From: a virus
Direction: 5' to 3' (one strand)
IMG/VR virus record: IMGVR_UViG_3300028840_008180
Coordinates: 1 to 64,000 of that record
DNA length: 64,000 bases
In this document: positions 1 to 64,000 of the stretch, one piece after another
Layout of the letters: every line of letters begins with the position of its first letter
How positions within the stretch are numbered: the first letter of the stretch is position 1
Notes under the pieces: generated by a model
The model's input: only the letters and a program-made list of their open reading frames with translations
Databases searched by the model: none
What the model was told of the DNA's origin: nothing
Made by a program: the position numbers and the translations under genes

Positions 1-2
1 AC

Positions 3-542
3 TTACATTCCCATCTTATCGTTGGTAGATGGTTGAATATCCTTTTTCATTTGGTACTTCTGTGTTGGTCGCATGGAACCCTTTGTCGGCCCTGTCTTTC
101 CTTTTACCGGCTTGAGACCGCCTACGTGATGTGGTGGTTCTTCACGCACCTTTTCTAGCTTCTGGGAGAGTGACTTGAATATCTCAGCCGCAGAGTCACC
201 ATCACACTTCTCACTGGAGTCCTGAATCGTTACAGTATCTCTGTCCTTGTTGTAGAAGCCTTTTGATATGATGAAGCAGTCCATGCGTGAGTGATACGAA
301 ATGACGTACACCCATTCACCATCAACCCAGTTTTTCGTCGAGACGATGATCCTTATGGGTTCTTGGTCAAAGACTTTCTTCGTGTGATAACCCCTTTGTT
401 TGACGGCGGCACTGATGTATGTCAGAACGAGTTTTGCAAACCCTTCCTTCATTTCCTTGGCTGTTGTGCGATAGTTGACCTCGACACTATATCTTGTCGT
501 GGCCTCAGACAGCATTGCGGATTCTACGTCATAGAAATTCAT
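3..542 (-). CDS. hypothetical phage protein
   Basis: 179 aa ORF starting 2 nt after the neck gene stop. Confidence 0.7.
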   Translation of the reverse strand: MNFYDVESAMLSEATTRYSVEVNYRTTAKEMKEGFAKLVLTYISAAVKQRGYHTKKVFDQEPIRIIVSTKNWVDGEWVYVISYHSRMDCFIISKGFYNKDRDTVTIQDSSEKCDGDSAAEIFKSLSQKLEKVREEPPHHVGGLKPVKGKTGPTKGSMRPTQKYQMKKDIQPSTNDKMGM

Positions 543-544
543 TC

Positions 545-1501
545 TTACCCCACGATTATCGGTAGTATGTCACCGTACCTAGTTAGGAGTCTTTCCTCCC
601 AATTATCACGATCTGTGATCCCACGTTGCATAATATCCTGGCCATTTAACACGGTTCCACCAGAAGCACCTGGGATATTCTGATATTTGGATCGAATCTC
701 ACCCACCATGATCATGGCGTAAGCTAGCGCACCTTCACGAAGTGCTTGATAATTCTTCTGCCAGTCTTTGCACTTCTGGAGGTATCTGACGATAACATAC
801 TGTGGTCGACACGGTACGGGGTAGAGTTTCACATTGTTGTAACCGCCGATCCATTCCCAACCACCTAAGTTTGAGGACACACGGCTATACATTTGCTCGT
901 ACTGTTTGTAAAGTACCCACTCCCCCATGCGGCCCCAAATTGGCTGGATAGGATCAATGAGACCACCCTGAATTGAACTGTAAGCACCCCCTGGATAAAA
1001 GTATTCAATAGGAATGGCTCCGTCGAGGTCTGATGCCTGAAAAGCGTATTGTGCCATCTCTTTGTAGTGGATGGACCGAATGTGTCCCACGTCTGGCGGC
1101 ATCTCGTAAACGCTTCTACCAGGGATGGTCTGGAACGTGTAGTACTCATAGAACTCTGCCGGGGCGTAATCTTCCCAAACATCAAGCGCCTCTTCAATGG
1201 CAAGGTCTAGCTGTTGTTCATCCAGTTCAATATCGAGAACTGGGGCACCTAGTTTGAGTAGGATATAGTCGTGAAGCTGCTGTCTCACGTTTTCCCGATT
1301 TGGACGTGGCCCGATACCCTCTGCGGTACATTGCACCGGTTTCAGGTCGACACAGCCACCTACTGTGCCCGTGCTGCCGACCACGGTGGCCGAGGCACTG
1401 CTGGGAGCACAAGTTCCGCCTGCGCTTGTGGCACAAGCTGCTGAGGATGAGTTGACTGGTCCTATGACCAAACGGGTTGTTGGTGTGCATGAATTACTCA
1501 T
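545..1501 (-). CDS. neck protein, T4 gp13-like
   Basis: DYILLKLGAPVLDIELDEQQLDLAIEEAL motif; C-terminal GEIRSKYQNIPGASGGTVLNG, as in gp13. Confidence 0.85.
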   Translation of the reverse strand: MSNSCTPTTRLVIGPVNSSSAACATSAGGTCAPSSASATVVGSTGTVGGCVDLKPVQCTAEGIGPRPNRENVRQQLHDYILLKLGAPVLDIELDEQQLDLAIEEALDVWEDYAPAEFYEYYTFQTIPGRSVYEMPPDVGHIRSIHYKEMAQYAFQASDLDGAIPIEYFYPGGAYSSIQGGLIDPIQPIWGRMGEWVLYKQYEQMYSRVSSNLGGWEWIGGYNNVKLYPVPCRPQYVIVRYLQKCKDWQKNYQALREGALAYAMIMVGEIRSKYQNIPGASGGTVLNGQDIMQRGITDRDNWEERLLTRYGDILPIIVG

Positions 1502-1624
1502 AGTATTGGTATATAGCTTTTACAGTGACGCTTTCGGATAAATGCCCGTGTGGAGGCTTTGTATCTACAACTTATTTTGAACGTGCTCTAATAAATACTC
1601 AAAAGCACCGCAAGAGAGGAACTC

Positions 1625-4516
1625 ATGAAGAACTTCTGGACGTTTTACACGATGAATGAGACCATCAGGCGAACCTACGAGCAGATGGACTATTGCCTTC
1701 GACAAACACCGAACCGTGAACTACGGTTATTGATAGAGCAGGGATTGTTTGAGGCAGAAAGACCTGAAGAGAAGGAGATTCGTGTTCGTGGCACTACCCG
1801 AAAAACTCCTGAAGCTGAGTTGGAGCTTGTGTCCCAGGAGCGGCATGCAAGGAATGAACAGTGGGCCGCATGGTTGAGTTTGGCAGGAGCGCTTTATGAG
1901 CAGTGGCGGGAGAAAATTAAGCCACAGTGGGAAGAGAAAATTCGAGAGTGGGAAAGCCCAAGTTCGGGCATTGATGCGATGAAGGCCGATCTTGAAGCTT
2001 CACGGGATGAGATGAACAAAAAGCAAATCGCAAAAGCAGATAGGGCAATTCGTGAGGCAGAGCGGGATTTGGTGGCGTTCAAAGACACTATCGAGAGATT
2101 TTCCGATCCGCACAGAGCGATGATGTTAATCATGTCGAAAGTGGACCCAGCAACCAAGAGGAAAGTGCCCAAGTTTCTACTGGAATTGGGTAGACCGCAC
2201 CTGAAGGCAGAAGATGTCTACAAGTTCTTGACGGACAAAGGGGTGAAGATTCCTGGGGAATCTCCGGAAGATCAGGTCAAGAGTCTTGATCAGTTAAAGA
2301 TGCAACACACAAGGACATTAGGCTACCCGTCCACCGAGAAGGAACGGGCAGAAACCGGTGAGGCACCTTATTTCCAAGACGAGCCGGGTCAAGTAGAGAT
2401 TCAGGCTAAGCTCGCCGACCATGAGCGATATATCGCTAGCATGTATGAGGAGCTTGGTAAGAATCGTGACCCCGAGGAAGTACGACAGGAGATGCGTGAG
2501 CAAGGAATTGATATCCTGCCCGACGAAAGGATGGTAAAGGAGTACGGTGTCATCAAGTTGCAGGGGATAGCAGATAAGGTGCTTAGGGGGGAAGCTCTCG
2601 ATACTGAGGAGCGGGCTATCTATCAAGCGTGGCAGGATGTTCACCAAAGTGCAGGTGCGCCCGAAGGCGTAAGGCACAAGGCTGCGCTAGAGTACATGAA
2701 GCGTGCCGCAGCACAGATTCTGAAAGGTCGTACCTATCCGGTAGAAAAGGGGCGACTCGAAGAGTTGATGGCTATCATTCCCCACTTAGGAACAGACCCC
2801 AAGAATATCAAGGCGAAAAGAGACGCAGGCAAAACTCTTGAAGATTACGAACAGCGAGCCCTAACGGTTTATGAGAAATTGGAGAAGGCCGCTGCGATAG
2901 CTGATGAGGCTAAAGATAATCCAGAATTGGCTAGTGAGCAGGAAATACTGCTGAGTAATCGAGGCCAAGACCCCGGTGCGGCAATCCTAATAGCTAAGTG
3001 GCCGTTGTATGTCGGGTGGGGAACCGAAGAGGGGGGAGACGCTTGGGAAGCTGGTGGCGAAGAGTTTGGGCGAATGGAAACGGGTAGTCGAGAAGTTCGC
3101 AAAGAAATGCAAGTTATCGATAGACTGGAGTACGGTAGCCAATTAAGCCCAGAGGATCAAGTAGTTTGGGAAAAGTTGAAAGCACGGGTCCAAGCTAAAC
3201 TGACTGCTGGTCAGGAGTTGGTACCGTATGAGCAACGGGTGCAAGCTCTTATAGCACAAGAGCAGCAGCCCGCCGCAGTTGAGCACAATCTCTACGAGGA
3301 GACAGAAGAGGAAGACCAATGGGCTACCCCGGTATACAAATTGATGGATGTGGTCAGTGCGTATGACAAACTCGCAGATCAAGGTGTTCAGGTCATTAGT
3401 CAGGAAGAGGCAGAAAGAGCTTATCTCAAGACTGTTCGCCAGCATATGGAAAGTGGTCAAATTTTTGAGCCTGCTGACGATTGGCAGGACCCAGCATCGG
3501 CGGCTGGTAAAAGCGTTAGAGATGCTATTAAGCGATGGGGCCGTGAATCTGAGAAGTGGGCCGAAGGCGAGATGGTTGGGAAACGGGCAGGCATAGCCAA
3601 GCTAGGCATTTTTGCCGGTGAGGAGTTGATGGAGCCGTTCCTGTATACACCCGAAGCTGAGCCCGACCAAAATATTATCGATAGGTACAAAGACCCCGAA
3701 ACAGGTAAGGAGTTATGGACGGATGAGGTCTTGTTGCCGGTATGCCGACAGGCGGTGAGCTTGATGGTGGATCGAATTGAACAGCTTGGGCCATATGAAT
3801 TGCGAGGCACACGTATGCCATTCCCAGGTGTAAACCTTTGCCCAAGGAGTCAGTCAACAACCGATCCGGTGAAAAAGAAGGAGTTCCAACGCAAATACGG
3901 TAGCTATTGTAGAGATCGTGGCAGAGATATCGCCGATGGCTACTGTGGAGGTCATCCCAACTCTGGTGCAATGCGAATAGTCGAAATCATGCTAGCTCCT
4001 TACGATTGGCCTACACTTATCGAGCGTGTGGCGGGGAGTTGGCCGAATATTGAGAGAGCAACCCTGTTAAGGTACACGGGTGCTGAGAAATGGGCCGGGC
4101 CTGAAGGTGAAGGTGTCAGAACGGGAACCGCCCGTTGGTTGGTCTGGCGTGAGATTTACAACATGACAAGAGGTCTCCAAACTCAGTCAGAAATCAATCG
4201 AGAGCTATACCGGGCTGCGCAACAAAATGTCGCACCAGAACTAACGGAAGAACAACAGCAATTCCAAAGTGAGGTCGATGCACTCTACGCAAGAGACTAT
4301 GAAGACATGGACCTAGAAATGTATATGGAAATCGTAGAAAAAGTCAAGGCTGGTGAGTTGGGTGAAATCAGTCCTATCGAGAAGGCTTGCTTACTCAGGA
4401 AGACTTACGAATTAGGTTTAGGCCCCGATCAAGACCCCGAAGAGGAAGCGGAGGCGGAAGCTGGTGCCGAGGCCGAAGCGAGTGCTGCTGTATCACCAGA
4501 AGTTGAGCCCGAATAA
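1625..4516 (+). CDS. large acidic helical protein, possibly a virion/internal protein
   Basis: 963 aa; SD GAGGA; TAATAAATA upstream (~1589); no recognisable domain. Confidence 0.7.
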   Translation: MKNFWTFYTMNETIRRTYEQMDYCLRQTPNRELRLLIEQGLFEAERPEEKEIRVRGTTRKTPEAELELVSQERHARNEQWAAWLSLAGALYEQWREKIKPQWEEKIREWESPSSGIDAMKADLEASRDEMNKKQIAKADRAIREAERDLVAFKDTIERFSDPHRAMMLIMSKVDPATKRKVPKFLLELGRPHLKAEDVYKFLTDKGVKIPGESPEDQVKSLDQLKMQHTRTLGYPSTEKERAETGEAPYFQDEPGQVEIQAKLADHERYIASMYEELGKNRDPEEVRQEMREQGIDILPDERMVKEYGVIKLQGIADKVLRGEALDTEERAIYQAWQDVHQSAGAPEGVRHKAALEYMKRAAAQILKGRTYPVEKGRLEELMAIIPHLGTDPKNIKAKRDAGKTLEDYEQRALTVYEKLEKAAAIADEAKDNPELASEQEILLSNRGQDPGAAILIAKWPLYVGWGTEEGGDAWEAGGEEFGRMETGSREVRKEMQVIDRLEYGSQLSPEDQVVWEKLKARVQAKLTAGQELVPYEQRVQALIAQEQQPAAVEHNLYEETEEEDQWATPVYKLMDVVSAYDKLADQGVQVISQEEAERAYLKTVRQHMESGQIFEPADDWQDPASAAGKSVRDAIKRWGRESEKWAEGEMVGKRAGIAKLGIFAGEELMEPFLYTPEAEPDQNIIDRYKDPETGKELWTDEVLLPVCRQAVSLMVDRIEQLGPYELRGTRMPFPGVNLCPRSQSTTDPVKKKEFQRKYGSYCRDRGRDIADGYCGGHPNSGAMRIVEIMLAPYDWPTLIERVAGSWPNIERATLLRYTGAEKWAGPEGEGVRTGTARWLVWREIYNMTRGLQTQSEINRELYRAAQQNVAPELTEEQQQFQSEVDALYARDYEDMDLEMYMEIVEKVKAGELGEISPIEKACLLRKTYELGLGPDQDPEEEAEAEAGAEAEASAAVSPEVEPE

Positions 4517-4527
4517 GGAGCTAACGG

Positions 4528-4800
4528 ATGTTTACCTTCAAAGAATTTCTGAAGGATCGAGACATTGGTCTCTATAATGAGGTAGAGCAACCTAATGGGG
4601 CACCTATGGATGCAGCAGCACCGCTCGAAGCACAGACTGATGGGCTGAGCGTTGATGAGTTGATAGAGCTAGCAAGACAAGCCAACGTTGGGGAGCGGTC
4701 CTTAGGCCCCGAAGAACAGCTTGCCATCGTCCGCTCACTCATGAAGAAACAGCCTGACCTAGTGAAGGGCGGCATCCAATACCTCCAACAAGCCGTTTGA
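4528..4800 (+). CDS. small protein with capsid-targeting-like N-terminus
   Basis: Starts MFTFKEFLKD; SD AAGGAG. Confidence 0.65.
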   Translation: MFTFKEFLKDRDIGLYNEVEQPNGAPMDAAAPLEAQTDGLSVDELIELARQANVGERSLGPEEQLAIVRSLMKKQPDLVKGGIQYLQQAV

Positions 4801-4801
4801 T

Positions 4802-5056
4802 ATGCAGTTACCCCAAAACTTCAATCCGCACGCTATCGCTATCAAGAAATATCTGGTGCAAACACTACCAGATAAGTGCAATAACCAAACGATGGACATG
4901 ATCGACCGGATTGCCCATATTCTGGTCACGAAAAGAGATATGGAGACGTTCATCAAATTGATAGCCGACCTTTACCAAGGTGGCTATACTAAGGCGATTG
5001 AAGTGACTTCAGAAAAACTTGAGCAACAGGGTATCAAACTCAAGTTTGCTAAGTAG
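4802..5056 (+). CDS. hypothetical protein
   Basis: 84 aa, coupled to the previous ORF. Confidence 0.6.
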   Translation: MQLPQNFNPHAIAIKKYLVQTLPDKCNNQTMDMIDRIAHILVTKRDMETFIKLIADLYQGGYTKAIEVTSEKLEQQGIKLKFAK

Positions 5057-5690
5057 TGGCGGTAAAATCTGGTTTGAGTCGTGAGGGAACACAAGTAAAC
5101 AAGAAGCCGTCGCCAGAAGGGTCATCGTCTAACTGCTGAACCTCCCACCACCGTCGTTCCTCAGGGCTAAAAATGATGGACCTGTTGGTAATGACACTCA
5201 CGCTTGACCAGAAAAGCATCCTGAGGTCTCCCGTTGCCACAACTGTGCCCCAAAAGCTAAATGGCTGTTGATAGGACATCCTGGTGATGTCCTGATCGTA
5301 CAGCCTATCTCTTGTGGTGGTTTGTTTGGCCGGGAGGCAGTATAGTTTCACCTTTGTCTCTGATCGGTGGCGACTCGGGTTCTCCATCACCGGCTCTTTT
5401 GGTGCCGGTGGTGGTGTTGGTGTTGGTACTGGTGGCATGTCTGTGGGTTCGGTGGTAATCACACCCACCTCCTCGACGGAAACCGTCGAGGAGGTGGGTG
5501 GTGCAACCTCTTCAGCCGGTGGTGGGGGTGTTTCTACGATTTCTTCTGTGCCTAGGATGACCTTCTCCAAGTTATCGAGATTGTGGATGACGACCTTTTC
5601 GTCATCGTCAAGCCAGAACTCCTGTTCAATGAGGAGCTTGTTTGGCCCTCGGAGTCTGTAAATGGAGCCGTCTTTTCTTCTGATGACCAT
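5049..5690 (-). CDS. diverged gp14-like neck paralogue with Pro-rich linker
   Basis: Shares MVI..DGS.Y start and S.IFSP....WEV motif with 6440..6991. Confidence 0.55.
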   Translation of the reverse strand: MVIRRKDGSIYRLRGPNKLLIEQEFWLDDDEKVVIHNLDNLEKVILGTEEIVETPPPPAEEVAPPTSSTVSVEEVGVITTEPTDMPPVPTPTPPPAPKEPVMENPSRHRSETKVKLYCLPAKQTTTRDRLYDQDITRMSYQQPFSFWGTVVATGDLRMLFWSSVSVITNRSIIFSPEERRWWEVQQLDDDPSGDGFLFTCVPSRLKPDFTATT

Positions 5691-5751
5691 TTTTTCTCCC
5701 TATGTAACTGTATATATTAGACGATCAAACCTAAAGAAACGGAAGAGAACT

Positions 5752-6156
5752 ATGGCTATTGTTGCCCCGAATGTTGGAGAGGTCCTTCTGCTGAAGTACA
5801 TGCTAAACCACACAGCAGCAACCGATGTCGTATTACGGCTCTATACATCAAACATTACGCCTGCTGAAAGTGATACGATAGGTACATATTCAGGTGACGA
5901 ACCTTCGGATATCGCCTATACTCCAGCAACGCTAACCGGGACGAGTTGGACGGTTGCTACGGTTTCGGGCACGACATCAGCAACTTACGCAGAACGGTTC
6001 TTCAGCTTCTCAACTAGTGCCTCTTCATACGGCTACTTTGTAACAGATAATAGTGGTAGTAGCTTACTTTGGGCTGAGCGATTTGACGCCGCTCCATTCA
6101 ATATTCCTAGTGGGGGTGGTGAGATCGCTATCATCCCGAAAATTGAGCTATCGTAA
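5752..6156 (+). CDS. virion structural (fibre/decoration-like) protein
   Basis: Start MAIVAPNVGE; paralogue of 54078..54500 (YGYF..., LWAER motifs). Confidence 0.6.
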   Translation: MAIVAPNVGEVLLLKYMLNHTAATDVVLRLYTSNITPAESDTIGTYSGDEPSDIAYTPATLTGTSWTVATVSGTTSATYAERFFSFSTSASSYGYFVTDNSGSSLLWAERFDAAPFNIPSGGGEIAIIPKIELS

Positions 6157-6209
6157 CTGGCGTTTGTCAGGTACAATGACTATGGTTTCTGTCATAAAGG
6201 GACATTGTT

Positions 6210-6428
6210 ATGCCTTGTTACCGTTGTTTTCGATACTACGACCATTGGTGTAGCTTGGAGAAGAAGGCGGAAGGGGGTCCGTGGTGGGTGTGCCTTGATG
6301 GTTCGATGACTCTCATTACGCCATCAGACAGAGAAGCTGACGAGAAGTACGAGGAGCTTGTGAGGGAGCTTCATAAACTCAAGGAAAAGGAGAGGCCAGA
6401 AGAGGACGATTTCATTGTGATACCCTAA
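6210..6428 (+). CDS. small Cys-containing hypothetical protein
   Basis: 72 aa, N-terminal CxxC. Confidence 0.45.
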   Translation: MPCYRCFRYYDHWCSLEKKAEGGPWWVCLDGSMTLITPSDREADEKYEELVRELHKLKEKERPEEDDFIVIP

Positions 6429-6439
6429 ATACTACTGTT

Positions 6440-6991
6440 ATGGTTATTCACAACTGTGATGGATCGGTATACAAGCCCAGTGGTAGCTTGGCACAACTTA
6501 ATCCTGATAGTCCTTCGCACGAACTCTTTCAGAAATGGGATGCAGAAACAATCAGGTTAGGTGGTTCTCCGCTACTGTACTACGAACTGTTCATTCCATC
6601 TTCATCTATTGACCCCATCTATCTCGAAAGTCGGGGGAAGATGTGGTCCCAGCACCCAACGCAAATCTATGCAATCTATGATCCCGTGCAAAGCACATTT
6701 GATGTGGGTCCTTTTGGTGCTGATGGTCCTGATGACATCACATTTTACACCAACTACAAAGAAACCCTTGATGCTCTAGGTCACCTTCCAGTCATCGGAT
6801 CGAGGATTTTCTCTCCTCACCTTCGTGAAAACTGGGAAGTCATCAACCGTAAGTTGAACGATTTCCATCGGTGGAAAGTTTACCGATGTGAGATTTACTG
6901 TCGTCGGTTCCAAGAGAACCTCACAACTGGTGAGGGTCAAGTTACACAGAACATACCGCCGAATCCGCAACCCGACTTTAAGATTGATTGA
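6440..6991 (+). CDS. neck/head closure protein, T4 gp14-like
   Basis: ETIRLGGSPLLYY...DPIYLE pattern; lies between gp13 and gp15. Confidence 0.7.
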   Translation: MVIHNCDGSVYKPSGSLAQLNPDSPSHELFQKWDAETIRLGGSPLLYYELFIPSSSIDPIYLESRGKMWSQHPTQIYAIYDPVQSTFDVGPFGADGPDDITFYTNYKETLDALGHLPVIGSRIFSPHLRENWEVINRKLNDFHRWKVYRCEIYCRRFQENLTTGEGQVTQNIPPNPQPDFKID

Positions 6992-7165
6992 TGTCATCTT
7001 CGGAGCGGTACAACTTAGGGATTGGGTGTAGGTCCGTAAAGAATACTTGAAGGCGTGGCGTGGCTCGCTCGAATGCTTGGATTATGGTAATCGCATACTG
7101 TGGCCTTACCCTTATTTCTTGGCCAGCGAGTTGTACATTGCCCTCTCTTGGTATTCGGTAGAGTT

Positions 7166-7834
7166 TCATTTCCAGAACAATCGGGGTTTGGGTTTCTTAC
7201 TAGGTTTCACCTCATCAGGTAACTTGCCAGCCCTCTTCATGTAGAGAAGTCTTTCGTATAAGTTTGTTTGCTCACTATAGCCTTCAACATGCGTTCTTCG
7301 TGTTACGAACTCATCTTTGTGGGTTTCAACGAATTGCCTAGCTTCGCCTCTTCTTTCCTCTTCTGATTTGAGCATCTTCTTCACCTCGCAGTCCTTCCTG
7401 GGAATTGCTATTGCTTGGGCGAATGGTTTGTCTTTGTGGAAGGTGCAGTCGTTGCAGAAGAACACGACCTTAATTTCGCCGGGCCACCAGTCGACTTCGA
7501 TGAGTTGTGGAACTGCTACCGGTGGCATTTCTATCTCATTCGACACTATATAGGACGTGTAGTGTGGAAAGATGAATAGGCTATGGTTTTCCTGAACACT
7601 GATGTGTGACGGAAAATTGACAGCGAAGAGTTCCTTGGACAGCCATTCCACAGAACAATCCTTTGGCTCCTCTGAGGTATCCCAGTCAGAATACGGCCAA
7701 ACGAACTCTGCGCCCAGCGAGTTAGCATCGTAAAACTGCTTGAATTGCCACAGTTGTGGATCGGAACCTACCTTTGCGAAATCGTCATCAAAGTTAAGCT
7801 CCCTAATCAACCCGTCGTTGCTATGAATTAGCAT
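7166..7834 (-). CDS. hypothetical protein
   Basis: 222 aa; SD GGAGG. Confidence 0.65.
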   Translation of the reverse strand: MLIHSNDGLIRELNFDDDFAKVGSDPQLWQFKQFYDANSLGAEFVWPYSDWDTSEEPKDCSVEWLSKELFAVNFPSHISVQENHSLFIFPHYTSYIVSNEIEMPPVAVPQLIEVDWWPGEIKVVFFCNDCTFHKDKPFAQAIAIPRKDCEVKKMLKSEEERRGEARQFVETHKDEFVTRRTHVEGYSEQTNLYERLLYMKRAGKLPDEVKPSKKPKPRLFWK

Positions 7835-7926
7835 TTAGCCTCCGAACTACTCAGTTTTGAAGAAGAGTTTCATATCTAAGATGTTGCAGATACAAAGCCT
7901 CTACACGGGCATTGTATTAAAGGAGA

Positions 7927-8985
7927 ATGATGACTAAGAAAAGTCTACACGAGTGCGCTGAACCTAGTCAGCCGCTCCCGAGGTCTCCTAAGGACCCCCC
8001 AGTTCAAAACTGTCCGCCTAATGAAGCTAAGTTTCAGGAGTGCGATGGTATAGAGAATCTCTATAATGCACCCAGTGCCAACTTTTCTGGCATCGATGAA
8101 GACCTGACCTACAAAAGGGAGGGCTTGGGCGAGCCCAACTATTGTGATCCCATGCTCGCTGGGAAGATCGTCGATGACCAAGATGACGCCGAATTACCGC
8201 CTGATAGATCGGTGATCTATCGGTACGCTCAAGGTTTCCGGAGCATCGATGAGGCTGTCAAAAAGTTGATGATGCACTTGAATGTGATCGACGATAACGG
8301 AAAGGTCTTCACTGTCCCTGTAGTTTGGGGGAGTCAAGACGCTGCTGTTGACTTCATCTTGCAATCTAATGTGAGAAAGGACAACACCGCCGTTACGGAT
8401 AGGGTCATGCTTCCGGCGATCTCAGTTTACACGTCTTCTTACAACTTTCCCGCCGAGCGGTTCATCTACCACATGGCCCTCGATTACAAGCGAGGGGCCT
8501 CATTAACGGACAACAGGGGAAACCCTGTTGGTAACAGATTTGGTTCGCCGACTTTGGTTCACCAAGAGAAATGGAACCGTGACACCGTGTTAGGTCTCGC
8601 TAGGGGTATCCCTGTGGATTTGGGTTATACGGTTACGATCTGGACACTGTACTGGGAGGACATGAACCAGATACTAGAGCAAATCGCTATGAAATTCAAT
8701 CCGCTAGCGTATATACGGGTACAAGGTGTGACCAACTGGGAGAGCACTGTACGGATTGAGTCAGTCAGTAATAATTTGGACATTGAAGTAGGTGACACTA
8801 ATAAGAGAATCTTCAAATTTCAAATTGATTTGACTGCTGAATCGTATATCCCACAGCCCATCGTTAGGCGAAAGGCTGTGCTTAAAACGAAGGTCGAATT
8901 TACGGATAGCGTTGATATTGATGACTCTGAAATTGAACGGGTCATCTCCAGAATTGAAGAAGCTGTAGGAGAGTTAGAAACATGA
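7927..8985 (+). CDS. tail terminator/sheath stabiliser, T4 gp15-like
   Basis: VPVVWG, LPAIS, IPVDLGYTVTIWT...DMNQILEQI...FNP motifs; upstream of the sheath gene. Confidence 0.75.
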   Translation: MMTKKSLHECAEPSQPLPRSPKDPPVQNCPPNEAKFQECDGIENLYNAPSANFSGIDEDLTYKREGLGEPNYCDPMLAGKIVDDQDDAELPPDRSVIYRYAQGFRSIDEAVKKLMMHLNVIDDNGKVFTVPVVWGSQDAAVDFILQSNVRKDNTAVTDRVMLPAISVYTSSYNFPAERFIYHMALDYKRGASLTDNRGNPVGNRFGSPTLVHQEKWNRDTVLGLARGIPVDLGYTVTIWTLYWEDMNQILEQIAMKFNPLAYIRVQGVTNWESTVRIESVSNNLDIEVGDTNKRIFKFQIDLTAESYIPQPIVRRKAVLKTKVEFTDSVDIDDSEIERVISRIEEAVGELET

Positions 8986-9212
8986 TGCAAATTCGTAACA
9001 GACACAAGGGTCCGACACAGTTAGTGGTGAGATCGTTCTCAGAGCGGCGTGAGCATGCTAGAGCCTTCACAACACTTAACATCCCAGGAAACACAACTAT
9101 TACGCTTCCAGATGAGCGAATAGTTACTGAATACTTAGAAAGAAGCAAGAAATGGGGATTGCTTTCGACTAAATACATTCCGGATAACGAGGTGCAAAAA
9201 GAGGAGAAATAA
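8982..9212 (+). CDS. small pre-sheath protein
   Basis: 76 aa, ATGA overlap with gp15. Confidence 0.6.
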   Translation: MMQIRNRHKGPTQLVVRSFSERREHARAFTTLNIPGNTTITLPDERIVTEYLERSKKWGLLSTKYIPDNEVQKEEK

Positions 9213-9214
9213 GC

Positions 9215-11545
9215 ATGGCGATTCTCAGGGGTTTTCCACCAAGCAATACAATTAGTCCTAGCATTAGGATCAAAGAAACGGATCAGAGCTTAGTGCTACC
9301 TGCTCCCTCTGTTCACAGAGCGGGTATCGTTGGCTTTTGTTCCAAGGGGCCTATCAACGTTCCCACACCAATAGCGACAAGGCGTGAACTGTATCGCACA
9401 TTCGGGTATGCACACCCCGATGCAAGCGATCCATACATGATCTATGCCGCCGAACAGTTCTTGCTAGTAGCGTCAGAATTGTACATCGTGCGTGTGGCAG
9501 ATGAGACTCCAACAAGTGATGAACAAGCAGAAGTGGCAAGTGTCGATGTTCCAGCTTCTGGAACGACAGTGCAAATTGAGTCCGATACTGCGGGGCCTTA
9601 TACCTTCGCATCGGACACCTTCTTCCGTTGGAGGTTGAACGGTGTCCTGAAGAGTAAGACTCTGGTAGTTATGGCCGACACTTACACGACAGACGAGTTG
9701 GTTGAGACATTGAATGATCAGCTTGAGGCTGAGTTCGATGGCATCGAGTTCTACGCCACGAGTGCCGATGAGATTGCCGTTCAAACCACCTTCGCCTATG
9801 GCCCAGATGCCGAACTTGAAATGGTTTCGGTAGCGGATGCCATGTATGGCGGTGCGGTGATAGACGGAAATGTCGCCGGTCTCGGAACTGGTATGGAGCA
9901 AGCATCCACGACTGGCTCGAACAACAAGTATCCTCAAACAGCATATCAAACTCAGGGTAGGTATGACTTTACTGGTCTTACCGACCTTAACCTTCAAGTG
10001 GTTATCACCGGAACCGACAGTGTCTTGATTGACGATGTTGTTCAGGTGATTGATCTGGAAGACCTCGAAGGGATGGATGTTGGAATTGATGATATTGTTA
10101 TTGAGATTAACTCTCAAGCCCTTGGGTTTACCGCTACTTCAACCGGTGGAAACCTAACCTTGAGTACCGACGCTCACGGGCGAGACTCGGCTCTGCTGGT
10201 GAAACCCGCTAGTACAGCCGATGAGATTTTCGGTTTCGACAACCTGACCGCTACGGGTGTGAGCCCGACTGGTGTCACGGGTGATGCCGATATCCACACG
10301 GTAGGTATTGCCAACGGTGCCGCTGACGGTACCGGCGCAACCACCTTCTCACTTGATGCGGATTCACCAGGAATCGAAGGCAACAACACTGAGGTCGTTA
10401 TCACAGTCGATGACCGCTCAGGAGGCTTCAACATGAATGTCTTCTCAAACGGTGCGGAAGTCGAACAGTGGGGTCCGCTGACCAAAGATGCAACGAGTCG
10501 ATTCTATGTCGAGTCATACCTTTCCTTGGTAAGCGATTTCATTCGAGCCACGGATAACACAGATAACCCCGCAACACCAGTTGCTGGCACTTACGCCTTG
10601 TCAGGCGGTTCAGACGGTATTCCAGCCGATCCTGATGAGCAGGATGCCTTGATCATCGGTAGCGAGATCGGAATGACAGGTATGTTTGCCTTGTCTGACC
10701 CAGAGCAGATCGAAATCGATCTTATCGCTATTCCGGGTCACGCTTCAACAGATGTAATCACCGAGATGCTGCGACTCTGCCGAGATGTCCGTTCAGATTG
10801 TTTCTCGATTGTTGATCCGCCATTTGGATTGACGGTTAACGAGATCGTTGATTGGCAAAACGGAACACACCCGTTGAATCTCACAAGGTTCGATTCGGAC
10901 TTTGGTGCCCTTTACTGGCCATGGTTGCGTTATCGAGATACGACTAACCAAATCGATGTTTGGGTGCCGCCCTCCGGATCAGTTCTAGCTGTATACGCTA
11001 GGTCTGATGACCTTTCTGCACCATGGTTTGCACCTGCTGGCATAACTCGTGGTATCGTTCCTAACATTTCCGACGTGTTCTCACGACCAACATTGGCTGA
11101 GCGAGACCTAATGTACGGGAACAGGAATGCCGTGAACCCAATTATCCAGTTCATAGATGTTCAGGATTACTTGGTTTGGGGTCAGAAAACGCTGCAAAGA
11201 ACGCCAACCGCCCTTGATAGGGTGAATGTACGCCGAATGATGCTCTACGTTGAAAAAGAGATCAAGAGGCAGGCCCGAGTATTACTCTTCGAGCCCCATG
11301 ATGAGGCGTTGCGTGAGCAATTCATTAGCTTGGCTAATGATGTGCTTTCCACCGTCGCAGGTCAACGAGGTATCACAGATTACCTAATCCAGTGCGACGA
11401 AGAATTGAATACGCCCGATGTTATCGACCGTAATGAGTTGCGGGCAAGAATAGGTATCGTACCCACGAAAGCTGTCGAGTTCATTTACATTGACTTCTCG
11501 ATCCATCGCACGGGTGCGTTTGATGAAGGTACCGAAACCTTCTAA
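9215..11545 (+). CDS. contractile tail sheath protein, gp18-like
   Basis: ALYWPW, PPSG, PWFAPAG..RG, WGQKTL, DRVNVRR, FEPHD, PTKAVEFI. Confidence 0.95.
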   Translation: MAILRGFPPSNTISPSIRIKETDQSLVLPAPSVHRAGIVGFCSKGPINVPTPIATRRELYRTFGYAHPDASDPYMIYAAEQFLLVASELYIVRVADETPTSDEQAEVASVDVPASGTTVQIESDTAGPYTFASDTFFRWRLNGVLKSKTLVVMADTYTTDELVETLNDQLEAEFDGIEFYATSADEIAVQTTFAYGPDAELEMVSVADAMYGGAVIDGNVAGLGTGMEQASTTGSNNKYPQTAYQTQGRYDFTGLTDLNLQVVITGTDSVLIDDVVQVIDLEDLEGMDVGIDDIVIEINSQALGFTATSTGGNLTLSTDAHGRDSALLVKPASTADEIFGFDNLTATGVSPTGVTGDADIHTVGIANGAADGTGATTFSLDADSPGIEGNNTEVVITVDDRSGGFNMNVFSNGAEVEQWGPLTKDATSRFYVESYLSLVSDFIRATDNTDNPATPVAGTYALSGGSDGIPADPDEQDALIIGSEIGMTGMFALSDPEQIEIDLIAIPGHASTDVITEMLRLCRDVRSDCFSIVDPPFGLTVNEIVDWQNGTHPLNLTRFDSDFGALYWPWLRYRDTTNQIDVWVPPSGSVLAVYARSDDLSAPWFAPAGITRGIVPNISDVFSRPTLAERDLMYGNRNAVNPIIQFIDVQDYLVWGQKTLQRTPTALDRVNVRRMMLYVEKEIKRQARVLLFEPHDEALREQFISLANDVLSTVAGQRGITDYLIQCDEELNTPDVIDRNELRARIGIVPTKAVEFIYIDFSIHRTGAFDEGTETF

Positions 11546-11570
11546 ACTTTGACATTGAACAGGAGAAACA

Positions 11571-12215
11571 ATGCCATTAACATTATTTAATCCAGCACCC
11601 GGTGGTGACGCCATGGGCGTTGGTTCTGTGGGTATCGGTAACCCCGATGTAGTTTTCAAAAGGAAGTTTCGATGGACTTTTGAAGTAGAGGGCAAGAGCC
11701 GCCAATGTCCGTTCGCAGTTCCTGCATACTTCTGCAAAATTTCCGCTCGACCTAACATCTCTTTTGAAGACACAGAACTCAACTGGTTGAACGACAAGAT
11801 GTGGATTCCTGGTAAGGCTTCTTGGGAAACCATTACAGTAACATATCTTGATGCCGCTGGAACACTGAGCGGGCCTGACGCAGGGGCAAATCTTGGTTTG
11901 TACCAATGGTTGCTGAACGTCTACGACTTTGCCGTTCCAACGGACGGTAATGTCAACTTCACCCTGAAGAGGATGAACTCTAAGCGAAAGGCGTATTCCG
12001 GAGAAGTAACCCTACGTCTCTGGGATGGCTGCGGGCATGAGCTTGAACAATGGAAGCTGTTAGATGCTTGGCCACAGGCTATCAACTTTGGTGATCTCGA
12101 TTACAGTTCTTCGGATACTGTTGACATTGAGTTAACCTTGCGATATTCGATGGTCCAATTCACGCACAAGTGTCCCGATAATCCATACAAACACTGCTGC
12201 GAAGAGTGTGCTTAA
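11571..12215 (+). CDS. tail tube protein, gp19-like (copy 1)
   Basis: KRKFRW, RP.ISF, PGKASWETITVT, AWPQAINFGDLDYSS, LTLRY. Confidence 0.9.
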   Translation: MPLTLFNPAPGGDAMGVGSVGIGNPDVVFKRKFRWTFEVEGKSRQCPFAVPAYFCKISARPNISFEDTELNWLNDKMWIPGKASWETITVTYLDAAGTLSGPDAGANLGLYQWLLNVYDFAVPTDGNVNFTLKRMNSKRKAYSGEVTLRLWDGCGHELEQWKLLDAWPQAINFGDLDYSSSDTVDIELTLRYSMVQFTHKCPDNPYKHCCEECA

Positions 12216-12242
12216 CAACCTGAATAGACAAGAGGAGAATCG

Positions 12243-12878
12243 ATGGCGTCGTTCTTCGACCCAAGAAGACTGGGTATGGGGATCGGCTGGGGTGGTATCG
12301 GTGACGCTAACGTTGTATTCAAACGTAAGTTTCGCTGGACTATGGAAGTGATCGGTAACGGTTGTAAGGTCTATATACCACCCATGTTTGTCACGGTTGC
12401 CGCCCGCCCCCACGTAACATTTGAAGAAGTGGAAGTCAACTTCCTCAACAAAAAGACCTTTTGGGCGGGCAAACCGACATGGGAGCCGATTACCGTCACA
12501 TACCTCGATACTGCCGGGGGTTGGTATAATACCACGACCTGGGGCATCCTCGCATGGCTTAGTGCCGTCTATGATTTCAACGATCCTTTGCGCCGAGAAC
12601 GCCAATCGACAAAACGATGGAACTACATCGCTAATGTTAAGTTAACAATGTACGATGGGTGTGGCAAGCAGATGGAGGAGTGGATTCTTAAAGATGCTTG
12701 GCCAGCAGCAGCGAACTTTGGTGACGTTGACTACAGTGTTTCCGATGTCGCCAATATTGAGCTAACGCTACGTTACTCAGATGTACTTTACTCTGCTACT
12801 TGTGGTCTTAGGGGCTTGGGATGCCTATGTGGCGAATGCGAAGACCCCTCTGCCACCCCACAGGTACAAAATGTGTAG
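12243..12878 (+). CDS. tail tube protein, gp19-like (copy 2)
   Basis: Same motifs as copy 1. Confidence 0.85.
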   Translation: MASFFDPRRLGMGIGWGGIGDANVVFKRKFRWTMEVIGNGCKVYIPPMFVTVAARPHVTFEEVEVNFLNKKTFWAGKPTWEPITVTYLDTAGGWYNTTTWGILAWLSAVYDFNDPLRRERQSTKRWNYIANVKLTMYDGCGKQMEEWILKDAWPAAANFGDVDYSVSDVANIELTLRYSDVLYSATCGLRGLGCLCGECEDPSATPQVQNV

Positions 12879-12889
12879 GATAGAGTAAT

Positions 12890-13567
12890 ATGGCACAAAA
12901 GCCACCAACCTGCGAACACCTAGGAAGGATGAACCTGGACTTCGGCCTCGAAGACTGGAACGTCTGCCAGAAGATGAAGAATCGCTGGTTGTTCAAGATT
13001 GATGGGGTTTCGGCAACTGTCTCTGGTTCGATTAGTGCCTTACCTCCATTGAAAGGTGGCCGTCCCAAGTTGGACTTGGTGGAACAAGAGGTCCAACACT
13101 TGGTGCAAAAGGTCTATTACCCGGTGAAAGCCGAGTGGAAACCCATCCAACTAACCCTGTATGATATAACCCGTCACAACCCCGTATTCCTCTGGCTGGA
13201 AATGGTATACAGTCCCCAACCCTCTGGGGGTTTCTACGAATGGAACCTATTGTCACCTGAATTTTGCCAAGCAACATCGACTCAAGTTCCTTTTGATGAT
13301 CAGCAATCGTGCTTCAAACGAACCGGTGCAATATGCATTTATGGTGGTTGTGGCGAATTGTTGGAAGCTTGGAAGTTGGACAACTGTTGGCCCCAATCTA
13401 TAGATTGGGGCGACTTAGACATGGCCGATAGCAACGTCATCACGGTAGATGTTACCCTTCGTTATGACCGGGCCTACCTCGTCTTCCCAGAACGACCTTC
13501 AACCGCAAGCCCCAACACTTACACAGGGGGCACCAATCTCGGTGGCGTACCAAGCCCTAATAACTAA
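12890..13567 (+). CDS. tail tube-fold protein (copy 3, more diverged)
   Basis: WKPIQLTLYD, CWPQSIDWGDLD, VTLRYD. Confidence 0.75.
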   Translation: MAQKPPTCEHLGRMNLDFGLEDWNVCQKMKNRWLFKIDGVSATVSGSISALPPLKGGRPKLDLVEQEVQHLVQKVYYPVKAEWKPIQLTLYDITRHNPVFLWLEMVYSPQPSGGFYEWNLLSPEFCQATSTQVPFDDQQSCFKRTGAICIYGGCGELLEAWKLDNCWPQSIDWGDLDMADSNVITVDVTLRYDRAYLVFPERPSTASPNTYTGGTNLGGVPSPNN

Positions 13568-13800
13568 CCCAAAAGGTCAGTTAGGTCCTTTTCCAGCAAT
13601 TTCTTCATGTCTGCGAAGTTGTCGTCAAGTTGCTTGGGTTTGAAGTCAAGTACACGGCATGCGCCGCTCTTGTTAAGCCGACCTTTCTTCGTATAACACT
13701 TCGTGTCGTTGAGCAGAAAAGCATCTACGATGTGTCCGTAACCGGCTTTGATTAGTTTCTCGATAAGTTCTTTGGTTTCGATCTCTTCTACGAAATTCAT
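13564..13800 (-). CDS. hypothetical protein
   Basis: 78 aa; SD GGGAG; sigma28-like promoter upstream. Confidence 0.65.
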   Translation of the reverse strand: MNFVEEIETKELIEKLIKAGYGHIVDAFLLNDTKCYTKKGRLNKSGACRVLDFKPKQLDDNFADMKKLLEKDLTDLLG

Positions 13801-13831
13801 GAATCTCCCACGATGTAAGGACCTATAAGTA

Positions 13832-13860
13832 GTATCGTCATATAGAAGTCAAATCTTCAG
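13832..13860 (-). promoter_or_regulatory. sigma28-like promoter
   Basis: CTGAA-N16-GACGATAC. Confidence 0.55.
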
Positions 13861-13871
13861 AAAATCCGACC

Positions 13872-14363
13872 TTAAGATCGAAAATTGCCTATGCGCCGAG
13901 GTGTTCCATCCTTGTACGCCGCCCTGCTTTGTCCATTCGTACCCCAGTCACGGAAGATGTAATCTAACCTATCGATGAGATGGTCATAGTACTTCTTCTG
14001 TAACTCGTGTTGGTTCTTTGCGCCTCGATAGAGTTGCCTGAAATGATTTAGCACGCATGTCGTCATGTAATTGAAGGCTTTTGCCTTCTTGCCATTCTTA
14101 CCAACATACGTGTGGTCGAATCTATCTACTTTCTGTAGCGCAATGAGAACGCCCTCTTGGAGGGCGTCGTCTCGATCAATGAGTTTGAATCCGAAAGCTC
14201 GAATGATATTCTCAGACAACTCATAGAAGAAGTGCGCTAGCTTCGTCTGTAGCTCGTCATATTCCTCTTGGAATTTTGGATCGGTGTCCTTTTTGCGCTT
14301 CGCCTCTTGAAAGAGAGCGATAGTCTCCTCAAGTTGGGAGTTAATGATGTATTCATTTGCCAT
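13872..14363 (-). CDS. phage sigma factor, T4 gp55-like late sigma
   Basis: YIINSQL start; DDALQEG...DRFD...KAFNYMTTCVLNHF region 2; no region 4; probable start MANEY. Confidence 0.75.
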   Translation of the reverse strand: MANEYIINSQLEETIALFQEAKRKKDTDPKFQEEYDELQTKLAHFFYELSENIIRAFGFKLIDRDDALQEGVLIALQKVDRFDHTYVGKNGKKAKAFNYMTTCVLNHFRQLYRGAKNQHELQKKYYDHLIDRLDYIFRDWGTNGQSRAAYKDGTPRRIGNFRS

Positions 14364-14472
14364 AATCACCTTAGAATAGAAAGCTGCCGAGAAAACTGGA
14401 TGTAGAAAATGCCATATAGTATATCTGTACCCGGCTTTCATTTTTCTCAAGAATTTTCTTATTTGAGGTATA

Positions 14473-14718
14473 ATGAGTCAGATAACCAACATTTCAGACC
14501 TCTATGTCGATGTGTTAAGACATCCCTCGTCACCACGCACCTACCGCCAGTTGAAGGAATACTACAAGTCGAAAAAACAGCATCACGAAGCGGATGCGTT
14601 TACTTTCTTACTACAGGATCACTTTGGTGAGCTACCCGAATGGGGTTGGAGAAGATATGAGTCCGCCGAAAATATTCACCCATGTCCTGACGCTGAACAA
14701 CGAGAAGACGATAGCTAG
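14473..14718 (+). CDS. hypothetical protein
   Basis: 81 aa; SD GAGGT. Confidence 0.55.
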   Translation: MSQITNISDLYVDVLRHPSSPRTYRQLKEYYKSKKQHHEADAFTFLLQDHFGELPEWGWRRYESAENIHPCPDAEQREDDS

Positions 14719-15664
14719 ACTCCTCGATTCTTTGACGCCGTTGGGCTGTGATGTGTTGTGTGTCGATCTCGGCTCTTCCGATAAGACCGTCGAGATATGC
14801 TACGACCGAAACGTGGCGATACAGCATGCTCGTGGTCAGAAGGATATGGCATCCGTAAGGAATCGGATTGTTGAAACCGCAGAACACGATTGGCAGTTGT
14901 ATTTGGAGCCGTGGGAGGTATTGGTCGACAACCACCTCCTAACTGCATCGAAGATGCAGTTAGGAGGTGCGTACAGCCTCCGTATTGTCACTGGGGAAAT
15001 GGTAAACCACGAGGTTCGCTTCTGGAACCGTACAGATGGCTTCAAGTTCAAGAATCCCGTTTATGAGCACTTGGATGTGCCAGATGCACAAATCAAGCCA
15101 ATCAACTGCTCGATCTATAGCGACGGCTCGAAGAGTGTGAGCTTAGAGCGGATTTTGGAGTGGAAGCAATCATCGCCCGCCCTTGTTGAGCCGTGCTATT
15201 ACGAGGCATTGTATCACTTGGGTAAGGGTGACTGGAACGGGTTTATAGCGAGTGCGATGCATTACCTATTCAACCGGAAGTTGTCTTCCCAATCATCGAT
15301 CATGATGAAGTACTATCTGGCAATAGCCCTTTGCCACATCGAGAAGAATGCAAACGAGGCCATTAAGCATATTCTGGAGTGCATTGCGGTAAAGCCCCTG
15401 ATGGCCGAGTTCTGGTGCCTGTTGGGCGATGTCCACTACCACTTGCTGCGGGAGTACAAGAAGGCACACCAATACTATCGGAATGCCATGACTCTTGGAT
15501 CGTATCGACTCTCTGACGATCCGTGGCCTATGGAGTTGGCTAAGTACAACAAGTACCCTCAAAAGATGTTGGGGAGTTGCGAGAAGTTGATCGAGGCGAA
15601 CCGGAACTTAGTCCAGGTTCAGTCTTCTTCGGGAGGCGGGATGAAGTCACAAGAAGCACGGTAG
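14657..15664 (+). CDS. GT2-like glycosyltransferase with TPR repeats
   Basis: LTLNNEKTIARLLDSL, VDLGSSDKTVEI, VYEHL; C-terminal TPR-like helices; the DxD position reads EPWE. Confidence 0.75.
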   Translation: MSPPKIFTHVLTLNNEKTIARLLDSLTPLGCDVLCVDLGSSDKTVEICYDRNVAIQHARGQKDMASVRNRIVETAEHDWQLYLEPWEVLVDNHLLTASKMQLGGAYSLRIVTGEMVNHEVRFWNRTDGFKFKNPVYEHLDVPDAQIKPINCSIYSDGSKSVSLERILEWKQSSPALVEPCYYEALYHLGKGDWNGFIASAMHYLFNRKLSSQSSIMMKYYLAIALCHIEKNANEAIKHILECIAVKPLMAEFWCLLGDVHYHLLREYKKAHQYYRNAMTLGSYRLSDDPWPMELAKYNKYPQKMLGSCEKLIEANRNLVQVQSSSGGGMKSQEAR

Positions 15665-16242
15665 TACCGTTGTGCTACCTGTTTACAGTCGTCAGAGAGC
15701 TTCTGGGCCTTTCGTAGCTTCTTTCGGAGTAGTTCGACTCTCTTCTTGAAGTGATCTCGCTCTGCTCGCAGGGCGTGCGTCTGAAGCCATTCTACGATCC
15801 GGTAGGTGTCTTGCTCCTCGACTACCTCACTTGACCAGCCTTCATGCTCAAACAGCTTGGGGAAGACGGTGTCGCCCTCGTGCTTGCCGTAGACCTCGGT
15901 AGCGATGACTTTGTCGACCAATCCTAGGTAGAGGAATCGCCGGTATATCTGCTCCCCGCCAATGACAAATGGCTCGTGACCCGTAGCTAGCTCAATCGCA
16001 TCTTGTGGTGACCTAGCTACAACGAGACCAGCCTGTTCGGGCATTGTTTTGGATATGACGATGTTGACCCGCATTGGCAGAGCACCGTTGGGAAGGCTCT
16101 CGAAGGTCTTACGACCCATGATTACGGCACCGAAGAGGGTAGTCTTCTTAAACCGCTTCAAGTCGGCAGGGATATGCCAAGGGATCACACCCTTATTGCC
16201 GATTACACGACCTTCGTCGTGTGCTACAAGGATCGTTGTCAT
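15619..16242 (-). CDS. folA: dihydrofolate reductase with C-terminal helical extension
   Basis: VIG..G.IPWHIPADLKRFK, IMGRKTFES, VIGGEQIY, GDTVFP. Confidence 0.95.
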   Translation of the reverse strand: MTTILVAHDEGRVIGNKGVIPWHIPADLKRFKKTTLFGAVIMGRKTFESLPNGALPMRVNIVISKTMPEQAGLVVARSPQDAIELATGHEPFVIGGEQIYRRFLYLGLVDKVIATEVYGKHEGDTVFPKLFEHEGWSSEVVEEQDTYRIVEWLQTHALRAERDHFKKRVELLRKKLRKAQKLSDDCKQVAQRYYRASCDFIPPPEED

Positions 16243-16397
16243 GGTGCCTCCTAAGTTTCTTTTCCAGTCGCCCTACCTGGGCTCTCAGTCGTTTGACCTC
16301 GTCAGCGACCTTCCTTCGCTGTTCTATGCAATGGCTACATAGGTTACAGCCGGGACAAAGAGCGGGACCGTATCTTATGTCGGTGTCAGTCATGGCA

Positions 16398-16664
16398 TCA
16401 CATCTTCTCCAACGCCTGTTCGTTTTTCTCATCCCAGATCAGACACAGAACTCCCGCCTTCCACGGCTCGAAGTGGAGTTCGATGTCACCGTACACGTAG
16501 CGGGCTGGTGTCCGGTATTTCCGTGACGTGCAACCCTTGGCGTCAGGTTCACCTACGGCTGTGACAACCTCTTCACGGGTCATGCCGAGCTTGACGGCTT
16601 GGAGCAATTCGTGCTGTTCCATTTCCAATGCCTCGTTGATCTCGCTTTGGATTCGCTCCTGCAC
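16398..16664 (-). CDS. hypothetical protein
   Basis: 88 aa; VKLGMTREEVVTAVGEPD is BamE/BLIP-like. Confidence 0.5.
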   Translation of the reverse strand: MQERIQSEINEALEMEQHELLQAVKLGMTREEVVTAVGEPDAKGCTSRKYRTPARYVYGDIELHFEPWKAGVLCLIWDEKNEQALEKM

Positions 16665-17285
16665 GAGTGGTAGTACTCGTAGATTTCCTTACATCTCTTC
16701 TCGTCGTTGAAGACCCCGAGCCAAAAACAGAACACGTAGTGGGCTGTGGCAAGGAACCAAAGAATGGGTACTGCTAGGAAGTCGCACCACTTAGGGAGGC
16801 TTGCGCCGAGGAAAAACAGCATGACGAATGGCCACGCAAGGATTTTGGCCCATAGGGGGCATTTGTCGTGTTCCTTCAACCATTCCTTCCAGTGCTTTTC
16901 GCACAAAGGTTCTGGAACGTCGTATTGACCGGCTGGTTCGTCACATTTGGCACATTTCATTTGTTCCCCCTGATCTTCTGAATCAAGAACTGAAGACGAA
17001 TACCACCAATCCGGCCACAGCAAGGATATAGCCAACAAATTCGCCCAGTGTCATGGTTTTCCTCTTACCATGTTAGCAATCGCATTCCAAACCGGACCAG
17101 TTTTCGACCCAACCATTTCGGCAGGCCATACCGGACAGCCAGCCAAGCGAAATAGGGCTTGTGATACCAGCGGCCCGTGACCAGGATGTAATACCCTTGG
17201 TTTTGCTTGCCACGCTTGATGAATCGATTTTTCATGTAACGATCTCCAGTTTAGTACTGAAACTAGCATATCAGCCCTAGGGGCT

Positions 17286-17903
17286 TCATGCAATGTCAGT
17301 TTTGAGGACGAAGGCGGCAGTTGACTTGTAAATCTCGTGGTTCTCCCAGATGGAGTTGGAATCGAACAGCTTCTTGATTTTGGCCGTGTATTTGATGCAT
17401 CTGGGGGCACCGTAGTCGTGAATCATCACGAGGGAGCCGGGGAACAGCTTGCCGATCCAGCCATTGTACTCCGCTTGTAAGACCTTAGGCTGGTGGCAGG
17501 TGTCAATGAAGAGAACGCCTACGTCCCCAACTTCATCTGGTGGTGTTCGGGAATCGCCCGTGATAATCGTAGCCTCAAACCCACGCTTGTTGAGGTTGTG
17601 CCGGGCGAGCTTCTCACCATCCTTGGTATTGAACTTTTTACCCTTGAAACGGCACGTTTTCTTACCGAATCTACGGTTCCGCCATACGTCGATACCAAAG
17701 ACTCTCCGATCTGGGAAGGCATAGCATAACGCTGCTGTGGACCGTCCGAAGAGGACGCCGAGATTGACAACATCGCCTGTGGGTGGAGCATACTTTCTAC
17801 AACAGTAGACCATAAATTCCAAGGAGTCGTCAGAATGAAGTCCCGGTATCGACCGAGCCTTTTTCGGTAACTTGGGTAGTTGCTTGCGTGATATTCTTCT
17901 CAT
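17286..17903 (-). CDS. class I SAM-dependent methyltransferase (Methyltransf_24-like)
   Basis: VVNLGVLFGRST, GIDVW, LFIDTCH, MIHDY. Confidence 0.8.
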   Translation of the reverse strand: MRRISRKQLPKLPKKARSIPGLHSDDSLEFMVYCCRKYAPPTGDVVNLGVLFGRSTAALCYAFPDRRVFGIDVWRNRRFGKKTCRFKGKKFNTKDGEKLARHNLNKRGFEATIITGDSRTPPDEVGDVGVLFIDTCHQPKVLQAEYNGWIGKLFPGSLVMIHDYGAPRCIKYTAKIKKLFDSNSIWENHEIYKSTAAFVLKTDIA

Positions 17904-17910
17904 ACCCTAT

Positions 17911-18882
17911 CTATACTTCGACCGGTATCGTTATCTTTGGTTCTGGGGCATAACCCACAATTACAAAGTCCTTCAGTTCGTAAGACAGGATATTATCAGC
18001 TTTCTTCAAGACCAGTTCGGGTGACTTGCCTTCAGGCCGTGCCAGATACTCCTCGACAGCCTCGATCTGGTTGACATAGATGTGACTGTCGACCGTTGTG
18101 TGAATAAACTCATACGGCTCGTAGGAGGCTTGCTGAGCGAACATGTAGACAAGGGCACTATAGAACTGGATATTGGCCGGGACGCCCACAGGGAAGTCAC
18201 AGGAGCGTTGTGTGAGGTGTCCTGAGAGCTTTCCGTCATGCACAAACAACTGGAATGTGAAATGGCATGGCGGGAGCCTAACCCCCTTCATCTGCTGGGG
18301 GTTCCAGAGCGAGAACAGGATTCGGCGTGAATCCGGATTCTCTTTGAGTTCCCTCATCATGTACTTAAGCTGGTCAAAGCCTCTTTCTCCGTACATGTTG
18401 CGGTTACCTCCGATGACCTTAGGGTTGCCGACGTAGGTCATTCTGCGGCGTTTTTCACTGTCCCAATGCGGAGGTTGCTCGACTTGTGGCCTCGGCCATC
18501 GGCCTGACTTTCCGCCAGCGCCGTTACCATAGAACCCACCGAAGTGTCTCAACTGGAATCCATAGACAGGCCCGAATGCGCCCGGAGCGTAGCCATGTTC
18601 CTTCTCGAACTCCTCATCGACCCAGGCTGTCCAGATGTTGGAGCCGAGGTCTTGCAGGTCCTTATTGTTGGTACTACCAGAGAGTATCCAGAGTAATTCG
18701 GCGAATATGGAACGAGGCCACACTTTCCGCTTCGTTAGAAGCGGAAAGTGTGTGTCGATGCGATACCGCTTTTGCATTCCGAAGATAGCCAGGGTATCGA
18801 CACCAGTACGATTCTCTTTGCGGACACCGTCTTCGAGTATTTCACGTAGGGCGTCATCATAGGGTTGTAAGATATACGTCAT
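17911..18882 (-). CDS. thyA: thymidylate synthase
   Basis: NRTG, FPLLTKR, YGFQLR, DSRR, LPPCH, QRSCD, HIYVNQ. Confidence 0.97.
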   Translation of the reverse strand: MTYILQPYDDALREILEDGVRKENRTGVDTLAIFGMQKRYRIDTHFPLLTKRKVWPRSIFAELLWILSGSTNNKDLQDLGSNIWTAWVDEEFEKEHGYAPGAFGPVYGFQLRHFGGFYGNGAGGKSGRWPRPQVEQPPHWDSEKRRRMTYVGNPKVIGGNRNMYGERGFDQLKYMMRELKENPDSRRILFSLWNPQQMKGVRLPPCHFTFQLFVHDGKLSGHLTQRSCDFPVGVPANIQFYSALVYMFAQQASYEPYEFIHTTVDSHIYVNQIEAVEEYLARPEGKSPELVLKKADNILSYELKDFVIVGYAPEPKITIPVEV

Positions 18883-19076
18883 TTCGGTAGTGTTGCCCCC
18901 ATGATCTCAAACCACATGATGTAAGCAACGCCAATACCCGTGAGTTCCCAGACAAGCTTGTGAACTACCTGTTTCCAACCCTCTTTCGGAAGTTCAACAC
19001 CAAGATGTTCATCAATCCTCACACCTGCTATGGATGTGAACAGAACCCAGAACATAAGTAAAATCCAACCGTTCAT
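18879..19076 (-). CDS. small membrane protein
   Basis: 65 aa with two hydrophobic segments. Confidence 0.5.
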   Translation of the reverse strand: MNGWILLMFWVLFTSIAGVRIDEHLGVELPKEGWKQVVHKLVWELTGIGVAYIMWFEIMGATLPK

Positions 19077-19456
19077 ACCATTACTCCTGACTCTTTGACA
19101 ATTACTGTTACTTGGTCCTCGTACCGGGCGACAGCCACCTGCGGATGTCCAACCTTATGCAATTTGTTAAGGACCTCTTCTAGTTTATCGACAGAACAGT
19201 TGATCACATTCCAATGATTTTGGTTCAATTCTTGAACTTCTTCTTCAGGGGATTTGATTTCCCGTCCTGAGAAGTACTTTGCCAGTCGATCTTTGAATTT
19301 GAAGAACTTATCGTAGTACGGTACGTTGCAACCGCACGACGGATTGTTCAATACCTCTGCCATGTCGTTCTTTAGTTCTGGGAAGAGGTTCCGAAATCGT
19401 GCATCAGTCAGTATCGCTTGTTTGATCTCCAAGCGACTTAATCTTCTCTTGGTCAT
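19073..19456 (-). CDS. hypothetical protein
   Basis: 127 aa, NPSCGCN motif. Confidence 0.6.
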   Translation of the reverse strand: MTKRRLSRLEIKQAILTDARFRNLFPELKNDMAEVLNNPSCGCNVPYYDKFFKFKDRLAKYFSGREIKSPEEEVQELNQNHWNVINCSVDKLEEVLNKLHKVGHPQVAVARYEDQVTVIVKESGVMV

Positions 19457-19826
19457 CTTGCTCCAAATCGTCTATGGAAATATTGATGTTCATCTGTAGC
19501 CAGTCAATGGTTGCTCGTGTGAACCAGGACAGGATGCTGATTGCGCACCCGGAAATAATCACGAAGGGCAATATGAGTATGCACGCTGCTAGGAATGTGT
19601 ACTCCAACCTCGGCAACCAAAGCGCTAAAAATGGAGAGCCAATGGCCCCCACCCAAAATCCTGCGCATTGGTGGCAGTCTATCATTTCACTCATCTGGTG
19701 ACCGCCGATTTCGATTCCCGAGTGCTCCCGCCACCACCTCCGAAAGCCACTGGCGATCTTGCTATCGACGATAATAAAGGTCATTCCGATTAAACCGATT
19801 ACAGAGAATACAAACGCATAAGCCAT
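19404..19826 (-). CDS. membrane protein with CxxC (DUF1360-like)
   Basis: Hydrophobic helices; CHQCAGFWVG. Confidence 0.55.
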   Translation of the reverse strand: MAYAFVFSVIGLIGMTFIIVDSKIASGFRRWWREHSGIEIGGHQMSEMIDCHQCAGFWVGAIGSPFLALWLPRLEYTFLAACILILPFVIISGCAISILSWFTRATIDWLQMNINISIDDLEQDDQEKIKSLGDQTSDTD

Positions 19827-19829
19827 TTT

Positions 19830-20192
19830 TCACCTCCAGAAGGATAAATACGCATACTCAGCATTCCGACTGATGCTGGTAAAGTCGGTGAACCCATCGA
19901 GTTCATTCAGCATGATTTCTAAGTCTTCCAGAGGCACCTTGTGGTGCCTTGCTATGTGGTAGTCAATAGAGATCACAACCACCTTTTCACCAAAATGCCT
20001 TTCCAGAAGATCGAGCTTGGTCTCAAGTTTTTCCAAGAGTACCAATTCGGATTTTTGCTTAAGGAATTTCAGCTTTGGGACCCGTAGTCCTACGAGCCAC
20101 TGGTCGAATAGGTACTTGAACTCGGGGAGTTGCTTCTGTAACTCCTTATCCGTAAAGACAAGTTCGCCGATATTCTTATCGTGAATACGCAT
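19830..20192 (-). CDS. hypothetical protein
   Basis: Probable start MRIHDK; the longer ORF call overlaps gp26 antisense. Confidence 0.6.
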   Translation of the reverse strand: MRIHDKNIGELVFTDKELQKQLPEFKYLFDQWLVGLRVPKLKFLKQKSELVLLEKLETKLDLLERHFGEKVVVISIDYHIARHHKVPLEDLEIMLNELDGFTDFTSISRNAEYAYLSFWR

Positions 20193-20240
20193 GACAATAC
20201 TATTATCAGATAGTAAGCGAGACTTGAAAGAGGAGCGAAT

Positions 20241-21494
20241 ATGACAGAAAGCAACTTCCGTCAAGAACGTAAAAAGAAGGTTACGCCCGAAGAGGTGGGT
20301 AGCCTTCCTGAAGCAAAAAAACCAACCGAGCAGGGACCACCGCCACCGATGGTGGAGAGTCCTGGTGAGGGAAACCCACTTGATCAAGTCCATGCCTTTC
20401 AGAGAGAGGCTGGGGTAAGTGTTGGGGGGCAACAACAAGGACACACACCGGGTGAACAACAGGTTGGCGATATACTTGCAAAACCCATGGAGGGAGTTTC
20501 TGTTACTGGAAAAATACCCCCAGCAATGCAACAGGCTTTGCAACAGCGGATTTCTCAGGTGCAGCAGGGCGACGAAGATGAAATGCATATGCCACCACCC
20601 GTGCGAGAGATGCCCGACTATGAATTGCCGCCCCATCAGCAGCAACAGCCTCCAATGCCAGATTACAATCCTTCGCAGATACAGACTAACGATCCCAATC
20701 TGAATGCTCTGTTGGCTGGCTTGTCGACACAGAATTATGAAGAAATCCTCCTTCCATCACGAGGGGTCCTCTATGATTCGCCCGATCTACCAGTTAACGG
20801 TGTACTACATCTACGACCGATGACCGGTCAAGAGGAAAGTATCCTTTCGACAGTTCGCTTTATGCGAGGTGGCCGAGGTATCGAGATGATCTTCAAGAAC
20901 TGTATACAGGAGAAGAACATCAATACCGAGAACATGCTGAGCGTCGACCGGACGTTCCTATTGGTCTACCTCCGAGCTATTTCGTATGGAAACATGTACG
21001 AGGTTAGTGTCCGTTGTCCCGATTGTAACCATCAATTCGATTACGATATCGATTTGAACCTGCCGATTGACTACTGTCCAGAAAGCTTCACTAAGGCTAG
21101 CATGACGAGGCAGTTGCCAAAAACTGGGTATGTTTTCAACTACCAGTTGATGACCGGTGCCATCGAGACACAAGTTGGCCAATATCGTGATCATAAATCG
21201 AAGTTCTCGAATGCAACCGATGATTCGTTCATCTATCGAGCTTCGATGCTGATTACCGAAATTGGCAACAAGGATGCGAAGATAGATCAGCGACATGGCA
21301 TCCAAGCATTGATCGAGCGGCTGCCCGCTCAAGATGTGAACTACATTCGCAACGTGTTGAACGAGCCGCCATTTGGCGTCGATACTGAGGTGAAGGTTAT
21401 TTGCCCGGCTTGTACGAGCCAGTTCCCGGTCGAATTGCCGTATGAAGCCAATTTTTTCTTCCCACGGGAGAGGATAGAGGACACGCAGCATTAA
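20241..21494 (+). CDS. baseplate hub/tail assembly chaperone, T4 gp26-like
   Basis: LPSRG, LRPMT.QEE.IL, DR.FLL..LRAISYG, two CxxC, terminal NFFFP; Pro/Gln-rich N-terminus. Confidence 0.8.
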   Translation: MTESNFRQERKKKVTPEEVGSLPEAKKPTEQGPPPPMVESPGEGNPLDQVHAFQREAGVSVGGQQQGHTPGEQQVGDILAKPMEGVSVTGKIPPAMQQALQQRISQVQQGDEDEMHMPPPVREMPDYELPPHQQQQPPMPDYNPSQIQTNDPNLNALLAGLSTQNYEEILLPSRGVLYDSPDLPVNGVLHLRPMTGQEESILSTVRFMRGGRGIEMIFKNCIQEKNINTENMLSVDRTFLLVYLRAISYGNMYEVSVRCPDCNHQFDYDIDLNLPIDYCPESFTKASMTRQLPKTGYVFNYQLMTGAIETQVGQYRDHKSKFSNATDDSFIYRASMLITEIGNKDAKIDQRHGIQALIERLPAQDVNYIRNVLNEPPFGVDTEVKVICPACTSQFPVELPYEANFFFPRERIEDTQH

Positions 21495-21661
21495 CCTACT
21501 CCCAGTGGCTCTACCAGGAATTGTTCTTCCTGGCGTACCACTTGAAGCAGGATATTATCAAAGTGAAGACATGTCTCTCCCCTGTAGAACGGCGATACTT
21601 CATTGACCAGTTTGTCGAACAACGAGAAAGAGAGCATAAGGAGTTGAACAAGAAGAATTGA
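21452..21661 (+). CDS. -1 frameshift extension of gp26 (gp51/tail chaperone GT-like); absent from the ORF track
   Basis: Heptamer T TTT TTC at 21452-21458; open -1 frame ...YQELFFLAYHLKQ...SPVERRYFIDQFVEQRERE...; no ATG. Confidence 0.65.
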   Translation, partial: FFLPTGEDRGHAALTYSQWLYQELFFLAYHLKQDIIKVKTCLSPVERRYFIDQFVEQREREHKELNKKN

Positions 21662-21668
21662 GCATACC

Positions 21669-22400
21669 ATGAAAGAGCGTAACCAAAACCTGAACCTGGG
21701 CGACACTGTGAGGCTTCGCTTCTTTGTCTGGAACGATGTCTTGGCCGACCCACACGAGATTACACAAGTCGATATCTACAAGCTCTTCGATGTGGAAACC
21801 ACAGAAGAGAATCCGCTTGGGAGACGACTTCTTCAAACGGTGGAAGCCGCTGATATTGTCAAGGAAGATGTAGGGAAGTACTACATCGACCTTGTATTGG
21901 ACAGTCCGCTTTACACGCAGGGTCGCCTTCAGGATGAATGGAATGTTGTCTTCGAGGATAATGGGCCAACGTCCTACTCCCCGATGGACTTCATGATCGG
22001 ACCAGATGCTTGGTTCACGGACAGCAGGCCGCTTGTCCATGACTTCAACTTCGCCTTCCGTCCCAATCGCATTGTGCAAGGAAGCGTCAAATACCTTGAG
22101 ATTACCATGACTCCAGATGTGCCACGAGGTACCGATAAGGAAAGGTATTACAAGCACTTGGTTTCGGGCGGCACGCTCTATGTTTCTATCGAACAGAAGT
22201 GTGGCGAGTGCCTCCCACAGGAAGAGGACCTCCGCATCGTTGTGGAGGACGAGGAAGTGACCGAGCGAGATGGTTGCGTTTCCTATTACAAGCTCGACAC
22301 AACGGACCTTGATTGCGGTATCTACAACGTCTGGTTCAAGTTGGAGATCGGCGAGAACATTTATGTGAGCGACAAGCAGCCGCTCCAGATATTCCACTAA
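21669..22400 (+). CDS. putative structural protein
   Basis: 243 aa, acidic and beta-rich, follows gp26. Confidence 0.6.
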   Translation: MKERNQNLNLGDTVRLRFFVWNDVLADPHEITQVDIYKLFDVETTEENPLGRRLLQTVEAADIVKEDVGKYYIDLVLDSPLYTQGRLQDEWNVVFEDNGPTSYSPMDFMIGPDAWFTDSRPLVHDFNFAFRPNRIVQGSVKYLEITMTPDVPRGTDKERYYKHLVSGGTLYVSIEQKCGECLPQEEDLRIVVEDEEVTERDGCVSYYKLDTTDLDCGIYNVWFKLEIGENIYVSDKQPLQIFH

Positions 22401-22436
22401 GGAGTAGTCACGTTCTGTTGCGAGGGTACCTGTGTT

Positions 22437-22475
22437 AAAACCACCACCCCCGGCATTGCCGGGGGTGGTGGTTTT
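22437..22475. terminator. bidirectional intrinsic terminator
   Basis: AAAACCACCACCCCCGGC-ATT-GCCGGGGGTGGTGGTTTT between convergent genes. Confidence 0.9.
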
Positions 22476-22483
22476 ATGCGCCA

Positions 22484-23434
22484 CTAGTACTTGTGCCCAC
22501 AGACGTGGCAGAAGTTAGCTTTTGCCGGTTTTCGCTTGGCACCACAATTTGGGCAGTAGCCACCCTTAACGGCCCCAAAGCCGCCGCCCTCTTGTATTTC
22601 GGCGATTTCCTCTTGTTGGTGACCTCGTAGGAAGACCTTCACCGTAGTGAATTGTTCCTCTAGGTCAATATCCACCTTACGGAACCGTTGGCTAGAGTAG
22701 CTACCTTCGACGGTTACGCCTGGGGTAACTTCTCTCTTAGCCCGACAACGCTTAGCGGTAGGTGCGGCATCAGCGAAGCCGAAGCTACTATTGAGCAACT
22801 CGGCATCCGCTGGGGCGGTCTCCGGTTGCACAACACCACCAGCCTGATATTGGATGGTTGGTGGTACTGCACTTGAAGTTGTCCCGCCGCCACCGCAACA
22901 GTGTATCTCGGATGGGATCGGCGGACAGTCGTCTGTCGTTGGGTCGGAAAACCAGGTCATATCCCAGTTCGTGATGTGCCCATCATAGTGGTGGTGGTGG
23001 TGATGGATATCCCTTCTCCGGTACCACGGCGTCTTCTTTTCGTGGTGGTGGTGATGATGCACCTCCACCGGCTTCGCCTTCTCCAGATAGAAGCGTGCTT
23101 CAATCACGCCGTTCAACCGATCCTTGTTCTCTGGGTCCTTTCCGAAGTCTTGTGCCTCAGTGGAATCCGGAGCAACGAATAAGAACTTTCGAGGCGAGTA
23201 GCTATTCCGCTCGATGTCAACATAGCTATTCGGCTGTATCACGTAGCCGTTTTTGCTTTGTTCCTCACCATCGATGTACAGCTTAACGACTGCACGTCGA
23301 TCACGGTGCTTATTCCTGAAGCGGATGCTATACTCGGTGTCGAAGGGAAGTTCAACGGTACTATCATTCAGTTCTTTCTGAATCTTACCGTTGACGAGAA
23401 TTGAAACTACGAAGCGATTGCTGTAAGCCATCAT
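22484..23434 (-). CDS. hypothetical protein with two His tracts and a C-terminal zinc ribbon
   Basis: Two HHHHHH runs; CPNC...CHVC; probable start MMAYSN. Confidence 0.7.
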   Translation of the reverse strand: MMAYSNRFVVSILVNGKIQKELNDSTVELPFDTEYSIRFRNKHRDRRAVVKLYIDGEEQSKNGYVIQPNSYVDIERNSYSPRKFLFVAPDSTEAQDFGKDPENKDRLNGVIEARFYLEKAKPVEVHHHHHHEKKTPWYRRRDIHHHHHHYDGHITNWDMTWFSDPTTDDCPPIPSEIHCCGGGGTTSSAVPPTIQYQAGGVVQPETAPADAELLNSSFGFADAAPTAKRCRAKREVTPGVTVEGSYSSQRFRKVDIDLEEQFTTVKVFLRGHQQEEIAEIQEGGGFGAVKGGYCPNCGAKRKPAKANFCHVCGHKY

Positions 23435-23540
23435 TGAAAACTCTCCTTTTATCTCTGTAGGACATACCCTCAGCCTCATTGGGCGGTTGAAAATTCGGGG
23501 TCCGAGTCAGGACTCCAAGGCATTTCTGTCCTTTTTCTAT

Positions 23541-23569
23541 CTATCGACAGGAGAGTAATAGAACTTGAG
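23541..23569 (-). promoter_or_regulatory. sigma28-like promoter
   Basis: CTCAA-N16-GTCGATAG. Confidence 0.55.
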
Positions 23570-23584
23570 GAAATCCCCAATTTC

Positions 23585-23613
23585 TTGCTTTTTCCCGAGA
23601 GAGTGTGTACGAT
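23585..23613 (+). promoter_or_regulatory. sigma70-like promoter
   Basis: TTGCTT-N17-TACGAT. Confidence 0.45.
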
Positions 23614-23707
23614 GGTTGTAGAGGGTGCGACAAAGAATTTATCCGTGGAGGGTCAGAGAAATTGCCGATATATGCGGGATTTCCGCAATATACAGGAAAA
23701 AGTGGGG

Positions 23708-23736
23708 TTGACCGGTTTACGAAAGGCCCATAGAAT
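23708..23736 (+). promoter_or_regulatory. sigma70-like promoter
   Basis: TTGACC-N17-TAGAAT. Confidence 0.6.
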
Positions 23737-23770
23737 GGCTTCGGAACACAAAAACCCTGATGGAGGTGAA

Positions 23771-23941
23771 ATGGAGACTCTGATTGAGGGGAGGCAAGAA
23801 ACCCAGTCGGGGGCCATCATTCATTTCAAGTTGCTTGATACGATGCTTGCTCAGTCGGAACTGGGCTTGCAACACAACAATCGGCCCGAGCCGATTGAAG
23901 AAAGTACGGAGTCGAAAACAGGAAAGGATGACTCCGGTTGA
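23771..23941 (+). CDS. small acidic protein A (IHFKLLDTMLAQSE motif)
   Basis: SD GGAGGT; promoter upstream; paralogue at 24198. Confidence 0.6.
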   Translation: METLIEGRQETQSGAIIHFKLLDTMLAQSELGLQHNNRPEPIEESTESKTGKDDSG

Positions 23942-23962
23942 TCTAGTGGGGCAGAAGTTCTT

Positions 23963-24135
23963 CTAAAGAAGACAGTAAGCAGGAAGCTCAAGGACCGTTA
24001 AGTCCGGGGGCGAACTATATCGCCATCCCACCTGATGCTCAAGTCTTTCTCAACTAGCTATGCTTTGAGAAACGCTAGCCACGGAAGGTGATCTCTCTTC
24101 CCAGCAAAGCAAACGGTTATCTATCCGTACCGCTA
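23963..24135 (-). pseudogene. decayed copy of the resolvase 3' end
   Basis: PWLAFLKA*LVEKDL versus PWLAFLKAELVQKDL in the intact gene; in-frame stop and indels. Confidence 0.7.
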
Positions 24136-24197
24136 CGTCGAGTTCGGCATGATCGCATTCGACATAAGGCGGGAATTTTGCTAAGAGAGGTGCCTAA

Positions 24198-24356
24198 ATG
24201 TCCGATGCAGTTAAGATTGAGGAAACCCTTATCCATTTCAAGTTGCTCGATACGATGCTCGCTCAATCTGAACGTTGTGACTCACAAGGCCAGGGTGAGC
24301 CCGAATCTAGCCTAGTCGAAGAAGAACCCAGTAGGAAGCTGAAGGACGGCCAGTAG
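24198..24356 (+). CDS. small acidic protein B (IHFKLLDTMLAQSE motif); absent from the ORF track
   Basis: 52 aa MSDAVKIEETLIHFKLLDTMLAQSE...; SD GAGG. Confidence 0.55.
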   Translation: MSDAVKIEETLIHFKLLDTMLAQSERCDSQGQGEPESSLVEEEPSRKLKDGQ

Positions 24357-24830
24357 GCCAGTGCCAAGCCAATCTCGATACCTGACATGGTACTCAAGGT
24401 CCTTCTGAACTAGCTCTGCTTTGAGAAAAGCTAGCCATGGTTGGCGGTCTTTCTTCCAACAAAGCAACGGTTGTTTACCCGTGCGATTTGCATCGTCGCT
24501 TGCTTGATCAAGGAACTCGTCCAGCAGGGCTACCTTGCTTTGAGTGGCTACGTACATGTCCAGTTCGTTGTAGCCGTTTTTGCATTCGACGGTGAAGCGA
24601 AAGTTCGGCGGGCAGACAATGTCCCCGATGTAATCCTTAGTGACGCACTCAACCTGACTCCAGCGGTTCCCGCTGCCGACGACCCTGGAGAATTGAGATG
24701 TGTCGAACCGTTCATTCAGCAGCTTGACGAGCGCCAGTTCGCCACGTTTTCCCTTGTGCTTCGAGTTCTTCTTCTTCTTTTTCTTATCGTCGAAGATATC
24801 GATATCAACCTCATAACCATCCAAATCCAT
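24312..24830 (-). CDS. Holliday junction resolvase, Hjc-like PD-(D/E)xK nuclease
   Basis: SKHKGKRGE, GSG, GDIV, VECK. Confidence 0.8.
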   Translation of the reverse strand: MDLDGYEVDIDIFDDKKKKKKNSKHKGKRGELALVKLLNERFDTSQFSRVVGSGNRWSQVECVTKDYIGDIVCPPNFRFTVECKNGYNELDMYVATQSKVALLDEFLDQASDDANRTGKQPLLCWKKDRQPWLAFLKAELVQKDLEYHVRYRDWLGTGLLAVLQLPTGFFFD

Positions 24831-24871
24831 CTATCCCTCCGGGGTAATAGAGTGATAGGTGGCGATTTTGG

Positions 24872-27094
24872 TTACGCAGGTGTCCGACGAATGTTCTCGA
24901 TCATAAACTTATCGGTCTGAAGAAGTCCTGACACGTCTTCGAGGTTGCTGAGAAGTCCGTCGAACTCCTCTTTCTGAAGTGTCCCCTCTCGGAACAGGTC
25001 AGCGACCATTACATCAAGATCGTCGAGGTTCGCACGGACGTTCACGAGTATCTCGTTGAACTTGTCAAGATCGGCTGCGTCGATCATCTTTTTTTCGATA
25101 GCCATTGTGTCTATCCTTATGGTTGCGGGATCGGAATCAAAGGGAGGTGTCAGGTTGTTGATGTGTGAGTTTACCGCTGTTGTGCGGTCCCCGTCTTCGT
25201 CCCCTTCTCCCTCCTCATCGTCATCGATCTCGATAACGACTTTGTTCTTAGGGTCGCTGGTTGTGGTGTCAATAAAGGCCAACCACGTTTCGTGGAAGTC
25301 CTTAAGCATCTGTTCCATCGATACCAGCTTTCCTTTGGTGGCACGGTCGCACCATCCGTACTCATCTTGCAAGATATCGGCCCAATCCTTATAGTCGTCG
25401 TCTTGCAATTCCGCTGTGGTGATACTAGGATCGGGGACCCCTGCGGCCAGGGAGGACTGTTCGATATCGCTGACTGGTCCATACTCCACCCGCTTGGGAT
25501 CGACCCAGGCACCACTCGGTTCAGACATCGTGAGAATGCACTTGTGTATGAACTCAAAGCAATCCCTTGGGAACGAGGCGATATCCATGATTTTCGTCTT
25601 CGGTTTTTCCTCCCCAGCGGTGTTCTGGATATGAGTAACCCAAGATTCGTGAGCCTCCTTCAACAATGAAGACAGTGTCACCATATTATCGCCCCGGTAG
25701 CGAGGCATCCACTTAAACTCCTGCTGGAGGTACTGTGCCCACTTAATGTAATCGTTCTTATTGACGATCTTCGCCGCAACCCTTTGGTCTTTGCTAACCT
25801 GGGCCGTCCAACTTGGGTTGGGGAGGTTTGTTTTTTCAGCGGCAGTTTTTAGGTCCTTTGGCGAACCGGGGACGGTGGGGTGTGACGACCCCTTTGCCGT
25901 TGTCGAGAAGGTGATATACCGGTGGAGGTACTCGTAGCAGTCATCCGGCCAATCAGAGATTTGGTCTGGGGCGCACATTGGGGGGACTGTTGTAGGGTTT
26001 GTACCACCCGTTTGAACCGGAATTTTGTTCGACTTTGGCTTTGGGTTGGTGATATGGCTAGGCGGCTTGATTGGTGTGTTTGTAGGCTTCTTGACAGTCT
26101 TTGTTTTGACCTCATGGTTGGCGAAGTCAAGATTGGTGATCACCCTGATAGGCTTAGCATCTTTCGCATCCTCCAATGGTGGTCGCTCTTGCTCGAAGGT
26201 CGTATTGTATTTGCGGTGTCGATTGACGTGCATCTTCTTGACGCTGATCTCATTATCCGTTGTGAGCATAAGCACCCAGATATACATCGGGGGGAACTCC
26301 AAGATCGGCGTATTCCCTTTGACGTATTTCCTCACGCTGGGTGTAGCCTCGACGGCTTCCCTGAAGATTCGCTTCTCCGAGACGACATAAACTTGGCCTA
26401 GCGTCTCCCGCATGTCGACGACCTGTAAGGGGCGATCTTTGTCTCTGAACAACCACAGTGCCCTCGTGTCATCTTCCCACCTTTCGGCGATTGCGACGGC
26501 CATCGCACCGTAGTTGATACGGGCGAAGATGTCAGCAAGGCCCAGCACCTTGTGACTCCACAATGGTACATCTTCATCCTTCAAATCCTTGATCAGATCG
26601 CCGTCGATGGTCTTCACCTTCTTGAGTTGTTGGCGAAGGAAGTCGAGAGGGTAACGAATGCCCAGTTCCATGATTCTGAGAAGTATCTCGCTGTCACATT
26701 CGGTGGCGATATCATACTTACCCCGGAGTACATCAAACTCGGGTACATTCCCATTGTGGACCAATGCAGTTCGATAGCTCTTTGAAAAGAACGGGTGGTT
26801 GTTACGGTTCTTGTTCTCTGAGCCCTTTGAGGAAGAGCGGCGGCAGTGAGAAATCAGGAGGTTGAGGTCCCTGTTTTTGAGTTCTAACCAGGGGTCGGTC
26901 TTTATGAACTCTGTGGATTTCTTTGCTGCCTTGGAAAATATGGCGAGACCGTTGTCGCCGTTAGCTGTGTTGGTTGCCCAAAAGCCCGACGCATCATCGC
27001 CACGCACTTGTGTTTTTGCAAGGAGAGCCGTTGTTAGGGCGAAACAAGCCTCACGATCCTTAGGCTTACCAATGAATCCGACGATTCCACACAT
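24872..27094 (-). CDS. class II (Ntn) glutamine amidotransferase domain with long repeat-containing C-terminus
   Basis: MCGIVG, RGDDASG, HCR, NNHPF, HNG, ECDSE. Confidence 0.8.
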   Translation of the reverse strand: MCGIVGFIGKPKDREACFALTTALLAKTQVRGDDASGFWATNTANGDNGLAIFSKAAKKSTEFIKTDPWLELKNRDLNLLISHCRRSSSKGSENKNRNNHPFFSKSYRTALVHNGNVPEFDVLRGKYDIATECDSEILLRIMELGIRYPLDFLRQQLKKVKTIDGDLIKDLKDEDVPLWSHKVLGLADIFARINYGAMAVAIAERWEDDTRALWLFRDKDRPLQVVDMRETLGQVYVVSEKRIFREAVEATPSVRKYVKGNTPILEFPPMYIWVLMLTTDNEISVKKMHVNRHRKYNTTFEQERPPLEDAKDAKPIRVITNLDFANHEVKTKTVKKPTNTPIKPPSHITNPKPKSNKIPVQTGGTNPTTVPPMCAPDQISDWPDDCYEYLHRYITFSTTAKGSSHPTVPGSPKDLKTAAEKTNLPNPSWTAQVSKDQRVAAKIVNKNDYIKWAQYLQQEFKWMPRYRGDNMVTLSSLLKEAHESWVTHIQNTAGEEKPKTKIMDIASFPRDCFEFIHKCILTMSEPSGAWVDPKRVEYGPVSDIEQSSLAAGVPDPSITTAELQDDDYKDWADILQDEYGWCDRATKGKLVSMEQMLKDFHETWLAFIDTTTSDPKNKVVIEIDDDEEGEGDEDGDRTTAVNSHINNLTPPFDSDPATIRIDTMAIEKKMIDAADLDKFNEILVNVRANLDDLDVMVADLFREGTLQKEEFDGLLSNLEDVSGLLQTDKFMIENIRRTPA

Positions 27095-27173
27095 AATGAA
27101 ACCTCTTCATAGGGAACTACATCGTATGGGACATACGTGTTATAGACTTTATGAGTGAAAAACACAAGACGAC

Positions 27174-27545
27174 TTACTCGGGGGCGGGACCTTCTGTTGT
27201 TGCTCCGATGGTGTTTACAGGCTCACCTAACTTTTCAGATGATTGTTGTAGGTCCTGTACCGCTGTCGCCAGCGTACTTTTCAGGTCCTCATTAGACTCA
27301 ATAGCGTTGCTTAGTGCAACACCAACTCGTTGGAGAGCTTCGAGTGAAGACTTTTCTGTGTCGGGCCAGTTGTCTTTAAGGATGGGTCGGATGTTATCCA
27401 CGATACCTTTGGTGCTGTCAACAAGCTGTTTTGTTCCCATATTCGGGGCGTCTTCGCTTAGGTTTTGCAAGGCGGCAAGGATATCGCCAAGTTTTTCACC
27501 TAAATGTGACTTAACTTCGTTGATAATGAAATGTTTGAAACGCAT
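27174..27545 (-). CDS. small helical protein with capsid-targeting-like N-terminus
   Basis: Starts MRFKHFIINE. Confidence 0.65.
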   Translation of the reverse strand: MRFKHFIINEVKSHLGEKLGDILAALQNLSEDAPNMGTKQLVDSTKGIVDNIRPILKDNWPDTEKSSLEALQRVGVALSNAIESNEDLKSTLATAVQDLQQSSEKLGEPVNTIGATTEGPAPE

Positions 27546-27548
27546 GAC

Positions 27549-29174
27549 CTATCTATGATTTTCTGCTGAAAAATCTACTGCGGCGGCGATGAGGCCGTCA
27601 AAGAGCGGGTTGGGGTTGCCCAACCTACTACGAAACTCGGGGTGTGCTTGTGTACCGATGAAATATGGATGTAATGATTGATCTAGTTCCATGATTTCAA
27701 TGAGGTTCGTTTCGGGATGACGCCCCGAAACAACGAATCCTCGTTCAGCGAGCCTTTCAGTGTAATCTTCATTGACTTCATACCTGTGGCGGTGCCTTTC
27801 AGATATCAGCTTTCGTTTGTATAATGCTCTGGCTAACGTGTTCTTTAATACGTTACAATCGTAGGCACCCAGTCGCATGGTGCCGCACTTCTTTCGTATC
27901 TTTTCCTGTCCTTCCACAAAATGGATGAGGGGATGGTCAGTTTTAGCATCAAATTCGATGCTGGTTGCACCTTTGATACCGATGGACCTCGCAAATTCAA
28001 TCACAGCACATTGTAAACCAAGACATATGCCTAAAAATGGTATCTTCTTCTCCCGAAGATATTTGATACCTTTGATCTTACCTTCCACGCCACGGCAGTC
28101 AAAACCACCGGGAACAATCGCACCGGACAAACCTTCAATGTAAGGTCGCACACTTCGCATGTCTTTGGCCGATTCGAGTGCTTCTGCTGCTATCCATCTT
28201 ATCTTCACCTTCACGTCGTTAGAAACGCCCGCATGATATAAGGCTTCCTTCAATGAAATGTACGCCTCATCACAATTCTCATACTTACCAATGATACCTA
28301 CTTCGATTTCTGGTAGGTCCACGGCGCTCATGTACTTCTCAACCAGATCACGGTACTTATGAATCCTTACGCCTTGCCGACGCATGTGAAACTTGTCAGC
28401 AATAAGATCATCGATGTGCCGATTATAGAACTCGATGGGTACTTGGTAGATTGAGTCGACATCCGGTGCTTCGCAAACAAAGTCACGGGGTAGGTTGGTT
28501 AGATGCGAGATTTTATCAAGGATTTTCTCAGGTACCGGGCGGTCGACACGACAGAGTAGTATGTCGGGATTGATACCGAAACCTTGTAATGATTTCACAG
28601 AGTTTTGGAGCGGTTTGGTCTTGAACTCCTTAATAGTCGGTATCCAAAGGATCGGTGCAACCATCAGTACAAGTACGTCATCAGGGTTCTTTTGCTTATA
28701 TTGCCTAATCGCCTCCAGATAAGGACCTGATTCGAGGTCACCAATCGTGCCACCGATTTCACAGATACAAACGTCACAATCGGCACCCACGGTTTTGAAT
28801 CGTTCTTGAATTTTATCAGTACAGTGTGGGATGATTTGTACCGTTTGACCTAGATAGTGACCTTCCTCTTCCTCATCCAGTATTTCTTTGTAAAGCCGAC
28901 CGCTGGTAAAGATGTTATCAGAGGAGACTTCGATACCCGCAATTCGTTCATAATGCCCTAGGTCTAAGTCGGCTTCGGTACCGTCATTACAAAGAAACAC
29001 CTCGCCGTGTTGGCGAGGGTTCATGGTTCCAGCGTTGATATTGAGGTAAGGATCGAACTTGACTACCTGGACAGTCGCTCCCCGCATTTTCAAGAGAAGC
29101 CCTATGCTGGCGGAAGAGATACCCTTACCAGTTCCACTGATCACCCCACCGACAACGATAACATACTTGGCCAT
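27549..29174 (-). CDS. pyrG: CTP synthase
   Basis: GGVISGTGKG, DPYLN, DLDLGHYER, KTKP, GICLG, RHRHRYE, HPE. Confidence 0.98.
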   Translation of the reverse strand: MAKYVIVVGGVISGTGKGISSASIGLLLKMRGATVQVVKFDPYLNINAGTMNPRQHGEVFLCNDGTEADLDLGHYERIAGIEVSSDNIFTSGRLYKEILDEEEEGHYLGQTVQIIPHCTDKIQERFKTVGADCDVCICEIGGTIGDLESGPYLEAIRQYKQKNPDDVLVLMVAPILWIPTIKEFKTKPLQNSVKSLQGFGINPDILLCRVDRPVPEKILDKISHLTNLPRDFVCEAPDVDSIYQVPIEFYNRHIDDLIADKFHMRRQGVRIHKYRDLVEKYMSAVDLPEIEVGIIGKYENCDEAYISLKEALYHAGVSNDVKVKIRWIAAEALESAKDMRSVRPYIEGLSGAIVPGGFDCRGVEGKIKGIKYLREKKIPFLGICLGLQCAVIEFARSIGIKGATSIEFDAKTDHPLIHFVEGQEKIRKKCGTMRLGAYDCNVLKNTLARALYKRKLISERHRHRYEVNEDYTERLAERGFVVSGRHPETNLIEIMELDQSLHPYFIGTQAHPEFRSRLGNPNPLFDGLIAAAVDFSAENHR

Positions 29175-29361
29175 AAGATATCAGAGCTAGTCTTCCCCCA
29201 ATGCTTCCTTAATTTCTACGAGTGGTATAATCCCCGACTGTGGCTTCCCGTTTTCATCAAGCCAAACACCTTTGTAGTGGCTTTCATTACCTTGCTTGTG
29301 AAGAAACACCTCCACTCGTCGGCCAAACCGCTTAAGCTGTATGGTTCGTCCGGTATAATCA

Positions 29362-29562
29362 TTACTCTTCTTCTTCGTCATCATCTCTCCTGGGTTTGCG
29401 TAATACAACAACGAGACCGTTGTATTGGCCGCCCTCTGTCTTCTCTGGGTGTGAGAAGATGTTGAAGATTGTCCAATCGGTCTTTTCTTCGATCTCATTC
29501 AGTGTTTCGGTAAGCTCAATTCCGGTCGTCCGGATAGCTTTCCAGAGATACTTCGTTTTCAT
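29362..29562 (-). CDS. hypothetical protein
   Basis: 66 aa; SD GGGAG. Confidence 0.55.
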   Translation of the reverse strand: MKTKYLWKAIRTTGIELTETLNEIEEKTDWTIFNIFSHPEKTEGGQYNGLVVVLRKPRRDDDEEEE

Positions 29563-29574
29563 GGTATCTCCCTT

Positions 29575-29922
29575 CTATTGGTAGCCAAGCTGATCCCATA
29601 TGAAATCTTCGTTGACGGCCTCGGGTGGCGCATCAACGTCCTGGGGTATCGGCAATGAGCTAATTCTTCCGGCTCGCTTATCTTTCAGAATGTCTCGCAG
29701 ATCAGCGGTGTGGAAGATCATGTTCCATCTTATGGTAAGGTCGGCAACAGGTTCCTTCTCGTTGAAAATCTGTGCTTGTAGTGGTTCGATCATCTTCCTA
29801 AGTCGATCCTTGACATGAATGCCTATGAACTCCCGTGCCCGCATGGACATTTCGTCCAAGATGACCTCCAGTTCCTCATTGGTCAATTCTTTCATTCGTA
29901 CACCTCTTAGATCAGTTCGCAT
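29575..29922 (-). CDS. hypothetical protein
   Basis: Downstream of RNR; true start probably MKELT. Confidence 0.55.
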   Translation of the reverse strand: MRTDLRGVRMKELTNEELEVILDEMSMRAREFIGIHVKDRLRKMIEPLQAQIFNEKEPVADLTIRWNMIFHTADLRDILKDKRAGRISSLPIPQDVDAPPEAVNEDFIWDQLGYQ

Positions 29923-32102
29923 GTCCCGCCTGAGCAGGCAACCTCCTCAAGCGGCTTAGTGTTGTCTTCGAGTTCAACTAACCCCATATAATCTACATCG
30001 ACATAACTGCGTCTCAAATCCAGCCATTTTTTCCAATTATTGACTTCCTTCATCAAATAGGTGCATCGTCGCACGTCTCCATCGCAATATCTGTCGGCGA
30101 ATTGTTTGACTCGTCTGATCCACTCTTCCTTGCGTTTTTGGTGTTCTTCGGTCTCCCCGTGCATCAATTTGCCGTTCAAACCTAATGCGGCATCACAGGC
30201 TGCCCAGAGGTTATCACGAAAGGCAGCTAACCCGTCCACAATGAGACCACTCGCTAGTAACGCTCCATCGCCATAGCGACTCAAAATTTCTCTCGGTGTA
30301 TGTACATTTACCATTGGAGCCTGGGGATAGTCCAGATCACCTGAAACCGGTAGGAGACTAACACCGGCGAACCACTTGCGATTTTTGTAGATAAAGTCGC
30401 AAATGTCGTCCCATTCGTCCTCATGTACGTTGATAGTGTTGCTCACATTATGTGTTAGCCACTCTTGGGTGCAAAGTTCCTTTCTCTTTCCGCCAGCCAC
30501 CCAGTTCTGCTGGGTTGATTTAACGTTCTCTAGTAGTTCAACCGCTGACAGATCGTTCTTCGTCTTCGCTCCGTCAGGCACCTCCACACAAAACGTAATG
30601 ATTTGATCGGTGTCGTTTGCACTCCATACACTCTTCTCACAAGCCTTTGGGTTGTAACCCTCGAAGTGCGTGAAGACCTCCTCCATTTCATTGGCCTGAA
30701 CTCGTCGAAAGTAACGACGGGCGTGGTGCGGGTGAACACCACTAGCCGAACCTAAGATGCAACTGGCGGTGCCTGAGGGCTTGATGCAAGTACACCGTGC
30801 AGCAGGGTTAATACCAATTTTCTTCGCCATCCATTCATTCGTTTCAATGACAAGCTGCGCCATCTCACGTTGTAGTCTGGGGTTGAATGTTACATGGGGA
30901 TTATCTTGCATGCCTGTAACGGATACGCCTAGTAACGCTTCCTTTTGAACAATCTCTTCAGTGACCTCCCCGAGGTATGGGAAAGAAGTGTAACCGGCTT
31001 GAAGTGTTCCTAAGATGGCGGCAGCACGGGCGGCTAGTGCAAAGTCTTCCTTGCATTTCACTTTCTTGCCGTTGATCTCTGAAAGGTTACACATTTGCAC
31101 GCCGCTTTCACCGGTCTTCCAATGCACGGGCCAACCGCCAATTTCAACACACGGGTTCGGCAACTGCTCAGTTGAGTCGCTCCAATAGAACGCAGGTTCG
31201 CCAAACTGCTTGACAGAGTCAATCAGTTTGGCGAACTGCTCCTTCGTCACCTCGCCCCGCACCAACATAGCTGAGTTGTTAGATCGCCCACGTTGTGGAT
31301 TTTCTCTAAACCAGTTCCCCGTCTTGGCTTGGATCATCTCCTCGTCATCGAGTGAGAAGATGCAAATCGAAGCGGAACGTCGCACTCCACCCGACAGTAC
31401 AGCGTCGGACGCATGCATCGTAATGTCGTAAGCGTCGATTGGCCGCAAGTGACTTTGCTTGGTCATGCGATCATCGAGAAGCTCCCGAATAATTTCCAAT
31501 GATCTCTTCAATGGTTCTGGTCCTGGTGCTTTACCTGCGCATGAAGAGAGTGGTGAGCCTGCGGGTCGGATTAACGAGTAATCAAACTTGACTTCACAAT
31601 GTCGAAATTCTGGAAACTCTGGATGGTTGAAGTAACTTGCTAGAAGGACGCCAAGTGCATCAGCCCAACCTTCAATCGAGTCAGGGACTTTGAAGGTTTT
31701 TACTTTTTTCTTTTTAGAAACAAGATCGAATGGTGGTAGCTTTACAACGTGGTGCTTCTGGACGGAAAACCCAACACCAGACCCGCAAAGGAGAAGCCAG
31801 AATGCTTCTTGAAAGAAACGGATGCGGTCGCAAAACGACATTGTACAATTATACAACCTAGCTGGATTTTTCTCGATGGGTCGGCCACCAAACTGTAGTG
31901 CTCGTTGCGAACCGAGTACCCTCTTCTCTTTCATCAACGGTCGTACCCATTCTATTTCCTCTTCAGCTTGTGGGTACCGCCGCAAGTGCATATCCATAAC
32001 TCGATCAACTGCTTCATGCCATGTTTCTCGTCGTCGTTCATCGGAGTTGTATCTTGCGTATTTGCTGTAGTACGTATATTCCTGTAGCGCACGAATTGAC
32101 AT
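29907..32102 (-). CDS. nrdJ: class II (adenosylcobalamin) ribonucleotide reductase, RTPR-like
   Basis: YNC, GSGVGFSV, GGVRRSA, NPCVEI, CNLSE, IKPSGT, terminal ACSGGTCE; no small subunit nearby. Confidence 0.85.
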   Translation of the reverse strand: MSIRALQEYTYYSKYARYNSDERRRETWHEAVDRVMDMHLRRYPQAEEEIEWVRPLMKEKRVLGSQRALQFGGRPIEKNPARLYNCTMSFCDRIRFFQEAFWLLLCGSGVGFSVQKHHVVKLPPFDLVSKKKKVKTFKVPDSIEGWADALGVLLASYFNHPEFPEFRHCEVKFDYSLIRPAGSPLSSCAGKAPGPEPLKRSLEIIRELLDDRMTKQSHLRPIDAYDITMHASDAVLSGGVRRSASICIFSLDDEEMIQAKTGNWFRENPQRGRSNNSAMLVRGEVTKEQFAKLIDSVKQFGEPAFYWSDSTEQLPNPCVEIGGWPVHWKTGESGVQMCNLSEINGKKVKCKEDFALAARAAAILGTLQAGYTSFPYLGEVTEEIVQKEALLGVSVTGMQDNPHVTFNPRLQREMAQLVIETNEWMAKKIGINPAARCTCIKPSGTASCILGSASGVHPHHARRYFRRVQANEMEEVFTHFEGYNPKACEKSVWSANDTDQIITFCVEVPDGAKTKNDLSAVELLENVKSTQQNWVAGGKRKELCTQEWLTHNVSNTINVHEDEWDDICDFIYKNRKWFAGVSLLPVSGDLDYPQAPMVNVHTPREILSRYGDGALLASGLIVDGLAAFRDNLWAACDAALGLNGKLMHGETEEHQKRKEEWIRRVKQFADRYCDGDVRRCTYLMKEVNNWKKWLDLRRSYVDVDYMGLVELEDNTKPLEEVACSGGTCELI

Positions 32103-32250
32103 CTCTTTCTATCCTTCTAATTCTTGTGTGATCCCATTGAAGCGTAGAGATATGTAACAAATTCCATCCAAAAAATTGCACTTATTATGCGGTTAATTTT
32201 AGGTTAATAGGTTAATACAAAAATGTGGCTAAAACAGGTAAAAAAAGCCA

Positions 32251-35200
32251 CTAACCGATCCTTCTGGTGAAGCCATTTTGCTTCTGTACCATGATGGTTC
32301 TGACACCATCAAGCATCTGTCGAAGATGGGTGTTGTGAGTAACAACAAAGACTTGTTTTTCCTTCGCCAACTCACAGATAGTTTGGTAGATGCTTCTCAC
32401 TCCTCGCTGGTCGATACTGTCAGAAACCTCGTCAAGGAAAACGAGGGATGGCCATGTTCCACTAGAGAACATCATTACATGAGCAAACGCCTGGGAGATA
32501 GCTAGGTTGATCCGTTTTCGCTCACCACCACATGTGACAGAGTAGCTGTAAGCTTTGCCCTTAATAGGCTTGATGGTGGCATCTAAATGTCCATCGAAAC
32601 TGACCTCCATGCGGCCATCCATCAGGTGTTCCATCCAGTAAGCAATCCTTGCGTTCAATGCCGGTGTAATACCTTCGATGATATAAGAGCGAATACCATT
32701 TGGGCCGAATACTTTGATTGCATACTTGTAGTAGGGAATGATTTCTTCTGTCGCCTTTACCTTGACATCTTGATCTTCCTTCTTCTCGATGATTTCGATA
32801 AGGTCTTTGCGAGCTTGTTTCAGAATCTCTACGTAAGGACCACCATCAACTAGTTCATCCTCCTTAGCTTGAATGCTTCTTTCTGTTTGAGACAGCTTTT
32901 CCTTCAGCACCAGTTCTGTTGAGGTGAGGTCAGGTCGTTGCACGCCCCCAAGCTCTTCCAGTCGACTCTTGTCGTTTTGAATCGATTTCTTGATTGCATT
33001 CAGTTTGATACCAGCAATCCTCTTGAGTTCAGCTAGTTTGGCTAACGTTCCTTCATACTTTGCGATCTCAAGTTTGATGCTATCCTTCCGGACTTCATTA
33101 GCATTGATCTTTGGTTCCAAATGGTCGATCTTATTGTTGTGAAGTTTGATCACATGCTTGTAGTGTTGTTTGTTAATAGGTCCATAACAGTGCGGGCACT
33201 TGGCACCTTCGGGAAGCTTATTGAGTTTAGCGATCTCTCCCTTGCACTTCTCACGTTCCTTTATCATGTCCCGCATTTCACGATCTAGCGATTTGTAGCT
33301 AAGTTTCAACTCGTGAATCTTCAAGGAGACCTTGTTGTGATTCTCTTTGGTTTTCTGGAGCGCCTCATCCATGTTGGTCTCTTTAACGTCCTTATCAGCC
33401 AACCCATCTTGAATCGCCACAATTTCATTTTGTGCCCCTTCGTATTCGAGCAACGCCGAGCCGATATCCGTATTTCCGATTTGACCTTTGAGGACTTCGA
33501 TTTGACCTTTGAGGGTCTCAATATCTTTGAGACAGTTAGCACGCCACGCTTTGTTTTGTTGCTCAACTTGCGAAATACGATCAAGGCACGACGCTTCCGA
33601 TTCCTTGATCTGTTCGTAGGCGGTCATAAGCGATTTCAATTCCGCCTCGGTTGCTTTCAACTCCTTCTTAGCGGTCTCCAAGTAGTCGTTGTAGACTTCA
33701 AGTGACAGAAGGTTCTCGGCAATCGCTCGCTGCTCTTTTGAATCACACTCCAGAAAGTTGTATTCGTTGTGCTGTCCAAAGCAGACGACGTTCACAAATG
33801 CTTTGTGATTCATCTTGAGGATTTCTTCAATTCGCTTCTGCGTGGGTATCTGCCCACCACGACTATCCTCGTTGTTGTTCTTGGCTGGAGCATCAATCCA
33901 TGGTGGGCCTCCTTGCCACAATCGGACAGTGTCGGGTTGTCGGGTGCGGACAATCCGGTACCGTACATCGTCGATGCTGAAGATGATCTCAACCTCAAGC
34001 TTCTTACCTGTCCGGTTGTGGATGGCATCTGTATGCTTAACCTTCTTCCTAATGGTGTTACCATACAAACCGTAGACAACCATTTCGGCTATGGTGGAGT
34101 TATGTACAACAGTAAAATCGGCCAAGAGAAACAAGTGGTTACCGTCAGTTTGGAAACCATAGTAATTTCCGGTGCCTATTGGTTGTACCGAAATACCTAC
34201 CGTTAGCGGGTCTTTGGATTTAGATGTAGGTTGACAAGTTTTACGTGGTACTCTGGTTGGTATTTTTGAACAGTCGCCGCCAATATGAACTCGCCAGTAA
34301 GTTCCGGTTGCTCCCGTTTGACATTTTTTTTGACATTCTTTGGGGTAAGCTGAGAAGCCTAATGATCTAGCGAGGTAAGCGACATCAAATACTAACTTCT
34401 TGTTCTTATTTACAAACTCGAAACAGCCGCCGTTAAGGTGCCCATCCGAGTCCATGAGTCCAGCTAAAAGCTCCAAACGTACTTGTCTTGAATTAGCCTT
34501 GTATTGTAAGGGCACATGTTTGTTGTCTATTAGCTGGTAAGACTTAAGGTCTTTTAGTAAAGAGTTACAATTACGTGGGAAGCAATCTTTGGGTGATGTG
34601 GCTTTATGCTCCATTTGAAGCCATTTACGAACTCTGTCTATCGACCGCCACACAGCGGCAACACTCGGTTTCTCCTCTTGGTACCTAGAACAGTACTTCG
34701 GATATGATTTTCCAGCCTTCGTGGCAATTTCACTATAACACGCACCATTGAGATGTTGGTTGTAAATGAAAAACTCCGGAGGGTCGGGGCGAGCATCTAA
34801 ATTATCACTATGAATGGCTAGGTGCGGAACATCTTTTGAGTTCTTAAATTCACGAACTTGTAAGTTGCGTGATGCTGCCTCGGTCTTCACCACTTCGTGT
34901 ACCACCGAGTCAATGTTTGTAATAATGGTTCCGGTCGAATTTCCGTCCCCCAACCAAATACCCAAAAAATACGGATCGATTCTTATTGGAGCCTTAGGAA
35001 AATCTACTGCTGTTCTGTAACCGCCCATTAAGTGCTTAAACGTCTTTGATTGTTTGAGGTAATCCTTGACGCTGATATTGAATATTGAAGAGTCCTCTTT
35101 GCTTGCGAATTTCGATTTGCTATACCGGTTGTACTTTTTGTCCTTAGTTTTCAACGTTAATATATGAGATTCGTTCACTACATACGAGTCTCCTTTGTTA

Positions 35201-35547
35201 GGAATGACCCGGTATAGTGGTTCTCGACCACGAGCTAACTTAAGCACTTTGCGGGGTGACGAATCATTTCCCATCACCTCATCGCCCACGACTATATCCT
35301 CTACCTTTTTGATAGTTCCATCATACATTAAGATGGGTGTGCCCTTACCAAAACATTTCCCCGCAGCATTCGAGTGGTACTCATTGCCTGATTCGCTACA
35401 CTCAAGTTCGTCCCACTCATCTTCATCGTGTAGGTCGAGATTACGACCTTTGATAAGAACGATGTTACCCAGTTCTGTGAAATTTATTTCGATAGGTTCT
35501 TCGCCGATGCAAAAGAAGTTCTTTGCACGGATGTATTCAATTCTCAT
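32251..35547 (-). CDS. SbcC/Rad50-like ATPase, T4 gp46-like, with intein
   Basis: Split Walker A SNAAGK|ST; Q-loop FGQ; CPHC hook; signature CGGE; Walker B FLDE; H-loop VTH. Confidence 0.92.
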   Translation of the reverse strand: MRIEYIRAKNFFCIGEEPIEINFTELGNIVLIKGRNLDLHDEDEWDELECSESGNEYHSNAAGKCFGKGTPILMYDGTIKKVEDIVVGDEVMGNDSSPRKVLKLARGREPLYRVIPNKGDSYVVNESHILTLKTKDKKYNRYSKSKFASKEDSSIFNISVKDYLKQSKTFKHLMGGYRTAVDFPKAPIRIDPYFLGIWLGDGNSTGTIITNIDSVVHEVVKTEAASRNLQVREFKNSKDVPHLAIHSDNLDARPDPPEFFIYNQHLNGACYSEIATKAGKSYPKYCSRYQEEKPSVAAVWRSIDRVRKWLQMEHKATSPKDCFPRNCNSLLKDLKSYQLIDNKHVPLQYKANSRQVRLELLAGLMDSDGHLNGGCFEFVNKNKKLVFDVAYLARSLGFSAYPKECQKKCQTGATGTYWRVHIGGDCSKIPTRVPRKTCQPTSKSKDPLTVGISVQPIGTGNYYGFQTDGNHLFLLADFTVVHNSTIAEMVVYGLYGNTIRKKVKHTDAIHNRTGKKLEVEIIFSIDDVRYRIVRTRQPDTVRLWQGGPPWIDAPAKNNNEDSRGGQIPTQKRIEEILKMNHKAFVNVVCFGQHNEYNFLECDSKEQRAIAENLLSLEVYNDYLETAKKELKATEAELKSLMTAYEQIKESEASCLDRISQVEQQNKAWRANCLKDIETLKGQIEVLKGQIGNTDIGSALLEYEGAQNEIVAIQDGLADKDVKETNMDEALQKTKENHNKVSLKIHELKLSYKSLDREMRDMIKEREKCKGEIAKLNKLPEGAKCPHCYGPINKQHYKHVIKLHNNKIDHLEPKINANEVRKDSIKLEIAKYEGTLAKLAELKRIAGIKLNAIKKSIQNDKSRLEELGGVQRPDLTSTELVLKEKLSQTERSIQAKEDELVDGGPYVEILKQARKDLIEIIEKKEDQDVKVKATEEIIPYYKYAIKVFGPNGIRSYIIEGITPALNARIAYWMEHLMDGRMEVSFDGHLDATIKPIKGKAYSYSVTCGGERKRINLAISQAFAHVMMFSSGTWPSLVFLDEVSDSIDQRGVRSIYQTICELAKEKQVFVVTHNTHLRQMLDGVRTIMVQKQNGFTRRIG
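34099..35355 (-). mobile_element. intein (419 aa) with LAGLIDADG homing endonuclease
   Basis: Starts CFGKGTPILMYDG; block B ESHIL; LGIWLGDG and LAGLMDSDG; ends VVHN followed by Ser. Confidence 0.93.
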
Positions 35548-36623
35548 TCAACTTGACTCTTTTCGCAAATGTTCTTCAAAGTTGCCAGTAACTTATCAAA
35601 GTCAAGTCCTTTTGGAACTCCCTTCTCTTTGATGTATTCTTCTAGCATTTCTTCTTGGCCGCACGCAACAATGCGTTGTACGTCCTCAATCTTGTGCCTC
35701 GTTTTTACATCCTCTTTTCCCTTGGGTGAAGAAAACTCGAATGTGAGGATGTTGTGACTCTCCATCAAATCCTTTTTGAGGTCAACAAGATTTGTTGCAG
35801 AGATATCCTTTGGTTCCAACTTGATGAACGTGTTATCAAGGTCAAACGTCTCAAGTTCACTCTCCTTGACGATGAGATGCTTTGGTGAAAAGTCGTTGAT
35901 CACATAATCCGTCTCTAACGTTTCTGTGTCCAACAATACCAAGTGCTTCTCTTGGAAGGCTTCTGCGAAATTGATCTCTAGTGGAGACCCAACATATTCG
36001 ATGTTGTCGATTCGTTGGGCAGCGTGGTAGTGACCGAGGAAAACTCGTCTCCACGGTCGGAACTTCTCCGCATCAACATTCACCATGTCTCCCTCATATT
36101 CCACTGACACATCTGCGTGTGTTTTGTAGAACGTATTCAACTGGGCTCCGTGCAATGCAATGTGACCGCACAATACAGGAGACTGGCTATATGCGAAATG
36201 CTCTAGTTCGTCGAGGGGATTCAACGTGAATGGTAGGAAGTCAATGTCCAGACCTTCAATGTTGATCGTTTCACATTTAGTGATGATGTTAACGTTGGGG
36301 ATCGATCCGAGAGGGATGATGCTACTGATGTCAAGCTTGTCAGCGAACCACATATCATGGTTGCCGATTAACATGTGAAGCTTGAGAGGGGACCCTTCTT
36401 CGCCAACATACTTTTTGATGATTTCGTACGTGCGTTGATAAGGTAAGACCTGAATCTTTTCACGGTCTTGAAAAAGGTCACCAAGAAAGATGATGTGATG
36501 CGCTTCTTTTTCGAGCGCAGTTTCAAAAACCCATTTCAGAGCATCGAGACAGTGCTGCAAACGTCTGAGACTGTCTTTGTGTGCGGCAACATGAATGTCA
36601 CCTGTCAGTAAAACCTTTGCCAT
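35544..36623 (-). CDS. SbcD/Mre11-like nuclease, T4 gp47-like
   Basis: GDIH, GDLF, GNHD, GHYH, YVGSP; coupled to gp46. Confidence 0.92.
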   Translation of the reverse strand: MAKVLLTGDIHVAAHKDSLRRLQHCLDALKWVFETALEKEAHHIIFLGDLFQDREKIQVLPYQRTYEIIKKYVGEEGSPLKLHMLIGNHDMWFADKLDISSIIPLGSIPNVNIITKCETINIEGLDIDFLPFTLNPLDELEHFAYSQSPVLCGHIALHGAQLNTFYKTHADVSVEYEGDMVNVDAEKFRPWRRVFLGHYHAAQRIDNIEYVGSPLEINFAEAFQEKHLVLLDTETLETDYVINDFSPKHLIVKESELETFDLDNTFIKLEPKDISATNLVDLKKDLMESHNILTFEFSSPKGKEDVKTRHKIEDVQRIVACGQEEMLEEYIKEKGVPKGLDFDKLLATLKNICEKSQVE

Positions 36624-37162
36624 TAGAATCCTGGGCCAATACCTGGAGGTCCACCCATCCCAGGTCCTGCCGCAGGTCCGCCCATCGGGGCAGGTCCCAT
36701 CGGTGCTCCACCCATCGGCGGTGCGCCGGGCGGTGTTGGCGGTGGTGCCATACCCGGCTGCTCTGCACCAGGGGCAGGAGCTTGGGGAGGAGGAGTTTCT
36801 CCACTATCTTTAGTATCGGCAATAGGCTCCCCAGACAATAGTTTTTCTAACAAAGACCAGACATCTTTTGCATTGAGTTCTTGCTGTGGTGCTGCGGCCT
36901 GTCCTGGGGCCCCAGGAGGCCCGCCTAAGCCCGGTCCACCAAGCGGAGGTCCACCTAGTCCGCCGCCGCCCATTGGCGGTGGAGGGCCTCCTAAGCCGCC
37001 TAATGGCCTTCCTCCAAGACCACCACCCATTGGTTTCGGTCCACCAAGTCCTCCCGGTGGTGCGCCAGGGGGTGGTAAAGGAGCGCCAGCACCAAGACCC
37101 CCCGGAGGAGGTCCGCCTAGCGGCTGTTCGTTGATCTGTTTTATGAACGCTTTGAATCGCAT
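36623..37162 (-). CDS. Pro/Gly-rich low-complexity protein
   Basis: Start MRFKAFIKQINE after a TATATAC motif; GGLGGPPP repeats around one helix, DVWSLLEKLLSG. Confidence 0.65.
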   Translation of the reverse strand: MRFKAFIKQINEQPLGGPPPGGLGAGAPLPPPGAPPGGLGGPKPMGGGLGGRPLGGLGGPPPPMGGGGLGGPPLGGPGLGGPPGAPGQAAAPQQELNAKDVWSLLEKLLSGEPIADTKDSGETPPPQAPAPGAEQPGMAPPPTPPGAPPMGGAPMGPAPMGGPAAGPGMGGPPGIGPGF

Positions 37163-37333
37163 GTCGTATATATGCAAAGAATTTTCGATATTCGAGCGAA
37201 CATTTTGGGTCCGAGGAGCGTCTATGATAGTACTCCGGTGTAAAAGTGCGACAACTGACGGTTGTCTTAACATCGAGAGGAAAAATACTTCCCGGCGTTC
37301 CAGTGGGATGTCGGGCCAAAAATGAGGAATACG

Positions 37334-37414
37334 ATGAGAACTCTATTGTCCAGTTTGTTTAGTCTCAGCCTGTTATCATCGCTCTATAGCGATGGAATTG
37401 GAGGGTCTGTCTAA
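37334..37414 (+). CDS. putative attenuator leader peptide MRTLLSSLFSLSLLSSLYSDGIGGSV; absent from the ORF track
   Basis: SD GAGG 6 nt upstream; codons 4-19 only Leu/Ser/Phe/Tyr; terminator about 25 nt after the stop. Confidence 0.8.
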   Translation: MRTLLSSLFSLSLLSSLYSDGIGGSV

Positions 37415-37437
37415 GCAGTCTTGGACATACGGGGAAC

Positions 37438-37482
37438 AAAAAACCCCTTCGGCCCTCTCAGGAGAGCCGAAGGGGTTTTTTT
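37438..37482 (+). terminator. intrinsic terminator (attenuator) ahead of the tRNA operon
   Basis: AAAAAACCCCTTCGGC...GCCGAAGGGGTTTTTTT. Confidence 0.9.
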
Positions 37483-37591
37483 ATTGGTGTGATATGAAGC
37501 CGAAAGCGACAAAACCGAAGCGAAAGCGAAAAAAGAAGTCGTTGGATCACAAAGAGGCTGCGGAGACAGCCGATTGGTCGGCAGACAAAAA

Positions 37592-37665
37592 GGTACGGTA
37601 GCTCAGTCCGGTAGAGCACTTGGTTGAAGCCCAGGGTGTCGTCGGTTCAATTCCGACCCGTGCCA
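37592..37665 (+). tRNA. tRNA-Phe(GAA)
   Basis: Cloverleaf; loop TTGAAGC; T-arm GGTTCAATTCC; no CCA. Confidence 0.9.
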
Positions 37666-37743
37666 CTTGCGGGAATGCCCGAAGGGATTACATTTCCAGA
37701 AAAGATGGTGACAGTCTCTTCATTGTTTTGTCCCGCACAAGTT

Positions 37744-37757
37744 TGATCTTTGACAAT
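37744..37757 (+). promoter_or_regulatory. boxA-like antitermination element
   Basis: TGATCTTTGACAAT versus rrn boxA TGCTCTTTAACA. Confidence 0.6.
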
Positions 37758-37815
37758 TTGGTAAACTCAGTGATCTTCGTGCCAAATCCAGGGCGTGCGA
37801 AAGTGCGCCCTATTT

Positions 37816-37897
37816 GGGTCGGCATCCCATTGGTGAGGGAAGCAGTCTGTAAAACTGTGGTCTAACGACTTTGGTGGTTCAATTCCACCCCGGCCCA
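37816..37897 (+). tRNA. tRNA-Tyr(GTA)
   Basis: Loop CTGTAAA; long variable arm; C at position 8. Confidence 0.8.
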
Positions 37898-37903
37898 CTT
37901 AAG

Positions 37904-38269
37904 CTATGATTGATCGGCTTGCCACGGCATGCCGGTGTATTTGGCAAACTCCTCATCGGACATTTGGTCACCCAGCTTGGTCGGATTGTAGCCGAGGGAC
38001 TTGAGACGCCACATTTCGGCCTCTACGTCTTCGGCACCATGACGGGCCATATCGTCCCAGTGAAGTGTTTTGAGTTCGGGAGATTCGCTAGCGTTCATTA
38101 CGTCGCCGCCGAAATCGTCTGCTGCGTTGTGAAGCTGGTACTCGGGTGGGGGAACATCACCAAGAGAGCGATTTGTTTGATCTACGGTGTTTATCTCACC
38201 GGTGTTATCATCCGGCTCCGAGTCGGACTGATTTTCCATTCGGTCGTGGTAACTTTGAAAACTGAACAT
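37904..38269 (-). CDS. acidic hypothetical protein, antisense within the tRNA operon
   Basis: 121 aa; TATATAC just upstream. Confidence 0.6.
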   Translation of the reverse strand: MFSFQSYHDRMENQSDSEPDDNTGEINTVDQTNRSLGDVPPPEYQLHNAADDFGGDVMNASESPELKTLHWDDMARHGAEDVEAEMWRLKSLGYNPTKLGDQMSDEEFAKYTGMPWQADQS

Positions 38270-38304
38270 GGGGGTATATAGCTGCTAGCTCGATAAATAG
38301 ATCG

Positions 38305-38904
38305 ATGCGATACAGCCAATTTGGACAAGATGAGTGGGTTCTGAAGACCATCCCTGATGGGAAGTACTTCGTGGATATCGGCGCAGGCGACGGCATTAGA
38401 TTCAGCAACACGTTTGCCCTTGAGCGGGCCGGTTGGAAAGGTATCTGCGTCGAACCCCACTTGGCACAATACAGAAAGCTGCGGCAAAACAGGAGATGCC
38501 ACCGGTGCCGCTACGCAGTAGCGGCACGAAGCAACACGATGGTGCCCTTTTGGGAAGGCTTGGGTGGCCTCAACGGACTGTCGGGAATAGTGGGATATTT
38601 TCAAGATGACCATCGGCGAAACCCATCAAAGGGCCGAATAGTAGCCAGGAAGACAATATCGCTGGTTGATCTTTTGAAGAAGTTCGGCGCACCTGAGGCA
38701 ATCGACTATCTAAGCATCGACACAGAGAACTCTGAATACATGATCTTGAAGGCTTTCGATTTCTCATACACCTTCAAGAGTATCACGATTGAGCACAACA
38801 ACCTCGAAAAGAAGCGTGAGGCAACGAAGAGGTTGCTCGAATCTCACGGTTACAAACGAGTTGGTATACTTGAGGTCGACGACCTATATCTTTACGATCA
38901 CTAG
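38305..38904 (+). CDS. FkbM-family methyltransferase
   Basis: YSQFGQD, FVDIGAGDG..FSNT, GWKGICVEP, IDYLSIDTE. Confidence 0.9.
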   Translation: MRYSQFGQDEWVLKTIPDGKYFVDIGAGDGIRFSNTFALERAGWKGICVEPHLAQYRKLRQNRRCHRCRYAVAARSNTMVPFWEGLGGLNGLSGIVGYFQDDHRRNPSKGRIVARKTISLVDLLKKFGAPEAIDYLSIDTENSEYMILKAFDFSYTFKSITIEHNNLEKKREATKRLLESHGYKRVGILEVDDLYLYDH

Positions 38905-38986
38905 GCCCTGTGGTGGAATGCTAGACACGGCTGGCTTAAACCCAGTTGCCCGTATGGGCGTGCAGGTTGGAATCCTGCCAGGGCTA
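38904..38986 (+). tRNA. tRNA-Leu(TAA)
   Basis: Loop CTTAAAC; long variable arm; atypical T-loop TTGGAAT. Confidence 0.8.
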
Positions 38987-39117
38987 CTTGTTTTCACACG
39001 AAATCACTAACGAAAGGAGAAACACTCGGTTCCTGATGCTCTGGCGGCTGCGTAGGCCGAAAAGATCAGAGATTGGGCAGACGGGCCGATTCACCCCCAA
39101 CACTGTTGGAGGTTATC

Positions 39118-40287
39118 ATGAGCGAGAAAACTCATGTAAACGTCGGTACCATCGGTCACATCGACCATGGTAAAACAACTCTTACGGCTGCGATCTTGGC
39201 GGTCCAGGCAAGTAAGGGTCTAGCAATTAAGGTTCCCTATGGCAAGATTGCTACTGGCGGAATCGTCCGTGACGATCAGAAGGTTGTTACGGTAATCACG
39301 AGTCACGTTGAGTATGAGACAGAGGACAGGCATTACGCCCATATCGACTGTCCAGGCCACGCAGATTACGTCAAGAACATGATCACGGGTGCGGCCCAGA
39401 TGGACGGGGCAATTTTGCTCGTCTCTGCCGCAGATGGGCCGGAACCCCAGACTCGGGAACACGTTCTGTTGGCAAGACAGGTCGACGTTCCGAACATCGT
39501 TGTCTTCCTGAACAAGTGCGATCTTGTGGAGGACGAGGAATTGATCGAACTGGTCGAGTTGGAAGTCAGAGACCTGTTGACCGAGTACGGATTCGATGGC
39601 GACAATGCCACGGTTGTCCGAGGTAACGCCAAGGGCGCAATGGATGACCCAGAGAACCAGGGTGAGTGCATCACAGAGTTGATGAACGCCTTGGGCAAGA
39701 ACATCCCAGAGCCAATCCGGCAACTCGACAAGCCGTTTATGATGGCTATTGAAGGAGTCTACTCCATCGTTGGCCGAGGAACGGTAGTCACTGGTAAGAT
39801 CGAGCAGGGCAAAGTACAGCCCGGTGATAAGGTGGAGGTCGTAGGTCTGCAAGATAGATCAGAAACGGTCTGCACAAGCATCGAGCAGTTCAACAAGCAA
39901 CTGCCTGAAGGGAAAGCTGGTCAGAATGTTGGATGCCTGCTTCGGGGTGTCAAGCATGACGAGGTCCAGCGAGGGCAAGTGCTGTCGGCTATCAACGCCA
40001 TACAGCCCTACACTCGATTCAAGGCAGAGACCTATGTTCTGGGTAAGGAAGAGGGCGGAAGGCATACACCGTTCTTCGGTGGTTACAAGCCCCAGTTCTT
40101 CTTCCGAACAACAGACGTGACAGGCATAGTCAATCTGGTGGACGCCGAAATGGTGATGCCAGGAGACCATGTTACGGTAGAAGTTGAGCTAGATAAACCC
40201 GTTGCCCTTTACAAGGGGAACAGATTCGCTGTCCGTGAGGGCGGCAGGACGGTTGGCTCCGGTCGTGTGATCGAAGTCCTAGCGTGA
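39118..40287 (+). CDS. tuf: translation elongation factor Tu
   Basis: [33 protein letters not shown]; SD GGAGG before MSEKTH. Confidence 0.97.
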
Positions 40288-40293
40288 GATTAC

Positions 40294-40317
40294 GAGCCTT
40301 AGCTTCGGCTAGGGCTC
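40294..40317 (+). other. UUCG hairpin after tuf (no U tract; stabiliser or processing site)
   Basis: GAGCCTTAGC-TTCG-GCTAGGGCTC. Confidence 0.6.
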
Positions 40318-40320
40318 TAC

Positions 40321-40409
40321 GGAAGCGAGGCAAATAATGGTTCGTTGCGGCACTCTGCTAAAGTGTTCCGGGGTAACAGCCGGTGCTGGTTCAATTCCAG
40401 TCGCTTCCG
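40321..40409 (+). tRNA. tRNA-Ser(GCT)
   Basis: Loop CTGCTAA; long variable arm; G73; A8. Confidence 0.85.
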
Positions 40410-40413
40410 CTTT

Positions 40414-40495
40414 GGATAGGATGGTGGTTGGCTCACCAAACGGTCCCGAAAACTGTACCTCGTAAGAGGCCAGAGTTCGATTCTCTGCCTATCCG
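40414..40495 (+). tRNA. tRNA-Ser(CGA), atypical (C33)
   Basis: Stem ACGGT/ACTGT, loop CCCGAAA; G73. Confidence 0.7.
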
Positions 40496-40500
40496 CTTAC

Positions 40501-40584
40501 GGAAGTGATCCGGCTGGATGAGGAGCGAATTTTGAAAGTTCGTGGGTGTAAAAAGCCTTTAGGGTTCGAGTCCCTACGCTTCCG
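40501..40584 (+). tRNA. tRNA-Ser(TGA)
   Basis: Loop TTTGAAA; G73. Confidence 0.85.
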
Positions 40585-40595
40585 CTTGGAGGAAA

Positions 40596-40769
40596 ATGGA
40601 ACTAGAAGAACACAAAAAAATGCTAATCAAGAACGTTGAGTGTCTTAGAGACAAGTGGCACCGTGTCGATATGGGTCACAACAAGATGATCGAAAACATC
40701 AAAAAAGCCCAAGCTCTCGAAGAGCTACAAGCTATCGAAACGATTTACAGTACTTGGTTAGATGCTTAG
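40596..40769 (+). CDS. 57-aa protein, tandem paralogue 1; absent from the ORF track
   Basis: MELEEHKKMLI...RDKWHRVDMGHNKMIE...WLDA; SD GGAGG. Confidence 0.7.
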   Translation: MELEEHKKMLIKNVECLRDKWHRVDMGHNKMIENIKKAQALEELQAIETIYSTWLDA

Positions 40770-40776
40770 GAGGAAC

Positions 40777-40950
40777 ATGACATTTGAAGAGGATAAGAAG
40801 CCGCTGATCGATTTGATTACATGGTATCGAGACAAATGGCATAAGGGTGACTTCGGTCACACTGAAATGATCGAGAAGATCAAGGAAACCGACGATCCGA
40901 AATTACTGGAATTGTATTGGAAGATTACGGATGGTTGGTTAGATTACTAA
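40777..40950 (+). CDS. 57-aa protein, tandem paralogue 2
   Basis: MTFEEDKKPLI...RDKWHKGDFGHTEMIE...WLDY; SD AGGAGG. Confidence 0.7.
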   Translation: MTFEEDKKPLIDLITWYRDKWHKGDFGHTEMIEKIKETDDPKLLELYWKITDGWLDY

Positions 40951-40951
40951 T

Positions 40952-41037
40952 GGCCTCGTGCCGGAACAAGGTAGACGGACCAGACTGAGATTCTGGGGAG
41001 CGTTACGCTCGTGCAGGTTCGATTCCTGTCGAGGCCA
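40952..41037 (+). tRNA. tRNA-Leu(GAG)
   Basis: Loop CTGAGAT; long variable arm; A73. Confidence 0.88.
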
Positions 41038-41042
41038 CTTAT

Positions 41043-41122
41043 GGCGGTGTACGCAAAATGGTAAAGCGGCAGTACTCAAAATGCTGTGATGTTGTTTGTC
41101 GGTTCGAGTCCGACCACCGCTA
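41043..41122 (+). tRNA. tRNA-Leu(CAA)
   Basis: Loop CTCAAAA; extended variable region; A73. Confidence 0.85.
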
Positions 41123-41126
41123 CTTT

Positions 41127-41201
41127 GGCGAGGTAGCCCAATAGGTAGAAGGCGGTAGTTTCAAGAACTACAGGTTGCGGGTTCGACTCCCGCCCTCGCT
41201 A
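41127..41201 (+). tRNA. tRNA-Leu(CAA) with short variable loop
   Basis: GTAGT-TTCAAGA-ACTAC; variable loop AGGTT. Confidence 0.8.
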
Positions 41202-41206
41202 CTCAC

Positions 41207-41281
41207 GCCGGGGTAGCCCAACTGGCAGAAGGCGCATGATTTAGGATCATGAGGTTGAGGGTTCGACTCCCTCCCCCGGTA
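41207..41281 (+). tRNA. tRNA-Leu(TAG) with short variable loop
   Basis: CATGA-TTTAGGA-TCATG; variable loop AGGTT. Confidence 0.8.
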
Positions 41282-41286
41282 CTTAT

Positions 41287-41372
41287 GGCCTTGTGTCGGA
41301 ATAGGTAGACGAGTGGCGCTCAGACCGCCATGGGTGTAATTGCCCGTGCAGGTTCGATTCCTGTCAAGGCCA
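41287..41372 (+). tRNA. tRNA-Leu(CAG)
   Basis: Loop CTCAGAC; long variable arm. Confidence 0.88.
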
Positions 41373-41374
41373 CT

Positions 41375-41794
41375 TTATCGTTTGATAGGAATAGCCCACG
41401 GAGTTTCTGGGATTTCTTCAGCGGCAGCAAGAGCGTCTTCAACGGCTTGTCGCATGTCGGGGCCGATGCCCTTCATGACCCATTCCTTTTTGCTTGGGTC
41501 AGCTTTGATTCGCTTGACGTACTCCGCTACTTTGTCTCGTTTGATAGGAATAGCCCACGGAGTTTCTGGGATTTCTTCAGCGGCAGCAAGAGCGTCTTCA
41601 ACGGCTTGTCGCATGGCGGGGCCTAAGCCCTGCATGACCCATTCCTTTTTGCTTGGGTCAGCTTTGATTCGCTTGACGTACTCCGCTACTTTGTCTCGTG
41701 CTCCAGCAGCGATGCCCGCACCCATGTCTCCAAATGCTCCTTTGATATCCCCGTAGCTGCGAGTTTCTAACCATTCATTGAATGAGCGTCTCAT
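41375..41794 (-). CDS. protein with a 53-aa tandem duplication
   Basis: Start MRRSFNEWLE; SD GGAGG; TATATAC upstream. Confidence 0.7.
   Translation of the reverse strand: MRRSFNEWLETRSYGDIKGAFGDMGAGIAAGARDKVAEYVKRIKADPSKKEWVMQGLGPAMRQAVEDALAAAEEIPETPWAIPIKRDKVAEYVKRIKADPSKKEWVMKGIGPDMRQAVEDALAAAEEIPETPWAIPIKR
41378..41697. repeat. near-perfect 159 bp direct tandem repeat, 2 copies
   Basis: TCGTTTGATAGGAATAGCCC starts at 41378 and at 41537. Confidence 0.92.
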
Positions 41795-41831
41795 TTCATA
41801 CCTCCACGGTATATATGGCCTTGCGTCGGGA

Positions 41832-42401
41832 TTAGTAGTACCTGAAATCATTCGCATGCCTCTTGCGAATGATTTCTTTCAACTGAGGTGTGAGAAGTTT
41901 TTTGAATATCGCTGATCGGGTTGTATTCTTTCTCCTAATCGCCTTAGGTGGTGGTAACCCAATACGTTTGAAGACCTGGGGGATGGCATCTTCTATGTTC
42001 TCCAAACGTATGACAACATCAACAAGCGATCTCCCCTGCTTATCACATGTGAAAGCTTTGATGTCTACGAAGTGCTTGTAACGCTTATTGCGAACATAGG
42101 TGTCGAAATCACACCGGGCGGACGCCATGTTTCGCTTTTTCTCAAAAGCGAAACATGACAGAATGCGGTCGAAGGGGTTTCGGATCGTTGTAAAGACGAA
42201 ATAGTCGCCCCATCTCCGTCCGGTTTTCTCAATAAATTGCTTTACCTTGTAGGCAGCATCGTGCCGACCCACCGGTTTTGCCCGCAAACCCTGGTCGTAG
42301 ACCCGACATTTATAGGCTCGAAAGTGCGAGTGCAGGCTGCTAGAGCCGCATTTCTGATTGGCCAGAAAGATGAACTTGTGAGTGTGAGATATAACGGTCA
42401 T
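41832..42401 (-). CDS. sulfotransferase family 2 protein
   Basis: KFIFLANQKCGSSS (5'-PSB) and TIRNPFDRILS (3'-PB). Confidence 0.8.
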   Translation of the reverse strand: MTVISHTHKFIFLANQKCGSSSLHSHFRAYKCRVYDQGLRAKPVGRHDAAYKVKQFIEKTGRRWGDYFVFTTIRNPFDRILSCFAFEKKRNMASARCDFDTYVRNKRYKHFVDIKAFTCDKQGRSLVDVVIRLENIEDAIPQVFKRIGLPPPKAIRRKNTTRSAIFKKLLTPQLKEIIRKRHANDFRYY

Positions 42402-42461
42402 ATCAGTATTTACCCCAGACGGCATATCCGTTAGGATATTAAGGGGTAAAAGGAGGATGGT

Positions 42462-42854
42462 ATGATCATCAAAGAAGTCGAAGTCGTCATCAATGTGGAA
42501 TACGGAGGTTTCTCTCTTGATACAGAGATGGCCCTCTGGTTGATGGAGAACAAGGGGTGGACGAGCACAAACGTCGACAGTGGTGAGGATGAGACCGAGT
42601 TCGATTTGATATCACTCGGTGATATGTTCCTCCGCTCGAAGAAATACGACGAGGTCGGGTTCAGAATGAACCCCGACCTCGTCGAGTGCGTTAAAACCCT
42701 CCAAAAGAAACACGAAGGTACGAATTGGTCTGGTGTTGCATACAACGACATCCCAAAGGTCTTGCAATTAAATGTCGTTCATGTAGAGGTTCACCTTACC
42801 GTCGAGCCTGTGTATGACGGCATTGAGAATATAGCATGTTGGTCCAAGATGTAG
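42462..42854 (+). CDS. conserved phage hypothetical protein
   Basis: VVIN..YGGFSL, PDLVECV, YDG.E; SD AGGAGG. Confidence 0.7.
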   Translation: MIIKEVEVVINVEYGGFSLDTEMALWLMENKGWTSTNVDSGEDETEFDLISLGDMFLRSKKYDEVGFRMNPDLVECVKTLQKKHEGTNWSGVAYNDIPKVLQLNVVHVEVHLTVEPVYDGIENIACWSKM

Positions 42855-42937
42855 CCAGGATGACGGAATTGGTAGACGACAATCGCTTAGAACGATTGGT
42901 CCGTAAGGGCGTGCGAGTTCGAGTCTCGCTCCTGGCA
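42854..42937 (+). tRNA. tRNA-Leu(TAG)
   Basis: Loop CTTAGAA; long variable arm. Confidence 0.88.
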
Positions 42938-42941
42938 CTTA

Positions 42942-43082
42942 CTAGATAAACCCGAATACTCTGAGAAATACAAGGGTACTGAATAAAGCTGCTGCGGCTG
43001 AACCAATGGTTCGGATTAGTTCCATTGTGTGGTTGTGCTTGTTCAACCACGTCTCGACTCGATTTCTACGATGGTCTGTCAT
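42942..43082 (-). CDS. 46-aa single-TM protein; absent from the ORF track
   Basis: MTDHRRNRVETWLNKHNHTMELIRTIGSAAAALFSTLVFLRVFGFI; SD AGGAGGT; TATAAT upstream. Confidence 0.6.
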   Translation of the reverse strand: MTDHRRNRVETWLNKHNHTMELIRTIGSAAAALFSTLVFLRVFGFI

Positions 43083-43146
43083 AAACACCTCCTACTAGTA
43101 TTATACTGTCGTTGTTAATAAAACTTAAGGGTGCAAGGAGAGGGAA

Positions 43147-43569
43147 ATGTCAGTGAAGAAGATTACGGTAAAGAGATTGGAGTGGTCGGAACTGAAGGAT
43201 AGTCAAAGACATCGAATCAGGAAAAAGGTCGCTCGCCACGCTTCTGAAGTACAGGCTAAGCACAACTACATGAAGCGACTGAAGCGATCCCGAACAACCA
43301 GTGATGCTCCCTATGTACTTCTTCCTAAGAGTGTGATCAAGCCGAAGAACGGCTTTTGGGTTGTCTGGCGGCGGTTAGGCACCGAGGCTGTTGTCACTCG
43401 TCGGACATTGGTTCACAAGGTGACGTGGGAGTTATACGGCCCACGGGAGAATGGTGTCCGATTTGTTCTAAAGGCACCCTTTCCAGTGAATGTCACCTGT
43501 ACTCAGGATAGGAAGGTTTGGGAGGATTTTGCCGCTTCGTTGTCGGTAGGTCATCGATTGGGAAACTAG
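43147..43569 (+). CDS. basic hypothetical protein
   Basis: 140 aa with SD. Confidence 0.6.
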   Translation: MSVKKITVKRLEWSELKDSQRHRIRKKVARHASEVQAKHNYMKRLKRSRTTSDAPYVLLPKSVIKPKNGFWVVWRRLGTEAVVTRRTLVHKVTWELYGPRENGVRFVLKAPFPVNVTCTQDRKVWEDFAASLSVGHRLGN

Positions 43570-43579
43570 CGAATTTACG

Positions 43580-43608
43580 CTAAAGTCTCGTAAACTATCT
43601 GCCGATAC
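43580..43608 (+). promoter_or_regulatory. sigma28-like promoter
   Basis: CTAAA-N16-GCCGATAC. Confidence 0.7.
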
Positions 43609-43627
43609 AAGCGATAGGAGAAAAGTT

Positions 43628-43912
43628 ATGGGAATACCAGCTTACGGAGACGTACTGACTCGTAAAGTGACTTTGCCCAACAAGCAAGTCCTGAGTATCG
43701 GTGTTTTGACAGCCCATGTTGGGGTCGGCGCAGTGCCGGAATTGACGGTCTCACTTCAAGACGAAGGTGGAATTGCTACCGCTTCACTGAAGACCGCCCT
43801 CAATTCAACCAATGATCTTCGATACGTTGCCAACATGTTGAATCAGGTGGCAACACGTATCGATCAGGTCAACGAAGAGGCCAAGGACGATTACTACGAA
43901 GAAGATGAGTGA
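43628..43912 (+). CDS. hypothetical protein
   Basis: 94 aa; SD AGGAG. Confidence 0.65.
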   Translation: MGIPAYGDVLTRKVTLPNKQVLSIGVLTAHVGVGAVPELTVSLQDEGGIATASLKTALNSTNDLRYVANMLNQVATRIDQVNEEAKDDYYEEDE

Positions 43913-44125
43913 TCCCAATAGCGACAATACTGACAGTACTTGCTATAGTACCACGTCTGTCGCTTACAAATTGGGCAAATACGTGTCCTGTCAGCGATCC
44001 GTTTTGCACGTCGTCGTAGTAGTATCCGTTTAAGCCACCGGAGCATTGGGCATCTCAGCCTTCATTGCTATCTATAATCGGCACAAGAAAGTGAAACGGA
44101 GTAGAAGAAAAACGTTAGGAAATAC

Positions 44126-44209
44126 GGAATCGAAGCGAATTGGCTAAGCAGCCTATCTCGAAAGTAGGTGCGGGTAACACCGTTGGGAGTTCGAGTCTCC
44201 CCGATTCCG
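44126..44209 (+). tRNA. tRNA-Ser(CGA)
   Basis: Loop CTCGAAA; G73; A8. Confidence 0.85.
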
Positions 44210-44390
44210 CTTAAAGGTTAAGGTGAGATTGGTAGGAAATTATCGGGAGAATGAAAAATGGAATGGCTTGGTAATTGGATCGCCGCTTGGTTAGACATGA
44301 TCTGTGGTTTCATCTCGGTGGTTACCTTGTGCATCTGGCGTCCGTGGTGGGATTTCCAGTTTCGTGCGTATTGGGCAAATAAAATACTCC

Positions 44391-44470
44391 GGAAGTGAAG
44401 CGAATGGTTAGCAAGCCGGTTGGAAGCCGGTCGCCCTCACGGGTTGCAGGTTCGACTCCTGTCACTTCCG
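44391..44470 (+). tRNA. tRNA-Ser(GGA)
   Basis: Loop TTGGAAG; G73; A8. Confidence 0.85.
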
Positions 44471-44473
44471 CTT

Positions 44474-44875
44474 ATGATCTCCATGAAAGGCAATTTGAAG
44501 TACAGTGATATCGCTGCGGGGCACCGCCCGCAAGCGGCGGTCTATCTCCCTAAAGAATTTGGAGACTACTACCGTGCGTTGGTACCTAAAGCGAAGGACA
44601 TACAACCACAAACCTACCCTCCGCACGTTACCGTTGTGAGGACTGGGCTTGAGACGCCGCCAAACATGGAGCCGTGGGGAAAGTACGAAGGTGAAATCAT
44701 TGAGTTTACCTACAACCCAGTGGTAGTGACAGACGGTATGTACTACTACTTGGATGTAGAATCGGAAAGGATCGCCGAAATCCGAAAGGAGTTAGGGCTT
44801 CCACGCTACCGTTTCGGCGATAACAAGAAGTACCACATTACGATTGGGAATGTCAAACATCATGCCACTTCCTAA
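44474..44875 (+). CDS. 2H phosphoesterase (Acb1/gp57B- or LigT-like)
   Basis: Two HxT motifs, PHVTV and YHITI, about 70 aa apart. Confidence 0.75.
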   Translation: MISMKGNLKYSDIAAGHRPQAAVYLPKEFGDYYRALVPKAKDIQPQTYPPHVTVVRTGLETPPNMEPWGKYEGEIIEFTYNPVVVTDGMYYYLDVESERIAEIRKELGLPRYRFGDNKKYHITIGNVKHHATS

Positions 44876-45194
44876 AGCATGTGACCGAGCCACCCAGGAC
44901 CTGATTGTGGACTTGTACGAAAACTACGAGTACCCAATCCAGACCATCTCTAAAATGACGGACGTATCGAGATACTATGTCCGCCAAGTCTTAGACCAAC
45001 GACGTGTTGAGCGTCGACCGCAAGCAAGCTGGCTTCGCACCTCTAAAGAGCGAGAGGACGAGGTTGTGCGACTCTATGTTGAAGAGCGGCTACCGATGCG
45101 TCTCGTGGGAGAGGAACTGTCGATGTCTGATTTCACAGTTCAGAGAGTTCTAAAACGTCGAAACGTTCAGACCCGCAAACGGAAAGACTACTGA
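44862..45194 (+). CDS. tandem helix-turn-helix protein
   Basis: Two units of I/V.LY...-HTH-V..VL..R.V..R. Confidence 0.65.
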   Translation: MPLPKACDRATQDLIVDLYENYEYPIQTISKMTDVSRYYVRQVLDQRRVERRPQASWLRTSKEREDEVVRLYVEERLPMRLVGEELSMSDFTVQRVLKRRNVQTRKRKDY

Positions 45195-45199
45195 GTGTT

Positions 45200-45583
45200 T
45201 TACTTGTAGAACCTTGAGTTCCCGTTGCTGTCGATCTCCCAATGGATTCCGAACTTGTTCTCCAGGTCCGAAACCATGTCTGACCGAGCTTTCCGGAGGG
45301 CGGGGATAACGTAGCGACCGTAGACATTATCCATTGCCTTGTACTCACCTATCGTCTGGGTTATTTGCCGGATCATCCGGATGAATTGACTGGGGTCAAT
45401 CTCAAAATTCTCTCCCATTACCCTAACGACGGCTGTGGATCGTCTTACCTCTACCATTTGCGTCCGTTGCTCGATCACGACGGGTGGCGTCTGTTTTGCG
45501 GGCGCAGGTACGGGCGCACGAGTGGATTTTGCCGTGTCTTTGAGTTGCCAGCGTGGCGACGGTATCATGTTTCCGCTACTCAT
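45200..45583 (-). CDS. hypothetical protein
   Basis: 127 aa; SD AAGGAG. Confidence 0.65.
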   Translation of the reverse strand: MSSGNMIPSPRWQLKDTAKSTRAPVPAPAKQTPPVVIEQRTQMVEVRRSTAVVRVMGENFEIDPSQFIRMIRQITQTIGEYKAMDNVYGRYVIPALRKARSDMVSDLENKFGIHWEIDSNGNSRFYK

Positions 45584-45604
45584 GACGTTATCTCCTTTAT
45601 CTTG

Positions 45605-45633
45605 GTATCGGCATTATAGCTGCTTTTCTTTAG
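45605..45633 (-). promoter_or_regulatory. sigma28-like promoter
   Basis: CTAAA-N16-GCCGATAC. Confidence 0.7.
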
Positions 45634-45802
45634 TTCGTAAATGTCAAATGTGTTAGGCAGGGTGTGAGAAATTCGCTCAAGTTTCCCATGTTAGATGTCG
45701 ATACCATTATTAGGGCCCAAAACATGGGCGATTTGCCTCCTGTGATCAGCCCGCCCCCGAAATTGCAGCACCGGGGGCGGGCTAAAGGGTATAGGAAGAA
45801 CA

Positions 45803-46150
45803 ATGGAAGAAGACAGAATAATATGCGACGAACTGGCTTTGGACCTCATGATCAACATGGAGTTACCGAGGCGAGAAAGGAAAAAGAAGGCAAAAAGGCG
45901 TTTCAGCAGGGCTCCGAGGGTAGCGGCGGTGATGTCTTCGCATTCGTCTGTAGAGACGGTAACAAGTGAGTGGCCTGACACCATAGATCACTTCGAGACA
46001 CAGAAAGCTCTAATAAGAGAACTAGATCGGGCGGCAATGGAATTATCGGAAGCAGAGCGGAAGTTAGATGTGCAGAAGCCGCAAAAGGTATCGGGCTTCA
46101 AGAAATTCAAATCAGGCTTCAAAAAGATCAAATCAAATCGAGCGTCTTGA
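45803..46150 (+). CDS. hypothetical protein
   Basis: 115 aa. Confidence 0.5.
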   Translation: MEEDRIICDELALDLMINMELPRRERKKKAKRRFSRAPRVAAVMSSHSSVETVTSEWPDTIDHFETQKALIRELDRAAMELSEAERKLDVQKPQKVSGFKKFKSGFKKIKSNRAS

Positions 46151-46589
46151 AAAGGAGTCGCCTCTCAAGTGGACCTAATGGTTTACCGTTAAGGTCTTTA
46201 AGTTGGTAGAATAGGAATGAATCTGTGCCGGTGTCTACCATTTCATAGAACTTTGAGTCAACGGCATTGTCCCATGTTGGGGTAGCTGGATGTAGCCGAA
46301 GGTCCGCTACTTTCTCATCGAACTCACGGAATGTCCATTCTTTTTCATCAACGACGATCTGTTTGTTAGGTGACCAATACTCTGACTTTGTCTTTAGAAA
46401 TGGCACATCCTTCTCAAGCATGTTAAAGATGAAAGTCATGTCATGACCTTGCTCTTTAAGGTAGTTGGCTAGAGCGGTGGTGTGCTCCCACACATCACGC
46501 TCGTTACTTGCCTCCTTCACACCTTGAACCAACCCTCGGATCGTTTCGGGTACGGTGCCGTAGACTTCTAGCCACTGTTTGAATCTCAC
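46128..46589 (-). CDS. protein with capsid-targeting-like N-terminus
   Basis: Starts MRFKQWLE. Confidence 0.65.
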   Translation of the reverse strand: MRFKQWLEVYGTVPETIRGLVQGVKEASNERDVWEHTTALANYLKEQGHDMTFIFNMLEKDVPFLKTKSEYWSPNKQIVVDEKEWTFREFDEKVADLRLHPATPTWDNAVDSKFYEMVDTGTDSFLFYQLKDLNGKPLGPLERRLLFKTLDLI

Positions 46590-46801
46590 ACGAACTCCGC
46601 AGCCTCTTCAGGTTCTAGGTACATGTCTGTCCGAGAGTCGTAGTACTTACCCTCTTTGGGGTCGTAGTAGACTACTCTTCCGTTCTTCATTCTGAATGGC
46701 CCTTCCAAACCGGGCCTCTCTGGATACTCTTCGGGGTCAATAGGCGGCATCGCTTGCCAGTCTTCTTTCATTTGGACCCATTTGATGAATTTGATATGCA
46801 T
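46586..46801 (-). CDS. small conserved myophage protein
   Basis: GLEGPF...GRVVYYDPKEGKYYD; start MHIKF. Confidence 0.65.
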   Translation of the reverse strand: MHIKFIKWVQMKEDWQAMPPIDPEEYPERPGLEGPFRMKNGRVVYYDPKEGKYYDSRTDMYLEPEEAAEFV

Positions 46802-46873
46802 AAGCACTCCCTTCTTCGACAAGCTATCTATGACGTTTGGGTTCCAATATACTCTCCATCGCCATATATATCC

Positions 46874-47302
46874 ATGATGAAGAGCTTCAAAGAATACAAA
46901 GCCACCCGTGATTTCCAGCAGGAGTGGCACGACAATTTGAGATTTGCCAAGAGAATCTACAAGGACTACCTCGTCGACAAGGTGAATCCGTTTGAAAGAC
47001 TTGAGGACCACAATCTGATTGTCGGTGCATTTCGTGCCCTCAACCATCCGAAGATTAACCACCACCTAAAGCGAGTTGAAGAGATGCGACCAAACTATCA
47101 GGATTTGGAGGTCGCCCAACTAGGTCCGCCATCGGCAATAATGATGGACAACGAAGGAATAATGCTGCACCCGTCGACAGAACACCAGGATGCTCAGGGT
47201 CAACTGGAGCGGAAGGCTCGACGGTATTACTACCGAATGAGAGACTTAGGAGATTGGCTTAGCTCTCGCTCACTAGAACCGACACCGGCGATATCGACTT
47301 AG
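46874..47302 (+). CDS. protein with capsid-targeting-like N-terminus
   Basis: Starts MMKSFKEY after TATATAT. Confidence 0.6.
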   Translation: MMKSFKEYKATRDFQQEWHDNLRFAKRIYKDYLVDKVNPFERLEDHNLIVGAFRALNHPKINHHLKRVEEMRPNYQDLEVAQLGPPSAIMMDNEGIMLHPSTEHQDAQGQLERKARRYYYRMRDLGDWLSSRSLEPTPAIST

Positions 47303-47313
47303 CGGAGAGAATC

Positions 47314-47736
47314 ATGCGATTCGGCCAATGGCTCCTACTCAACGAAGTTCCGCACAAGACACTCAGAGTGCCTATCGAATACGAGGGTAACTTCATCATG
47401 ATCATTGATCTGAAAGTGGAGGATTGGCGGATTGATGAAGAGGATGAAGAGACAAAGCTTATCCAACGCCGGTTGATGATGGCCCTACCGCCACCACCAC
47501 CATACTACGGCTTCATACCCGATTCCGGTGGCCGCTATCTTTATTATGACGGAAACGAGGAGTATCGCTTTGAGCTTACCAGAACCGAACCATCTAGGGG
47601 AATCAACCTAGACGAGTTGAATATCGGAGGCTCCTGGTGGGATTATGTCGAGGGAGTAGACCAGGACAATAACATGGTTAAGAAACCGTCACCACCAATA
47701 CCCTCTCGTATCCCTCAAAGGGTCCGTACCCAGTAG
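47314..47736 (+). CDS. protein with capsid-targeting-like N-terminus
   Basis: Starts MRFGQWLLLNE. Confidence 0.6.
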   Translation: MRFGQWLLLNEVPHKTLRVPIEYEGNFIMIIDLKVEDWRIDEEDEETKLIQRRLMMALPPPPPYYGFIPDSGGRYLYYDGNEEYRFELTRTEPSRGINLDELNIGGSWWDYVEGVDQDNNMVKKPSPPIPSRIPQRVRTQ

Positions 47737-48743
47737 TGGTTCTTCCGATATCCGTCGTCATCACGTAGCCTGTGTCGGTACGCTTGTCGCTCTAAAAGCC
47801 GGTTGATGAATGCTCTGGCGTCTTTTGGTGGCTCGCACCTCAAAAGAGAAGCAAACTGCGCCCGATCCGCCACCTTCTCAAAGGTTAAACCCTTCTGGGT
47901 GAAGATGTCTTCTCCATAAGTGAAAACGGGTCTCTCAACCAACATCGCCTCCAGAACACTTGTGGAGTTGATAGCCACCATCGCTTTCATGTGTTGGTAC
48001 AAGTCTAGCTTATTGATCTTCGCTTTAGAAATGTCTACCATGCCTGACGGCACCCGTGTTGGCTTGTTATTTGCCGGGTGATTCTTGACTAGGATTTTGA
48101 TGCCAGGGGGCACAACCTTCCTAATGTGCTCAAGAAATTGATGGTTGTTTTTGAATGGGGTGAAACGGAACTTGAAGTCTGGCTTCCCGTCACTCGTAGG
48201 CGTATCCACTTGTAGCGGCACGTAAATATAGTCTCTGTAACCTACAGCGCTGCCCACGTTCCACTTGTTCTTGATGTACTTGTACTCCACTGGATTGTCA
48301 GGAGCGCCTCGTAACTCTGTTATTCCCGCCTGTCGGATGGAGGATAACGGCCCTGCACCTTGGTCGTCAATGTAGAAACACTCGTTCCACGGCAACCAAC
48401 CGTACTCGGAGAAGAGAAATTTGGCCTTAATCTTGTTCTGCAACCACTTACCCGTGTCGTCATTGCCGTTTCCCAGACAGATGTAATCGGAATCGAGCTT
48501 GCCAATTTGGTCGGCTAACTGGCTATGACTAGACCACGACCGGTTCGGAAGGTCGGTGAGTTTCGTGACAATGCTGTTCCTGACAGATGGTTTGTACTTA
48601 CCTGTCTTAAACCACCCTTTTCTGGCAATAGAGGAGTGCCAGAGCACACCCACGACCTCATGTTCCGTGGAACGGAACATGAGGTCGAAATCGCATGCGT
48701 TGATGCTATATCGTTTCGTTGCAATGATGATTATTTTAGACAT
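47715..48743 (-). CDS. KpsS/KpsC-like (capsule synthesis family) glycosyltransferase
   Basis: EYGWLP, YVPLQV, KNHP, INSTSVLEA, PVFTYG. Confidence 0.75.
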   Translation of the reverse strand: MSKIIIIATKRYSINACDFDLMFRSTEHEVVGVLWHSSIARKGWFKTGKYKPSVRNSIVTKLTDLPNRSWSSHSQLADQIGKLDSDYICLGNGNDDTGKWLQNKIKAKFLFSEYGWLPWNECFYIDDQGAGPLSSIRQAGITELRGAPDNPVEYKYIKNKWNVGSAVGYRDYIYVPLQVDTPTSDGKPDFKFRFTPFKNNHQFLEHIRKVVPPGIKILVKNHPANNKPTRVPSGMVDISKAKINKLDLYQHMKAMVAINSTSVLEAMLVERPVFTYGEDIFTQKGLTFEKVADRAQFASLLRCEPPKDARAFINRLLERQAYRHRLRDDDGYRKNHYWVRTL

Positions 48744-48755
48744 AGGAGATTTCTT

Positions 48756-49430
48756 CTACGCAACAGCCACGATATCCATAAGTGTGTAATCAAACAAAAC
48801 ATTGATGAAATCGCATGGCTCGGAAGCATCGCCTGCCCAGCCAACGCTGTCACAACCACTACCACCCGTGTTGAAATTGGTTACACAATTACCATTAGAG
48901 CCCGATGTATAGATTTGGAAATCGAGACGGGCGTATGTTAGGTCTGGGTAACAAATTGTCGTTGCCCCAAGGGCTGTACCGGTTGATCCATTGCTAAGCA
49001 ATTCTACAACAATGGCAGATGTTCCACACGGTAAACCACTAGTTGATCCATAGTAACACCCTGCTGTGGGAGGTTGGTTGGTGAAGGCTCCGGACCACGA
49101 GGCGTTGAGTGTATCGACTTGCGTTTGGGTTAGTTGTGGGCATGCCCAAGCGGCGGCAAAGTCGTCACAGTTGCCACTGCAACCGTTGCCGCTTCCGCCG
49201 AGGTTTGTGCCGGTACCGAAGGTAACTGTTATACTTGATGGCGTCGTATCTGTATCGCAAAGACCACATGTAAGGCCAGCCGGTGGTGGTGCTGGTCCTG
49301 TTGGGCACGTACATTCTGCGCAACAATGCCCACAACAGCAGCACTCAAGAAATGCCTGTGAGCCGCAGATACAGTCCTGAAGCTGCTGCGCAAACCCACT
49401 CATATCAAATCTCATGCCAACCATAATCAA
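48756..49430 (-). CDS. Cys/Gly/Thr-rich protein
   Basis: CCCCGHCCAECTC and many further Cys. Confidence 0.6.
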   Translation of the reverse strand: MIMVGMRFDMSGFAQQLQDCICGSQAFLECCCCGHCCAECTCPTGPAPPPAGLTCGLCDTDTTPSSITVTFGTGTNLGGSGNGCSGNCDDFAAAWACPQLTQTQVDTLNASWSGAFTNQPPTAGCYYGSTSGLPCGTSAIVVELLSNGSTGTALGATTICYPDLTYARLDFQIYTSGSNGNCVTNFNTGGSGCDSVGWAGDASEPCDFINVLFDYTLMDIVAVA

Positions 49431-50119
49431 CTCCTAGCTAAGTACTTATGCCAAACTTCTTCAAATTCCTCGTACCCCCTTTCACCGCCCAACCATGGTT
49501 TTTTTCCGACAAAGTGCAGCCCAATGTAATCCCGGTTCCTTTTGGCGAGACGTTTCGTCGTATTCCATTTCATTGGTAATCGGGTGAGGGTGAAACATTT
49601 TCGGCGTATCGCCTGCATCAGAACCGTTTGGTCTGCGAGGTGTGCCCTCTTCATAGTACTCATTAACTTGATGATCTTGTCATAAACGGTGGGTTTGAGT
49701 TTGTTTAAGAGGATCAACCCGCTGTTGTATTCCCGATGGCTTGCGTGGTAGACAAACCCCGCTTCTGTTCGGAGCTTCATATCCAGCAACGGTTGAATCG
49801 AATCCACAAACACCATATCCGAGTCGATGAAGAGGAGTCGGTCGTAACTGCACACTAATCTAAAAATCTCCAACTTGAAGAATGCATTTTTCAGTGGTGG
49901 TGTGTGCTTTGGAAGTTGCCTATACTTTGATCGGTCGGGTTGAATGAATTGACATCGTGGATAGGTCTTGAGGCAGAGATTTCGATCCTTCTCGGTCAGG
50001 TCGATATCCAAACACAACATGGTTTCATCAAAACCCTTAGTGTGCATCTGGATGCTGTTCATCAGGGCTCGAAACCCAGGAAGGAATTTACTTGTAAGTA
50101 CGGTGCAAACACACTTCAT
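49427..50119 (-). CDS. GT8-family glycosyltransferase
   Basis: FFKLEIF, LFIDSDM, YNSG, ADQ, HFVGKKPW. Confidence 0.88.
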   Translation of the reverse strand: MKCVCTVLTSKFLPGFRALMNSIQMHTKGFDETMLCLDIDLTEKDRNLCLKTYPRCQFIQPDRSKYRQLPKHTPPLKNAFFKLEIFRLVCSYDRLLFIDSDMVFVDSIQPLLDMKLRTEAGFVYHASHREYNSGLILLNKLKPTVYDKIIKLMSTMKRAHLADQTVLMQAIRRKCFTLTRLPMKWNTTKRLAKRNRDYIGLHFVGKKPWLGGERGYEEFEEVWHKYLARS

Positions 50120-51195
50120 AAACCTACCGTCTCGTGCCAAATTTGCCTAATATGCCCATCGAAATACGGCTTAAGTTCCGTGTATCGATGTTGTATCTGT
50201 TCTCCCAACTCTCCGATGCGGGCAACATGATCCTCAACTTGATCTTCGATATCCCTATCGGTAAGCTTCAATACTCTTCCGCCTCCCCTGTAAAGGAGAT
50301 TATCACCGTCCACTTTACAACTCTTTGAGGCGATTGGGAGGAATGGGCATCCAGAAAGGAAGGACATGACTGTTCCGTGGTGTCGGCCTGTGATGTTCAG
50401 AGATGCTTGTGAGCACAGCCGGATATAGTCTTTGAAGTAGACCACATTGACACGCTCCACCGGTAATTTGTATCGTTTCATGAACTCGTTGAAAAACACA
50501 TCATCGCCCTTGATCATGCTGGGCCAGCCAACCAGAACAATTTCGTATTGGTGCTTGTACTGTAGCAACTGATCAACGATTCTCTTGTATCCCTTCATCG
50601 CCACGTCAGTGGACACGGTTTTCAAACATGTCCCACCACCAACCATAATGATATTATCTCGCCACGTATCAGCTTTTTTGTGCGTGCAGGTAAGGTCGGG
50701 GAAGAGCTTAACTTTGGGGAATAGGGGTTTCACTCGGTCGAATGACATGGGCTCCCGCACGCTTACGCCGACGCAGTCGGCGTAAGCGTGCTGTGCTTGC
50801 CTGTTGTTCCCCTTACTGTGGATATTGTGCGTGTAGTTCACCATGTAGGTTTTTACGCCTGCGTTTTTTGCCTTGTGGATGAGTGAGAAGATTCCCTTCG
50901 AGACGTTGGAAAGGCGATCTTTGCTATACTCGCCCATTCCGCCCTCACCGTTGATGATCATGAAGTCGTAATTCTGAATACTCAATCCACCGGTGGTACG
51001 GGTGATGCTTTTCCCGCCACGGTAAACACGTTCTCTCATTGTGATCCGCCGCCCGTTGAGGAGCGACCGGAGGGTGATACAGTCTATGTCTGTTTCTGGC
51101 TGGTATTTCAGGATGTTCTCGTACAACGCCGCCGTGTTTGCTTGGCAGCCCAGATTTGGGTTGGTAGAAGTATCACAAGTAAGCAAAATTCGCAT
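50116..51195 (-). CDS. polysaccharide pyruvyl transferase family protein
   Basis: NLGC, NGEG, VSVREPMS, FPDL, TGRHHG. Confidence 0.8.
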   Translation of the reverse strand: MRILLTCDTSTNPNLGCQANTAALYENILKYQPETDIDCITLRSLLNGRRITMRERVYRGGKSITRTTGGLSIQNYDFMIINGEGGMGEYSKDRLSNVSKGIFSLIHKAKNAGVKTYMVNYTHNIHSKGNNRQAQHAYADCVGVSVREPMSFDRVKPLFPKVKLFPDLTCTHKKADTWRDNIIMVGGGTCLKTVSTDVAMKGYKRIVDQLLQYKHQYEIVLVGWPSMIKGDDVFFNEFMKRYKLPVERVNVVYFKDYIRLCSQASLNITGRHHGTVMSFLSGCPFLPIASKSCKVDGDNLLYRGGGRVLKLTDRDIEDQVEDHVARIGELGEQIQHRYTELKPYFDGHIRQIWHETVGL

Positions 51196-51233
51196 TGATA
51201 ACTCCTTCTGTATATAGCCAGGAGATTTGAACA

Positions 51234-51863
51234 ATGGGATTTGATTACAGCCAACCTTACAAGTATTGGAACAATCGTTTCGAGGAACAGGGGCAGGAGT
51301 ATGTAGCTCACCGCCAGCTTCGGAACTACGACAAGCAGAAGGAGATCATCGGTAATGCCGTGAGGCCATTCCTGGTGAAGCGGTCTAAGACCTTGGACTT
51401 TGGTAGTGGTGTTGGTCGCTTCCAAGACATGTTGTGGCGGCATTCGGATGAGGTCTACGCATTGGATTATGTCAAAGGTGCTTTGGGAATCTTGAAGGAG
51501 AGTTGGCCTCAGACGGAGACGGTATGCCATGGTCACTTACCGCTCCCGTTTAGCACCGGGACATTTGACCTCATTTGGACGTGTACGGTGTTGCAGCATA
51601 TTGTGGAGCAGGATTACTTCGAGGGGACGTGCAGAGAACTCTACCGTATCGCTGCTCCTGGTGGGAATTTCCTGATGGTTGAGAATGTCTCAGATGATGC
51701 GCCGCATGTTAAGCCGAGGGCCGCTCTCGATTACGCAGAAGCGATAGGTTTCGATCCGATGCACATTGAGAAGATATCGGTCGACCACAAGGATAGTCAC
51801 TGGGTGATTTACGGTCGCAAACCTATACCCGCATGCATCTCCAACAATTCGACTTGCTTATGA
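51234..51863 (+). CDS. class I SAM-dependent methyltransferase
   Basis: LDFGSGVGR, LPF..GTFDLI, VLQH, PGG. Confidence 0.88.
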   Translation: MGFDYSQPYKYWNNRFEEQGQEYVAHRQLRNYDKQKEIIGNAVRPFLVKRSKTLDFGSGVGRFQDMLWRHSDEVYALDYVKGALGILKESWPQTETVCHGHLPLPFSTGTFDLIWTCTVLQHIVEQDYFEGTCRELYRIAAPGGNFLMVENVSDDAPHVKPRAALDYAEAIGFDPMHIEKISVDHKDSHWVIYGRKPIPACISNNSTCL

Positions 51864-52831
51864 ACGGGTTGTCTCTCTTGGATCATGTACTTGTCTAACC
51901 ACCAGAGCATCCGGAGTTGTTGTAGCTTCATCTCCTTGGCGTCATAGTCCTTTTTGAGCATCTTCGTTAAGCCTCGCTCGACATTCGGGTCGTAGACAAC
52001 GGTCCCCGAGTTAGAGAAGAACGATTTGCCGCAACAATAGACTGGTGTTAGAGAGACAATGTTGTCGATGATCGAGCCAGAGTTGACACATGACGTGAAT
52101 ACTGCCTTCTGCATGAGGTTAAAGACTGAGTTGTTAACAACATGGAAGTTCTTATGGCTCTTGAGAGTCTTCTTCTGGAACCTTTCTAACTCTCGCTTTC
52201 CGTGGGCGGGCGAGTCACCGATACCGGGGTGTGGCTTATATACGACATGTAACTTGTGTTGGGTGGCGAAATCAAGCGTTCTCTGGATTAGTTCCTTCAA
52301 TCCGATTTTACTGTAAAATACCACAGAGGCGTCGTAAAGTACCTGTCCTGGGACGAAAATGTATGGTACGTCCGGAATCTTGTCGCTCTGGGGCTGCGCT
52401 CTCTTTGAAAGGTGGCTCTTCATCATGCTCCTCCGAAGACCTTCTACGGAGGTTCGAGATGGACATTCCTTGATGAGGTTTCGGATGGTATCGTAGTAGT
52501 GCGAATCACCGAAGAGCTTCTTACGGTCCACCACAATGGATTTAGGGAGCCATCCGTGATCGTAGCATGTGACCGGCTTTCCAGCCTTACGGTGTTGCTT
52601 GTATCTCGCTGTTCGCTTCTCGTGGCCGTAAGGGCTAAGGCAGATGTAGTAGTCGAAAACCCCATTCTTGTACGTCTTGAAGCCCGTATTCTTCACACGG
52701 TGGTTTGCAGACCAAATCTGATGGCCACATTTGACAAGCTCTTTGCAAATTCCTTGCCAAATCTTGTATCGCCAATCGTATGTCGAACCACCGGCATGAG
52801 GGTAGTTAATGAGGTCAATGAGAATCTTCAT
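51809..52831 (-). CDS. second KpsS/KpsC-like glycosyltransferase
   Basis: DHGWLP, VPGQVLYDAS, KPHP, VNSG, PVYCCG. Confidence 0.75.
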   Translation of the reverse strand: MKILIDLINYPHAGGSTYDWRYKIWQGICKELVKCGHQIWSANHRVKNTGFKTYKNGVFDYYICLSPYGHEKRTARYKQHRKAGKPVTCYDHGWLPKSIVVDRKKLFGDSHYYDTIRNLIKECPSRTSVEGLRRSMMKSHLSKRAQPQSDKIPDVPYIFVPGQVLYDASVVFYSKIGLKELIQRTLDFATQHKLHVVYKPHPGIGDSPAHGKRELERFQKKTLKSHKNFHVVNNSVFNLMQKAVFTSCVNSGSIIDNIVSLTPVYCCGKSFFSNSGTVVYDPNVERGLTKMLKKDYDAKEMKLQQLRMLWWLDKYMIQERQPVHKQVELLEMHAGIGLRP

Positions 52832-52910
52832 ACAGTTTAGTTAGTACTGCCATTGACAAAATCGGGTCCTATCATCTATCGTATAAGAGTCTCGTTTTAG
52901 GAGGAAAACC

Positions 52911-53189
52911 ATGAGAGTGGCCGTACACTTCGAGGTCTCAGAGGGAGGTAGTGTCTACCACAAGACCAAGATTGTGGAGACGGACTTTCTTGAAGAGGAG
53001 ATGGATGCGATAGAGTTTGCCCACCGCAAGGATGAGACATTCTGTTGGTTACCGTTTCGAGACCTCCAGATCAAGTTGATCAAAACTGCTCTACCTGACA
53101 TGTTCGTCGATCCGCTCCATTTCTCATACGACTTCCGACGTGCTGTGATCAATCAAAAGGGCGTCAGTAACGCCAAGCTAAAGAAATAG
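52911..53189 (+). CDS. hypothetical protein
   Basis: SD AGGAGG; TTGACA at 52853. Confidence 0.65.
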   Translation: MRVAVHFEVSEGGSVYHKTKIVETDFLEEEMDAIEFAHRKDETFCWLPFRDLQIKLIKTALPDMFVDPLHFSYDFRRAVINQKGVSNAKLKK

Positions 53190-53280
53190 CCCTCCCCCAG
53201 ATTCAAGGTCTGGGGCAGGGCCAAGCACGTCGCTTCTAGCCCGAGCCCAGGCAAAATCAGCACCTGTACTCCTTGGAGAG

Positions 53281-53356
53281 AGAGTTGCCACGGTGGGACT
53301 CTAACCCACGTCCTCGAAAATGATCGAGGTGTTCACCGACACTTCATGACGACTCT
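53281..53356 (-). ncRNA. tRNA-like structured element
   Basis: Closing stem AGAGTCGTCATG/CGTGGCAACTCT; D-like, anticodon-like (6-nt loop) and T-like (GTGGG-TTAGAGT-CCCAC) arms. Confidence 0.5.
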
Positions 53357-53553
53357 GGGCCAAGCGGAAACTAAATTGTCAGCGCACCATGTAGGGGTGC
53401 GCACGAGCTATTGGTTGATGACATGTTCGATCATCTTCATAGCCCTTTCATACCCTCTAATTGTACCTACTTGATAGCCTATGTAAAGACCAATCAGGGT
53501 GCCTATGACAAACATCCAAAAAACCGCACGCTTGAAAATTCCCATTGTATTCC

Positions 53554-54000
53554 TCAAATTCGATATTCTAGTTCATCTGGGTCTTCCTTCCAATAGTTCC
53601 AACGGGCGTACTCTTCGGCGTATTGATCGTCGACTTCCTGCATCTTCCACCGGGCCATCTGCTCAATGGCGTCGGTTTTACTGATAAATGGTCGGGGCAT
53701 AAACGACTGCCACTCGTTTGGGATAGGGCGGGATTCCAACGCCACGCCGTCTCTCGTCCACGATAGGGCTTTTCCATACTCCTCGTAGTCTGGATACGTG
53801 GTTAGTTTGGGGAAGACGTAAGCCCAAAATAATGCGAATCGCTTCAGGGCTAACTTCCTACCGCTATACTCAGCCCAATAGATATTGTGGCGATCTAACG
53901 ACTCGATGAAGCGATATTTCCCTTGCTGGAGATCGTAAGCGAGGATACGATATTCCTCGTATTTGGCGACAACCATTGATGATGTCGAACTGTGTAACAT
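53554..54000 (-). CDS. hypothetical protein
   Basis: 148 aa; SD AGGAGG. Confidence 0.65.
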   Translation of the reverse strand: MLHSSTSSMVVAKYEEYRILAYDLQQGKYRFIESLDRHNIYWAEYSGRKLALKRFALFWAYVFPKLTTYPDYEEYGKALSWTRDGVALESRPIPNEWQSFMPRPFISKTDAIEQMARWKMQEVDDQYAEEYARWNYWKEDPDELEYRI

Positions 54001-54017
54001 AACTACCTCCTATCTCG

Positions 54018-54046
54018 TTATCGGCATATTGAGGGCTTTCCTTTAG
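54018..54046 (-). promoter_or_regulatory. sigma28-like promoter
   Basis: CTAAA-N16-GCCGATAA. Confidence 0.75.
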
Positions 54047-54077
54047 GAGAAACGTATATAATCACACAGGAGGAATT

Positions 54078-54500
54078 ATGGCCATAGTCGTCCCTAACGA
54101 GGGTGAGCTAGAACTGCTCGAAAAGATGATCAAAGAAGCCTTAGGCACTGATGAGAACTACAGTCTGAAGCTCTACGGCAACAACTACACGCCCGTCGCA
54201 ACAAGCACCTCGGCGGACTTCATTGAACCGGTATTTACCAATTATGCGGCAAAAACACTTACCAGGGCCGGATGGGACAGCCCCATTACCTTAGCCAATG
54301 GTGAAGCGTATATCGAGTACGCAACCGAACAGGTCTGGACGTGTGGGGTCGTGGGAGACACGGTCTACGGCTACTTCATTGAGGGATCAACTTCTGGAAA
54401 GGTCTTGTGGGCTGAGAGATTAGAGTCGGCGGTGGTACTTACGAGCGGAGATGACCTCAAGATAACACCCTCCTTCACACTTCGTAGTCGGGAGGGTTAA
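54078..54500 (+). CDS. virion structural protein, paralogue of 5752..6156
   Basis: MAIVVPNEGE...YGYF...LWAER. Confidence 0.65.
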   Translation: MAIVVPNEGELELLEKMIKEALGTDENYSLKLYGNNYTPVATSTSADFIEPVFTNYAAKTLTRAGWDSPITLANGEAYIEYATEQVWTCGVVGDTVYGYFIEGSTSGKVLWAERLESAVVLTSGDDLKITPSFTLRSREG

Positions 54501-54964
54501 TGGCAACGTACATAATCGTACCAGACGGTGGTGCTGATGTTGATGGTTGTGCCGAGGCATACCATGTGAAGACGTTTGACTATGAGTTCGGAGAGAACGA
54601 TTACGCATTCGTCAAACGTAAGGCTGAGGGTGGCTACCTTGAAGAGGTGGTCATTGAAGAGGTCCAGGTCGGCCAGGATCAGTATGGTCACGACTTCATT
54701 ACGTATAAGGATACGTGGCACTCCATCTGGAATGAGAATGAATTGGTCGCCGAACAAGATGCTATCGATGTTGCTATCGATTACTGGGAGACCCAGATTG
54801 TAAGATTAGAGGCGGTCCCATTGTGCGAGGGTGATAACGAAGACCTCTTATTCAGTGACGTTTTGGAACGAATTGAAGCAATGATTGAAAGGTTGCAGAA
54901 TATAACAGATATCAAGATTCCCTTGGGTGGATATTATCAAAGAACCGTCAGTGTAGGGCGGTAA
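54500..54964 (+). CDS. acidic hypothetical protein
   Basis: Coupled to the previous gene. Confidence 0.65.
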   Translation: MATYIIVPDGGADVDGCAEAYHVKTFDYEFGENDYAFVKRKAEGGYLEEVVIEEVQVGQDQYGHDFITYKDTWHSIWNENELVAEQDAIDVAIDYWETQIVRLEAVPLCEGDNEDLLFSDVLERIEAMIERLQNITDIKIPLGGYYQRTVSVGR

Positions 54965-54967
54965 TTT

Positions 54968-54996
54968 CTCAACTTTCGTACCCGAAATGCCGATAC
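54968..54996 (+). promoter_or_regulatory. sigma28-like promoter
   Basis: CTCAA-N16-GCCGATAC, 7 nt before the helicase ATG. Confidence 0.65.
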
Positions 54997-55003
54997 ATAG
55001 AGT

Positions 55004-56422
55004 ATGGAGACTCTTCTTAAGATCGGGACAGTTTACTCCCGTTTACACACAAGCGACGATTGGTTGAAAGAAAAGTTCTGGCGTGCCTTCAGGAAACGTG
55101 AACTGAACTACTATCACAACCCTCTGTATAAAGCGAAGAAGTGGGATGGCTTTCGGGATTTCTTCACCAGAAAGGCCGGTCAATTTCTAACAGGGCTTCT
55201 GCCTGAAGTTGTTTACAACCTCAGACGATGTAAAACGAATTATAAGGTAGTGGATACCCGCCAGCCAATCGACTTCCTGCGGAAGTCGATTGGCGAGGAC
55301 TTCATCTGGTGCCGGGACCATGAGAAGCCGATCATTTTGCGTGACTATCAAGTAGACTACACCAACCAGATACTGAAGTACAAGCGGGGTCTTGTCTACG
55401 CTCCCACCTCATCGGGTAAGACCTATTGTATGATTAGTGCTTTGAAGTGCCTTCCCCCGAAGACACATGCGCTTGTTCTGGTGGATCGAAAAGAGCTTGT
55501 TTGGCAAAACTACGAGGAGATTAGGAAGTTTGGGTTTGATGATGTCGGTGTCTTCTACGGCGAAAAGAAGGACCCTAATTACATCACCGTATGCCTCATC
55601 AACAGCGCACCTAAACTAAGCAAGTATTACCCTGAGATTCGGGCGGTCATTGTTGATGAAATACACGACATGATTTCGGATCGGTGTATTGCTCTCTACA
55701 AGCAACTCCGCAGCGCTGATATCCGTATCGGGTTCTCTGCTACTCCGTTTCGCTCTGGTGGTAAAGATCATTGCCATAAAATGAAGGTGAAGGGACATAT
55801 GGGTGGCGTTTTGAAGACGGATGCGGTAGAAAGTGGCCGCTTGACTACTGCTGATCTTCAAGATCGAGGCGTCTTATCCTCATCAGACTGCACGTTCTTC
55901 ATGGTTGAAGAACCTCAGAGGCAGTATGACATCTATCAGGATGCTGTTACTTTCGGCATTGCCCAGAATGATTACCTTCACCACAAAGTGGTGAAGTTGA
56001 TGGAAACCCTTAAAGGTCGGACACTTCTGGTTGTCGAGCGGATCGAGCACGGCGAGAAGCTTAAGGAGATGATACCCGGATCATTTTGGCTACATGGTAG
56101 TCAGAAGAAAGGGATTCGTCAGCAAACCGTGGAGGAACTGAAGTTCCATGAAGGCGATTTTGTTGGTATTGCTGTTGATAGTATTGTCAATAAGGGTGTA
56201 AACGTCTTTATTCATAACCTCGTAAACTGTGCTGGGGGAAAAGCCGAGCATCTGGTGATTCAACGTATGGGTCGTGGCCTTCGCACGGCGGATGACAAAG
56301 AGGGCCTCAATTACTACGACTTCTTCTTCACAATCAACCCCTACCTCGAAAAGCACTCCGAAGAACGCATCAGAATCCTCAAAGCTGAGGGTCACAACGT
56401 GAAAATTGTCGACTCTCTCTAA
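55004..56422 (+). CDS. uvsW: SF2 helicase, T4 UvsW-like
   Basis: LRDYQ, APTSSGKT, DEIH, SAT, QRMGRGLR. Confidence 0.88.
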   Translation: METLLKIGTVYSRLHTSDDWLKEKFWRAFRKRELNYYHNPLYKAKKWDGFRDFFTRKAGQFLTGLLPEVVYNLRRCKTNYKVVDTRQPIDFLRKSIGEDFIWCRDHEKPIILRDYQVDYTNQILKYKRGLVYAPTSSGKTYCMISALKCLPPKTHALVLVDRKELVWQNYEEIRKFGFDDVGVFYGEKKDPNYITVCLINSAPKLSKYYPEIRAVIVDEIHDMISDRCIALYKQLRSADIRIGFSATPFRSGGKDHCHKMKVKGHMGGVLKTDAVESGRLTTADLQDRGVLSSSDCTFFMVEEPQRQYDIYQDAVTFGIAQNDYLHHKVVKLMETLKGRTLLVVERIEHGEKLKEMIPGSFWLHGSQKKGIRQQTVEELKFHEGDFVGIAVDSIVNKGVNVFIHNLVNCAGGKAEHLVIQRMGRGLRTADDKEGLNYYDFFFTINPYLEKHSEERIRILKAEGHNVKIVDSL

Positions 56423-56432
56423 TACCTACTGT

Positions 56433-56849
56433 ATGCGATTCGAGGAATACTACAAACGACGGCTAGACGAGGATAAAGCAGGTCCACATAAACCCGCCCG
56501 TTCCAATGTAGCCTACGAGTTGGGTGTGGCGGCAGCTACTGGTACGTTGGCGGGGAGTAAGATACAGGGTAAGAACATCATAGTCCAGAAACTCCGTCCG
56601 GTGGTAATGGATGCTTTCAGGATATTCCGCCGAAAGGGTTTCCACCCACAGGATATCGAAGAGATGCTTTTGGATAGCTTGCGATTGGCCATTCTCTACA
56701 CGAGTGCTGAAGGTGGCATCCGAGGTGGTTACAAGAGCAGCATGCCAGTTGCGGAGTTCATGCGTCGTAGCAAAAAGAAACACGCTGGTTATAAATCGCT
56801 AGATAAAGACGAAGATACGCCAGAAGAACCCGAACCCGATCTTGAATGA
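56433..56849 (+). CDS. hypothetical protein
   Basis: Start MRFEEYY. Confidence 0.6.
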   Translation: MRFEEYYKRRLDEDKAGPHKPARSNVAYELGVAAATGTLAGSKIQGKNIIVQKLRPVVMDAFRIFRRKGFHPQDIEEMLLDSLRLAILYTSAEGGIRGGYKSSMPVAEFMRRSKKKHAGYKSLDKDEDTPEEPEPDLE

Positions 56850-57634
56850 TTACGTACAGCAGCATTGGTCACATGGGTCGCTTGGGAAACCAACTATTTG
56901 AATTTGCTGCGACTATTGGTACGGCCATCAAGAACGACATGCCCTACATGTTTCGCCCGTGGTACTACAACCAGTTCCTTCAAAACCCAATCCCCACCGA
57001 CAAGAACCTGAAAGTGCCTGCTAAGAGGTTTAGAGAGCAGCATTATTACTACCAGGATATCCGGTTAACGGAACCGACTGATCTCGTGGGCTTTTTCCAG
57101 AGCGAGAAGTACTTTAAGCATTGTGAGTCACTCATCCGATATCACTTTGAGCTTAGACATGACTTACGAGATTACCTAAAGAAGAAGTACAAGCGGATGC
57201 TTGATCAAAAGCCTTGTTCCCTCCATGTGCGGCTGACAGATTATCTCGTCCGTGGTAACTTTGCGAACCTTACGAAGGACTATTACAAAAAGGCAATACG
57301 CCATGTGACGGAACACTTCAATAATGACCCAATATTCTTAATCTTCTCAGATGACATCAAATTGGCTAAGCGATTGTATCGGAGTAAGCGATTCGTTTAT
57401 ATCCACGAAGAGCTTGATATACTTGACATGTTCTTGATGTCGATGTGTGACTCACACATTATCGCTAATTCGAGTTTTTCGTGGTGGGGCGCATGGCTTG
57501 CCAACAACCAAAAGGTGGTTGCGCCTGAGCGTTGGTATAAAGGTAGGAAAATGAATCCAAACGTACCCTTCATAAAGGGCGGTTGGCACGAGATGCGGGA
57601 CTTGCGGCCCGAACCTTGGGTGATCATCGACTAG
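56846..57634 (+). CDS. GT11 alpha-1,2-fucosyltransferase-like protein
   Basis: GRLGNQLF, FQSEKYF, HVR..DY, FSDD, IANSSFSWWGAWL. Confidence 0.92.
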   Translation: MITYSSIGHMGRLGNQLFEFAATIGTAIKNDMPYMFRPWYYNQFLQNPIPTDKNLKVPAKRFREQHYYYQDIRLTEPTDLVGFFQSEKYFKHCESLIRYHFELRHDLRDYLKKKYKRMLDQKPCSLHVRLTDYLVRGNFANLTKDYYKKAIRHVTEHFNNDPIFLIFSDDIKLAKRLYRSKRFVYIHEELDILDMFLMSMCDSHIIANSSFSWWGAWLANNQKVVAPERWYKGRKMNPNVPFIKGGWHEMRDLRPEPWVIID

Positions 57635-58485
57635 AACTTTAGGGTTAGGCATTTGCATGCCCCACCGGCCTTGATAAACTCGCTCATATCAATAGGATGG
57701 CAGGTGTAACCCTCGTTTCTCAGTAACCTCATTGTGTTTTCACAATGTGTGGGGATGATGACATCTTTACCCAGGATGACGGAGTTGCATGCGAAATTGT
57801 TGGCGTCGGCTTGGCTGACACGGATAGTTTTGAAGGTACTTTCAATTTCGTGCTGCTCGTGGTCAGCGAAAGCGCCTGGGTAGTACATAACCTTTTCGTC
57901 GTCTAGCGGACAGAAGCATGTATCCAGGTGGTAGAATTGCTTGTTGGAAAGCTTCAGTGGGAGTGTATTAACACCCAGTAATTTACCGATCAAATCGATG
58001 GCAGCGTAATCCGTGCGGAAACCGTACCCACAACACAGTAGATCGCCTGCGAATAAGGCGTCACCTGCACCTTCAAAGGAGTGCTGATTGAGGATATGGA
58101 TGAACTTGAATCGACGTTGAAACATGTTCCAGCTATTCTTTCGGGTCCGAGCCCAACAAAGCCAATACTCTTCTTCTGGTTGCCTTTCCTTGTGTTTGAA
58201 ACTCGCCAGCACAAAATGGTCACCGTACACCAAACCTGAATTTGCTGAAAAGACGCCATCAGGACAACCAGGAAGCTTCACTTTGATGGTAAAGGCACCG
58301 AGTCTAGCTAACGTATTAACAAGCTCCACCCATTGTGAACACGCCTTCTCTTTGTTCACATTGTTCTTTTCAGGATGCATCCAAGGATTGATTTTGTATG
58401 TCACGTCATACGTGGAGAACGGTGTAGAAACCAAGACGCAGCCGTGCGGAAACAGTTGTTTGTGCAGATACTCTTGTTCGTGCAT
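57631..58485 (-). CDS. amidinotransferase/DDAH (pentein) family enzyme
   Basis: INPWM, PDGVFSAN, FEGAGD, YHLDTCF, KAGGACKCLT. Confidence 0.88.
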   Translation of the reverse strand: MHEQEYLHKQLFPHGCVLVSTPFSTYDVTYKINPWMHPEKNNVNKEKACSQWVELVNTLARLGAFTIKVKLPGCPDGVFSANSGLVYGDHFVLASFKHKERQPEEEYWLCWARTRKNSWNMFQRRFKFIHILNQHSFEGAGDALFAGDLLCCGYGFRTDYAAIDLIGKLLGVNTLPLKLSNKQFYHLDTCFCPLDDEKVMYYPGAFADHEQHEIESTFKTIRVSQADANNFACNSVILGKDVIIPTHCENTMRLLRNEGYTCHPIDMSEFIKAGGACKCLTLKF

Positions 58486-58504
58486 AGCGATCCTCCTATT
58501 TAAG

Positions 58505-58533
58505 GTATCGTCACTAATCGCACGAAACTTTAG
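58505..58533 (-). promoter_or_regulatory. sigma28-like promoter
   Basis: CTAAAGTTT, 16 nt from TAAA to GACGATAC. Confidence 0.65.
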
Positions 58534-58886
58534 CCTTCTGGGCTGATATCCTCAGGTTCGGGGGTAGAATCACCTAATCCTGGTAGTTCAGGAGGGGTTG
58601 CCGCCTTGCCTACTTTTGTGAGCCCATCGAGCCTATCCACCTCATTGATAAGCTCTTGTATGGATTTCTGACCATGGCTGCCGATCCAACCCTGAATTTC
58701 TGAGAGGTAACTCCGTAATTCGGAGTACTTTTCAAGGTCTTTGGGCAGTCGGGGGTATTGGTCTATCCGAGCGGAAAGAACGTTGTTCACGGTTTCATCA
58801 TCTGCGCCTGCTGCGCCAACGGCGTCAAGCACAATCCGCCTCGCCTCGCCATGAGTGATTTCTTCTAGCCAGAGCTTGAACCTCAT
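58530..58886 (-). CDS. protein with capsid-targeting-like N-terminus
   Basis: Starts MRFKLWLEE. Confidence 0.65.
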   Translation of the reverse strand: MRFKLWLEEITHGEARRIVLDAVGAAGADDETVNNVLSARIDQYPRLPKDLEKYSELRSYLSEIQGWIGSHGQKSIQELINEVDRLDGLTKVGKAATPPELPGLGDSTPEPEDISPEG

Positions 58887-59647
58887 TCATCCTCCACTAT
58901 AATTGGTATTGGTAGATACTTAGGTGGTACCGCCAATAATTTCCCGTTCCTTTCGATGGGAATCTTGTTCCATGGGTTGTTTTTCTGGGGAATGATATCC
59001 GGATCACCATAGATCATGAAAGCCCAACCCCTCCAAACCTTGTGGAATTTCTCCCAAGACCACGTCTGGATAGATAAGCTACGGTCTGCGTTATCAATAA
59101 CCTTGATAATCTTCTTATTTGGGTCATAGTGAACGAGAACAAGCATATGTCCCTTGATATCAAAGGCAACGCCCCGTCGCTCAATCTTACAACCCCGTAT
59201 GAGTAAATCGGTACGTGTCGTATCCTGCGGCCAGACGACTCGATATTTGATCTTCTTTTCATCTAAGAGAGCCTTAACCGGTGGCCACCAAGCTCCGTCT
59301 TGGCATCTAGGGTCACCACCATCTTCCGGGTCCTTCGTGATATCGTAAAGGCTTTTGATTTCTGCGTAGCGTGCCAACATTTCCAGACTACACCAAACGC
59401 AGTTGCCATTTTCGTTAAGTACCCTATCTTTACGTGGTATAGGAACTTGAACGCCTCTTAACTCTTTGTTCTCAGGGACTTTTTTTGTTTGATAGAAGTT
59501 ATTAAGTGGCCCTGGCGCTCCATCTAGCCCTGAAGAAACTGAGTAAACGCATTGATCCAGTGCGACTGCTTGGATGTGAGAGGTGGGAACTCCCAGCAGT
59601 ACACTTAGGATCATGATAACCGAAACGAGTCGGTGTAACATATTCAC
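58883..59647 (-). CDS. exported papain-fold (C39-like) cysteine peptidase
   Basis: Signal peptide; GNCVWCS; GHMLVL; VIDN. Confidence 0.55.
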   Translation of the reverse strand: MNMLHRLVSVIMILSVLLGVPTSHIQAVALDQCVYSVSSGLDGAPGPLNNFYQTKKVPENKELRGVQVPIPRKDRVLNENGNCVWCSLEMLARYAEIKSLYDITKDPEDGGDPRCQDGAWWPPVKALLDEKKIKYRVVWPQDTTRTDLLIRGCKIERRGVAFDIKGHMLVLVHYDPNKKIIKVIDNADRSLSIQTWSWEKFHKVWRGWAFMIYGDPDIIPQKNNPWNKIPIERNGKLLAVPPKYLPIPIIVEDE

Positions 59648-59699
59648 CCCCTAAATTGCTGTTTCCACTACGTATATACCGCATCAAGATGAGAAAGCT

Positions 59700-60500
59700 A
59701 TGAACCCATACCTAGAAGCAAAATTTGCCAATTTTGGATTTGGTGACGAAGAATCCGAACAAAGCATTAAAGACCGGAGTCCAAATTTCCCAAGTGAGGA
59801 TGGAGATGGTAACCTTCCGCTTCATAGTTTCGACCTGGATTACGCTACGGACCTTATTAGTGAACATCCAGTTGGTATGAAACAACCACGTAAACTCTTT
59901 ATCGATAAAGTGATATGGGGAGAAGACGTTGGCGCACTACGTTTGACCTTCGGTACCGTGAACGACATAATCATTGACCGCCTTTCAACCGACCTTGAAG
60001 GTATGCCAGTTTGGATCACGAAGAGGATCATGAACATCAACCGAGAGTTCTTTTCGCAACGAGAGCAAGAGGTGGTGCAGGAGATTTTCAAGAATCTGGA
60101 AGAGATCGATGAGACGCAGATCGATAGCCCTCTACGCAACTATCAAGACTTCGAGAAGCTGGTAACGGCTGTTGCCTATCGCACAGGAATGGTAGCAAAT
60201 GATCCGCTCTTCATAGACGGGGTCACAAAGATAAGCGACGAGCGGTACTTGGTTGTATTCGGCGTGCGAGGCATGGGTCAGGGAGCACCAGAACAAAGCC
60301 GGGTGAATGAAGTCTTAATCGACATGAACTTTGATCCTAAAACTGGTGTCATCAAGATCATTGAGGGTAACATCGAGTCGATGCATAAGAAAGGAATGGA
60401 ATGGGCTCTGGTACCTTCGGACTTCATTATTCACTTCATGCCATCACAACCTAAAGATGAGATTGTGTCATCGATTTCAACCATCATGAAATGGTTTTAA
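59700..60500 (+). CDS. hypothetical protein with internal duplication
   Basis: 266 aa; LFIDKV and LFIDGV repeats. Confidence 0.65.
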   Translation: MNPYLEAKFANFGFGDEESEQSIKDRSPNFPSEDGDGNLPLHSFDLDYATDLISEHPVGMKQPRKLFIDKVIWGEDVGALRLTFGTVNDIIIDRLSTDLEGMPVWITKRIMNINREFFSQREQEVVQEIFKNLEEIDETQIDSPLRNYQDFEKLVTAVAYRTGMVANDPLFIDGVTKISDERYLVVFGVRGMGQGAPEQSRVNEVLIDMNFDPKTGVIKIIEGNIESMHKKGMEWALVPSDFIIHFMPSQPKDEIVSSISTIMKWF

Positions 60501-60742
60501 GATTGGAATAAGACACCGCCGTTGTTTCCACCATCACCAAGATACTTGCACTCATAGCTCTTTGGCTTCGGTGAACTACGCCCGTGCTTTCTGGATAGCT
60601 GCTTCAATGCGCAGTTCAGCTTATCCCGTAGCATCACCGCTTCTTCGTGAGAAAGTGAAACTGTTTGGGTGAATTTACCCTCCACTTGGTTGACTTCAAA
60701 AACAAGATCGCCCAAGGACGCTTTGACATGTATTCCTACCAT
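60497..60742 (-). CDS. hypothetical protein
   Basis: 81 aa. Confidence 0.55.
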   Translation of the reverse strand: MVGIHVKASLGDLVFEVNQVEGKFTQTVSLSHEEAVMLRDKLNCALKQLSRKHGRSSPKPKSYECKYLGDGGNNGGVLFQS

Positions 60743-60752
60743 GGTTTTACTC

Positions 60753-61211
60753 CTAAATCCAAGGTGGTGCTTTCTCTGGGGGTTTATAGAGTGGTAATTT
60801 GCCCTCTCGAAGAATCTGTTTGACGTGGTCGATGGCTTGACCTATGTTATAAATGGTCTCTAATAGGTCGGGATCATCCTCTTCAGAACGAACACCCACC
60901 TTGAGGTCCTCATATTGTTCGGTGGCAGCATCAACCAGCATCTCTAACACTGCCTTCGGAATCATGGGGTCGGGAACGCTATCGCAGATGGTTGCGTTAA
61001 CGATATTGCCGCAAAGCCGTTCTTCCACCAGCGGGTCTATCCAGTACATTTCGCCGCACTTCCAACACTTGATGATCTCGACTTCTTGATGTTGTTGGCC
61101 TGGGTAGAATCCGACGATCCAGTTCATAGCACAGCAGTCGGGGCACTCTCGACATTCATAGGGTATGTCTTCCCTACCGAGCCACTTCAAATTCATATTG
61201 ATATTCGACAT
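60753..61211 (-). CDS. zinc-ribbon protein
   Basis: CPDC and CWKC. Confidence 0.6.
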   Translation of the reverse strand: MSNINMNLKWLGREDIPYECRECPDCCAMNWIVGFYPGQQHQEVEIIKCWKCGEMYWIDPLVEERLCGNIVNATICDSVPDPMIPKAVLEMLVDAATEQYEDLKVGVRSEEDDPDLLETIYNIGQAIDHVKQILREGKLPLYKPPEKAPPWI

Positions 61212-61971
61212 GGAAGAACTCCTTAATCCCTTCCGTTAGGCCCGGTTCATAGAGCCCGAAGTCGATGTGGAAGATCGAGTCAACCGTTAGTTTATGATCT
61301 TTCAACCACTCATGCAAGACCGGTGACAAAAGGGCGTAGTACGGGCTGAGTTGACCGTTAGCTACCCACCGTAGCAATGCACGTCCCTCTACCGCTTTTT
61401 CCACGTTCTCCCGTGTTAATTCCTTCAATCGGGTTGTGAGAAACTCCTTATCATCCATGAGTAGCCCCGTGACACGTTTTTCGTCGTTCCGGTCAACTCC
61501 CCGCTCCTCGGCGGTAAGTGGTTGGGCTATTTGGTAATCGTACAGTTTCTTCCAAAGATACCACCTCTTCCAAGCCCTCTCACCTAACAAGCAACTTGGG
61601 GTGACACACAGGAGGTAATCTTTGTTCTTCTTCGTCATGGACTTTAGTATGTCGAACTGCGCCCGGACGTATAACGGATAATCACTATCCTCTATCTGCC
61701 TGTCCTTTTCACGCAACAGTTTGTAACAACATTTGAACAGGTAGGTCTTGCGAGGGTCGCCACGATTCGCCCTTCCCATCTGGTCAGGGCATGCCCGGCG
61801 CATGTTGTCCTTGAACAAACAAGCAATCTTGTATGCCTTCGCTTCCATTGAAGTCATCTCATAGTTGAGAATCGTTTCAAGGCATCTTATTTCCATTGAC
61901 ATAGATTCTGACATTGTCGGCGGTCCAATAAGCACTACCAAGTTTTTTCTTGCCGGTAATATAGATGGCAA
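61174..61971 (-). CDS. hypothetical protein
   Basis: Long helical ORF; start uncertain. Confidence 0.6.
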   Translation of the reverse strand: MPSILPARKNLVVLIGPPTMSESMSMEIRCLETILNYEMTSMEAKAYKIACLFKDNMRRACPDQMGRANRGDPRKTYLFKCCYKLLREKDRQIEDSDYPLYVRAQFDILKSMTKKNKDYLLCVTPSCLLGERAWKRWYLWKKLYDYQIAQPLTAEERGVDRNDEKRVTGLLMDDKEFLTTRLKELTRENVEKAVEGRALLRWVANGQLSPYYALLSPVLHEWLKDHKLTVDSIFHIDFGLYEPGLTEGIKEFFHVEYQYEFEVAR

Positions 61972-62230
61972 TCATGCCGTTTCCCACTTTGAAGTTGATC
62001 CTAAAATTGGCCTCATATGAGCTAGCTGAATCGTTTCCAAGTAAGTAACTGTTGAAAGCCCCTTTCTCCTTAAAGAACTCCAGTACCATCTTCAATCGGC
62101 ACGACCTAACGAAGGTGCAAGACAGATTCACATCGACCGATTCGATGGACTTCTTGAGACACTTTCCCAAGAACCTCAACATCATGGCCCTATGAGCATT
62201 ATTCAGTCGTGGGAACTCTTCGTAAATCAT
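61877..62230 (-). CDS. YE(E/D)FPxL family paralogue 6
   Basis: MIYEEFPRL...FFKEKGAF. Confidence 0.75.
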   Translation of the reverse strand: MIYEEFPRLNNAHRAMMLRFLGKCLKKSIESVDVNLSCTFVRSCRLKMVLEFFKEKGAFNSYLLGNDSASSYEANFRINFKVGNGMIAIYITGKKKLGSAYWTADNVRIYVNGNKMP

Positions 62231-62565
62231 CCGACCATCGTTCCATCTCGGTAAATCCAGAAACAGTGGTAACCATTACAATTAAACAACTTCGTGTAGA
62301 CTCTTATCTTTATACGAGGTTGCAACCCGTGCCCAGTTATCTCTTCTATCTCAATGGTGTGGCTTTCCAACCCGTTCTTATTCATAAAAAACTTACAGAC
62401 GCACGCAAGGTCATTTTCTATACAACGCCTCACCAAACCAAACCCGACGCCACCACCGTACAAGTTCCGAAATCTCTTCACCACATTCCTACACGTTGCG
62501 TCTATCAACTTCAGCAACGTCGTTGTCGCTACATCTTTCAAGTCTGGGAACTCTTCGTACCTCAT
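62227..62565 (-). CDS. YE(E/D)FPxL family paralogue 5
   Basis: MRYEEFPDL...FFMNKNGL. Confidence 0.75.
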   Translation of the reverse strand: MRYEEFPDLKDVATTTLLKLIDATCRNVVKRFRNLYGGGVGFGLVRRCIENDLACVCKFFMNKNGLESHTIEIEEITGHGLQPRIKIRVYTKLFNCNGYHCFWIYRDGTMVG

Positions 62566-62900
62566 GCAACTACCCTTCGCTCTACCGCCATCTGCCCGTC
62601 TGGCACCAGTAGAAAATCCAGGTTCTGTAGGTTCTTCTGAAACCCCAGGTAGACACTAACCTCAATATCACCACGATCATTTCTCTTTACAAAGTACGAT
62701 GAAACAAGCATTGCACTCTTACTCTTGAAAAACCGTAGGACCTCCCTAATACCTAGGTCGATGGCACTTACCAACCTCTCCGACTCAAATATCCAGACAC
62801 CGTAGTGCTCGAAAATCGCATTCGTACAAGAGGATTTGATTAACTTTACAACCACGTCCTCGCTACCACCTCTCAGATTCGGAAACTCTTCGTATCTCAT
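62562..62900 (-). CDS. YE(E/D)FPxL family paralogue 4
   Basis: MRYEEFPNL...FFKSKSAM. Confidence 0.75.
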   Translation of the reverse strand: MRYEEFPNLRGGSEDVVVKLIKSSCTNAIFEHYGVWIFESERLVSAIDLGIREVLRFFKSKSAMLVSSYFVKRNDRGDIEVSVYLGFQKNLQNLDFLLVPDGQMAVERRVVA

Positions 62901-63262
62901 CCCACGATCCTCCATCGACCATCCGACACGCAAACAATATATGGAAAGATGCGGGGGTAACCCTTCCGCATGTCGAAACTTACCAACCAATGATCCGGTG
63001 TGCCTAGTGCTTCTATAGTAATACCACTAGCCTCGAAGGCGTGCTTAGAGTTGAAGAATTGTTGCAGTCGTTCCAAGTCTATCCGCACGTACCTCAAATG
63101 TGTCCGTCTCGCCGAGTCGAGGTGATGCTGCTCCACCATACCAAAGAAACTGTAACTGATAAGTAGCGAATCTCTGATCGAATTGCGTATAGATTGCTCC
63201 ACCAACTTGCTAAGTGGTATAGGTCTCGCATTCTTCAAGTTTGGGAAGTCTTCGTATTTCAT
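62897..63262 (-). CDS. YE(E/D)FPxL family paralogue 3
   Basis: MKYEDFPNL...FFNSKHAF. Confidence 0.75.
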   Translation of the reverse strand: MKYEDFPNLKNARPIPLSKLVEQSIRNSIRDSLLISYSFFGMVEQHHLDSARRTHLRYVRIDLERLQQFFNSKHAFEASGITIEALGTPDHWLVSFDMRKGYPRIFPYIVCVSDGRWRIVG

Positions 63263-63627
63263 CTCGTTACAACCCATCTCATGTTGTCGATCCTAATTCC
63301 AAATACGAGACAACCATGCTTCGGCCCAAAAGTACCGAATCTTTCGTAGGTAAAGTATAACCGCCACTTCTTCCCTGCAACCCTTGTTACTTGTGTAGCC
63401 GAAGACTTAAACGCACGTTTATTTTTGAAGAAACGACGCACCTCATTTAAGCCGTTTTGCACCTTGGTCAACTCTGGATTGAGGTTCGCAAGCTCTACAA
63501 CTGTTGGCCCCTCAGTGTACCAATATCTAAGTGACTTTTCAATGGCACGTTGAAACGATTTACCCATCAACGATACCACCCGAGTTCGGTTAGCCGTTAA
63601 GAGGTCTGGGAAGTCTTCGTAATTCAT
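63259..63627 (-). CDS. YE(E/D)FPxL family paralogue 2
   Basis: MNYEDFPDL...FFKNKRAF. Confidence 0.75.
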   Translation of the reverse strand: MNYEDFPDLLTANRTRVVSLMGKSFQRAIEKSLRYWYTEGPTVVELANLNPELTKVQNGLNEVRRFFKNKRAFKSSATQVTRVAGKKWRLYFTYERFGTFGPKHGCLVFGIRIDNMRWVVTR

Positions 63628-63980
63628 TCCACCACCCATTGGTTATTTTTGAGAAGAACGCTGAAGGTTACTCTACATGTACTTGAACGTCTTAGAAAGC
63701 TAACATTGATACTCCACCTGGGCCCGGTTCCCTTATGCGTACTAACATACGAATGCTGAAAGGCATCTTTTTTCTCAAAAAAGCGACAGATGCTTTCCAA
63801 ATCCCGACGCAAATCAAGCATATCTTCGAGCAAAGCCCGCATAGATGATGGGTGGCCGTTTACGTCGGTGTACAACCTCTTAAGCGATGCGGCTGTCGCC
63901 TTCATGAATACCACCTTCAAGAAAATCGCCAGCTTAGTCCCGTCCGCCGTTTGTAGGTTTGGGAAATCTTCGTACAACAT
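63624..63980 (-). CDS. YE(E/D)FPxL family paralogue 1
   Basis: MLYEDFPNL...FFEKKDAF. Confidence 0.75.
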   Translation of the reverse strand: MLYEDFPNLQTADGTKLAIFLKVVFMKATAASLKRLYTDVNGHPSSMRALLEDMLDLRRDLESICRFFEKKDAFQHSYVSTHKGTGPRWSINVSFLRRSSTCRVTFSVLLKNNQWVVE

Positions 63981-64000
63981 ATCACCACCTGTAGTATCTT

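Follow-up and report, generated by a model that had tools for sequence, protein, structure and literature searches.

What role is played by a short open reading frame (ORF) that is written largely in leucine, serine, phenylalanine, and tyrosine codons and stands, with a terminator in between, just ahead of a viral tRNA array for the same four amino acids? This arrangement is found in the window analyzed here, a stretch of 64,000 nucleotides from the 92,082-base virus record IMGVR_UViG_3300028840_008180 (Table 1). A preliminary description read the locus as an attenuator, and our analysis supports that reading. Judging from the sequence, above all as compared with related phages, and from modeled RNA folds, we assign a probability of about 0.78 to the locus being a ribosome-mediated (leader-peptide) transcription attenuator of the trp/his/ilv type that controls tRNA genes and tuf. 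The giant phage would then probably make these tRNAs only when ribosomes read the matching codons slowly.

Table 1. Positions of the leader, its predicted RNA elements, and the downstream genes in the window
Feature	Position	Strand	Description
Candidate sigma-70-type promoter of leader transcript	37262-37291	+	TTGTCT, 18 bases, TACTTC; weak match
Shine-Dalgarno site	37324-37328	+	GAGGA; 5 bases 5' of ATG
Putative leader ORF	37334-37414	+	26 codons, TAA stop; homologous ORFs at eight related loci
Proposed regulatory run	37343-37390	+	16 codons, Leu/Ser/Phe/Tyr only; 12 distinct codons; 11/11 array anticodon classes
Region 1, anti-antiterminator 5' strand	37347-37372	+	Ribosome-free, would pair with ORF tail and stop-codon region (ViennaRNA prediction only)
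Region 2, antiterminator 5' strand	37400-37434	+	Outer stem GGAGGGUC 37400-37407; stop-codon hairpin 37408-37427; GGGG box 37431-37434
Intrinsic terminator	37444-37482	+	5' arm 37444-37457 (region 3), loop 37458-37461, 3' arm 37462-37475 (region 4), T7 37476-37482
Probable controlled unit	37592-41373	+	Presumed transcript extent; tRNA Phe-GAA, Tyr-GUA, FkbM-type methyltransferase ORF (38305-38904), Leu-UAA, tuf (39118-40287), Ser-GCU, Ser-CGA, Ser-UGA, Leu-GAG, Leu-CAA x2, Leu-UAG, Leu-CAG
Minus-strand ORFs	41375-42751	-	Three, one a sulfotransferase; interrupt array
Three distal tRNAs	42854-44471	+	Past minus-strand block; Leu-UAG 42854-42938, Ser-CGA 44126-44210, Ser-GGA 44391-44471

Leader codons and the arrays they precede

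Codons 4-19 of the leader comprise 7 Leu, 7 Ser, 1 Phe, and 1 Tyr. Across all six frames of the record, this 16-codon run is the longest stretch confined to these amino acids, the runner-up reaching 10; the four make up 21.6% of codons in the record's long ORFs, and the chance of a 16-codon run is ∼2e-11 per position. The array downstream holds tuf and 14 tRNA genes, which serve these four amino acids and no others. ARAGORN detected 13 of these tRNAs, and the 14th, Ser-UGA (40501-40583), was recovered by Rfam as well as by ARAGORN once its threshold was relaxed. Each of the array's 11 anticodon classes has at least one cognate codon within the run, a coverage that arises with P = 5e-5 in random 25-codon windows from the record's long ORFs; 68% readable codons was reached by 0 of 200,000 such windows. 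Thus, the Shine-Dalgarno-led ORF with its restricted run, far above chance, and the match to all 11 classes, both part of the preliminary description, are reproduced here. As in leader-peptide attenuators, a short ORF with a likely ribosome-binding site and start codon lies upstream of the array, and the codons that would be sensed cluster inside it. An ATG at 37322 is also in frame with the leader but has no Shine-Dalgarno site.

Relatives found through a 67%-identical EF-Tu provided eight huge-phage loci with the same Leu/Ser/Tyr/Phe array. At all of them, a homologous leader of 24-27 codons keeps to this restricted alphabet, and the terminator geometry is unchanged. Because the leaders share ancestry, these loci and the window count as about five lineages, not as nine independent cases. 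In nearly all relatives, the locus's longest Leu/Ser/Phe/Tyr run (9-18 codons) lies on the same strand in this ORF, just 5' of the array. Every relative has a purine-rich GGAG, AGGA, or AAGGG box 5-10 bases 5' of the start codon, and 8/8 carry a sigma-70-like promoter motif (CTTGAAA-like, 16-17 bases, TACTAT/TACCAT) upstream of the leader. The leaders diverge, exchanging Leu and Ser freely and avoiding Ile, Val, Ala, and Met, while the four-amino-acid alphabet is kept. With the peptide and genome codon usage held fixed, the class coverage seen in five lineages has a probability of 0.047, 0.008, 0.10, 0.023, and 0.012. No tRNA-Ser was found within 14.5 kb downstream in L010 and L011, yet the leader retains Ser codons.

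These comparisons bear on whether the ORF might have arisen by chance beside an ordinary terminator that serves as an insulator between the array and transcription arriving from upstream. The terminator hairpin is flanked by an upstream A-run and a downstream T-run and could therefore act in both directions, as such an insulator might. However, besides the run statistics given above, bacterial tuf flanks, used as a 1.33-Mb control, contain no same-strand Leu/Ser/Phe/Tyr run of at least 11 codons, and ORF, frame, and stop-to-terminator distance (19-29 bases at all loci) are conserved in the eight relatives. The comparative data bring this explanation close to refuted, and we regard it as scarcely credible.

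Two related phages contain further tRNA arrays that are preceded by leaders spelled in those arrays' own amino acids. In a 436-kb relative, leader B covers 11/11 classes of an Asn/Lys/Ile/His/Gln/Arg/Cys/Gly array and leader C covers 16/16 classes of a Met/Pro/Gly/Asp/Thr/Glu/Val/Ala array; set against the wrong arrays, its leaders cover just 1-6 classes. In a 188-kb relative, a 44-codon leader that lacks Leu, Ser, and Tyr altogether matches 26 of the 27 classes of a 16-amino-acid array (null P 4e-4). The leader-by-array match matrix is diagonal, each leader fitting its own array and not the others. Covariation between leaders and anticodons in homologues had been named beforehand as decisive, and the outcome, with the alphabet kept at eight loci and the matrix diagonal, is positive. 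Other arrays with matched leaders exist in these two phages but were not found in a complete 532-kb relative, where the non-Leu/Ser/Phe/Tyr arrays yielded no leader. In the large phage of the window, too, a leader alphabet equal to the array alphabet is joined with a terminator that is predicted to be switchable. Sequence and comparison together establish the ORF and the terminator, the match of its codons to the array, and the conservation of the design.

Terminator and predicted alternative folds

As in known leader-peptide attenuators, an intrinsic terminator separates the leader ORF from the array. The strong terminator noted earlier was found here as a stem at 37444-37475 (−24 kcal/mol) followed by T7; its counterparts after the relatives' leaders range from −20 to −35 kcal/mol, and across relatives the stem covaries, with compensatory change at 7/11 pairs. 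The preliminary description had also raised the possibility that the tRNAs are transcribed from promoters beyond the terminator. In L003, L007, L010, and L008, only 13-18 bases part the terminator from the first tRNA, which leaves no space for a bypass promoter. In the window, by contrast, 109 bases lie between the T-run and tRNA-Phe, so an internal promoter is possible there; a GCCGAT box at 37569, within this gap, fits the phage's recurrent motif poorly.

The same gap would suit an ORF that encodes a small hydrophobic membrane peptide, toxin-like or lysis-related, with its own terminator, the array being served by a separate promoter and the match in composition being incidental. The leader peptide indeed resembles a signal or membrane segment in its basic N-terminus and the Leu-rich stretch that follows. 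Nevertheless, this explanation is very improbable, since the homologues swap Leu and Ser freely but shun the Ile, Val, Ala, and Met that a membrane helix would tolerate, the leaders of the other arrays share the architecture but are hydrophilic, and the four relatives named above lack promoter space. A type I toxin or similar membrane peptide was likewise considered as a class for the ORF and set aside: Leu and Ser interchange and other hydrophobic residues are avoided, in place of a conserved helix.

Returning to attenuation, constrained folding predicts a trp-like switch. At all nine loci, an antiterminator built on the 5' arm of the terminator is predicted with a ribosome stalled in the run and is predicted to be lost when the ribosome occupies the stop codon, as in known attenuators. 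In the window, the outer stem predicted for the stalled state pairs GGAGGGUC (37400-37407) with GGCCCUCU (37451-37458), which recovers the antiterminator proposed earlier between a late-leader G-rich segment and the terminator 5' arm. This structure is predicted at −26 kcal/mol (z −3.86), with 0/200 shuffles equally stable and 1/300 in a second shuffle test. The antiterminator beats shuffles in 7/9 loci; at the other two, L008 and L004, it has no advantage over them. The same pairing is built from different helix sequences in four lineages; formal covariation in the nine-row alignment is modest, with 4 compensatory pairs and with 82.5% of cells paired versus 30-57% in slid controls. Another attenuator trait, a region 1-2 pairing that leads to termination if the leader is untranslated, is predicted for the window as well as for L006, L009, L035, L008, and L004, and is not predicted by the same folding in L003, L007, and L010.

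At thermodynamic equilibrium, the full transcript forms the terminator with a probability of ∼0.99 whatever the ribosome state. Thus, the folding with ribosome-masked windows that had been suggested as a check reproduces the expected switch between stall and stop states but not at equilibrium, and the switch must therefore be kinetic, with read-through that would have to rest on cotranscriptional trapping.

The same RNA switch might instead report general translation status rather than single isoacceptors and open whenever ribosomes slow down, be it through host shut-off, low ribosome supply, or toxins or antibiotics that target ribosomes, with the matched codons a secondary refinement. In the predicted folds, a stall takes effect wherever in the run and for whatever reason it occurs. 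Cyanobacterial accessory tRNA arrays are reportedly induced by translational stress (PMC8421152). This alternative is nonetheless improbable: a general sensor could do without matched codons, but leaders follow their own arrays down to the single class, in three different alphabets, and class coverage exceeds the codon-usage expectation.

Proposed mechanism and its reach

For codon-specific attenuation, we infer the following course. Transcription would start ∼35 bases 5' of the leader, and a ribosome would begin to translate the 26-codon ORF. With fast decoding of the Leu, Ser, Phe, and Tyr codons, the ribosome would reach the stop at 37412-37414 and cover the ORF tail and stop-codon hairpin (37400-37427), whereupon the terminator would form and transcription end. 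If any of the 11 sampled isoacceptor classes is scarce or uncharged, the ribosome would stall within the run, and the free tail could pair with the distal half of the terminator 5' arm and the GGGG box with the arm's CCCC start. Once this antiterminator had formed, polymerase would read through into the array. With no ribosome, the run would pair with the tail and the terminator would form. The net effect would be negative feedback, in which the tRNA set and EF-Tu are made when decoding is limiting and stopped when supply is adequate.

How far such control would extend is suggested by gene order. The 14 co-oriented tRNAs and tuf had been described as one unit; the genes and the anticodon list are confirmed, but a single unit is doubtful. 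Because the minus-strand ORFs at 41375-42751 intervene, the tRNAs at 42854, 44126, and 44391 probably lie outside the controlled unit. They are probably served by their own promoter, and a CTAAAG-N15-GCCGATA motif ends at ∼43607. The end first given for the attenuator region, 44875, is merely the end of an unrelated ORF.

If the mechanism holds, it may be relevant in several ways. First, textbook attenuation logic here appears to have been put to use by a virus to regulate a translation factor and the very pool of tRNAs; huge phages would not just carry tRNAs but measure decoding speed per codon class and adjust supply. Second, the sorting of huge-phage tRNA genes into amino-acid blocks would be explained. 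Third, the leader would be a compact natural part that reports many isoacceptors at once and is usable as a sensor of tRNA availability. Finally, the purpose of phage tRNAs (codon-usage compensation, replacement after shut-off, or counter-defense) would become directly testable. We can also imagine, doubtful as it is, that the genetic code is split into tRNA blocks, each gauged by its own leader of about one codon per isoacceptor, and that losing any single isoacceptor of host or phage, for example to an anticodon nuclease, induces exactly its replacement block and EF-Tu as an on-demand counter-defense. The leaders would then be natural sensors that resolve isoacceptors. The link of the array to anti-phage defense is speculation.

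Relation to known systems

Leader-peptide attenuation is known for amino-acid and synthetase operons, and we found no published account of it controlling tRNA genes. Multivalent enterobacterial attenuators exist: the thr leader contains Thr and Ile codons and the ilvGMEDA leader Ile, Leu, and Val codons. Like the trp, his, leu, phe, thr, and ilv leaders, the phage locus has a short codon-rich ORF, a terminator, and, as predicted here in silico, a ribosome-positioned antiterminator and a region 1-2 hairpin when untranslated. Unlike those leaders, it would control tRNA genes, EF-Tu, and a methyltransferase in place of biosynthetic or synthetase genes. Its codons are spread over synonymous classes, with ∼1-2 per isoacceptor, whereas enterobacterial leaders repeat one codon, and among the relatives' leaders the sampling extends to as many as 16 amino acids and 26 anticodon classes. 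Because the genes behind the leader encode tRNAs, EF-Tu, and a methyltransferase, we regard the locus as a variant of the trpL/hisL/leuL/thrL/ilvL class that belongs to no described family.

It is useful to contrast this design with other ways of coupling gene expression to tRNA supply. The E. coli pheST attenuator, with its pheM leader, controls phenylalanyl-tRNA synthetase and is likewise a leader-peptide attenuator by which charged-tRNA supply regulates a component of the translation machinery; however, it senses one amino acid, controls a synthetase, and belongs to a host rather than a phage. T-box riboswitches recognize uncharged tRNA by direct binding and work without translation. The proposed phage switch resembles them in reading a specific tRNA state through terminator/antiterminator switching but would depend on leader translation, and a cmscan search of 36500-46000 (E up to 1) returned tRNA hits and noise at 37438-37481, with no Rfam leader family and no T-box. 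Phage tRNA clusters counter host anticodon nucleases, as T5 tRNAs do against retron/PtuAB or PARIS, and like such clusters the present array encodes tRNAs that would replace those of the host; we know of no sensing leader described for them. Finally, long cyanobacterial tRNA arrays (L-arrays) stay silent until translation is impaired (PMC8421152). The words leader, attenuation, and terminator do not occur in that report. These arrays belong to a cellular system with no codon-matched ORF described (PMC8421152), but they share with the phage locus the possession of an accessory tRNA array and, as we propose here, its expression on demand under translation stress.

Leader codons and the array they precede

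In the window, GAGGA precedes the ATG of a 26-codon leader ORF by five bases, and leader codons 4-19 specify Leu, Ser, Phe and Tyr exclusively. Across the six reading frames of the record no other run of this kind is as long, and the runner-up has 10 codons. A terminator, made of a hairpin of -24 kcal/mol and seven T, stands 29 bases 3′ of the leader stop codon, and 3′ of it lie 14 same-strand tRNA genes, whose amino acids are exactly Leu, Ser, Phe and Tyr, together with tuf. The preliminary description held that the run samples every anticodon class, or isoacceptor type, that this array supplies. It does: a cognate codon is present for all 11 classes (P = 5e-5 for random 25-codon windows from the record's long ORFs), and the leader's share of array-readable codons was matched by none of 200,000 random 25-codon windows. 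The array had also been presented as one operon; its tRNA count, strand, four amino acids and tuf stand, but its continuity does not, as minus-strand genes split it (see table). The unit that follows the terminator probably extends to about 41400 and comprises tuf, 11 tRNAs and the gene for a methyltransferase.

Other features of the region deserve mention. The minus-strand interval comprises three ORFs, one of the Sulfotransfer_2 family (sulfotransferase, E 2.7e-12), and an FkbM-type methyltransferase ORF sits between tRNA-Tyr and tRNA-Leu. Two 76-base tRNAs with Leu anticodons (CAA, UAG) have A73 and ordinary short variable loops; they share 75% identity and adjoin long-arm Leu tRNAs, and the same kind occurs in two related huge-phage loci, L008 and L035. 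Another ORF gives a weak 2H phosphoesterase match (E 5e-4, under the family cut-off), a fold used in RNA repair; an overlap with the end of tRNA-Ser(GGA) places its true start later. Elsewhere, an intein with Hint and LAGLIDADG homing endonuclease domains splits a 1098-aa SMC/Rad50-like ATPase, and a calcineurin-like phosphoesterase gene adjoins the ATPase gene, an arrangement as in the SbcCD pair.

The window covers the opening 64 kb of a 92,082-base IMG/VR record. CheckV completeness of this record is only 18%, and the window is therefore a piece of a phage genome several hundred kilobases in size. The window EF-Tu is full length and carries the full set of three Pfam domains, and an identical EF-Tu is encoded on a 339.8-kb contig. 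The best EF-Tu neighbours are labelled Planctomycetota (a MAG protein at 77% identity, and Pirellulaceae and Fuerstiella proteins at 68-70%), and the host is likely a planctomycete. Similarity searches against phage records gave matches limited to tuf and tRNAs, and the 216-aa protein encoded upstream had no useful relatives in IMG/VR. Among public runs, none with RNA was listed for 36600-41400.

Leaders in related phages and at other arrays

An IMG/VR search with the window EF-Tu found related loci on contigs from huge phages (up to 533 kb), with tuf within a Leu/Ser/Tyr/Phe tRNA array. In nearly all of them, the longest Leu/Ser/Phe/Tyr run of the locus is on the array strand, immediately upstream of the first tRNA. 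The ORFs that contain these runs are 24-27 codons long, start with ATG or GTG and have a purine-rich box ahead of the start codon, and a terminator of -20 to -35 kcal/mol follows 19-29 bases past the ORF. The leader regions show 58% mean column identity in a DNA alignment and are homologous, amounting to about five lineages rather than nine independent inventions. Within the runs, Leu and Ser exchange freely, and Ile, Val, Ala and Met are nearly missing; this pattern fits selection on tRNA usage, not on peptide chemistry. Conditioned on each peptide and on each genome's codon usage, anticodon-class coverage gave P = 0.047, 0.008, 0.10, 0.023 and 0.012 in five lineages.

Bacterial tuf flanks totalling 1.33 Mb, a control consisting mostly of bacterial tuf genes matched by a scan with the 77%-identical EF-Tu, showed no comparable run on the same strand. 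A terminator-based pattern run against IMG/VR returned the known loci and 19 unrelated terminators, and one built on the window's own terminator had zero matches there. A pattern scan of metagenomes added at least three copies, all identical to known leaders, among the matches listed. Two related loci, L010 and L011, retain Ser codons in their leaders, yet tRNA-Ser was not detected within 14.5 kb downstream; ARAGORN at default settings also overlooks several tRNAs in these phages.

In two relatives, further arrays come with leaders of their own. In a 436-kb relative, one leader and terminator precede an Asn/Lys/Ile/His/Gln/Arg/Cys/Gly array, and another pair precedes a Met/Pro/Gly/Asp/Thr/Glu/Val/Ala array. 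The leader-by-array matrix is diagonal: the leaders match 11/11, 11/11 and 16/16 classes of their own arrays and only 1-6 classes of the wrong ones. In a 188-kb relative, where tuf, unlike in the window, is placed within this other array, a 44-codon leader lacking Leu, Ser and Tyr stands before 40 tRNAs whose amino acids are exactly the remaining 16; the leader covers 26 of 27 anticodon classes, and the array can read 42 of the leader's 44 codons. The covariation between leader and anticodons that the preliminary description had named as decisive is thus found in homologues. Leaders are not universal among arrays. None was found at the non-Leu/Ser/Phe/Tyr arrays of a complete 532-kb relative, the 532-kb and 188-kb relatives have weaker terminators before other arrays without leader-like ORFs, and no such ORFs were found at related loci L021 and L027.

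Two observations concern the contents of these loci. tRNAs with CUA (amber) and UCA (opal) anticodons occur inside or near relatives' arrays; they are possible suppressor tRNAs, a sequence hint that those phages recode stop codons. Some loci also have a conserved element similar to the GTPase-associated region of 23S rRNA (in L010, 38.6 bits to Rfam LSU model positions 1078-1159). A terminator and then two tRNA-Leu genes come after this element, which may mimic a binding site for a ribosomal protein.

Predicted switch and promoters

We folded transcripts of nine loci up to the terminator loop with ribosome-covered bases masked, and the stalled and stop-codon outcomes were alike in all nine. 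A ribosome stalled in the run leads to a predicted three-part antiterminator, in which the distal half of the terminator 5′ arm is bound by the ORF tail, the arm's CCCC start by a GGGG box, and the stop codon lies in a small hairpin. The window fold has -26 kcal/mol (z = -3.86). With the ribosome at the stop codon, the antiterminator is predicted to shrink to a 4-bp remnant; with no ribosome, the run is predicted to pair with the ORF tail in the window and five relatives, which resembles trp superattenuation. The antiterminator is more stable than shuffles in 7 of 9 loci, and four lineages build the same pairing from different helix sequences; pair counts in a MAFFT alignment give modest support only. 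When the complete terminator is included, the equilibrium ensemble is ~99% terminator in every ribosome state. Under this model, therefore, any read-through would have to depend on co-transcriptional trapping, the usual assumption for classical attenuators.

About 50 bases upstream of the leader start, all eight relatives considered have a CTTGAAA-like box, 16-17 bases, and TACTAT or TACCAT; the window counterpart is weaker (TTGTCT, 18 bases, TACTTC). Four relatives have 13-18 bases between terminator end and first tRNA, so this tRNA would be made only by read-through. The corresponding gap in the window measures 109 bases and contains a GCCGAT box at 37569, and an internal promoter there is a possible driver of the array. 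A consensus scan found no sigma-70 site in 37483-37591; the same scan overlooked the main terminator through its stem and loop limits. The box is a poor fit to the phage's recurrent CTAAAG-N15-GCCGATA motif. That motif recurs at gene starts and suggests a promoter class, phage-specific or sigma-28-like.

Coordinates of features in the window, the record and related loci (G002 is the record of a relative; L003, L006, L010 and L035 are related huge-phage loci)
Feature	Location	Strand	Basis
SMC/Rad50-like ATPase gene	window 32251-35547	-	
Calcineurin-like phosphoesterase gene	window 35544-36623		
Promoter-like boxes before leader	window 37262-37291		
Leader ORF	window 37334-37414	+	
Antiterminator part 1	window 37400-37407 with 37451-37458		constrained folding
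Antiterminator part 2	window 37408-37427		constrained folding
Antiterminator part 3	window 37431-37434 with 37444-37447		constrained folding
FkbM-type methyltransferase ORF	window 38305-38904	+	
EF-Tu	window 39118-40287		
76-base tRNAs	window 41127-41202 and 41207-41282		
Genes splitting the array	window 41375-42751	-	
ORF with 2H phosphoesterase match	window 44420-44875	+	
CTAAAG-N15-GCCGATA	window 43579-43607	+	motif scan
CTAAAG-N15-GCCGATA	window 45612	-	motif scan
CTAAAG-N15-GCCGATA	window 54025	-	motif scan
CTAAAG-N15-GCCGATA	record 65674 and 66580	+	motif scan
CTAAAG-N15-GCCGATA	record 90857	-	motif scan
CUA/UCA tRNAs	L006 9227-9317; G002 record ~191389, ~219242		
GTPase-associated-region-like element	L010 16192-16311; L003 ~16000; L035 ~17200; G002 record ~18200		

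A proposed feedback gauge of decoding

The best reading of leader and terminator is a feedback gauge of decoding. Slow decoding of any sampled codon class would open the array, and adequate supply would close it. Such a gauge may be of selective benefit in several ways: it could compensate for codon usage, replace tRNAs following host shut-off, or counter defence by anticodon nucleases. Nothing in our analysis points specifically to a defence role.

In the literature searched, no account of tRNA genes or arrays under the control of a leader peptide, phage or cellular, was found, nor any paper combining a tRNA array with transcription attenuation. The closest published item is a stress-induced cyanobacterial tRNA array, in a paper that mentions neither leader nor terminator (PMC8421152).
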